A stretch of DNA of 24,000 bases, taken from Gottschalkia acidurici 9a (GTDB taxonomy: Bacteria > Bacillota > Clostridia > Tissierellales > Gottschalkiaceae). The number at the start of each line of letters is the position of its first letter. The first letter of the stretch is position 1. The notes below the pieces were generated by a model. It ran no database searches. It worked only from the letters and a program-made list of their open reading frames with translations, and was not told where the DNA came from. The DNA lies in NCBI RefSeq assembly GCF_000299355.1, contig NC_018664.1, positions 655,115 through 679,114 of the forward strand. The letters run 5' to 3'. Made by a program: the position numbers and the translations under genes. Below are positions 1 to 24,000 of the stretch, in pieces.

Positions 1-1433
1 TTTTGAGAATTAATCATAATTTCTTTAAATTCATCTACAGAAAGAGCTGCCTCTTGCCTTCTTTTAAAAACTTCACTTTCAAATAGATATCTGCTATAGA
101 TATCTACAACTATTTGTCCTGCATCAGAAACTAAAGATTCAAGAATACATAAAGCTTCCTTATCATTAGCTTCACTTAGAGCAGCATTAATTACTATAGT
201 TTCACAAAAAGTAGAAGCCGTCTCTGCAATGGGCATAGGGTAGCGAGTATTTAATATTGTCTGATCAGATAATAAGGAACCATGATAAGCATGACCTAAC
301 TCGTGAGCAAGAGTTGTTACACTACTAAAGCTACCATCAAAATTTGAAAGAATTCTGCTCTCACCTATCGAATGAATACTTGAACAAAAAGCTCCACCAC
401 TTTTACCTTCTCTTGGTTCAGCATCAATCCATTTATTTTTAAATGCTTTATAGGCAAAATCAGATAAATTTGTACTAAAAGTTCTAAAATTATCTACTAT
501 AAAGTCTTGAGCTTGTTTATAAGTGAACTTTATATCGATATCTCCTATTGGCGCAAATAAATCATAAAAAGGAAGTCCGTTTTTATGACCAAGTATTTCA
601 GCTTTTCTTTTAAAATACTTATGGAAACTAGATAAATCCTCGACTACTGCACTCATCATTGTATCTAGAGTTTCTGCATCCATTCTAGAATTAATTAAAG
701 TTTCCTCCAAAGGAGATGAGAAACCTCTCATACTAGATAAAGTTATTACTTCACCTTTAATTCCATTTAAACATGATGCAGATGAATCCTCAATTCTTTT
801 ATAGGACTTAAGCTCCATTTCATAAGCTTTTTTTCGTATATCTTTGTCTTTATCATAAGCCAGATTTCTAACTACAGATAAAGGTAATTGTTCACTGTCG
901 ATATCTACTAATAATGTAGACACTAACTTCTCGTAGAGTTTCATCCAAGCTTTTGAACCAGTATTTATCATCTTAGAGATTATTATTTCTTCTCTATCAC
1001 TTAAAAGATAATTAGATTTAAGTTTAATCTCTTTAAGATAAAATTCATGTTCTTTTAGAAAGTCAGAGCTATTTACTAAAGAATCTAAATTATCTAATAA
1101 TTTTATCCAAGACTTAAAAGTTACTAAAGGCTTTGTAAATTCAGTATACTTAATTTGTAGTTTTTCGAATGATTTAATAGCTTCTTCATTCCTAGCATTT
1201 ACACTTATAGATAAGTTAGCGTAAGTTATTAATTTAGTAAATACCTTTAAAAAGTCAATTTTCATCTTTAAAAAATTTTCGATTTTGTCTTTAGCATCCT
1301 TATATGAATTTAGATTAGATTTTGTCCAAGAACTTATGTAGCTTAACTTTTCATCACATAAAGAAAGATCATTGTCAAATTCTTTAGAATCGATAGATTT
1401 ATATAGTTCGTCCATACTCCATCTCATGTCCAT
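1..1433 (-). CDS. pepF: M3-family oligoendopeptidase F-like zinc metallopeptidase; partial, the C-terminal end runs off the window
   Basis: Manual reverse-strand translation from ATG (complement of 1431-1433) stays open to position 1 (about 477 codons): MDMRWSMDELYKSIDSKEFDNDLSLCDEK... It contains the HExxH zinc motif TTLAHELGHAYHGS (HELGH encoded at 291-305). It is missing from the ORF track because it is open-ended. Confidence 0.8.
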   Translation of the reverse strand, partial: MDMRWSMDELYKSIDSKEFDNDLSLCDEKLSYISSWTKSNLNSYKDAKDKIENFLKMKIDFLKVFTKLITYANLSISVNARNEEAIKSFEKLQIKYTEFTKPLVTFKSWIKLLDNLDSLVNSSDFLKEHEFYLKEIKLKSNYLLSDREEIIISKMINTGSKAWMKLYEKLVSTLLVDIDSEQLPLSVVRNLAYDKDKDIRKKAYEMELKSYKRIEDSSASCLNGIKGEVITLSSMRGFSSPLEETLINSRMDAETLDTMMSAVVEDLSSFHKYFKRKAEILGHKNGLPFYDLFAPIGDIDIKFTYKQAQDFIVDNFRTFSTNLSDFAYKAFKNKWIDAEPREGKSGGAFCSSIHSIGESRILSNFDGSFSSVTTLAHELGHAYHGSLLSDQTILNTRYPMPIAETASTFCETIVINAALSEANDKEALCILESLVSDAGQIVVDIYSRYLFESEVFKRRQEAALSVDEFKEIMINSQ

Positions 1434-1553
1434 AGAATCACTCCTAATATAATATGTGTTTTAATAACTATAACATAAAATAAGTAACATAATCACATAA
1501 CCATATACTGTTCATATTATATAAAGAAAATATATGGCAGGAGGTGTTTTAGA

Positions 1554-2207
1554 TTGAATGAAAATTGTTATAGTAGCAAATGTCTTAAAATAGGTATGAA
1601 AGCACCTGATTTCAAAGCGACTACTACTTTTGGTTCTTTAAGACTATCTAATTTAAGTGGAAAGTGGATAGTTCTATTTTCACACCCAGGAGATTTCACA
1701 CCAGTTTGTACTACAGAATTTATTTCTTTCTCTAAATATTATCATTGTTTTACAGAAAGAAACGTAGAGTTACTTGGACTAAGTATAGATAGTAATCCTT
1801 CCCACCTTGCATGGATTCATAACATATATGAAAATACAGGAGTTAAAATACCATTTCCTATAATAGCAGATAGAGATGGTAAAATATCTAGACTTTATGG
1901 GATGATAGCGGAAGATGTTAGTACGACGGAAACAGTTAGAAGTGTATTTATTATAGATGACAAGCAGATTATAAGAGCTATACTAACTTATCCATTAACT
2001 AATGGTAGAAATATTACAGAGATACTAAGATTAGTTGATGGTTTACAAACTACGGATAAATACAAAGTAGTTACACCTGCTAATTGGATGCCAGGTGATG
2101 ATGTACTAGTCCCACCTCCAATGACATATCAGGAATTATTAGAGAGAGAAAATGATCCTAGACTAAATTGTATAGATTGGTACTTATGTTATAAAAGACT
2201 ACCATAA
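1554..2207 (+). CDS. 1-Cys (Prx6-like) peroxiredoxin, AhpC/TSA family
   Basis: 217 aa with the peroxidatic motif FSHPGDFTPVCTTE. It aligns along its length, from memory, with Prx6-type proteins (LSIDS..HLAWI, PFPIIAD, TGRN..EILR). TTG start lies 8 nt after GGAGG (1541-1545). Confidence 0.9.
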   Translation: MNENCYSSKCLKIGMKAPDFKATTTFGSLRLSNLSGKWIVLFSHPGDFTPVCTTEFISFSKYYHCFTERNVELLGLSIDSNPSHLAWIHNIYENTGVKIPFPIIADRDGKISRLYGMIAEDVSTTETVRSVFIIDDKQIIRAILTYPLTNGRNITEILRLVDGLQTTDKYKVVTPANWMPGDDVLVPPPMTYQELLERENDPRLNCIDWYLCYKRLP

Positions 2208-2218
2208 AGATATAAAAG

Positions 2219-2256
2219 ACTTCTACAATAGAAATAATATTTGTAGAAGTTTTTTA
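2219..2256 (+). terminator. Rho-independent terminator after the peroxiredoxin gene
   Basis: Stem acttctacaa (2219-2228) pairs with ttgtagaagt (2241-2250) and is followed by a T-run. Confidence 0.6.
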
Positions 2257-2332
2257 GTAAGAGATGGATAGTTTAAATGAATCAAAATAGGAAAAATCTA
2301 TATACTTATGTAAGTTGATAAGAATAAAATAT

Positions 2333-2362
2333 TTGAATAAATGTAGATATACATGATATTAT
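2333..2362 (+). promoter_or_regulatory. Putative sigma-A promoter for the ABC ATPase gene
   Basis: TTGAAT (2333-2338), 18-nt spacer, then TGaTATTAT extended -10 (TATTAT 2357-2362). Sequence match only, in AT-rich DNA. Confidence 0.3.
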
Positions 2363-2436
2363 GACGCAGAGGGAAACAAACAAGTATTTATGTAGAAAGA
2401 ACTAATATAATATAGAAATATGAGGGTAAAAAGTAT

Positions 2437-3477
2437 ATGGGAATAACAATTCAAAATCTTACAAAAAAGTTCAATCAAGTTTATGGTGTGAAAAACTTAA
2501 ATGCAAATATTAAAGAAGGAGAGCTAGTATCTATCCTTGGACCGAGTGGATGTGGAAAAAGTACAACATTATTTTTAATAGCTGGTCTTCACACTCCTAC
2601 TTCAGGAAATATATATTTTGGTGACAAATTAATAAATGATGTTCCTATAGAAAAAAGAGGAATAGGAATGGTATTTCAAAACTATGCATTATATCCGCAT
2701 ATGACCGTAGAAAAAAATATAGGGTTTCCGTTAAAAATGCAAAAGTTAAATAAAAATGATATTAAACATAGAGTGGAAGAGATGTCGAAATTCTTACATA
2801 TAACGGAACTTCTTAAAAGAAAGCCTTCACAACTTTCTGGAGGACAACAACAAAGAGTAGCTATAGCAAGAGCCTTAATAAAGAAACCTCGAATACTATT
2901 ATTGGACGAGCCTTTTTCTAATCTTGATGCTCGGCTACGTATACAACTTAAACATGAAATTAAAAGAATACAACAAGAGTTAAATATAACTACATTGTTT
3001 GTAACTCATGACCAAGAAGAAGCAATGAGTATATCAGATAGAATACTACTAATGAAAGATGGAGTTCTTCAACAGTTTGATACACCGTCAGACATGTATT
3101 TAAAACCTAAAAATGAGTTTGTAGCTAGATTTTTAGGAAATCCAGAAATAAACTTACTAGAAGTTGATGAAATAATAGATAAAGATAAAATAAAAGTTAA
3201 AGGTTTTAGTAAAGTCATAAATATAAGAAATTGTTGTGAGGAATCAGAATTAAATAATACAGTAACTAAAATAGGGATAAGACCAGAAGATATATCTATA
3301 GTGAAAAGTGATGACTTCGACTTTGAAGGTGAAATTATAAACTATCAGATGTTAGGTAAAGAAGTACATTTAATAATTAAAATAGAGGACATAACAATAA
3401 CTACTGTCACACCTTGGACTTCAGAAAATATAAAAGGAAAAGTAAAATTAAAAATAAATAAAATTCATGTTTTTTAG
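2437..3477 (+). CDS. Stand-alone ABC transporter ATP-binding protein, MalK/UgpC/MsmX type with a C-terminal TOBE-like domain
   Basis: 346 aa with Walker A GPSGCGKST, signature LSGGQQQRVAIARAL, Walker B ILLLDEPFSNLD and H-loop VTHD. No permease or binding-protein gene is adjacent. Confidence 0.9.
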   Translation: MGITIQNLTKKFNQVYGVKNLNANIKEGELVSILGPSGCGKSTTLFLIAGLHTPTSGNIYFGDKLINDVPIEKRGIGMVFQNYALYPHMTVEKNIGFPLKMQKLNKNDIKHRVEEMSKFLHITELLKRKPSQLSGGQQQRVAIARALIKKPRILLLDEPFSNLDARLRIQLKHEIKRIQQELNITTLFVTHDQEEAMSISDRILLMKDGVLQQFDTPSDMYLKPKNEFVARFLGNPEINLLEVDEIIDKDKIKVKGFSKVINIRNCCEESELNNTVTKIGIRPEDISIVKSDDFDFEGEIINYQMLGKEVHLIIKIEDITITTVTPWTSENIKGKVKLKINKIHVF

Positions 3478-3548
3478 TAAGTGTAAATTTAAATAGTAAT
3501 TTATATTTAGAAAAATTAGAATGAAAAGTTTTTAAAAATATAAAAAAT

Positions 3549-3598
3549 AAAACTCTTTTTCAAATAAAATATAATTTGAGAAGGAGTTTTATTTTTAT
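3549..3598 (+). terminator. Rho-independent terminator after the ABC ATPase gene
   Basis: aaaactctttttcaaat pairs with atttgagaaggagtttt (17-bp stem with two G-U pairs, 3549-3590), followed by atttttat. Confidence 0.55.
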
Positions 3599-3602
3599 AT
3601 AC

Positions 3603-3628
3603 GAAAAAATTCTATTAACATAATAGAA
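3603..3628 (-). terminator. Weak AT-rich terminator for the minus-strand Cys-rich gene
   Basis: On the minus strand, TTCTATTA-TGT-TAATAGAA is followed by TTTTTT (plus-strand a-run 3604-3609). Confidence 0.4.
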
Positions 3629-3642
3629 GTCTTAGTAAAAAA

Positions 3643-3903
3643 CTACTGCTTTTTACTTCCTAAATCTATGACTTCTTTTATCTTAGACATAACAAACTCA
3701 TATCCGTTTTTACCATGAGAAGCTAAGCAATCAGAGCAATCTTTTATATCATTTTTATATTTAAAATTACCACCACATTTATTTCCAAGAGCATATAACG
3801 GGCAAAAGCAAAATAGACAATTAAAATGTTCTAAGTCATGAGTTTTATGACAAGGAAAATATTCGCATTTCTTATTTTGAAAAAACTTATAATTTTTATT
3901 CAT
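3643..3903 (-). CDS. Small cysteine-rich metal-binding-type protein (resembles the 'cysteine-rich small domain' family, from memory PF04071/COG2158)
   Basis: 86 aa with 8 Cys and several His in a fixed pattern: CEYFPCH..H..FNCLFCFCPLY...CGG......CSDC..H. It has its own SD (aggtgatg context upstream of 3903). Confidence 0.7.
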   Translation of the reverse strand: MNKNYKFFQNKKCEYFPCHKTHDLEHFNCLFCFCPLYALGNKCGGNFKYKNDIKDCSDCLASHGKNGYEFVMSKIKEVIDLGSKKQ

Positions 3904-4145
3904 TAGACATCACCTCATAACTAATAATATTTACACTAATAATATATAGTATAAATCTTTGAAGAGCAAATGTATACATGTAGAGCTCTGTTTACTCTTA
4001 TTTACATAGGGTATATTTTATCCAAGTTAAACTATATAATGATTTATTGTTTTAGAAAATCACAGTTCGTTAAAAAATTGATATTAAAATTAGAATAATA
4101 GCATACTAATATAAGAGTTAAAAATAAATGTAAAGAGGTAGGTGA

Positions 4146-5459
4146 ATGTTTCTCATGAGATCAGTTGAATTTGATTATTCTAATTCTTTAATTAAAGAAC
4201 ATGAGATTGTAGCATTAAAACAACAAATAGATATTATACACGATAATATACATAATAAAGTCGGAATAGGTAATGAATATTTAGGATGGGTAGATTATCC
4301 CATAAACTATGACAAAAAAGAATTTGAAGATATAAAGAGGGTTTCAGAAAAAATAAAGCAAGATTCTGATATTATGATTGTAATAGGGATAGGAGGATCT
4401 TACTTAGGGGCAAGAGCGGTTATAGAATCACTTCAACATTCATTTCATGATTTACTACCAAAAGAAAAAAGTAATAATACTAAAATATTATTTGTAGGAA
4501 ATAACTTAAGCAGCACTTATATTAGTGAACTTATGGAATCTATAGAAGGAAAGGATATAAGTCTAAATGTTATATCTAAATCTGGAACTACTACAGAACC
4601 TGCTATAGCGTTCAGAGTATTAAGAGATTATATGAAAAAAATCTATGGAGATAGAGCTAAAGAGCGAATATATGTTACTACAGATAAAGAGAGTGGAAGT
4701 CTTAGACAGTTAGCAATACAAGAAGGATATCAAACATTTACTATACCAGATGATATTGGAGGTAGATATTCTGTACTAACACCTGTAGGGCTTCTCCCTA
4801 TAGCAGTAGCAGGAGTAGATATAGATAGACTTATGGAAGGTGCATATGATGCTGTAAAGGAATATGAAGAAAAGGACTTACATAAAAATAACTGTTATAA
4901 GTATGCAGCTATTAGAAATATTCTTAATAGAAGAGGTAAGGACATAGAGCTATTAGCAACACATGAATTTTCTTTGCACTTTTTTTCTGAATGGTGGAAG
5001 CAATTATTTGGTGAAACTGAAGGAAAAGACGGAAGAGGGATATTTCCAGCATCTATATGCTACACAACAGACTTACATTCACTTGGTCAATATATACAGG
5101 ACGGAAGAAGAAATATATTTGAAACTTTAATAAATATAGAAAAGCCTAAAAAAGAAATATATATGTTTGAAGATAGTGACAATATAGATGAACTAAACTA
5201 TTTAAGCGGAAAAAGCATAGATTTTATATGTAAAAGAGCAATGGAAGGAACCATAAAAGCCCATGTTTCAGGTGGAGTTCCAAATTTAATTGTAAATGTA
5301 CCTAAAATTGATGAGTATTACATTGGACAACTAATCTACTTTTTTCAGAAATCATGTGCAGTAAGCGGATACCTATTAGGAATAAATCCATTTAATCAAC
5401 CAGGGGTAGAAGAGTATAAGAAAAATATGTTTGACTTACTAGAAAGAGAATACATCTAA
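4146..5459 (+). CDS. pgi: Glucose-6-phosphate isomerase (short Firmicutes type)
   Basis: 437 aa with [20 protein letters not shown] and GGRYSVL motifs. GAGG (4135-4138) lies 7 nt before the ATG at 4146. An in-frame alternative ATG is at 4155. Confidence 0.93.
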
Positions 5460-5488
5460 GCTAGATCAAAAGGGGTGTGAGTTACTAA

Positions 5489-7369
5489 TTGGATAATATA
5501 GAAATAAGAAACTATAAGAAAATGGGAGCACACATACGAACTGAGAACAAGCAGAATGGCGTAAGATTTTCAGTATGGGCTCCTAATGCTAGACAAGTAA
5601 GCGTGGCTGGAGATTTTAATGATTGGAACGGTCGTAAGCATAAAATGATAAAGGACAAAGATACTGGAATGTGGTCACTATTTATACCAGGATTAAAAGA
5701 AGGAGATTTATATAAATATGATATAGAAGATGTAAATGGAAAAAGAGTTTTAAAGTCAGATCCGTATGGATTTCTACATGAAAAAAGACCAAATACAGCT
5801 TCTATAGTATACGACTTATTTGAATATCAATGGAATGATGTAGGGTTCAGAAGAGGAAAAAGAGTAAATAAAATGTATGAAGGACCTATAAATATATATG
5901 AAGTTCATCTAGGATCATGGAAAAGGAAAAAGGACGGAGAATTCATGACTTATAGGGAATTAGCAGATGAACTTGTAGAATATACACTAGACATGGGATA
6001 TACGCACATAGAAATCATGCCTATTATAGAGCACCCATACGATGGATCATGGGGCTATCAAGGTGTCGGATACTATTCAGTGACTAGTAGATACGGTGAA
6101 CCTAGAGATTTTATGTACTTTGTAGATAAGTGTCACCAAGCTGGTATAGGTGTTATATTGGACTGGATACCTGCCCACTTTTGTAAAGACATACATGGAC
6201 TAGCTAAATTTGATGGAACTTGTTTATATGAATATGGAAATCATATGAAAGCTGAAAACTATCAGTGGGGCACACTGAATTTCGATTTAGGAAGAGATGA
6301 GGTTATTAGCTATCTGATATCTAATGCAATATTTTATATAGATGTATTTCATATAGATGGACTAAGGGTAGATGCAGTTAGTAGTATGTTATATTTAGAT
6401 TTTTGTAAAGAGCACGGTCAATGGATACCAAATAGATATGGTGGAAGAGAAAATTTAGAGGCTATTGAATTTATGCGAAAAATGAATGAAACAATATATG
6501 AAAATTATCCTAACACATTTATGATAGCAGAAGAATCCTCAGCATGGCCTTTGGTAAGTAGTCCAACTTATTTAGGAGGGCTAGGATATAACTATAAGTG
6601 GAATATGGGATGGATGAACGACATATTAGAGTATATGGAGAAAGAAACCATACATAGAAAATGGCATCATAATTTGATTACCTTTTCTATTATGTACACG
6701 TACTCTGAAAACTTCATACTACCATTATCTCATGATGAAGTTGTCCACGGTAAGAAATCACTACTAGATAAAATGCCCGGAGACTATTGGCAGAAATTTG
6801 CTAACTTAAGATTACTCTATGGTTATATGATGGGACATCCAGGTAAAAAGTTGTTATTTATGGGTGGAGAATTTGGACAGTTTATAGAGTGGAAATATGA
6901 TGATGAGCTAGATTGGTTTTTACTAGATTATGATATGCATGAGAAAGTTAAAAACTACACTAGGGATTTAAATGCCCTTTACAAAGAGGAAAGATCGTTA
7001 TGGGAATTAGACCATAAGCAAGAGGGATTTGAATGGATAGATCCTAATAACAGTGAACAAAGTATAATCACTTTTATGAGAAAAGGTAAGAAAGAAAGAG
7101 ACTTATTAATTATAGTGTGTAATTTTACTCCTCAGGTATATGAAAAATATAAGATAGGAGTTCCTTTTCTAGGAGAATATCAAGAAGTGTTTAATAGTGA
7201 TTATGAAAAGTATGGAGGCTCGAACTTTATTAACAAAGAAATATTAGTATCAGATAATGCTAAATGGAATAATCAAAAATATTCCTTAGAAATAAATATA
7301 CCACCTCTTGGGGTAGCCTATTTCAAACTAGAGAATTTAATTGAAAAGAGTACGGAAAAAAAGGGGTAA
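5489..7369 (+). CDS. glgB: 1,4-alpha-glucan branching enzyme
   Basis: 626 aa, GH13 branching-enzyme pattern (VWAPNA..V.V.GDFNDW, GYQGVGYY, DWIPAHF, GLRVDAV, IAEES, SHDEVVHGK). TTG start at 5489 lies 29 nt after the pgi stop. The SD spacing is long, so the alternative start ATG 5522 is possible. Confidence 0.93.
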   Translation: MDNIEIRNYKKMGAHIRTENKQNGVRFSVWAPNARQVSVAGDFNDWNGRKHKMIKDKDTGMWSLFIPGLKEGDLYKYDIEDVNGKRVLKSDPYGFLHEKRPNTASIVYDLFEYQWNDVGFRRGKRVNKMYEGPINIYEVHLGSWKRKKDGEFMTYRELADELVEYTLDMGYTHIEIMPIIEHPYDGSWGYQGVGYYSVTSRYGEPRDFMYFVDKCHQAGIGVILDWIPAHFCKDIHGLAKFDGTCLYEYGNHMKAENYQWGTLNFDLGRDEVISYLISNAIFYIDVFHIDGLRVDAVSSMLYLDFCKEHGQWIPNRYGGRENLEAIEFMRKMNETIYENYPNTFMIAEESSAWPLVSSPTYLGGLGYNYKWNMGWMNDILEYMEKETIHRKWHHNLITFSIMYTYSENFILPLSHDEVVHGKKSLLDKMPGDYWQKFANLRLLYGYMMGHPGKKLLFMGGEFGQFIEWKYDDELDWFLLDYDMHEKVKNYTRDLNALYKEERSLWELDHKQEGFEWIDPNNSEQSIITFMRKGKKERDLLIIVCNFTPQVYEKYKIGVPFLGEYQEVFNSDYEKYGGSNFINKEILVSDNAKWNNQKYSLEINIPPLGVAYFKLENLIEKSTEKKG

Positions 7370-7388
7370 GCAACAGTCAAGATAAATA

Positions 7389-7404
7389 TATAAAACTATA
7401 TAAA
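7389..7404. repeat. Left copy of the 16-bp imperfect inverted repeat flanking the IS
   Basis: TATAAAACTATATAAA versus the reverse complement of 9209-9224, TATAAAACTCTATAAA (15/16 identical). Confidence 0.45.
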
Positions 7405-7448
7405 TATTTTAAGTTTATTGTTTGCTATTTATATAGATGGTCATACAA

Positions 7449-7981
7449 ATGAAATATTATTCAATAGGTGAGTTTTCAAAATTAACTGTAAAGGCAGTAT
7501 AGACTTTAAGAAGTTTGGATAATGATGGACAATTAAAGCTACATCATATATCTAAAGGTAGTTTTAGATGATATTCCAAAGAACAACTTAATCATTTTGG
7601 GGGAATTAAAAGAGAAAGACAACTAAATAAAAAGATAATAGGGTATTGTAGAGTCAGCTTTCACGAACAAAAAGATGATTTGGAACGTTAAATTGAAAAT
7701 GTTAAAACATATATGATATCTAATTCAGAAGTTGAAGAGATAGTAATTCTATATAAAGATAGATAATTAAGATTTGACTTTGAAATCATAGAAAATCTAT
7801 GTAATGAGTATGATACTACTATTGAAATTATAGATAATACTGAAAAGATAGAAGAACAGAATTAGTTTAGGATTTAGTTCAAACTGTTACACTCTTTAGT
7901 AAGTTAGAAGGTAAGAAAGTAAATAAAGCAAAGAAAATGATTAAGGAGCTATTAGAGGATGATACTGGCGAAGAAAGTTAG
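7449..7981 (+). pseudogene. tnpA: IS607-type tnpA (MerR-like HTH plus serine recombinase) pseudogene
   Basis: Translation reads MKYYSIGEFSKLTVKAV*TLRSLDNDGQLKLHHISKGSFR*YSKEQL...IIGYCRVSFHEQKDDLER*IENVKTYM..EEIVILYKDR*LRFDFEIIENLCNEYDTTIEIID...EEQ then (frameshift) LV*DLVQTVTLFSKLEGKKVNKAKKMIKELLEDD. Stops are at 7500, 7569, 7689, 7764 and 7868, with a -1 frameshift near 7860. The segment between ERQIE... and ...YKDRL is about 30 codons shorter than expected. Confidence 0.8.
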
Positions 7982-9074
7982 AATTATACCTAATACAGAA
8001 GAAGAACAACAACTTTGGAAATCTGTTGGAACTGCAAGATTTATATATAACTGGACACTTAAAAGACAAGAAGAGAACTATGAAAATGGTGATAAATTTA
8101 TAAGTGATGGAGATTTAAGAAAAGAAATCACTTTAATGAAGCAAACAGAAGAATATAAATGGCTTAAAGGAGTGTCTAACAATATAGCAAAACAGGCAGT
8201 AAAAGATGCTTGTAATGCTTATAAAAGATTCTTTAAAGGATTAGCAGATAAGCCAAGATTTAAAAGCAAAAGAAGAAGCAAGCCATCATTTTATAATGAC
8301 AATGAAAAACTAAAAGTTAAATATAAACAGATTCTTATAGAAAAAGTAGGTTGGATTAAAACATCAGAACAAATACCAATGGATGTTAAGTATACTAATC
8401 CAAGAGTAAGTTTTGATGGGAAGTACTGGTATATATCTGTAGGAATTGAGAAAAAATATCCCAAAATAGAATTGACTGGTGAAAGCATAGGTATAGATGT
8501 TGGAATTAAAGATCTTGCCATATGCTCTAATGGAATGGTTTTTAAAAATATTAATAAAACAAGGTTAGTAAAGAAATTAGAAAAAAGATTACGTAGGTTG
8601 CAACGTAAAGTATCAAGAAAGTATGAATTAAATAAAGAAGGGAGGAAGTTCGTCAAAACAAGCAACATTATAAAACTTGAAAAGCAAATTAGATTACTTC
8701 ATAGAAAGTTATCTAATATTAGAAACAACCACTTACACCAGGCAACTACTAAGATAGTGAAAACCAAGCCATCAAGAGTAGTAATGGAAACACTTAATAT
8801 AAAAGGAATGATGAAGAATAAACATTTATCAAAAGCTATAGCCAAACAAGGGTTGTATGAGTTTAAAAGACAACTTCAATATAAATGTGAATACTATGGG
8901 ATTGAATTTATTGAAGCTGATAAATGGTATCCATCATCAAAGACATGTAGTGAGTGTGGTCATTTGAAAGCTAAATTATCACTATCAGAAAGAACCTATA
9001 TCTGTGAAGAATGTAAAACTATAATAGATAGAGATTTAAATGCATCAATTAATTTAAGCAGATATTCAGCATAA
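7959..9074 (+). CDS. tnpB: TnpB (OrfB) RNA-guided endonuclease-family protein, apparently intact
   Basis: 371 aa with no lesions. RuvC-I is IGIDVGIKDLA (D180, 8496-8498), RuvC-II is VVMETLNIKGM (E277, 8787-8789), RuvC-III is IIDRDLNASINL (D359, 9033-9035), and the zinc finger is CSECG...CEEC (C330/C333/C349/C352). GGAG lies 10 nt upstream of the ATG. Confidence 0.93.
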   Translation: MILAKKVRIIPNTEEEQQLWKSVGTARFIYNWTLKRQEENYENGDKFISDGDLRKEITLMKQTEEYKWLKGVSNNIAKQAVKDACNAYKRFFKGLADKPRFKSKRRSKPSFYNDNEKLKVKYKQILIEKVGWIKTSEQIPMDVKYTNPRVSFDGKYWYISVGIEKKYPKIELTGESIGIDVGIKDLAICSNGMVFKNINKTRLVKKLEKRLRRLQRKVSRKYELNKEGRKFVKTSNIIKLEKQIRLLHRKLSNIRNNHLHQATTKIVKTKPSRVVMETLNIKGMMKNKHLSKAIAKQGLYEFKRQLQYKCEYYGIEFIEADKWYPSSKTCSECGHLKAKLSLSERTYICEECKTIIDRDLNASINLSRYSA

Positions 9075-9244
9075 CTACTAAAACAGTTATGTTTGAGGTG
9101 TAGGAAACGTTGTATCCGAAGTTAAGCCCTCGGAGTGTTATATCAAACGAAAGTAGTAGGTTCTTAGAACTATAAAATCGGACATAATGAACAGGGAATT
9201 AAACAAGCTTTATAGAGTTTTATAAGGTTTTGGCAACGGGATAT
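9075..9244 (+). ncRNA. Candidate omegaRNA (reRNA) scaffold plus guide at the IS right end; the 5' boundary is unknown and may lie inside the tnpB 3' end
   Basis: There are 155 nt of non-coding DNA directly 3' of tnpB, where TnpB guide RNAs are encoded. Visible local stems include 9075-9103 (ctac/gtag plus aaac/gttt) and 9115-9134 (tccga..tcgga around agttaagccc). There is possible long-range pairing of ctacta (9075-9080) with tagtag (9153-9158). No covariance evidence is available. Confidence 0.35.
9209..9224. repeat. Right copy of the 16-bp imperfect inverted repeat flanking the IS
   Basis: TTTATAGAGTTTTATA is the reverse complement of 7389-7404 with one mismatch. Confidence 0.45.
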
Positions 9245-9247
9245 TTA

Positions 9248-10417
9248 ATGGAAACTAAAAAGAAAGAGTGCATAGCAATGATACTGGCAGGGGGACAAGG
9301 AAGTAGGCTAGGAACTCTAACTAAGAACTTAGCTAAACCAGCAGTACCATTTGGCGGTAAATATAGAATAATAGACTTTACACTTAGTAACTGCAGTAAT
9401 TCAGGAATTGATACAGTTGGAATCTTAACACAGTATCAGCCACTTATACTAAATAGTCATATAGGGATAGGTAGACCATGGGACTTAGATAGACGTAAAG
9501 AAGGTGTTACACTATTACCACCATATGTAGACGGTAAAGGTGGGGAGTGGTACAAGGGAACAGCGAATGCTATATATCAAAATATATATTATATAGATCA
9601 GATAAAACCTGAATATGTGATTGTATTATCTGGAGATCATATATACAAAATGAATTATTCAGAAATGATAAATTATCATAAGGAAAGTAATGCAGATGCT
9701 ACTATAAGTGTAATAGAGGTTCCTTTAGACGAAGCAAGTAGGTTCGGAATTATGAATACCGATAACAACGATAAAATATATGAATTTGAAGAAAAACCTA
9801 AAGAGCCTAAAAATAATTTAGCATCTATGGGAATATACATATTCAACTGGGATGTACTAAGGCAGTATCTAATAGAAGATGAAAATAACAGCAATTCAAG
9901 TCATGACTTTGGAAAAGATATAATACCTAAGATGGTTAGTGACGGAAAAGAAATCTATGCATATAGGTTCAAAGGATATTGGAAAGATGTCGGAACTATA
10001 GAAAGCTTCTGGGAAGCTAATATGGACTTACTATCTGAGATGCCTGAGTTGAGCTTATATGAAAGTAATTGGAAAATATACTCTGAGAACACAAACTACC
10101 CCCCAAGTCATATAGCCGTAGAGAGCGAAGTGAATAGTTCACTGATAAATGAAGGATGTTCAGTTTCAGGTAAAGTAAAAAACTCTATTCTTTTTCAGGG
10201 AGTTAGTATTGGAAGAAACTCTGTGATAAAGGATTCTTTAATATTTCCGAATGTAGAAATAGGTGATAACGTGACTATAGAGAAAGCTATAATAGGAGAA
10301 AATAGTAAAATTTATGATGGAAAGAAAATTGGACAAAAATACAATGACTATAAAGAGACTAGCTATGAAATATCACAAAGTGGAATATTAGTAATAGGAG
10401 AAAATAGTATCATATAG
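9248..10417 (+). CDS. glgC: Glucose-1-phosphate adenylyltransferase, catalytic subunit
   Basis: [41 protein letters not shown] is the canonical GlgC N-terminus. The ATG at 9248 is preferred over the track's TTG at 9230, which would reach into the IS right flank. The SD is only weak (GGGA 9238-9241). Confidence 0.92.
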
Positions 10418-10443
10418 TGAGTCTAAATTGAGGGGGAAAAAGT

Positions 10444-11562
10444 GTGTATGATGTTCTAAGTATTATAAATAACACAAAAGAAGAAAAAAGACTAAATGAT
10501 ATTATAAAAGGAAGATCACTAGCAACAATACCATTTGGGGGAAGATACAGATTAGTGGATTTTCACTTATCAAATATGGTTAATTCAGGAATACAAAATG
10601 TGGGTATATTAGTCAGAAAGAACTATAGATCACTATTAGGACATGTTCGCTCACCTAAAGAGTGGGACTTAGATAGAAAAAAAGATGGAATTTTTATACT
10701 TCCACCAGATAATGAAAATCAAGAATGGGTTAATCTAAAAGGAGATTTAGAGGTATTACAAGGAAATATGGATTATTTAATAAGAAGTAAACAGCAATAC
10801 GTTCTTATAACGGGAGCTAATATAATATGCAATATAGACTATAGTAAAGCTGTAGAATTTCATAGAGAAAATAACAATGATATAACAGTTATATATAAGA
10901 AATTAGATGGAGACATAAATGATATATCTAGTTATACTCAAATTAAAATAGATAAAGATGAAAAGATAATGGATATGGAAGTAAACACTAATAAGATAAG
11001 TGGAGGAAATGTCTCATTAGAAATGTATATAATGAGCAAAGATTTGCTTATAGACATAGTATATGGATGCACAGGAAGAGGAGAGCATGATTTAGTTAAA
11101 GACGGTATAGTAAAGAATCTAAATAAATTAAAAGTTTATGGATATAGATTTGATGGATACTCCGCTAATATTAACTCAATACAAAGTTACTATCATCACA
11201 GCATGGAATTATTAGATGTTGGGATATGGAAAGAGCTTTTCTATAAGTCTGGATTAATATATACAAAGATGAAGGACTTAGCGCCAGCTAAATATGGAAA
11301 GTACTCCAATGTACATAATACTGTAGTGGCAAATGGATGTGTAATAGATGGAGAGGTGTCTAACAGTATAATGTTTAGAGAAGTAAAAATAGAAAAGGGT
11401 GGATCAATTAAGAACAGTATAATAATGCAAGGATGCAAAATAGAAGAAGGTGTTGTTTTAGAGAATGTAATAGTAGATAAAGATTGTTATATAAGTAAAA
11501 ATCAAAAAATCATTGGATGCTTAAATTATCCAATAGTGGTAGGAAAGAAAACTACAATATAA
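10444..11562 (+). CDS. glgD: Glucose-1-phosphate adenylyltransferase, GlgD (regulatory, non-catalytic) subunit
   Basis: 372 aa GlgC paralog lacking the GGxGxRL loop (has SLATIPFGGRYRLVDF). It sits immediately after glgC, as in Firmicutes glgCD pairs. GTG start follows GAGGGGG. Confidence 0.9.
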   Translation: MYDVLSIINNTKEEKRLNDIIKGRSLATIPFGGRYRLVDFHLSNMVNSGIQNVGILVRKNYRSLLGHVRSPKEWDLDRKKDGIFILPPDNENQEWVNLKGDLEVLQGNMDYLIRSKQQYVLITGANIICNIDYSKAVEFHRENNNDITVIYKKLDGDINDISSYTQIKIDKDEKIMDMEVNTNKISGGNVSLEMYIMSKDLLIDIVYGCTGRGEHDLVKDGIVKNLNKLKVYGYRFDGYSANINSIQSYYHHSMELLDVGIWKELFYKSGLIYTKMKDLAPAKYGKYSNVHNTVVANGCVIDGEVSNSIMFREVKIEKGGSIKNSIIMQGCKIEEGVVLENVIVDKDCYISKNQKIIGCLNYPIVVGKKTTI

Positions 11563-11593
11563 ATACTAATATGAAAAGAGGAGTGTATGATAA

Positions 11594-13030
11594 TTGAAAG
11601 TTCTAATCGTTGCATCAGAATCCGTCCCCTTTATTAAGACAGGAGGGCTAGCAGATGTTATTGGATCACTACCTAAAGCACTTAAAGATAAGAATATAGA
11701 TGTTAGGGTAATGCTACCTTTGTATAAGGATATAATTTTTAAATATGGGGAAAAATTAAAATACAAAACTAATAAAAATGTACAACTTTCATGGAGAAGT
11801 CAATATTGTGGAATATTTGAGATGGAATATGATGGTGTTATATTCTACTTTATAGATAATGAATACTATTTCAAAAGAGATGGTGTATATGGATATTATG
11901 ATGATGCTGAAAGGTTTGCATTCTATAGCAAGGCAGTTTTAGATGTATTACCTATATTAGACTTTAAACCAGATATATTACACTGTCATGATTGGCATAC
12001 TGGGCTTGTAAGTGTGTTCTTAAAAACTCATTATATGCATAATGACTTTTATAAAAATATGAAAACACTTTTTACTATACACAACTTACACTATCAAGGA
12101 GTGTTTTCAAAAGATATACTAAGGGATATTTTAGACTTGGGAGAAGAGAACTTTACAATAGAAACACTAGAATATAGTGGAGCAGTTAACTGTATGAAAG
12201 GCGGAATAGTATTTTCTGACTTAATAAGTACTGTTAGTAAAACTTATGCTAAAGAAATAACTTACCCTTACTTTGGAGAAGGACTAGATGGAATACTAAG
12301 AAAGCGTGAAGGAGACTTAAGGGGAATAGTTAATGGTATAGACGAGAAGCTATACGATCCTCAGAATGATCCATATATCTACCATAATTATAATCTTGAA
12401 ACAATAGAGAATAAAGTCAAAAACAAGTTGAAACTTCAAGAGGAACTATCTCTTAATTTAAATGAAAACACACCGATTATTAGCATAGTGTCTAGACTAG
12501 TTGACATAAAGGGAATGGATTTAGTCATACATGTTATAGAGGAGATAATGAATACACTAGATGTACAGATAGTTATATTAGGGACAGGGGATAAAGTCTA
12601 TGAAGATACTTTTAAATATATGGAGTATAAATATAGTGGCAGGATATCAGCAAACATAATGTTTAATAATGAACTTGCAAATAAGGTATATGCATCATCT
12701 GACATGCTTTTGATGCCTTCAAGACTTGAACCTTGTGGGCTAAGTCAACTTATAGCCTTAAGATATGGGACTATACCTATTGTAAGAGAAACAGGTGGAC
12801 TTAATGATACAGTAAAGTTTTTTAATAAAGCTACAGGAGAAGGGAACGGTTTTACGTTTAAAAACTTTAATGCTCATGATATGTTATTTACTATAAAGAA
12901 AGCTATAGATACTTATAGAAACGAAGATATGTGGAATAAGATAATAAGTAATGCTATGAAAGAGGATTATAGTTGGGATAATTCAGCACTTGAATATATA
13001 GAGCTATACAACAAATTAGCTGTAAAATAA
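11594..13030 (+). CDS. glgA: Glycogen synthase (ADP-glucose type)
   Basis: MKVLIVASESVPFIKTGGLADV is the hallmark N-terminus. 478 aa. TTG start follows GAGGAG. Confidence 0.95.
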   Translation: MKVLIVASESVPFIKTGGLADVIGSLPKALKDKNIDVRVMLPLYKDIIFKYGEKLKYKTNKNVQLSWRSQYCGIFEMEYDGVIFYFIDNEYYFKRDGVYGYYDDAERFAFYSKAVLDVLPILDFKPDILHCHDWHTGLVSVFLKTHYMHNDFYKNMKTLFTIHNLHYQGVFSKDILRDILDLGEENFTIETLEYSGAVNCMKGGIVFSDLISTVSKTYAKEITYPYFGEGLDGILRKREGDLRGIVNGIDEKLYDPQNDPYIYHNYNLETIENKVKNKLKLQEELSLNLNENTPIISIVSRLVDIKGMDLVIHVIEEIMNTLDVQIVILGTGDKVYEDTFKYMEYKYSGRISANIMFNNELANKVYASSDMLLMPSRLEPCGLSQLIALRYGTIPIVRETGGLNDTVKFFNKATGEGNGFTFKNFNAHDMLFTIKKAIDTYRNEDMWNKIISNAMKEDYSWDNSALEYIELYNKLAVK

Positions 13031-13042
13031 GGAGTGTGTTTA

Positions 13043-15466
13043 ATGTTAAGAAGTAAAGAGAAGTTTAAAGAAATATTCGTAGATAGGATAGAAACAATAT
13101 ATGGAATATCTTTAGAGGAGTCGTCAGATTTAGAACAATACACTGCACTATCAAGCATGATAAAAGACTATATTCACAGAAACTGGGTTCAAACACATAA
13201 GAGATATAATGATGCTAAAGCTAAGCAAGTATATTATCTTTCTATAGAGTTTTTGCCAGGAAAACAGCTAGGAACTAATCTACTAAATTTAGGGCTTACA
13301 GATATATGTAAAGAAGCATTATCAGACTTAAATATAAGCTTAGAAGAGCTTGAAAGTATAGAAAATGATCCTGGTATAGGGAATGGTGGACTTGGAAGAC
13401 TTGGATCTTGTTTCCTAGAGTCAATGGCATCATCTAATCTACCAGGACATGGATGTACTATTAGATATGAGCATGGTCTTTTTAGACAAAAGATAATTGG
13501 AGAAGATCAAGTTGAAGTAATAGACGATTGGATTGAGAATGGCAATGTATGGGAAGTAAGAAAACCTAACAGAGCTGTAGAAGTGAAATTTGGTGGAAAT
13601 GTAAAAATGGATAATGTGGATGGAAGAACGGTATTTATACATGAAAATTATGATACTGTTTTAGCAGTGCCTCATGATATGCCAGTTATAGGATACAACA
13701 ACAATACTGTAAATACACTAAGGTTATTTAGTGCAGAAGTAAAAGAAGAAGTAGACTATACACTTTTAAGCGGAGATGAAACAAGAAAGTCACTAGAATA
13801 TGAAGTAGCAGTAAAGAAAATATCAGAGTCTCTATATCCTAATGATGAAAGTCACGAGGGGAAAGTTCTTAGACTTAAACAACAGTATTTTTTAGTATCT
13901 GCAGGACTACAAACTATAATTAAAAGATATAGAAGAAAAGGTGGAGCAATAAGAAATTTCTATAAAGATATAGCAATTCATATAAATGATACACATCCAT
14001 CTTTAGCTATTCCAGAACTTATGAGAATATTCCTGGATGAATACAAATTAGGTTGGGATGAAGCTTGGGGAATTGTGACTAAAACTATATCTTATACTAA
14101 TCACACTATAATGCCAGAAGCGTTAGAAAAGTGGAGTATAGATATGTTCAAAGGATTACTTCCTAGAATATATATGATAGTAGAAGAAATAAATAGAAGA
14201 TTTAACTTAGAACTTGAAAGAAAGTATGGGCAAGATGAAAACAAGAAAAGAGAAATGTCAATATTGTATCATGGGCAAGTACATATGGCTAATCTTGCAA
14301 TAATCGGCAGTCATAGCGTAAATGGGGTTGCTAAGGTTCATACAGAGATACTAAAAAATCAAGTTATGAAGAATTTCTATGAGTTTTATCCTGAAAAGTT
14401 CAATAATAAAACAAACGGAATAACACATAGAACTTGGCTGTTAAAAGCTAATCCAAGTTTATCTAAATTAATTACAAGTGCAATAGGGGATACTTGGATA
14501 ACTAAACCATCTCACCTTACGGATCTTTTAAGGTTTAAAGAAGATAACTCTTTTAAAGAACAAGTAATGAAGAGTAAAAAAGAAAATAAAGAGTTATTAC
14601 AAAAGATAATAGAAGATAAGCATGGAATAAGTATAGATACTAATTCTATAATCGATGTTCAAGTAAAGCGAATACATGAATATAAGAGACAGCTATTAAA
14701 TGTACTTCACATACTAGATCTTTACTATAGATTAAAAGATAATCCTAAGTTAGATATATATCCTCGTACATTTATATTTGGAGGTAAAGCTGCACCTGGT
14801 TACTTTATGGCTAAGAGAGTTATAAACCTTATAAATTCAGTAGGTAAGATAGTAAATAATGATAAAAGCTTAAATGATAAAATAAAAGTTATATATTTAG
14901 AGGGATATAGAGCATCTCTTGCTGAGAGAATATTTCCAGCCACTGATGTTAGTGAACAAATATCTACAGCCAGTAAAGAAGCATCAGGTACTGGAAATAT
15001 GAAGTTTATGCTAAATGGTGCACTTACTATAGGAACGTTAGATGGAGCTAATATTGAAATAAGAAATGCAGTAGGAGATGAAAATTTCTTCAAATTTGGT
15101 TTAACTGTACAAGAGGTTCTGAAGTATTATGCAGATGGAGGATATAACTCTAGAGAGATATATGATAGAAACTTTAGAATAAAGAGAATATTAAACAGCT
15201 TAGTAGACGGAAGTATATTTGGAACGAAAGACAGATTTAGATGTATATATGATTCACTACTATATCATAATGACCAATACTTTGTGCTTAAGGACTTTGA
15301 AGAGTATGTAAGAACTCAGAATAAAGTAGAACAAAAATTTAAGGATAAAAACAGTTGGGCGGAATCTTGTATAGTCAATATAGCTAATGCAGGTATATTC
15401 TCTAGTGATAGAACTATTAAAGAATATGCTGAAGAGATTTGGAATATAGAAGAGGTACTAAAATAA
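13043..15466 (+). CDS. glgP: Glycogen/maltodextrin phosphorylase
   Basis: About 807 aa of GT35 pattern, including the pyridoxal-phosphate site EASGTGNMKFMLNGALTIGTLDGANIE. The ATG at 13043 (GGAG 8 nt upstream) is preferred over the track start at 13034. Confidence 0.95.
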   Translation: MLRSKEKFKEIFVDRIETIYGISLEESSDLEQYTALSSMIKDYIHRNWVQTHKRYNDAKAKQVYYLSIEFLPGKQLGTNLLNLGLTDICKEALSDLNISLEELESIENDPGIGNGGLGRLGSCFLESMASSNLPGHGCTIRYEHGLFRQKIIGEDQVEVIDDWIENGNVWEVRKPNRAVEVKFGGNVKMDNVDGRTVFIHENYDTVLAVPHDMPVIGYNNNTVNTLRLFSAEVKEEVDYTLLSGDETRKSLEYEVAVKKISESLYPNDESHEGKVLRLKQQYFLVSAGLQTIIKRYRRKGGAIRNFYKDIAIHINDTHPSLAIPELMRIFLDEYKLGWDEAWGIVTKTISYTNHTIMPEALEKWSIDMFKGLLPRIYMIVEEINRRFNLELERKYGQDENKKREMSILYHGQVHMANLAIIGSHSVNGVAKVHTEILKNQVMKNFYEFYPEKFNNKTNGITHRTWLLKANPSLSKLITSAIGDTWITKPSHLTDLLRFKEDNSFKEQVMKSKKENKELLQKIIEDKHGISIDTNSIIDVQVKRIHEYKRQLLNVLHILDLYYRLKDNPKLDIYPRTFIFGGKAAPGYFMAKRVINLINSVGKIVNNDKSLNDKIKVIYLEGYRASLAERIFPATDVSEQISTASKEASGTGNMKFMLNGALTIGTLDGANIEIRNAVGDENFFKFGLTVQEVLKYYADGGYNSREIYDRNFRIKRILNSLVDGSIFGTKDRFRCIYDSLLYHNDQYFVLKDFEEYVRTQNKVEQKFKDKNSWAESCIVNIANAGIFSSDRTIKEYAEEIWNIEEVLK

Positions 15467-17409
15467 TGTTAGACATATTTCATAATTCTCACGACTTATT
15501 CTACAGAAGTCCATTTGGAGCGGTGGAATGTGGAAGTAGTATAAATATAAAAATAAAGATAAATAAAACATACAATATAGAAGAATTAAACTTGAATATA
15601 TCAAATGATGGTGGAGACAAAACTGAAGTAGGTATGAAGTTAGAAACTACTGAAGGCGGCTTTAATATATACGCATGTGATATAAATATAAGAGAGATAA
15701 CAGGATTACTGTGGTATTACTTTTCCATAAAAAGAGACGGAAACACTTATTATTATGGAAACAATAAAAACTCATTAGGGGGAATAGGAGCAATATACAG
15801 CTCTATTCCTCCTTCTTATCAAATAACAGTATATAAAAAACAAAATAGTACACCTAACTGGTTTAAAGATGGGGTAATATATCAAATATTTCCGGACAGA
15901 TTCTATAACGGAAATGAGGACGGAAAACTATTGAAACCATCTAGAGATATGATAGTACGTTCAGACTGGAACGATACTCCATCGTATATTAGAGATAATG
16001 AAGGCAGGGTAACATATTTTGACTACTTTGGAGGCAATTTATTAGGGATAATAAAAAAGTTGGATTACTTAAAAGAGCTAGGTGTAAACATAATTTATTT
16101 AAATCCTATATTTGATGCAGCTAGTAATCATAAATACGACACAGGGGACTATAAAAAAATTGATCAGATGTTTGGAGATGAAGAAACATTTATTGAACTT
16201 TGTAAAACGGCAGAAGAAAAAGGAATAAGTATAATACTAGACGGTGTATTTAGCCATACAGGTAGTGACAGTATCTATTTTAATAAAGAAAACAGATATA
16301 ATTCACTAGGCGCTTACCAATCTAAAGAATCGGAATATTATAGTTGGTACAGATTCGAGGAATATCCTAACAAGTATGAATCTTGGTGGGGAGTAGATGT
16401 ACTTCCAAATGTAAATGAATTAGATATAGGATACCAGAATTATATAATAAACAATGATGACAGTGTTTTAAATAAGTGGATGAATTGTGGAATTAAAGGG
16501 TGGAGGCTAGATGTAGCAGATGAACTTCCAGCAGAATTCATAAAGAATTTTAAAGGAAAGCTAAGGGAGATAAATGATGAATCTATTTTAATAGGAGAGG
16601 TCTGGGAAGATGCATCAAATAAAATCAGTTATGGAGAAAGACGGGAATATCTACTTGGTGATGAACTAGATTCTGTTATGAATTATCCATTTAGAGACAT
16701 ATTTATTAACTTTATAATGGGTAATATAGACTCATATGATGTTCACTCTAAAATAATGAGTATTTATGAAAACTATCCGATTCACCACTTCTATTCTATG
16801 ATGAATTTAGTAGGAACTCATGACTCACCTCGCATATTAACTATATTAGGAGAATCACCTAATGAACATGATATTTCACAAGAAGAAAAGGAACGATTTA
16901 AATTAAACACGGAAAATAGAAAGTTAGCCATATCGAGACTAAAGTTAATAACATTAGTTCAGATGACATTTCCAGGAGTTCCGTCAATATATTATGGAGA
17001 TGAAGCTGGGGTAGAAGGTTACACAGATCCATTAAATAGAAGAACTTATCCATGGGGAAATGAGGATAAAGAGATATTAGATTGGTATAAGAGAATAACA
17101 TCCCTTAGAAACAATAACGATATATTTAAAACTGGAAGTTTTAAATCGTTAAATCTGAACAAAGATGTGTATGGATATATAAGAGAGATAAAAAACTCTA
17201 CAGATACCTTTGAACAGAAAAAAGAAGATAATCTAAGCATAATACTTATAAATAGAAGTAAAGAAGAAGTAGAAGTAAATATAGATGTAAGGGATTATAA
17301 GATAGAAAATATGAATAGTATTCTAGACGATAAAAATATAAGAACTATATCTGAAAATATATGTGTGAATGTTCCGCCTCTAGAAAGTATTATTCTACTC
17401 AAAGTATAA
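15466..17409 (+). CDS. GH13 alpha-glycosidase (neopullulanase/cyclomaltodextrinase-like) with an N-terminal beta domain
   Basis: GH13 conserved regions are present: DGVFSHTG (I), GWRLDVADE (II), IGEVWED (III) and LVGTHDSPR (IV). The ATG at 15466 overlaps the glgP stop (TAATG) and has GAGGT upstream. The track start at 15439 lies inside glgP. Confidence 0.88.
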   Translation: MLDIFHNSHDLFYRSPFGAVECGSSINIKIKINKTYNIEELNLNISNDGGDKTEVGMKLETTEGGFNIYACDINIREITGLLWYYFSIKRDGNTYYYGNNKNSLGGIGAIYSSIPPSYQITVYKKQNSTPNWFKDGVIYQIFPDRFYNGNEDGKLLKPSRDMIVRSDWNDTPSYIRDNEGRVTYFDYFGGNLLGIIKKLDYLKELGVNIIYLNPIFDAASNHKYDTGDYKKIDQMFGDEETFIELCKTAEEKGISIILDGVFSHTGSDSIYFNKENRYNSLGAYQSKESEYYSWYRFEEYPNKYESWWGVDVLPNVNELDIGYQNYIINNDDSVLNKWMNCGIKGWRLDVADELPAEFIKNFKGKLREINDESILIGEVWEDASNKISYGERREYLLGDELDSVMNYPFRDIFINFIMGNIDSYDVHSKIMSIYENYPIHHFYSMMNLVGTHDSPRILTILGESPNEHDISQEEKERFKLNTENRKLAISRLKLITLVQMTFPGVPSIYYGDEAGVEGYTDPLNRRTYPWGNEDKEILDWYKRITSLRNNNDIFKTGSFKSLNLNKDVYGYIREIKNSTDTFEQKKEDNLSIILINRSKEEVEVNIDVRDYKIENMNSILDDKNIRTISENICVNVPPLESIILLKV

Positions 17410-17709
17410 AGAATAAGAAATATAGTTTAGGAAATTAAATAGTAGCTATAGTATTTTATGCAGCACTCTTATGGAAACATATAATATGGATTACTTTATA
17501 TATAATTATTAATTTTATAGTAATTTATATATGAAATATAATCTGATTATAGAGGGATATATATAATTACGAAAGTAGTAAAAGTAAAAATTAATGAAGT
17601 TAAAAGAGCAGTTAGAAATTCTGAGGGGCAAGCTATATGAACAGATGTAAAGTACACAATAGTTAGAAATTGATAACTTAAGGGTTTTTCTTTATATTCT
17701 CTTAAAAAA

Positions 17710-17745
17710 GAAAAGACCTAAAAACAAATGGTCTTTTCTTTTTAA
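17710..17745. terminator. Bidirectional rho-independent terminator
   Basis: gaaaagacc (17710-17718) pairs with ggtcttttc (17730-17738). It is flanked by an A-run upstream and a T-run downstream, so it can serve both the glg operon (+) and the 130-aa gene (-). Confidence 0.65.
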
Positions 17746-17756
17746 ATATTCGCTTG

Positions 17757-18149
17757 CTAACTCTTATCATCTTTAAAATCTTCATGTATAAAGTCAATTA
17801 CCTTTATACCATGAACATCTTGTTGTATAGTAACTGTTTCTATTCCATATGGAGGATTGTGAGCCCCTTGAAAAGTTTTAACTTGAACTATTATTTTAAA
17901 GTAATATAACCCTTGTTCTAATCTTTCTAAAGACAAGACTTTTGCATCCCATAAGTCAAAACTCTTGCTATATCCATAGTATTCAGTAATAGAGTCCGCT
18001 ATATATGATGAAAGAAAAGTTAGTAGGAAGTCTTTATAAAGATTCTCTTTAGATTCATCACTAAGACTGCTAGAGCTAAAGCTAAAGGAACTAAAAACAA
18101 TGACTATACAAAGGGTTATTAAGAGAACTTTACTGGATTTGTTGATCAT
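17757..18149 (-). CDS. Small secreted or membrane-anchored protein of unknown function (possibly DUF3888-like, from memory and unverified)
   Basis: 130 aa with an N-terminal signal/anchor MINKSSKVLLITLCIVIVFSSFSFS. SD aggag-like (aaggagtttg) precedes the start, and the terminator lies directly downstream. Confidence 0.7.
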   Translation of the reverse strand: MINKSSKVLLITLCIVIVFSSFSFSSSSLSDESKENLYKDFLLTFLSSYIADSITEYYGYSKSFDLWDAKVLSLERLEQGLYYFKIIVQVKTFQGAHNPPYGIETVTIQQDVHGIKVIDFIHEDFKDDKS

Positions 18150-18382
18150 ATAAACAAACTCCTTTCTCTACTTAGGATATGTATTAGTTATAGAATTTAT
18201 TTTGAAATTATTTTTATTTGAAATAAATAGGAGGCAAAGCTTCCTCAGTTGGTTCATAATATTATTAAATTACGTATTAAACTATAATCATAAAGTAATT
18301 AAACTATTGACTACAATTATGGATTGAGTAAAGTAAATATGTATGGTGTATCATGCATTAGATACAAAAAGGAGTGACCTAA

Positions 18383-18886
18383 ATGACAAGAGCTATCTTT
18401 TTAGATAGGGATGGCGTTATAAACGATAATACTAAGCATGTGAATAAACCGGAAGATCTTATTATATATGAGGAAGCCAAAAAAGGTATGAAAAAGCTTT
18501 ATGATAAAGGCTATGAATTATTTATAGTCACAAATCAAGGTGGAATAGAAATGGGGCACTTAATAGAAAGTGATCTAGATAAGATACATGCAAAGTTGGA
18601 AAAAGAGCTAGAGGACTACTGCAAGATAAGAGAGATAAAGTATTGTCCAGACTTCAACAAAAAATCATATTGTAGAAAGCCGAATCCAGGTATGCTTTTG
18701 GAATTAAAAGATAAGTATAAGATCGATATGAAAAATAGTTGGATGGTAGGAGACTTACAAACTGATATCGATGCAGGAATAAATGCAGGATGTAATACAG
18801 CTAAAATTGGAAAAAAGAGTCCAAATGCAGATATAGTAGGACAAAATTTAGACGAAGTAGCTGAAAAGATAATAAATCTAATTTAA
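18383..18886 (+). CDS. HAD-IIIA phosphatase, GmhB (D,D-heptose 1,7-bisphosphate phosphatase)/histidinol-phosphatase-like
   Basis: HAD motifs are present: FLDRDGVIN (I), VTNQ (II), CRKPNPGM (III) and GDLQTDIDAG (IV). 167 aa. AAGGAG SD. Confidence 0.85.
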   Translation: MTRAIFLDRDGVINDNTKHVNKPEDLIIYEEAKKGMKKLYDKGYELFIVTNQGGIEMGHLIESDLDKIHAKLEKELEDYCKIREIKYCPDFNKKSYCRKPNPGMLLELKDKYKIDMKNSWMVGDLQTDIDAGINAGCNTAKIGKKSPNADIVGQNLDEVAEKIINLI

Positions 18887-18891
18887 AACAA

Positions 18892-18945
18892 AAACCCGAA
18901 CATTAAATAAGAAATATTCTTATAAAGTTCGGGTTTATATGAATT
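18892..18945 (+). terminator. Rho-independent terminator after the HAD phosphatase gene
   Basis: aaacccgaac (18892-18901) pairs with gttcgggttt (18927-18936), with an inner ataagaa/ttcttat extension. A T-rich tail follows. Confidence 0.55.
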
Positions 18946-19044
18946 TTTATAAAAAAAGTACTAAAAAGATTCGGTAATACTATTGACCTCATACTCTTAT
19001 TTTAGTAATATTAATATATACTGTTTGAATACGGAGGGGAAGAG

Positions 19045-20448
19045 ATGTCAATGTATGATGCAATAATAGTAGGAGCTGGTCCATCAGGTATATTCACAGC
19101 TTATGAACTAATTAAGAATAATAAAGACTTAAAAGTCTTAATGATAGAAAAAGGAAGAAGTATAGAAAAAAGAATTTGTCCTAAAAGAAAATTAGGCAGA
19201 TGTGTAGAATGTAAACCATGCTCTATTACTACAGGTTTTGCAGGTGCAGGAGCATACTCAGATGGTAAATTATCACTTTCACCAGACGTTGGAGGTACGT
19301 TACCGGATATATTAGGATATGATAAAGCTCAAGATTTAATAAATGAAGCAGATAAAATCTATCTAAGCTTTGAAGCTGACTCAAACGTATATGGGTTAGA
19401 TAATCAAGAAAGAATAAATGCTATAAAAAAGAAAGCTATAGAAGCAAGCTTAAAATTGATAGATTGTCCAGTTCGTCACTTAGGAACGGAAGAAGGATAT
19501 AGAATATACTCAGAACTACAAAAACATTTATTAAACCAAGGAGTAGAGATATTATTCGATACAATGGTAGAAGAATTAATAATCGAAAATGGTGAAATTA
19601 AAGGTGTTGTAGCTAAAAGAGGTAAGGAAGAAACAAAAACTTATAATTCTGATAAAGTAGTTGTAGCTATAGGTAGAGAAGGTGCGGGTTGGTTTAGAGA
19701 AGTATGTAAATCAAATAAAATCAACGTAAAAGTTGGTACAGTAGATATAGGTGTTAGAGTAGAAGTAAGAGATGAAATAATGAAGGAAATAAACGAAACA
19801 CTTTATGAAAGTAAACTAGTTTACTATACTCCTACTTTTGATGATAAAGTTAGAGTTTTCTGCTCAAATCCTTCAGGAGAAGTTGCTACAGAGTATTATG
19901 ATGACGGACTAGCAGTAGTAAATGGACATGCATATAAATCTGACGATATGAAAACTAATAATACAAACTTTGCACTATTAGTTTCAAAAGAATTTACTGA
20001 GCCTTTCGAAGAGCCAATAGAATACGGAAAGCATATAGCTAAACTTGGAAACATGCTTTCAGGTGGAAAAATATTAGTTCAAAGATATGGAGACTTTAAA
20101 AGAGGAAGAAGAACAACAGAAGAGAGACTTAGAAGAAACAATATACATCACACTTTAAAAGATTCAGTACCAGGAGATCTTTCATTAGTTTTACCATATA
20201 GAATAATGAAAGATTTAGAGGAAATGATAGAGGCACTAGATAAAGTAGTGCCAGGAATGGCAAGTGATGAGACATTAATGTATGGTGTAGAAGTTAAATT
20301 CTATTCTAGTAAAGTAGTAGTAGATGATAAATTTGAAACAGAAATAAAAGGATTATATGCTGTAGGAGATGGAGCTGGAATTACAAGAGGACTTCAACAA
20401 GCCTCAGCTAACGGACTACAAGTTGCAAGAAATATATTAGGAAAATAA
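19045..20448 (+). CDS. FAD-dependent oxidoreductase of the uncharacterised COG2509-like family
   Basis: It has an N-terminal dinucleotide fold YDAIIVGAGPSGIFTAYEL..MIEKG and a C-terminal GLYAVGDGAGITRG. 467 aa. GGAGGGG SD. Confidence 0.85.
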   Translation: MSMYDAIIVGAGPSGIFTAYELIKNNKDLKVLMIEKGRSIEKRICPKRKLGRCVECKPCSITTGFAGAGAYSDGKLSLSPDVGGTLPDILGYDKAQDLINEADKIYLSFEADSNVYGLDNQERINAIKKKAIEASLKLIDCPVRHLGTEEGYRIYSELQKHLLNQGVEILFDTMVEELIIENGEIKGVVAKRGKEETKTYNSDKVVVAIGREGAGWFREVCKSNKINVKVGTVDIGVRVEVRDEIMKEINETLYESKLVYYTPTFDDKVRVFCSNPSGEVATEYYDDGLAVVNGHAYKSDDMKTNNTNFALLVSKEFTEPFEEPIEYGKHIAKLGNMLSGGKILVQRYGDFKRGRRTTEERLRRNNIHHTLKDSVPGDLSLVLPYRIMKDLEEMIEALDKVVPGMASDETLMYGVEVKFYSSKVVVDDKFETEIKGLYAVGDGAGITRGLQQASANGLQVARNILGK

Positions 20449-20464
20449 TCATATAAATATATAG

Positions 20465-20506
20465 AAGACCTATTTTCAAAGAAGTATTGAAAGTAGGTCT
20501 TTTTTG
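20465..20506 (+). terminator. Rho-independent terminator after the FAD protein gene
   Basis: aagacctattttcaa pairs with ttgaaagtaggtctt, followed by TTTTT. Confidence 0.7.
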
Positions 20507-20585
20507 TATAGAAAAACTAAATAAGTCAACAATCATATCATAAGTGCATAGAACATACTATCCTAGTATATGGAGGTATAAAGAT

Positions 20586-21668
20586 ATGAAAATAAAAAGT
20601 AAGGTAAATAAATTATACAAAGAGTACGTAAAAGGAAATAGCAATAACATACTACTAGTGGTATGTATATCAGGATTTATATTTGGTTTTTTTCTAGGAT
20701 ATTTACTAGTTGAAAGCGACAATATGGAACAATTACAAGCTCTAGAAGCTTCAAGTGAAAAAGATGTTAAGCAGGATCCTATAGTTAAAATAGCAAAGGA
20801 AGCATCTCCATCAATAGTAGTAGTAAAAAATAAGGCTTATATTCAGAAACAAGGTCAAAAAATATTAACAGATAGAGGAATTGGATCTGGAGTAGTTTAT
20901 AAAAAAGATGGATATATAATAACAAATCAACATGTTGTAAGGGGAGCTTCAGCAATATCTATAGTTCTAGATAACGGAGAAGAATATGAAGGACGTATTA
21001 TAGGAGAAGATGCTAAAACGGATCTAGCAGTTATAAAAATAGATAAAAATGACCTTAAAAGAGGTAACTTTGGTAATTCTGATGACTTAAAAGTAGGAGA
21101 AAGAGCCATAGCCATAGGAAGTCCTATTGGCCAAGAGTTTTCTGGCTCTGTAACATCAGGAATAATAAGTGCCACTAATAGAAGTATAAATATAGGTAAT
21201 AGGAAAGTAAACTTAATACAAACTGATGCAGCTATAAATCCTGGTAATAGTGGTGGAGCACTCATCAATGAAAATGGAGAAATCGTAGGTATAAATAGTT
21301 TAAAAATAGCATCATCACAGATTGAAGGGATGGCATTTGCCATACCTATAAATACCGTAACACCAATAGTAGATGAACTTATAGTGAACGGCTATATAAA
21401 AAGACCATGGCTAGGACTAGGACTTAAAAACTCCAAAAGTCCAGAAGGAGTATACATAGGAGGTATATCTAAAAATGGACCAGCAGACAAAAGTAATTTA
21501 GCCGTGGGCGATATAATAGTAAAAATAAATACTAATAGAGTTAGAAGTACAGTAGAACTATCTTCTATTATAGAAAAATACGATCCTAACGATAAAATAA
21601 AAGTTACTGTTAAAAGAGAGCAAAAAGAAATGCAAATTGATCTTATCCTCGGGGAGACATCTAAATGA
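20586..21668 (+). CDS. htrA: HtrA/DegP-family serine protease (S1C) with an N-terminal membrane anchor and a C-terminal PDZ domain
   Basis: The catalytic triad context is present: ITNQHVV (His), TDLAVIKI (Asp) and GNSGGALIN (Ser). The ATG at 20586 lies 9 nt after GGAGG (20572-20576) and is preferred over the track start at 20544. Confidence 0.92.
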   Translation: MKIKSKVNKLYKEYVKGNSNNILLVVCISGFIFGFFLGYLLVESDNMEQLQALEASSEKDVKQDPIVKIAKEASPSIVVVKNKAYIQKQGQKILTDRGIGSGVVYKKDGYIITNQHVVRGASAISIVLDNGEEYEGRIIGEDAKTDLAVIKIDKNDLKRGNFGNSDDLKVGERAIAIGSPIGQEFSGSVTSGIISATNRSINIGNRKVNLIQTDAAINPGNSGGALINENGEIVGINSLKIASSQIEGMAFAIPINTVTPIVDELIVNGYIKRPWLGLGLKNSKSPEGVYIGGISKNGPADKSNLAVGDIIVKINTNRVRSTVELSSIIEKYDPNDKIKVTVKREQKEMQIDLILGETSK

Positions 21669-21678
21669 TCTCCTTTTT
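21653..21678 (+). terminator. Weak candidate terminator overlapping the htrA stop
   Basis: GGAGA (21653-21657) pairs with TCTCC (21669-21673), followed by TTTTT. The stem is only 5 bp. Confidence 0.3.
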
Positions 21679-21753
21679 AGAGAGTATCCAAATTATTACA
21701 AAACCAACAACTATAAACAACGCTGAAAGTATAACTTCATAAACTAAATCCAT
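21661..21753 (-). CDS. Candidate 30-aa single-pass hydrophobic peptide
   Basis: Translation is MDLVYEVILSALFIVVGFVIIWILSKKEII. GAGGTG precedes the ATG, with the GAGG core 7 nt upstream. It lies in otherwise intergenic DNA, and its last 8 nt overlap the htrA 3' end convergently. It was too short for the ORF track. Confidence 0.35.
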   Translation of the reverse strand: MDLVYEVILSALFIVVGFVIIWILSKKEII

Positions 21754-22010
21754 GACTTCACCTCTTTTACATAATAGTTATATTAATTATTAAATAGGGA
21801 TATTTAGATACTAACTTCCTTGATAGGAAATTAGATACCAAGTTCTAAAATATAATGAAATCCATACTAAAGATCCTAATTTACTAATACCAACTAAAAG
21901 ATGTTGGCATTTATATAACTTACAATATGTTAAAACTAATTGCTTACTTATGAATAGTATTTGCAATATAAGATAAAAATATATATGAAATAAAATTGAG
22001 AGGTGAGAAA

Positions 22011-22739
22011 ATGAAGTCATTAATTGAAATCACGATACAAACACTTTTAGCTTTTTTCTCGATACTATACATAACTAGAATTTTAGGAAGGCAACAAGTG
22101 TCTCAGCTTACGGTTGCTGAATATATAAATGGAATAACATTTGGTTCTATAGCTGCAAACTTAGCTACAGATTTAGAAAATCATACTTGGCAACACTTGT
22201 TAGGAGTAATACTTTTCGGAGCACTTACTTATTTTGTAAATAAAGTTGCACTTAAAAAAAGAAGTTTAAGCAAAGTATTTCAAGGAGAACCTGTATTAGT
22301 TATTCAGGATGGCCAGATATTAGAAAGAAATTTAAAAAGGTTAGGATATAACGTAGATGACCTTATGGTGTTATTAAGGCAGCAAGACTGCTTCTCTCCT
22401 GATGATGTTGAGTTTGGTTTAATAGAGATGAACGGATCATTAAGTATTATAAAAGTAGGAGAGAAAAGGAATGTAACATTAGGTGATTTAAATATAACTC
22501 CATCAGATGAAAGTATACCTACAGAATTAATAATAGGTGGACAAATAATATATGAAAATTTAAAACAAAGAAAACTAACTGGAAAGCAGCTTATGAAAGA
22601 ACTAAACAAATATAAAATAGATAAAGTCTCTGAAGTTATGTATGCAACAGTAGATAGAAGTGGAAAATTTTATGTTGATAAATTTAAAGACAATATAAGA
22701 CCAGGAAGCGACTTAAGTGAAAATAATAAGGGTATATAG
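22011..22739 (+). CDS. DUF421 (YetF/YrbG-like) membrane protein
   Basis: MKSLIEITIQTLLAFFSILYITRILGRQQVSQLTVAEYINGITFGSIAA is the typical N-terminal two-TM region of the YetF family. The ATG at 22011 follows GAGAGGTGAG and is preferred over the track start at 21996. Confidence 0.8.
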   Translation: MKSLIEITIQTLLAFFSILYITRILGRQQVSQLTVAEYINGITFGSIAANLATDLENHTWQHLLGVILFGALTYFVNKVALKKRSLSKVFQGEPVLVIQDGQILERNLKRLGYNVDDLMVLLRQQDCFSPDDVEFGLIEMNGSLSIIKVGEKRNVTLGDLNITPSDESIPTELIIGGQIIYENLKQRKLTGKQLMKELNKYKIDKVSEVMYATVDRSGKFYVDKFKDNIRPGSDLSENNKGI

Positions 22740-22744
22740 AAGGG

Positions 22745-22773
22745 TTGACATAATTAAAAAAAGTATCTATAAT
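22745..22773 (+). promoter_or_regulatory. Consensus sigma-A promoter for the thrS leader
   Basis: TTGACA (22745-22750), 17-nt spacer, TATAAT (22768-22773). Both hexamers match the consensus perfectly. Confidence 0.6.
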
Positions 22774-22789
22774 TTAAGATATTATATAA

Positions 22790-23036
22790 AGTAAGCTAAA
22801 GCTATGATAGGACGAGTAAATTAGATGTAGTCTATAGAGAGGGGTTGCCTGGGCTGGAAGCACCCTAGATGAAGCTGATTGAAAACTACCCTTGAGTTGA
22901 GCCCGAAAGGGATATCCGTTGATGACGTTATAATCATTAGAGAAAACTATGTAAAATATATAGTTTTAAATTAGGGTGGTACCGTGTGAATATATAACTC
23001 TCACCCCTAGAACTTCTAGGGATGAGAGTTTTTTTA
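22790..23036 (+). promoter_or_regulatory. T-box riboswitch leader (threonine-specific) controlling thrS
   Basis: Elements seen are: Stem I AGAGA (22836-22840); a specifier loop with AGUA on the 5' side and GAAA-ACU-A on the 3' side (ACU Thr codon, 22885-22887); the T-box AGGGTGGTACCGTG (22973-22986) with UGGU for the tRNA acceptor end; and a terminator hairpin. Confidence 0.85.
22998..23036 (+). terminator. T-box attenuator terminator
   Basis: ctctcacccctag pairs with ctagggatgagag (one mismatch), followed by TTTTTTT. Confidence 0.8.
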
Positions 23037-23055
23037 TTAAGAAAGGAGAATTTCA

Positions 23056-24000
23056 ATGTCAAAAATAAAAATTACATTGCCAGACGGATCAGTTAGAGAG
23101 TTTGACAATGGTGTTAAAGTTATAGATATAGCAAGAGATATAAGTGAAGGACTTTCAAGAGTAGTATTAGGAGCTAAAGTTAATGGAGAGCTTAAAGGTC
23201 TTAATGATGAAGTAAATGAAGATAGTGATGTATCTTTATTAAAATTTGAAGATGAAGAAGGAAGAGAAATCTTCAGACATACAAGTGCACATATACTAGC
23301 ACAAGCGGTAAAAAGACTTTTCCCAGATTCAAAACTTGCAATAGGACCAGCTATAAAAGATGGATTTTATTATGATATAGATACTGAGCATAGATTTACA
23401 CCAGAAGATTTAGAAGCAATAGAAAAAGAAATGAAAAAGATAGCAAAAGAAGATCTTTTAATAGAAAGATTTGTTCTAGATAGAGAAGAAGCTCTTGAAT
23501 ATTTAAAGGGACTGGGAGGAGAAGACTATAAACTAGAATTAGTACAAGACTTACCAGCAGGAACTGAAATATCATTCTACAAACAAGGTGATTTCACAGA
23601 CCTTTGTAGAGGGCCACATTTACCAAGTACTAAAAAAGTTAAGTCAGTAAAATTAACTTCAATAGCAGGAGCATATTGGAGAGGCGATGAAAAAAGACCA
23701 ATGCTTCAAAGAATATATGGAACTTCATTTGAAAAGAATAAAGATCTAGAAGCTTATCTAACAATGCTAGAAGAAGCTAAGAAAAGAGATCATAGAAAAC
23801 TAGGAAAAGAGCTAGGATTATTCTCAATGCATAATGAGGGACCAGGATTCCCATTCTTCCATCCAAAAGGAATGGTACTTTGGAACACTATACAAAACTT
23901 CTGGAAAGCTGAGCATATAAAAAGAGGTTATGGAGAAATAAAAACACCACTTATATTAAATAGAGACTTATGGCTTCAATCAGGACACTGGGATCACTAT
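23056..24000 (+). CDS. thrS: Threonine--tRNA ligase; partial, the N-terminal 315 codons run off the window
   Basis: MSKIKITLPDGSVREFDNGVKVIDIARDISEGLSR is a TGS domain. This is followed by the second additional domain (HTSAHILAQAVKRLFP) and the start of the class II core (RDHRKLGKELGLF). AAGGAG SD. The frame stays open to position 24000. Confidence 0.93.
   Translation, partial: MSKIKITLPDGSVREFDNGVKVIDIARDISEGLSRVVLGAKVNGELKGLNDEVNEDSDVSLLKFEDEEGREIFRHTSAHILAQAVKRLFPDSKLAIGPAIKDGFYYDIDTEHRFTPEDLEAIEKEMKKIAKEDLLIERFVLDREEALEYLKGLGGEDYKLELVQDLPAGTEISFYKQGDFTDLCRGPHLPSTKKVKSVKLTSIAGAYWRGDEKRPMLQRIYGTSFEKNKDLEAYLTMLEEAKKRDHRKLGKELGLFSMHNEGPGFPFFHPKGMVLWNTIQNFWKAEHIKRGYGEIKTPLILNRDLWLQSGHWDHY

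Follow-up and report, generated by a model that had tools for sequence, protein, structure and literature searches.

An ISCbo6-like IS607 insertion with a decayed tnpA and a conserved tnpB at the glgC Shine-Dalgarno sequence of Gottschalkia acidurici 9a

The glycogen operon of Gottschalkia acidurici 9a is interrupted by DNA that is very probably an old, no longer autonomous ISCbo6-like insertion of the IS607 family, carrying a functional-looking TnpB and a RAGATH-18-type guide RNA. The features are listed in Table 1; positions refer to the window, that is, the whole stretch of 24,000 nucleotides analysed here (contig NC_018664.1, 655,115 to 679,114, forward strand). The glgB stop codon is separated from the glgC ATG (9248) by 1,878 nt, compared with a spacing of -28 to 31 nt elsewhere in the row pgi-glgB-glgC-glgD-glgA-glgP-amylase. 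The paper describing the G. acidurici genome mentions 21 transposase genes, and the glg locus and glycogen are absent from its text (PMC3519856). What the locus yields is the exact ends of the element, a glgB stop codon that derives from it, and a tnpB and guide RNA that have outlived their transposase.

Table 1. Features of the glgB-glgC region of G. acidurici 9a, in window coordinates.
Feature	Position	Strand	Basis
glgB (1,4-alpha-glucan branching enzyme)	5489..7369	+	Pfam CBM_48, Alpha-amylase, Alpha-amylase_C
Left flank AGGGG, former glgC Shine-Dalgarno sequence, TAM-like motif	7362..7366	+	42 related loci
ISCbo6-like IS607-family insertion sequence, 1,873 bp	7367..9239	+, sense to operon	homology, empty sites
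Left end and tnpA leader, decayed, holding the subterminal motif 7389-7404	7367..7448	+	60% identity to L001
tnpA pseudogene, MerR-like HTH and serine recombinase	7449..7981	+	codon comparison with the intact L001 tnpA
tnpB, intact, 371 aa, RNA-guided RuvC nuclease family	7959..9074	+	Pfam, PDB, conserved residues
reRNA/ωRNA scaffold	9075..9239	+	Rfam RF03064 match, covariation; ends exactly at the right end
Predicted 20-nt guide GATATTTAATGGAAACTAAA, in the glgC translation-initiation region	9240..9259	+	first non-conserved sequence past the scaffold
glgC, intact, with weakened ribosome-binding site	9248..10417	+	P0121, 100% identical, 389 aa

The insertion and its boundaries

A sequence-only reading of this DNA had proposed an IS607-family element inserted in the glycogen operon and co-oriented with it, and had suggested a search for empty glgB-glgC junctions in related genomes. 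Such junctions are present in three sets of relatives, namely G. purinilytica and two metagenomic lineages (loci L081 and L082-L087), so that the insertion site is polymorphic for presence and absence of the element. In all the relatives examined, the glgB stop and the glgC start are 4 nt apart, 11 nt apart, or overlapping. Because the junction is empty in these relatives, the segment is an insertion, as proposed.

The assignment to IS607 also stands, and is based on a serine-recombinase tnpA remnant, on matches of the downstream gene to TnpB profiles, and on similarity over the whole element. Annotated IS607/ISCbo6 elements on plasmids of Clostridium and Bacillus are approximately 72–78% identical to the element in DNA sequence, over 96–100% of the query, and homology along its entire length also extends to mobile IS607 copies in phages, on plasmids and on the chromosomes of many genera. 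The tnpA remnant lies 5' of tnpB, with its 3' end overlapping the tnpB start. Both are on the + strand, as are the glg genes, which agrees with the proposed co-orientation.

The right end falls at 9239 in dozens of independent alignments, and alignment of left ends places the left boundary at 7366|7367, so that the element begins at 7367. The right end, TTTTGGCAACGG, is an exact match to the family, and the left-end core, AACAGTCAA, matches at all positions but one. The ends had previously been placed at 7389 and 9224, which is incorrect: a 16-nt inverted repeat (7389-7404 / 9209-9224) is found there, but homology extends beyond it on both sides, and the repeat is subterminal rather than terminal. 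The related claim that everything between glgB and glgC is foreign to the operon holds for 7370-9239, but not for 9240-9247, which is original operon DNA.

A GG dinucleotide is found at both junctions, at 7365-7366 in the flank and at 9238-9239 in the right end, and nothing further is repeated. The crossover dinucleotide is thus the GG at 7365-7366, and there is no target-site duplication; the same pattern is seen in 42 related loci, and IS607 is reported to need a GG dinucleotide (bioRxiv 10.1101/2023.11.20.567912). In these 42 loci the five nucleotides 5' of the left end are all purines and end in GG, the motifs including GAGGG (11 loci), GGAGG (10) and AGGGG (7). The reconstructed empty site in G. 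acidurici is AGGGG|GATATTT. Its motif therefore occurs elsewhere in the family, but differs from both published TAMs of RAGATH-18-type IS607 TnpBs, AGGAG and GAGGG (PMC11061315). The element's point of entry was the GG in the Shine-Dalgarno sequence of glgC; this is where the family usually inserts, and it coincides with the stretch that corresponds to the TnpB TAM.

A dead tnpA and a maintained tnpB

The tnpA remnant is matched by intact TnpA in a tblastn search with an E value of 1.5e-55, over positions 7449-7978. Compared to the intact gene of C. carboxidivorans P7 (locus L001), it has five in-frame stops, a 90-nt (30-codon) deletion at 7712, a 1-nt deletion at 7858 that shifts the frame, and a 3-nt deletion at 7898. 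The left end has also decayed, being 60% identical to that of L001, compared with approximately 80–86% for closely related intact elements (54–86% overall). When L001 TnpA was used as query, no G. acidurici protein was found among the best 120 of 7,929 matches. We infer that the copy at the glg locus is unable to move by itself. Given the degraded left end, mobilisation by a transposase supplied in trans has probably been lost as well.

By contrast, and as the sequence-only reading had it, tnpB is an intact gene, with an open reading frame of 371 codons without stops. The protein (100% identical to AFS77670.1) matches the OrfB_IS605/TnpB profiles, as expected of a TnpB (HTH_OrfB_IS605, OrfB_IS605 and Cas12f1-like_TNB; PF12323, PF01385 and PF07282), as well as solved TnpB structures: phmmer finds the ISFba1 IS607 TnpB (PDB 8IAZ) with E 1.7e-76, ISDra2 TnpB is also matched, and the alignments to 8IAZ and 8EXA are full-length. 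It keeps the RuvC triad D180/E277/D359 and the zinc finger C330/C333/C349/C352, and the triad is invariant in all four G. acidurici TnpB paralogues, compared as proteins; the other three are AFS77230, AFS78714 and AFS79310. This TnpB is therefore a functional-looking nuclease, predicted from its sequence to carry out RNA-guided, TAM-dependent cleavage of double-stranded DNA.

The different parts of the element have evolved at very different rates. On the branch leading to this copy, the number of changes per site is 0.317 in the left end, 0.282 in the N-terminal part of tnpA and 0.105 in its C-terminal part, but only 0.065 in tnpB and 0.061 in the RNA region. For tnpB on this branch pS is 0.146 and pN is 0.037, giving ω≈0.25. 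There are five stops in 176 codons of tnpA and none in 371 of tnpB (P = 2.7e-5), where approximately 10 would be expected at the tnpA rate. Among 43 homologues, TnpB has a single private change at an otherwise invariant site, which is no excess. These comparisons indicate that tnpB and the guide-RNA scaffold remained under purifying selection while tnpA and the left end decayed. The ω of tnpB exceeds the value for the sister branch twofold (0.25 vs 0.12), a non-significant difference (Fisher p = 0.089), and tnpB may have been freed from selection recently.

The earlier description of this TnpB as stranded yet preserved is therefore accurate, but the state is a known and common one in the IS607 family, in which tnpB often outlives the transposase: 30% of the partner tnpA genes of IS607 TnpB systems are pseudogenes (Ren et al. 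2024, PMC11061315).

The guide RNA

The RAGATH-18 core (9127-9198) begins 53 nt 3' of the tnpB stop, on the same strand, and matches the full-length RF03064 model with 68.3 bits (gathering score 44.9; E 6.6e-13). The motif recurs in 11 of the 12 relatives tested. Other parts of the scaffold are a long-range helix pairing 9108-9113 with 9233-9238, the subterminal palindrome at 9209-9224, and the GG core end. Folding of the single sequence was uninformative (z = 0.01), and covariation was therefore used. An alignment of 44 scaffold sequences has 25 consensus pairs, of which 13 show compensatory changes. The scaffold at the glg locus departs from the ≥90% consensus at only two positions, and retains all 44 positions that are invariant in the family.

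With the published guide length of 20 nt (PMC11061315), the predicted guide starts directly after the scaffold, and its only perfect match in the window is its own site. At this occupied site the TAM position reads AACGG, and binding of DNA by TnpB is therefore not expected. Cleavage by TnpB and its guide would be expected only at a glgB-glgC allele that lacks the insertion and has the AGGGG motif, which would make the pair a selfish retention or homing device, and not a host regulator. It is uncertain whether homing would work at the glg site, because AGGGG is not a published TAM and cleavage by the ISFba1 system is lost when single positions of its TAM are changed (PMC11061315).

Consequences for glgB, glgC and their transcription

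The insertion has altered both neighbouring genes. The glgB stop codon, TAA (7367-7369), consists of the first three bases of the element and comes two codons early; the reconstructed ancestral GlgB ends in ...EKKGDI*, its stop overlapping the glgC start as TAATG, an arrangement also seen in the relative L085. At the other end, the glgC ATG is now preceded by the right end of the element, and its predicted Shine-Dalgarno pairing is much weaker: the duplex with the anti-Shine-Dalgarno sequence has an energy of -4.1 kcal/mol, compared to -11.3 for the reconstructed site and -11.1 to -12.1 in relatives. On the basis of these calculated energies, displacement of the ribosome-binding site probably makes the translation of GlgC less efficient in G. 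acidurici 9a. An in-frame TTG at 9230 was considered as an alternative glgC start, but was rejected, as the annotated protein and all the homologues begin at the ATG.

No terminator-like sites were found on the + strand within the element, and the downstream open reading frames are intact. It is thus plausible from the sequence that operon transcription reads through the element. A promoter scan gave fewer promoter-like sites than shuffled controls (22 vs 38.7), and we therefore do not claim an internal promoter.

Taken together, an IS607 element entered the Shine-Dalgarno sequence of glgC at its GG and in the sense orientation, its first bases giving glgB a new stop and its right end now preceding the glgC start. 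The tnpA gene and the left end have decayed, while selection kept tnpB and the scaffold. Today tnpB, the guide RNA and glgC-glgP would all be transcribed from the operon promoter by read-through.

Shine-Dalgarno sequences as the target of the family

The geometry seen at the glg locus is general. Of 77 related loci, 59 have a co-oriented gene whose start lies 4–15 nt past the right end, as against 12.5% at random positions, and the median Shine-Dalgarno energy across related loci goes from -10.7 to -3.5 kcal/mol upon insertion. The purine-rich left flanks ending in GG agree with the published TAM (PMC11061315), which is in effect a Shine-Dalgarno sequence. An element with such a target is bound to lie in sense with the gene that follows, and its co-orientation with the glycogen operon is therefore not special. 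The genomic outcome is sense insertion immediately 5' of start codons at about three quarters of loci. A literature search found no paper stating this consequence of Shine-Dalgarno targeting. It bears on the perturbation of host operons, on guide-RNA transcription, and on the annotation of 'orphan' RAGATH-18 RNAs in 5' UTRs.

Alternative explanations

There is a negligible probability that the 1.9 kb belongs to the operon as a conserved, immobile segment, since this is refuted both by the empty junctions in all relatives examined and by the end-to-end homology to mobile elements. Two other explanations concern the history of the element. It could be decaying neutrally as a whole, tnpB being intact merely for lack of time. 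The ω of tnpB, which exceeds that of the sister branch, is in the direction that this would predict, and would fit a mixed history in which roughly the last 15% of the branch was neutral. However, stops, a large deletion and a frameshift have accumulated in the adjoining tnpA but not in tnpB, pN in tnpB is far below pS on its own branch, and the near absence of private changes in TnpB and the complete set of invariant scaffold positions also argue for constraint; we consider neutral decay of the whole element quite unlikely. The other explanation is that the element is a chimera, whose 5' third (7367-7710) came from a more divergent IS607 and was joined by recombination at 7711/7712 to a module of tnpA 3' end, tnpB and RNA. 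This would account for a rate of 0.28–0.32 per site in 7367-7710 against 0.105 in 7711-7958, the former being higher even than the pS of tnpB, and many BLAST alignments do start exactly at 7711-7713. The break is however the site of the 90-nt deletion, which splits BLAST alignments by itself, the 5' part has the stops and degraded motifs that decay predicts, and no retrieved locus is closer to the 5' part than to the 3' part. Moreover, non-synonymous G/C sites released from constraint in an AT-rich genome could outpace synonymous sites. A chimera is therefore improbable.

The suggestion in the sequence-only reading that TnpB might have been repurposed is unsupported, since TnpB retains all three catalytic residues and its guide is no more than flanking DNA. 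In its fuller form, host co-option would have TnpB and the guide RNA tune glgC-glgP, either at the level of RNA or by TldR-like binding to DNA. It is true that the guide spans the glgC ATG, that the Shine-Dalgarno sequence is displaced, and that tnpB has been maintained without a transposase in cis; there is also a precedent, in that TnpB-ωRNA binding interferes with splicing of an IStron on the same transcript (bioRxiv 10.1101/2023.11.20.567912). But a TldR would be expected to have lost the triad, a plain flank serves as guide in every copy of the family, the occupied site has AACGG where a TAM would be needed, and the same geometry recurs at unrelated genes, which marks it as inherent to the element rather than as an adaptation of the glg operon. 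Co-option is thus very unlikely. A further idea is that each copy, because it inserts in sense between a Shine-Dalgarno sequence and a start codon, fuses its scaffold to a host translation-initiation region. TnpB made from the glg transcript could then bind and process that same transcript, occlude the glgC start and control glgC-glgP expression. We regard this as a long shot; if true, TnpB-dependent control of glgC-glgP (or relief from it) could explain selection on tnpB after the death of the transposase. A selfish insertion whose nuclease and guide RNA have outlasted its transposase remains the reading that we prefer.

Comparison with known systems

The TnpB and reRNA of the glg locus belong to a known kind, the RAGATH-18 IS607 TnpB systems described by Ren et al. 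(Cell Res 2024, PMC11061315). Shared features are the IS607 context with a tnpA that is often a pseudogene, a TnpB of approximately 370–390 aa with the RuvC D-E-D triad and zinc finger, a scaffold with full RAGATH-18 just past the tnpB stop, a guide taken from the right flank, and a purine-rich, Shine-Dalgarno-like motif at the expected TAM position. The flank motif differs, being AGGGG here rather than AGGAG or GAGGG. With respect to ISFba1 in particular, the TnpB is a distant homologue, although alignable over its full length, and the scaffold has a shorter 3' flank, of 41 nt here as against 64 nt.

A second comparison is with ISCbo6-related elements, for example NC_015417.1 3796-5533 and locus L001 of C. 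carboxidivorans P7. These have the same gene order of tnpA overlapping tnpB, the same left-end core (AACAGTTAA) and the same right end, and tnpB DNA identity among the ISCbo6-like elements compared is 74–88%. They differ in having an intact tnpA of 208 aa and conserved left ends.

The GG core dinucleotide also fits the IS607 peel-and-paste/homing model (Žedaveinytė et al., bioRxiv 10.1101/2023.11.20.567912), in which the TAM is also the target motif of the transposase and TnpB cuts the emptied donor joint, restoring the element. The target motif is however TGGG in that system and in IStrons, and RRRGG/Shine-Dalgarno-like here, and no excision of the glg copy is expected, because its tnpA is dead. 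The element was also considered as an IStron, with a group I intron at its 5' end, and this was rejected: an Rfam scan of 7000-9600 (E ≤ 1) gave only RAGATH-18, and the left end is only 82 nt from the tnpA ATG.

Finally, there is a resemblance to TldRs (bioRxiv 10.1101/2023.11.30.569447), in that a tnpB-family gene without a working transposase adjoins the 5' region of a host gene that matches its guide. In TldRs the RuvC catalytic residues have been lost and the guides target promoters next to a TAM. At the glg locus the triad is intact, the guide is an unmodified insertion flank, and the occupied site is without a TAM. Domestication of the TldR type is accordingly rejected, the triad being invariant in the four G. 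acidurici paralogues as well.

Position and boundaries of the element

The stretch is AT-rich (about 30% GC). Genes of the pgi-glg row are spaced by -28 to 31 nt, the sole exception being glgB and glgC, which are 1,878 nt apart. The GlgC encoded here is 100% identical to P0121, the annotated 389-residue GlgC of Gottschalkia (Clostridium) acidurici 9a.

Features of the glycogen gene row and of the element (window coordinates)
Feature	Position	Strand	Remarks
pgi	4146-5459	+	first gene of co-directional row
glgB	5489-7369	+	second gene of row
tnpB	7959-9074	+	371-aa ORF, three TnpB domains
RAGATH-18 RNA	9127-9198	+	Rfam, 68.3 bits
glgC	9248-10417	+	third gene of row; followed by glgD, glgA, glgP and an alpha-amylase-family gene, all co-directional

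The closest available GlgC relatives were traced to their contigs. In G. purinilytica the glgB stop and the glgC start are 4 nt apart; the junction is 11 nt in one metagenomic lineage, and in another the two genes overlap as TAATG. This comparison shows that the interval is an insertion, as a sequence-only reading had claimed, and supplies the empty junctions that it had proposed to look for.

To place the ends, the element was compared by BLAST with 90 loci. Dozens of independent alignments stop at 9239, and in a multiple alignment the right end is near-invariant (...TTTTGGCAACGG), with the flanks diverging beyond it. At the left end there is a conserved core AACAGT(T/C)AA, located 4-6 nt 3' of a purine run ending in GG, and this spacing puts the boundary between 7366 and 7367. 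The element thus spans 7367-9239 (1,873 bp). It has GG at both junctions and no further duplication, which matches the IS607 serine-recombinase mechanism with its GG core (bioRxiv 10.1101/2023.11.20.567912). The earlier placement of the ends at 7389 and 9224, probably taken from a 16-nt inverted repeat (7389-7404/9209-9224), has to be revised, as that repeat is a subterminal motif.

Since the element starts at 7367, its first three bases supply the TAA stop codon of glgB (7367-7369). Joining 7366 to 9240 rebuilds the empty site, GAAAAAAAGGGG followed by GATATTTAATGG, in which the glgB product ends in ...KGDI and the stop codon and the glgC ATG overlap, the same arrangement as in the relative L085.

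Two further features of the gene row were noted. A strong terminator-like hairpin (20 pairs and a T run, 3546-3593) lies 3' of the ABC-ATPase gene, and therefore the pgi-glg transcription unit probably begins within the intergenic region 3904-4145. In the metagenomic relative L084 (7170-8478) the stretch from glgC to glgA lacks a called glgD and exceeds that of the near-identical sisters L082 and L083 by 155 nt; a disrupted glgD or a small insertion might explain this.

Family identity

The tnpB ORF matches the profiles HTH_OrfB_IS605, OrfB_IS605 and Cas12f1-like_TNB, and its product is 100% identical to AFS77670.1 of G. acidurici 9a. Its best match among solved structures is 8IAZ, the ISFba1 IS607 TnpB-reRNA-DNA complex (E 1.7e-76), followed by ISDra2 TnpB. 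On the same strand, 5' of tnpB, is an IS607 TnpA frame (a MerR-like HTH, then IGYCRVS.HEQKDDLER) with stop codons inside. The whole element is about 72-78% identical, over 96-100% of its length, to plasmid copies annotated as 'IS607-like element ISCbo6 family transposase' and 'RNA-guided endonuclease TnpB'. Together these results uphold the original assignment to IS607, and with it the expectation that the ORF would match TnpB profiles. The RAGATH-18 RNA is full-length, scores well beyond the Rfam gathering score of 44.9 bits, and was also detected in 11 of the 12 relatives examined. Ren et al. 2024 (PMC11061315) showed that the guide RNA (reRNA) of IS607 TnpBs is built around RAGATH-18, with a scaffold that begins 13 nt past the tnpB stop and a 20-nt guide after it.

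Insertion at ribosome-binding sites

Both ends could be placed in 42 loci, where the 5 nt immediately 5' of the element are GAGGG (11), GGAGG (10), AGGGG (7, the window among them), AGAGG (4), GGGGG (4) or similar. These motifs are Shine-Dalgarno (SD) sequences. Past the right end, a co-oriented ORF (50 aa or longer) begins within 4-15 nt in 59 of 77 usable loci, compared to 12.5% at random positions, and in 43 of the 59 the start lies at +6 to +8. Examples of the pattern, which was drawn from loci L001-L080 and L088-L090, are the right end at L001:5272-5283 and the left flank at L009:3270-3285. The flanks and ORF starts show that the insertion point of this IS607 subfamily lies between the SD of a host gene and its start codon; since the target motif is specific to one strand, the element comes to lie in sense orientation to the downstream gene. 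The co-orientation with the operon remarked on earlier is accounted for in this way. Insertion at SD-like motifs agrees with the reported TAM, 5'-AGGAG in 18 of 22 strains and 5'-GAGGG in 4 (PMC11061315). Our literature search found no paper stating sense-oriented insertion between SD and start codon as a consequence for the family.

Insertion weakens the predicted SD:anti-SD pairing: the median over 31 loci goes from -10.7 to -3.5 kcal/mol, and the glgC value from -11.3 to -4.1 kcal/mol. The values are -11.1 to -12.1 for glgC of relatives and -9.9 to -11.8 for glgB, glgD and glgA here.

Decay of tnpA and retention of tnpB

The nearest relative, L001 of C. carboxidivorans, has an intact tnpA and was used as the reference, and changes were assigned to the window branch by polarising differences with outgroups.

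Divergence along the element
Region	Identity to L001	Window-branch changes per site
Left end	60%	0.317
tnpA	77%	
tnpA N-part (5')		0.282
tnpA C-part (3', 7711-7958)		0.105
tnpB	88.5%	0.065
RNA region	91.5%	0.061

Codon by codon, the window tnpA has five in-frame stops, a 1-nt frameshift and deletions of 3 nt and 90 nt, the larger of which takes 30 codons out of the catalytic domain. In intact elements conservation is higher for tnpA (81-92%) than for tnpB (75-86%); the window shows the reverse order. The slower 3' part of the remnant is also the part kept by some tnpA-truncated relatives such as L090, and may carry signals required for tnpB expression.

On the window branch tnpB has 32 synonymous and 33 non-synonymous changes (pS 0.146, pN 0.037, ω 0.25). 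At the tnpA stop rate about 10 stops would be expected, and none is observed (P = 2.7e-5). TnpB retains D180, E277, D359 and the four zinc-finger cysteines, and of the sites otherwise invariant among 43 homologues it alone differs at one (Q15E). In a 44-sequence alignment the reRNA scaffold has 25 consensus pairs, 13 of them with compensatory changes, and against the ≥90% consensus the window has two differences, of which one is G·U-compatible. A long-range helix (CGTTGT:GCAACG, 9108-9113 with 9233-9238) joins the scaffold 5' flank to the final bases of the right end, so that one constrained sequence serves as both transposon end and 3' end of the RNA; both strands are invariant, and hence no covariation is seen.

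The rate contrast, the stop counts and the intact residues and scaffold argue that purifying selection acted on tnpB and the RNA during most, if not all, of the period in which tnpA and the left end decayed. Pure neutral decay of the element is disfavoured by the low pN, the lack of stops and the lone Q15E. The sister branch has ω 0.12, a difference that is not significant (p = 0.089), and tnpB may recently have been released from selection. A chimeric origin of the 5' third is possible and would account for its very high divergence, but is not required. The description of a TnpB stranded beside a dead tnpA yet preserved is therefore sound.

The suggestion of a repurposed TnpB fared less well. 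There is no support for domestication as a TldR-like regulator: the nuclease triad, in whose retention the window TnpB differs from TldR, is intact here and in three paralogues, and the family as a whole has this guide geometry. It is possible that TnpB binding interferes with glgC translation at the RNA level.

We favour a selfish retention or homing role for TnpB and its guide, as demonstrated for IS607 TnpB (bioRxiv 10.1101/2023.11.20.567912). The copy would be fixed in place, because tnpA is dead and the left end degraded. No terminator-like site was found on the + strand within the element, and glgC-glgP are intact ORFs downstream; read-through from the operon promoter would thus most simply account for the tnpB mRNA, the guide RNA and expression of the genes downstream. 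The guide is predicted to be 9240-9259 (GATATTTAATGGAAACTAAA); it spans the glgC ATG and has no perfect match elsewhere in the window. At the occupied site the TAM position reads AACGG, and self-cleavage is not expected. With AGGGG as putative TAM, the RNP would target only the unoccupied glgB-glgC allele.

Other copies and derivatives

In G. acidurici 9a the subfamily has four 371-aa TnpBs, AFS77670 and its full-length paralogues AFS77230.1, AFS78714.1 and AFS79310.1 (about 88-89% identical to the window TnpB), all retaining the catalytic residues. Three of the four (P0001, P0002 and P0003) are 88-89% identical pairwise; AFS78714 matches the window TnpB at 89% identity and falls into one 90%-identity cluster with AFS79310. 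No G. acidurici TnpA is among the best 120 of 7,929 TnpA matches.

Twelve short derivatives (L014, L016, L031, L032, L046, L052, L057, L063, L069, L071, L074 and L078) have 79-310 nt between left end and tnpB. Their tnpA is cleanly deleted, with a well-conserved left end, tnpB, RNA and right end, and they are probably non-autonomous copies mobilisable in trans, whereas in the window tnpA and the left end have decayed in place. The 468-aa database protein P0009 is 86% identical to the window TnpB and combines a resolvase domain (PF00239) with all three TnpB domains in one chain; either tnpA and tnpB are fused there by read-through, or the gene was called wrongly. Many phages, virulent as well as temperate, also have the tnpB and RNA portion of the element family in their genomes (H21-H40) at 64-72% DNA identity, in most cases lacking the tnpA portion; examples are Staphylococcus phage Twort, Bacillus phages 250 and IEBH, and Fusobacterium phage Fnu1.

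Comparison with known systems

The finding of the sequence-only reading is real and its interpretation correct. What is added here is the base-level anatomy of the element, evidence of long-term selection on tnpB and the RNA after tnpA loss, and a family-wide pattern of insertion at ribosome-binding sites. The locus itself is ordinary. IS607 elements with TnpB and RAGATH-18 reRNA are well characterised, and the tnpA-dead state is already reported to be common: tnpA is present in 80% of loci, and in 30% of those it is a pseudogene (Ren et al. 2024, PMC11061315). The window fits that description.

What the first reader, a model, noticed from the sequence alone, without database searches (positions are those of the whole stretch)
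7449..9074. Decay is strikingly asymmetric: at least 6 disabling lesions in 533 nt of tnpA and none in 1,116 nt of tnpB
I read the tnpA frame directly. It has stops at 7500 (TAG), 7569 (TGA, inside the G..RRY HTH motif), 7689 (TAA in LERQ), 7764 (TAA in YKDRL) and 7868 (TAG in ELVEDL). It also has a 1-nt deletion near 7860 and an apparent loss of about 30 codons between ERQIE and YKDRL. The adjacent, twice-as-long tnpB has no stop or frameshift. It retains D180/E277/D359 and the CxxC...CxxC zinc finger. If both genes had drifted neutrally for the same time, tnpB should carry on the order of ten lesions. This argues for purifying selection on TnpB after transposase loss. The cause could be domestication, a homing/maintenance function served in trans, or recent gene conversion from other copies.
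Basis: seen in the sequence. Interest (0 to 1): 0.65.

Follow-up and report, generated by a model that had tools for sequence, protein, structure and literature searches.

The report
Dead transposase, preserved RNA-guided nuclease
This is a small jumping gene (IS607 family) lodged in a bacterium's glycogen operon, whose "jump" enzyme gene has rotted into a pseudogene while its RNA-guided DNA-cutting gene and guide RNA stay under selection; the contrast is real, but this pattern is already documented for the family.

Summary
Window 7367-9239 is a 1,873-bp IS607-family insertion sequence in Gottschalkia acidurici 9a. It sits in the Shine-Dalgarno site of glgC.

- **tnpA (7449-7981)** is dead: five stops, a 1-nt frameshift, a 90-nt and a 3-nt deletion, and a degraded promoter and ribosome-binding site.
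- **tnpB (7959-9074)** is intact, with RuvC residues D180/E277/D359 and the zinc finger. A full-length RAGATH-18 guide-RNA scaffold follows at 9127-9198.

The asymmetry is not chance. tnpA changes unique to this copy are spread evenly over codon positions (63/403 sites; 84% nonsynonymous, which is the neutral expectation). tnpB shows dN/dS of about 0.14-0.2. Applying tnpA's substitution load to tnpB predicts 8-12 stops, so P(0) is about 5e-6 to 2e-4. The 165-nt non-coding guide-RNA/right-end region is also conserved (2/123 vs 63/403).

The pattern is already known, however. Ren et al. 2024 report that 30% of the TnpAs in these loci are pseudogenes. In my survey, 57 of 76 relatives with intact tnpB lack an intact tnpA.

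The most likely cause is selection at the level of the element, acting on a non-autonomous TnpB element. Host domestication is not shown. Interest is modest.

The parts
7362..7366 (+). Left flank AGGGG, the last codons of glgB. It occupies the position of the TnpB target-adjacent motif (TAM), and GG 7365-7366 is the recombination core dinucleotide.
   Evidence: Alignment of 18 left junctions shows RGAGG (or the variants AGGGG, GAAGG) immediately before the left end. Published TAMs for this family are AGGAG and GAGGG (PMC11061315). The GG core of IS607 TnpA is from bioRxiv 10.1101/2023.11.20.567912.
7367..7448 (+). Left end (LE) of the IS. Its first three bases (TAA) now serve as the glgB stop codon. 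The tnpA promoter and ribosome-binding site are degraded.
   Evidence: Homology with relatives begins here (TAAGCAACAGTCAA...). There is an ~18-nt gap and GAGGTG has become GATGGTC relative to intact elements. No promoter-like site was found in the LE.
7449..7981 (+). tnpA pseudogene (serine recombinase with an N-terminal MerR-type HTH). It carries 5 stops, a 1-nt frameshift, a 90-nt deletion and a 3-nt deletion.
   Evidence: The conceptual translation still reaches NCBIfam NF033518 transpos_IS607 (115.6 bits, cut-off 110). Copy-specific substitutions show a neutral pattern.
7959..9074 (+). Intact tnpB, an RNA-guided endonuclease of 371 aa. It overlaps the last 23 nt of the tnpA remnant.
   Evidence: Pfam HTH_OrfB_IS605, OrfB_IS605 and Cas12f1-like_TNB. 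NCBIfam guided_TnpB scores 327.9 bits against a cut-off of 100. It matches the PDB 8IAZ TnpB chain (taken to be ISFba1 TnpB of Ren et al. 2024) at E = 1.7e-76, with D180/E277/D359 aligned. dN/dS is 0.11-0.18.
9075..9239 (+). Non-coding guide-RNA (omegaRNA/reRNA) scaffold plus the right end (RE). It ends ...TTTTGGCAACGG, with core GG at 9238-9239.
   Evidence: There is a sharp loss of homology after CAACGG in 17 aligned loci. Only 2 of 123 comparable sites changed in this copy, against 63/403 in tnpA (P = 3e-6).
9127..9198 (+). RAGATH-18 RNA motif (RF03064), the conserved core of the guide-RNA scaffold.
   Evidence: 68.3 bits against a gathering score of 44.9, E = 6e-12, model positions 1-71 of 71.
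9240..9259 (+). Predicted guide / homing target (GATATTTAATGGAAACTAAA), lying in host DNA. It contains the glgC start codon at 9248-9250.
   Evidence: Inferred from the position immediately 3' of the RE, following the published architecture (PMC11061315; bioRxiv 10.1101/2023.11.20.567912).

Best explanation
Window 7367-9239 is a non-autonomous IS607-family insertion sequence. It inserted at a GG inside the Shine-Dalgarno site of glgC, between glgB and glgC of Gottschalkia acidurici 9a.

**Shown.**
- Its serine-recombinase gene tnpA is dead. It has drifted without constraint for about 0.11-0.16 substitutions per site.
- Over what appears to be the same period, the RNA-guided nuclease module stayed under purifying selection. 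That module is the tnpB coding sequence, the RAGATH-18 guide-RNA scaffold and the right end.
- The strength of that selection matches copies that still have a working tnpA (dN/dS about 0.14-0.2).

**Inferred.** Selection acts on the element rather than the host. In this family, TnpB loaded with its guide RNA cuts the empty site left after excision (TAM plus right-flank target). The element is then copied back by recombination. Copies without their own tnpA can still be moved by a TnpA supplied from another copy. Lineages that keep TnpB, the guide RNA and the ends therefore persist and spread, while tnpA is dispensable in cis and is often lost. tnpB here is probably transcribed by read-through from the glycogen operon, since the element's own promoter is degraded.
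For: - **Anatomy and boundaries.**. Removing the element in silico restores a glgB stop overlapping the glgC ATG (TAATG), as seen in the empty site of relative L084.
- **tnpA is neutral.** 63/403 copy-specific changes, flat over codon positions, 84% nonsynonymous. 22/205 changes fall at sites invariant in all 19 intact relatives, against a median of 0.8% for the intact copies.
- **tnpB is constrained.** 37/852 copy-specific changes. 6/363 at invariant sites (P = 5.6e-6). 46% nonsynonymous (P = 2.9e-6). Pairwise dN/dS is 0.11-0.18, the same as pairs in which both copies have intact tnpA.
- **Expected damage.** 8-12 stops and about 5 indels are expected in tnpB under tnpA's load; none is observed.
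- **Guide RNA and RE conserved.** 2/123 changes, and a full-length RAGATH-18 match.
- **Catalytic residues intact**.
- **Family pattern.** Of 76 loci with intact tnpB, 19 have intact tnpA, 39 have a remnant and 18 have none. tnpB dN/dS is 0.145 in pairs where both copies have intact tnpA and 0.161 where neither does. Conversely, 48 of 50 loci chosen for an intact tnpA have an intact tnpB.
- **Defective copies do spread.** Three copies at different sites in Niallia sp. 01092 share the same tnpA deletions.
- **Literature.** 30% of the TnpAs in RAGATH-18 IS607 loci are pseudogenes (PMC11061315). Only about 25% of tnpB genes have a tnpA nearby, and mobilisation in trans has been proposed (PMC10055086). 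TnpB-driven retention has been demonstrated for an IS607-family element (bioRxiv 10.1101/2023.11.20.567912).
Against: - I could not show that this genome holds any intact IS607 tnpA. None from its 3.1-Mb contig is among the 120 best TnpA hits. The DNA of the three in-genome paralogs could not be fetched.
- This copy is a singleton. Nothing in 5.8 billion proteins is more than 89% identical to its TnpB. There is therefore no direct sign that this particular lineage transposed after tnpA died.
- Its flank is AGGGG, not the usual RGAGG. Cleavage of its own empty site is unproven.
- The left end and promoter are degraded, which may impair mobilisation.
- For an immobile single copy, element-level selection has nothing to act on, which leaves room for a host-level benefit.
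- The loci surveyed were chosen by tnpB similarity, which favours intact tnpB.
Confidence: 0.55

Rival explanations
1. Host domestication. The nuclease-competent TnpB and its guide RNA are kept because they benefit the bacterium. They might, for example, modulate expression of glgC, whose start codon lies in the guide region, or act on other DNA.
For: - Protein-level constraint continued through a long period without a cis transposase.
- The copy is single and shows no sign of recent movement.
- The element sits inside an operon and is co-oriented with it, directly upstream of the glgC ATG. It is probably transcribed with the operon.
- Domesticated TnpB relatives are known (TldR; for papers).
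Against: - No orthologous insertion exists in any available relative. All four glgB-glgC junctions fetched are empty, but they are distant (GlgC 72-77% identical).
- The same pattern recurs at dozens of unrelated sites in many genera. That fits a property of the element better than many separate host co-options.
- The right-end sequences and the RuvC triad are fully retained, as in mobile copies. The known domesticated TldRs are nuclease-dead.
Confidence: 0.15
2. Recent renewal. The tnpB-RE half was replaced by recombination or gene conversion from an intact copy after tnpA had decayed, so tnpB only looks well preserved.
For: - tnpA and tnpB trees disagree across the family. For example, L001 vs L023 gives tnpA dS 0.36 but tnpB dS 1.63, so modules do recombine.
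- This copy's left end resembles the L013 type, while its tnpB and right end resemble the L001 type.
Against: - Copy-specific third-position change is the same in tnpA (11.8%) and tnpB (9.7%), P = 0.55. tnpB therefore carries as much unique silent divergence as the pseudogene.
- No known sequence is more than 89% identical.
- The three in-genome paralogs show no tract of elevated identity.
- Decay at invariant sites is uniform along tnpA right up to the tnpB overlap: 11/86 in the 5' part vs 11/119 in the 3' part.
Confidence: 0.08
3. Only an open reading frame is needed. tnpB must stay translatable so that transcription from glgB reaches glgC-glgD-glgA without polarity effects. The TnpB protein itself does not matter.
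For: - The element lies between glgB and glgC, on the same strand.
- No strong promoter was found at its right end.
Against: - Selection acts on the amino-acid sequence, not just on the absence of stops. First- and second-position change is 2.5% in tnpB against 16.8% in tnpA (P = 2e-14), and dN/dS is about 0.2.
- The non-coding guide-RNA region is conserved as well.
- The 510-nt tnpA remnant upstream is already untranslatable.
Confidence: 0.02
4. Chance or artefact. tnpB escaped lesions by luck, or the tnpA lesions are sequencing or assembly errors.
For: The finding was picked out after the fact by a reader looking for oddities.
Against: - P(0 stops) is between about 5e-6 and 2e-4. It is still 0.04 if tnpB had been neutral for only a quarter of the time.
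- The 63 copy-specific substitutions and three separate deletions in tnpA cannot be read errors in a finished genome.
Confidence: 0.01

Closest known systems
IS607-family elements whose TnpB is guided by RAGATH-18-derived RNA (ISFba1 and relatives; Ren et al., Cell Res 2024, PMC11061315; a TnpB structure, PDB 8IAZ, is the best solved match)
   Same: - Same gene order: tnpA (serine recombinase), then tnpB, then the RAGATH-18 RNA.
- Same RuvC triad and zinc finger.
- G-rich motif next to the left end, and a right end ending in CGG.
- That paper already reports that 30% of the TnpAs in such loci are pseudogenes.
   Different: - The TnpB is only about half identical to the 8IAZ TnpB chain (E = 1.7e-76).
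- The flank motif here is AGGGG, not AGGAG or GAGGG.
- No activity has been tested for this copy.
Non-autonomous tnpB-only IS200/IS605 elements maintained by TnpB homing (Meers et al. 2023, PMC10055086)
   Same: - An intact tnpB, guide RNA and ends, with no working transposase in cis.
- Proposed mobilisation by a transposase supplied in trans.
- TnpB cuts the empty donor joint so that the element is retained.
   Different: - Those elements use a Y1 (HUH) transposase and single-stranded intermediates. This one belongs to the serine-recombinase (IS607) group.
- Here a long tnpA remnant survives, which allows the time since its death to be measured.
CboIStron and other IS607-family IStrons of Clostridium (Zedaveinyte et al., bioRxiv 10.1101/2023.11.20.567912)
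   Same: - IS607 TnpA with a GG core dinucleotide.
- The TnpB TAM matches the transposase target.
- The guide-RNA scaffold ends in CGG.
- Retention by TnpB has been demonstrated.
   Different: - No group I intron is present here: there was no Rfam hit other than RAGATH-18 in 7300-9300.
- The TAM differs (TGGG in Cbo).
TldR, the nuclease-dead TnpB-like RNA-guided repressors
   Different: TldRs have lost the RuvC active site and act on host promoters. This protein keeps D180/E277/D359 and a normal transposon right end.

Membership tests
IS607-family insertion sequence | tnpA encodes a small serine recombinase with an N-terminal MerR-type HTH domain | tested here: met
   The conceptual translation of the pseudogene scores 115.6 bits on NCBIfam NF033518 transpos_IS607 (cut-off 110). 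It also gives weak Pfam MerR_1 and Resolvase hits. It is 55-61% identical to intact family TnpAs. The gene is non-functional.
IS607-family insertion sequence | tnpB lies downstream on the same strand and overlaps the end of tnpA | tested here: met
   tnpB starts at 7959, 23 nt before the tnpA remnant's stop.
IS607-family insertion sequence | No terminal inverted repeats or target-site duplication; a GG core dinucleotide at both junctions | tested here: met
   The left junction is GG|TAAGC (7365-7366). The right junction is CAACGG|GAT (9238-9239). Removing 7367-9239 restores an in-frame glgB stop overlapping the glgC ATG, with no duplication.
RAGATH-18 reRNA-guided IS607 TnpB (Ren et al. 2024) | A RAGATH-18 RNA immediately downstream of tnpB, on the same strand | tested here: met
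   RF03064 at 9127-9198: 68.3 bits against a gathering score of 44.9, covering the full model.
RAGATH-18 reRNA-guided IS607 TnpB (Ren et al. 2024) | An intact RuvC triad (D194/E290/D371 in ISFba1) and a zinc finger | tested here: met
   The alignment to 8IAZ places D180, E277 and D359 at the catalytic positions. 8IAZ carries Ala at the third position, which I infer to be an engineered inactive mutant. CSEC is at residue 330 and CEEC at 349.
RAGATH-18 reRNA-guided IS607 TnpB (Ren et al. 2024) | A cognate AG-rich TAM (AGGAG or GAGGG) abutting the left end | tested here: inconclusive
   The flank here is AGGGG. Relatives show RGAGG, and AGGGG also occurs in L021 (and a near variant in L050), both of which have intact tnpA. 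Whether this TnpB accepts AGGGG is unknown.
RAGATH-18 reRNA-guided IS607 TnpB (Ren et al. 2024) | RNA-guided cleavage of double-stranded DNA | not testable with these tools
   This needs a plasmid-interference or in vitro cleavage assay.
Trans-mobilised non-autonomous element | A functional family TnpA encoded elsewhere in the same genome, and ends that it recognises | not testable with these tools
   The rest of the G. acidurici genome could not be read. No TnpA from its contig is in the top 120 hits. The RE is consensus-like, but the LE is diverged.
TldR (domesticated nuclease-dead TnpB) | Loss of the RuvC catalytic residues or C-terminal truncation | tested here: not met
   The triad and zinc finger are intact and the protein is full length at 371 aa.
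IStron (group I intron fused to an IS605/IS607 element) | A group I intron at the 5' end of the element | tested here: not met
   A permissive Rfam scan of 7300-9300 (E up to 1) found only RAGATH-18. The left end is only 82 nt long.

The most novel reading that the evidence does not exclude
The TnpB and guide-RNA module may be kept by a function that needs no transposase at all. One possibility is a host-level role at the glgC start site, which the guide covers. Another is an 'anti-loss' drive, in which the nuclease destroys incoming empty alleles of its own insertion site. Under either, a permanently immobile single copy would stay under protein-level selection for about 0.1 substitutions per site.
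Probability: 0.12. Interest if true: 0.7.

Novelty: new member of a known kind. Interest (0 to 1): 0.3.

Why it matters
This locus gives a clean, internally calibrated example of something usually stated only as a census figure. The decayed tnpA acts as a neutral clock sitting next to tnpB. It shows that the nuclease, its guide RNA and the right end stayed under normal purifying selection for about 0.11-0.16 substitutions per site after the transposase died. That bears on the open question of why tnpB genes so far outnumber tnpA genes. It does not answer that question, and many other loci would serve equally well. For annotation, it corrects two things: the glgC start (ATG 9248, not TTG 9230), and the fact that the present glgB stop codon belongs to the IS.

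Tried and rejected
1. **In-genome paralogs.** I tried to fetch the DNA of the three paralogs (AFS77230, AFS79310, AFS78714) to see whether they share the tnpA lesions. They are not on record, and the genome is absent from the genome collection.
2. **Intact TnpA in this genome.** I looked for one among the TnpA homologues. None is in the best 120, which is inconclusive. The genome paper mentions only '21 transposase genes, some pseudogenes'.
3. **Dating the insertion from orthologous loci.** The nearest GlgC relatives are only 72-77% identical and all have empty sites. This gives no useful age bound.
4. **Gene conversion from paralogs.** No tracts were found.
5. **Read-through or polarity as the reason for an open tnpB frame.** Rejected, because selection acts on amino acids and on the non-coding RNA.
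6. **Much of tnpA's divergence reflects a foreign HTH lineage rather than decay.** This is partly true for the naturally variable N-terminal 60 codons. Changes at family-invariant sites are nonetheless uniform along the gene (11/86 vs 11/119), so I quote the lower neutral estimate of about 0.11 as well.
7. **IStron.** No intron is present.
8. **Shared deletion junction as proof of common descent.** The junction shared by L018, L047 and L073 lies at a 10-nt microhomology and could recur independently, so I do not count it. The Niallia triplet is the better case.
Full report
**What is there.** The window comes from the 3.1-Mb chromosome of Gottschalkia (Clostridium) acidurici 9a. The window's own TnpB is recorded on a 3,105,335-bp contig, and its closest relatives are three paralogs named from that strain.

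Between glgB (5489-7369) and glgC lies a 1,873-bp IS607-family insertion sequence at 7367-9239. I set its ends by aligning 17-18 related elements. Homology starts right after ...AAAAAGGGG (left end TAAGCAACAGTC...). It stops sharply after ...TTTTGGCAACGG.

Removing 7367-9239 in silico gives ...AAG GGG GAT ATT TAA TGG. That is a glgB stop overlapping the glgC ATG (TAATG). The same arrangement occurs in the uninterrupted glgB-glgC junction of relative L084. The other relatives (L086, L087) have the two genes only a few bases apart. All carry a GGAGG ribosome-binding site 7-8 nt upstream of glgC.

The element therefore inserted at a GG inside the glgC Shine-Dalgarno site. The present glgB stop (TAA 7367-7369) belongs to the IS. 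The true glgC start is ATG 9248, not the TTG at 9230 that the ORF list gives.

**Checking the observation.**
- stops at 7500, 7569, 7689 and 7764;
- a 1-nt deletion at 7859/7860, followed by TAG 7868 in the shifted frame;
- a 90-nt (30-codon) deletion at about 7709-7717, bounded by an ATATGAT microhomology.

Aligning to 19 intact tnpA genes adds a 3-nt deletion, loss of the tnpA ribosome-binding site, and an ~18-nt gap in the promoter region.

tnpB (7959-9074) is uninterrupted and the same length as its nearest relatives.
- It matches the TnpB Pfam domains.
- It matches NCBIfam guided_TnpB.
- It matches the PDB 8IAZ TnpB chain at E = 1.7e-76, with D180, E277, D359 and both CxxC pairs in place.

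This is the guide-RNA scaffold of this TnpB family (PMC11061315).

**Is the asymmetry more than chance?** I used the intact relatives to isolate changes unique to this copy.

| Measure | tnpA | tnpB |
|---|---|---|
| Copy-specific changes at sites where close relatives agree | 63/403 | 37/852 |
| Rate at codon positions 1 / 2 / 3 | 18.5% / 15.2% / 11.8% | 2.3% / 2.8% / 9.7% |
| Nonsynonymous share (neutral expectation 80.6%) | 53/63 = 84% (P = 0.30) | 17/37 = 46% (P = 2.9e-6) |
| Changes at sites invariant in the 19 loci with intact tnpA | 22/205 | 6/363 (P = 5.6e-6) |

Intact tnpA copies change at a median of 0.8% of the family-invariant sites. Changes in tnpA at those sites are evenly spread along the gene.

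Third-position rates in the two genes do not differ (P = 0.55). Both therefore seem to have been diverging for the same time.

Applying tnpA's own rate and spectrum to tnpB predicts about 12 stops. The conservative invariant-site rate predicts about 8.5. The same simulation predicts 5.1 stops for tnpA, where 5 are observed. P(no stop) is therefore about 5e-6 to 2e-4. It is still only 0.04 if tnpB had been neutral for a quarter of the time. About 5 indel events would also be expected in tnpB, and none is seen.

Pairwise dN/dS of this tnpB against relatives is 0.11-0.18, the same as between elements with working tnpA.

The 165-nt non-coding stretch from the tnpB stop to the right end has only 2/123 copy-specific changes, against 63/403 in tnpA (P = 3e-6). 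Selection therefore covers the whole nuclease, guide-RNA and right-end module, not just an open reading frame.

**Is it special?** No.
- Among 76 classifiable genome loci with an intact tnpB of this family, 19 have an intact tnpA, 39 have a broken or internally deleted remnant, and 18 have none.
- The sister species G. purinilytica (L082) and a MAG (L081) carry different, independent tnpA lesions.
- tnpB dN/dS is 0.145 for pairs in which both copies have intact tnpA and 0.161 for pairs in which neither does.
- Sampling from the other side, 48 of 50 metagenomic loci chosen for an intact tnpA have an intact tnpB.

The literature already says this.
- Ren et al. 2024 report that 80% of RAGATH-18 IS607 loci have both ORFs and that 30% of those TnpAs are pseudogenes.
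- Meers et al. 2023 find a tnpA near only about 25% of tnpB genes. They propose mobilisation in trans and note that autonomous elements seem prone to degradation.

**How it most likely works.** Three things are shown: tnpA is dead and neutral; tnpB, the guide RNA and the right end are constrained; and the catalytic residues are intact.

The mechanism is inferred from the family's published biology. TnpB bound to its guide RNA recognises the rejoined empty site. Here that site would be AGGGG followed by GATATTTAATGGAAACTAAA. TnpB cuts it, so the element is copied back by recombination. The RE-flank junction itself (AACGG) lacks the motif and is spared.

Copies without their own tnpA can be moved by a TnpA made elsewhere. 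Lineages that keep the nuclease module and ends therefore persist, while tnpA is expendable.

Direct support within this family comes from Niallia sp. 01092. Three copies at different sites share the same tnpA internal deletions, so defective elements do multiply.

For the window's copy this remains unproven.
- I could not read the rest of the genome to look for a TnpA source.
- The copy is a singleton with no relative above 89% identity.
- Its flank motif is a minority variant, and its left end is worn.

**Rivals.**
- *Host domestication* cannot be excluded, but it has no positive evidence. The closest available relatives all have empty sites. The protein is not nuclease-dead like the known domesticated TldRs.
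- *Recent replacement of tnpB by recombination* is disfavoured. Silent-site divergence is equal in the two genes, and there are no conversion tracts against the in-genome paralogs. Module shuffling does occur in the family, however.
- *A need merely to keep an open frame for operon read-through* is contradicted by selection on amino acids and on the non-coding RNA.
- *Chance and sequencing error* are excluded by the numbers above.

**Verdict.** The object is an ordinary member of a described class: an IS607 element with a RAGATH-18-guided TnpB and a pseudogenised transposase. I rate it a new member of a known kind, interest 0.3.

The side observation that this family sits almost exclusively in the ribosome-binding sites of co-oriented host genes may deserve its own follow-up.

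Noticed in passing
window 7362-7366 and 9239-9250; loci L001-L082: This IS607/RAGATH-18 family sits in Shine-Dalgarno sites of co-oriented host genes. In 47 of 73 loci, a same-strand ORF of at least 60 aa starts 5-9 nt after the right end (58 of 73 within 25 nt). The figure is 5.2% for random GG and 14% for RGAGG motifs in the same host flanks. The left flank is RGAGG. The full-text search found no paper discussing IS607 insertion at Shine-Dalgarno sites; the two listed papers that hold both words are about TldR and flagellin.
   Followed up: partly
window 7360-7369 and 9230-9250: The glgB stop codon (TAA 7367-7369) is supplied by the IS left end. The ancestral glgB ended ...KKGDI*, with its stop overlapping the glgC ATG (TAATG). 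The TTG at 9230 listed as the glgC ORF start lies inside the IS; the real start is ATG 9248. After the insertion glgC keeps only ACGGGAT as a possible ribosome-binding site, so its expression probably depends on read-through across the IS.
   Followed up: partly
L018, L047, L073 (upstream of tnpB): Three elements from different genera share a tnpA deletion junction at a 10-nt direct repeat (AAAAAGATGA). The junction leaves a 77-78-aa ORF that encodes only the MerR-type HTH domain and ends just before the tnpB ribosome-binding site. This is either a recurrent microhomology deletion or a spreading derivative. An HTH-only product might act as a regulator.
   Followed up: no
L031, L037, L056 (Niallia sp. 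01092) and L071: Three copies at different chromosomal sites in one genome share the same two internal tnpA deletions. A similar element occurs in a Bacillus MAG. This is evidence that tnpA-defective elements of this family still multiply.
   Followed up: partly
loci L001, L023, L019, L013 and others: tnpA and tnpB give conflicting relationships. For example, L001 vs L023 gives tnpA dS 0.36 but tnpB dS 1.63. Left-end and right-end repeat types can also be mixed. This indicates recombination between modules of different elements.
   Followed up: no
L026, L054, L061, L100: Several otherwise full-length tnpA genes carry a single internal stop, and L061 and L100 also have one stop in tnpB. These look like early stages of decay.
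   Followed up: no
window 22795-23011 (+): A T-box leader (RF00230, 102 bits) lies upstream of the last gene region of the window. It is unrelated to the finding.
   Followed up: no

Follow-up and report, generated by a model that had tools for sequence, protein, structure and literature searches.

A RAGATH-18 guide-RNA gene at the right end of an IS607-family element between glgB and glgC of Gottschalkia acidurici 9a, with a predicted guide overlapping the glgC start codon

We report that the DNA that ends the IS607-family element between glgB and glgC in Gottschalkia acidurici 9a very probably specifies the guide RNA of the element's own TnpB, with a scaffold at 9065-9239 and a guide at approximately 9240-9259, and that this guide covers the glgC start through the habit of the family of targeting Shine-Dalgarno (SD)-like motifs. 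All positions refer to the window, i.e. the whole stretch of 24,000 nucleotides that was analysed (contig NC_018664.1, positions 655,115 to 679,114 of the forward strand), unless genome positions are indicated. An earlier sequence-only reading had proposed that the right end of this element encodes a guide RNA for TnpB, a claim that is borne out by a RAGATH-18 match and by conserved right ends. The same reading had the guide consist of flanking host sequence overlapping the glgC translation-initiation region, and this also holds, at other coordinates than those it gave. The features are collected in Table 1.

Table 1. Features of the element, its predicted guide RNA and the adjoining glg sequences (positions in the window; a colon separates the two strands of a helix)
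Feature	Position	Strand	Remarks
Left flank AAGGGG	7361-7366	+	Ancestral glgC Shine-Dalgarno; TAM-like motif; GG crossover dinucleotide at 7365-7366
IS607-family element	7367-9239	+	1873 bp; same orientation as the glg operon; without target-site duplication
tnpA (serine recombinase) pseudogene	7449-7958	+	Several in-frame stops, no ORF listed; 3' limit approximate
tnpB	7959-9074	+	371 aa; intact RNA-guided nuclease gene; stop at 9072-9074
H0 5' hairpin	9065-9076:9085-9097	+	From the MFE fold; encloses the tnpB stop codon
H1 hairpin	9103-9105:9115-9117	+	GG/CC to CC/GG swap in 10-12 of 24
Pseudoknot	9108-9112 (CGUUG):9234-9238 (CAACG)	+	95% paired; long-range pairing predicted by RNAalifold
RAGATH-18 scaffold core	9127-9198	+	RF03064 match; P1, P2 and P3 covary
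RAGATH-18 P1	9127-9130:9193-9196	+	98% paired; 1 of 4 pairs compensatory
RAGATH-18 P2	9135-9139:9181-9185	+	100% paired; 5 of 5 pairs compensatory
RAGATH-18 P3	9148-9150:9178-9180	+	82% paired
3' hairpin in the TTTATARRG repeat region	9208-9214:9221-9227	+	92% paired; 2 pairs compensatory
Right-end terminus CAACGG	9234-9239	+	CAACG (9234-9238) is the 3' pseudoknot strand; GG (9238-9239) is the crossover dinucleotide
Predicted guide	9240-9259	+	First variable flank; the glgC ATG (9248-9250) and the former glgB stop TAA (9246-9248) lie inside it
glgC (glucose-1-phosphate adenylyltransferase)	9248-10417	+	Intact; Pfam NTP_transferase 4e-72; proper SD now missing

The identity of the RNA follows from a covariance-model search, which the sequence-only reading had put forward as a check and which gave a match above the curated cut-off between tnpB and glgC. 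Specifically, Rfam RAGATH-18 (RF03064) matches 9127-9198 on the + strand with 68.3 bits (gathering cut-off 44.9, E 7e-13, model positions 1-71); this was the one significant match when 7000-9700 was scanned, and rescanning the whole window gave the same match. The motif begins at 9127 on the same strand as, and directly 3' of, the IS607-type tnpB, an arrangement that is repeated at the other copies; of the 10 RAGATH-18 matches in the genome, all of which follow a tnpB gene or remnant on its 3' side, 8 exceed the cut-off. RAGATH-18 together with conserved 5' and 3' flanks constitutes the guide RNA ('reRNA') of IS607 TnpBs, with a scaffold of 174-187 nt and a guide made up of the variable sequence past the 3' flank, for which 20 nt is optimal in ISFba1 (Ren et al. 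2024, PMC11061315). At 175 nt the scaffold described here matches the published size, and the RNA is an ordinary further member of the RAGATH-18/IS607 family described in 2024. The sole other above-threshold Rfam match in the window is a T-box leader at 22795-23011 (+ strand; RF00230, 102.1 bits).

Within the window the glg genes are ordered glgB (5489-7369), 1.87 kb of foreign DNA, glgC (ATG at 9248), glgD and glgA. Both boundaries of the foreign DNA were set by alignment to four other copies in the same genome, and on the left the likeness to these copies starts after the GG at 7365-7366. The element carries GG at 7365-7366 and 9238-9239, with the flank not duplicated, in agreement with IS607 elements, which have GG ends, insert at GG and lack inverted repeats and target duplications (Chen 2018). 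Judged by these ends, and because sibling copies keep an intact TnpA with MerR helix-turn-helix (HTH) and resolvase domains, the element is assigned to the IS607 family. Its tnpA is a pseudogene, a frequent state that applies to 30% of the TnpAs in a published survey (PMC11061315). Two sibling copies, C (genome positions 1781111-1783080) and D (2417922-2419905), carry tnpB genes that are 98% identical to each other and an intact tnpA (211 aa, MerR HTH plus resolvase) overlapping the tnpB start, and are likely the autonomous transposase source in the genome. Copy B (genome positions approximately 813895-815384) is 5'-truncated, its sequence starting within the remnant of tnpA, immediately downstream of a pilin-like gene. 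An intact tnpB (370 aa) and the right end are retained in this copy, no TAM can be read since its left end is lost, and the ATG of a gene for a membrane protein, perhaps a prepilin peptidase, follows after 9 nt. Moreover, many members of the family in other genomes have a broken tnpB and a recognisable RAGATH-18 motif and right end.

The tnpB product has the Pfam HTH_OrfB_IS605, OrfB_IS605 and Cas12f1-like TNB domains and scores 327.9 bits against NCBIfam guided_TnpB (cut-off 100). Its best PDB match is 8iaz_A (E 1.7e-76), and D180, E277 and D357, i.e. the D-E-D triad, and the CxxC...CxxC residues align with the catalytic and zinc residues of that chain. We take 8iaz_A to be, probably, the TnpB of ISFba1 (the chain has 384 aa vs 387 aa in the paper by Ren et al.).

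The right end was located by aligning five close copies in the genome itself and 47 junctions from 20 of the 151 genomes of the order. Conservation is unbroken through ...GGTTTTGGCAACGG and ceases after 9239 in all copies; the right end thus lies at 9239 (...GGCAACGG) in the five copies of this genome as well as at the junctions of the 20 genomes, and all copies diverge from 9240 onward. This is the pattern that had been anticipated for a guide boundary, a conserved scaffold followed by a divergent flank, with the boundary at 9239. The end had been put at about 9224, which is 15 nt too early, and the continuation of conservation past 9224, which the sequence-only reading had itself named as counting against its proposal, is what we find, up to 9239. 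Since conservation runs to 9239, the guide proposed earlier, 9225-9244, consists mostly of scaffold: 9225-9239 is conserved and bears one strand of a covarying pseudoknot, and this pseudoknot independently marks 9234-9238 as scaffold. The invariant G9239 may serve as guide position 1; in that register copies A and D have exactly AGGAG, followed by G, on their left. The guide predicted at 9240-9259 has a unique match within the window. The 165-nt right end is 94-96% identical among copies whose tnpB genes differ by a dS of 0.26-0.34, and it is the best-conserved portion of the element.

The minimum free energy (MFE) fold of the scaffold is not better than those of shuffled sequences (z = -0.36, not significant, a comparison that is uninformative for an AU-rich RNA), and covariation counts were therefore used. 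Pairs were counted on an alignment of 24 homologues from 12 genomes. Apart from the RAGATH-18 core, a two-tier H0 hairpin is present just 5' of an invariant UGUA in about 20 of the 24 homologues, with unrelated stem sequences. The pseudoknot has as its 5' strand the CGUUG (9108-9112) in the loop of H1, and its pair 9112:9234 is G-C in 14 of the 24 sequences and A-U in 8. The stems named in the sequence-only reading did not withstand this count: 9075-9103 is paired in only 53-54% of the alignment cells, and the long-range helix of 9075-9080 with 9154-9159 (given as 9153-9158) in 43%, while 9115-9134 reaches 73% and is broken in 10 of the 24 homologues, exactly those in which the partner strand in H1 is flipped, and was therefore assigned to the wrong partner. 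The 3' flank of the RAGATH-18 motif varies between 39 and 84 nt among the elements, owing to a varying number of TTTATARRG-like repeats; besides forming arms of the RNA hairpin, these repeats are probably also TnpA-binding subterminal repeats at the DNA level, a role suggested by analogy with Chen 2018. Moreover, the start of the guide, GGAUAU (9239-9244), can pair with GUAUCC (9112-9117, including the 3' strand of H1) and thereby lengthens the pseudoknot in the MFE fold; this is probably a chance match of the flank of this particular copy, and it could make the guide less accessible.

The position of the guide over a start codon is explained by where the family inserts. At 37 of the 47 right-end junctions (79%), which stem from related elements and are thus not statistically independent lineages, a start codon that opens at least 60 codons follows 4-10 nt past the end (mode 7), and with a threshold of 30 codons the count is 41 of 47. 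As controls in the genome itself, again with at least 60 codons, the corresponding values are 7.1% at all GG, 5.6% at ACGG and 42.6% at AGGAGG; that the junctions exceed the AGGAGG control is probably due to the loss by purging of insertions that fell inside genes. The left flank is SD-like in all 11 elements with a left end that could be placed (AAGGGG, AGGAGG twice, GGGGG, AGAGG twice, GGGGGG, GGAGG, AGGGG twice and GAGGG). Among these, the sibling copies have AGGAGG, GGGGG and AGGAGG. The seven from other genomes, all conforming to RGRGG, are those of 20 extra elements for which a left-end motif search gave a position, with 13 remaining unplaced. The TAM of the IS607 TnpBs tested so far is AGGAG or GAGGG (PMC11061315). 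With AGGAG being the SD core and the recombinase targeting GG, the element comes to lie between the SD and the ATG, co-oriented with the gene, and the guide covers the glgC ATG because the family integrates at the GG of SD-like motifs, 6-9 nt ahead of start codons. The start-codon overlap is a family-wide by-product of the SD-like target motif and not specific to glgC. Our literature search found no paper stating a preference of IS607 or RAGATH-18 elements for ribosome-binding sites.

Once the flanks of the element are rejoined (...AAAAAGGGG/GATATTTAATGG), a GGGGGA Shine-Dalgarno precedes the glgC ATG by 7 nt, and this ATG overlaps, as TAATG, with the TAA (9246-9248) at which glgB ended ancestrally. 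The uninterrupted glgB-glgC junction was compared in family-level relatives, two of which read AGGAGG-tagatat-ATG and AGGGGGA-ttgaaaag-ATG, a layout like that of the rejoined flanks with a spacing of 7-8 nt. With the 16S tail of the organism itself, the predicted SD:anti-SD duplex for glgC amounts to -4.1 kcal/mol now vs -11.3 kcal/mol for the rejoined flanks, and to between -8.8 and -10.6 kcal/mol for glgB, glgD and glgA. The current glgB stop (TAA at 7367-7369) is supplied by the left end of the element, so that glgB ends two codons early; the rejoined flanks would add Asp-Ile up to the TAA at 9246-9248. As the sequence shows, the insertion took away the glgC SD and the stop/start overlap with glgB, an effect that requires no TnpB activity, and the lost TAATG overlap had probably coupled the translation of glgB and glgC. 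A pattern scan of metagenome contigs for the exact 24-nt rejoined junction gave 0 hits, and an empty-site allele was not found; the genus holds this genome only, an exact look-up of GlgC returned no record, and the closest GlgC elsewhere is 77% identical. Neither a promoter-like nor a terminator-like site was found on the + strand between tnpB and glgC, and glgC is therefore probably transcribed through the element.

How the predicted guide RNA would be expressed, processed, bound by TnpB and used in homing can be outlined by analogy with characterised relatives. The guide RNA would be cut from a transcript reading through tnpB and then be bound by the intact TnpB, and after excision the TnpB-RNA complex would cleave the empty site (AAGGG or AGGGG plus the guide match), with recombination restoring the element. 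Excision would need TnpA in trans from copy C or D, since tnpA is dead in this copy; the left ends of these two copies are approximately 72-75% identical to that of this element. The left flank here, AAGGG or AGGGG, departs from the published AGGAG and GAGGG (two siblings have AGGAG(G) and one has AGGGG(G)), and in ISFba1 a single change in the TAM was enough to abolish cleavage (PMC11061315), which makes homing competence at this site uncertain. The occupied site is preceded by CAACG or AACGG, unlike the TAM-like flanks, and self-cleavage is therefore not expected. Targeting of the glgC mRNA by pairing with the guide was considered and rejected, since the guide has the same sense as this mRNA and therefore cannot pair with it.

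Among known systems the element is like ISFba1 (PMC11061315) in having a TnpB of approximately 370-390 aa with the same RuvC triad positions, a RAGATH-18 core between conserved 5' and 3' motifs, a scaffold of about 175 nt, a guide formed by the variable right-end flank, and a G-rich SD-like TAM at the left flank. It differs in the lengths of the flanks of the motif (3' flank of 41 nt here vs 64 nt; 5' flank of 62 nt here vs 37 nt) and in the left flank (AAGGG/AGGGG here vs AGGAG/GAGGG). The pseudoknot, in which the loop of H1 pairs with the five terminal bases of the scaffold, does not obviously correspond one-to-one to the positions reported for PK1 and PK2 of ISFba1. The TnpB of ISDra2, an IS200/IS605 element, likewise has its guide RNA encoded at the 3' end of tnpB and the right end, with a guide of approximately 16-20 nt taken from the flank, and serves to cleave the empty donor joint. 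ISDra2 differs in its HUH tyrosine transposase with a single-stranded DNA intermediate, in its AT-rich TAM TTGAT and in the lack of a RAGATH-18 motif, and we know of no reported preference of it for ribosome-binding sites. In relatives the 5' end of the guide RNA is processed by TnpB itself (Nety 2023, PMC10278001). Finally, CboIStron, an IS607 IStron, has a right-end RNA with two mutually exclusive fates, the balance between which is shifted by TnpB binding (Zedaveinyte et al., bioRxiv 10.1101/2023.11.20.567912). It is likewise an IS607 TnpB element within host transcripts and is the nearest precedent for a cis effect on a host gene. In CboIStron guide-RNA formation competes with group I intron splicing inside coding genes, whereas the element here has no intron, and the competing process would, hypothetically, be translation initiation inside the guide.

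Being structured and placed just before a metabolic gene, the RNA could also be taken for a host leader of glgC, e.g. a riboswitch or an attenuator, that follows tnpB by chance. An RNA with the same ends trails tnpB at 10 sites in the genome, before unrelated genes, it is missing from the glgB-glgC junction of the relatives, and a terminator-like site, as noted, was not found between tnpB and glgC; a leader function has close to no probability, and we rejected it on the distribution of the copies. That the element is an inert relic, i.e. a stranded copy whose TnpB and RNA are now idle and whose conservation stems from selection during an earlier spread, would fit the destroyed tnpA, the left-flank TAM that is unlike the published ones and the many members of the family with a broken tnpB in other genomes. 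Moreover, the tnpB dN/dS between copies of 0.16-0.19 (dS 0.26-0.34) does not tell selection at this locus apart from selection that acted in the source lineage. We nevertheless regard such idleness as unlikely, given that tnpB has an uninterrupted frame and retains its catalytic and zinc residues, that no portion of the element is better conserved than the right end, and that the element is probably transcribed within an operon with intact downstream genes.

The sequence-only reading went on to propose that TnpB, in processing its own transcript, cuts the glg mRNA just before glgC and thereby couples glgCDAP expression to TnpB activity, with 9225-9244 as the guide. The element is indeed co-oriented inside the operon, with no + strand terminator- or promoter-like site before glgC, TnpB is known to process its own mRNA (Nety 2023, PMC10278001), and binding of an IStron TnpB to its omegaRNA inhibits splicing and so alters a host transcript, which makes a cis effect conceivable. 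The guide on which this proposal was built is wrong, however, 9225-9239 being conserved scaffold with a covarying pseudoknot strand, and self-processing by TnpB is documented for the omegaRNA 5' end (Nety 2023, PMC10278001), which here would be near 9065-9088, approximately 150-185 nt upstream of glgC, and not right before it. The same geometry is found at about 80% of the junctions, before unrelated genes, and there is therefore nothing specific to glycogen genes in it, while the effect that can be measured, the loss of the SD, needs no TnpB activity. Coupling by cleavage in front of glgC is thus improbable, somewhat more so than the idle state of the element considered above.

Competition over the start codon itself would be a different route to coupling. 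A mature guide RNA that extends 10-20 nt past 9239 would have its 3' end inside codons 1-4 of glgC, and a transcript that has matured into guide RNA, or to which TnpB is bound, could not serve at the same time for translation starting at the glgC ATG. By analogy with CboIStron, loading of TnpB on the nascent guide and loading of ribosomes at the start codon might be mutually exclusive, with translation of the host gene following TnpB occupancy, a possibility that we rate low. Within the same scheme, the bound complex could alternatively, after 5' processing, stabilise the downstream mRNA at its 5' end.

More generally, the analysis contributes 47 junctions from 20 genomes to the pattern that the RAGATH-18 TnpB family lands inside ribosome-binding sites, as its SD-like TAM predicts. 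For the organism, the loss of the SD and of the stop/start coupling in its glycogen operon may lower the synthesis of GlgC. If competition between TnpB and ribosomes were true, it would amount to a family-wide coupling to host genes, here to glgC and glycogen synthesis, analogous to the conflict between intron and guide in IStrons, and glg, as a non-essential operon, would be a convenient place for asking whether a TnpB-RNA complex interferes with the translation of a host gene.
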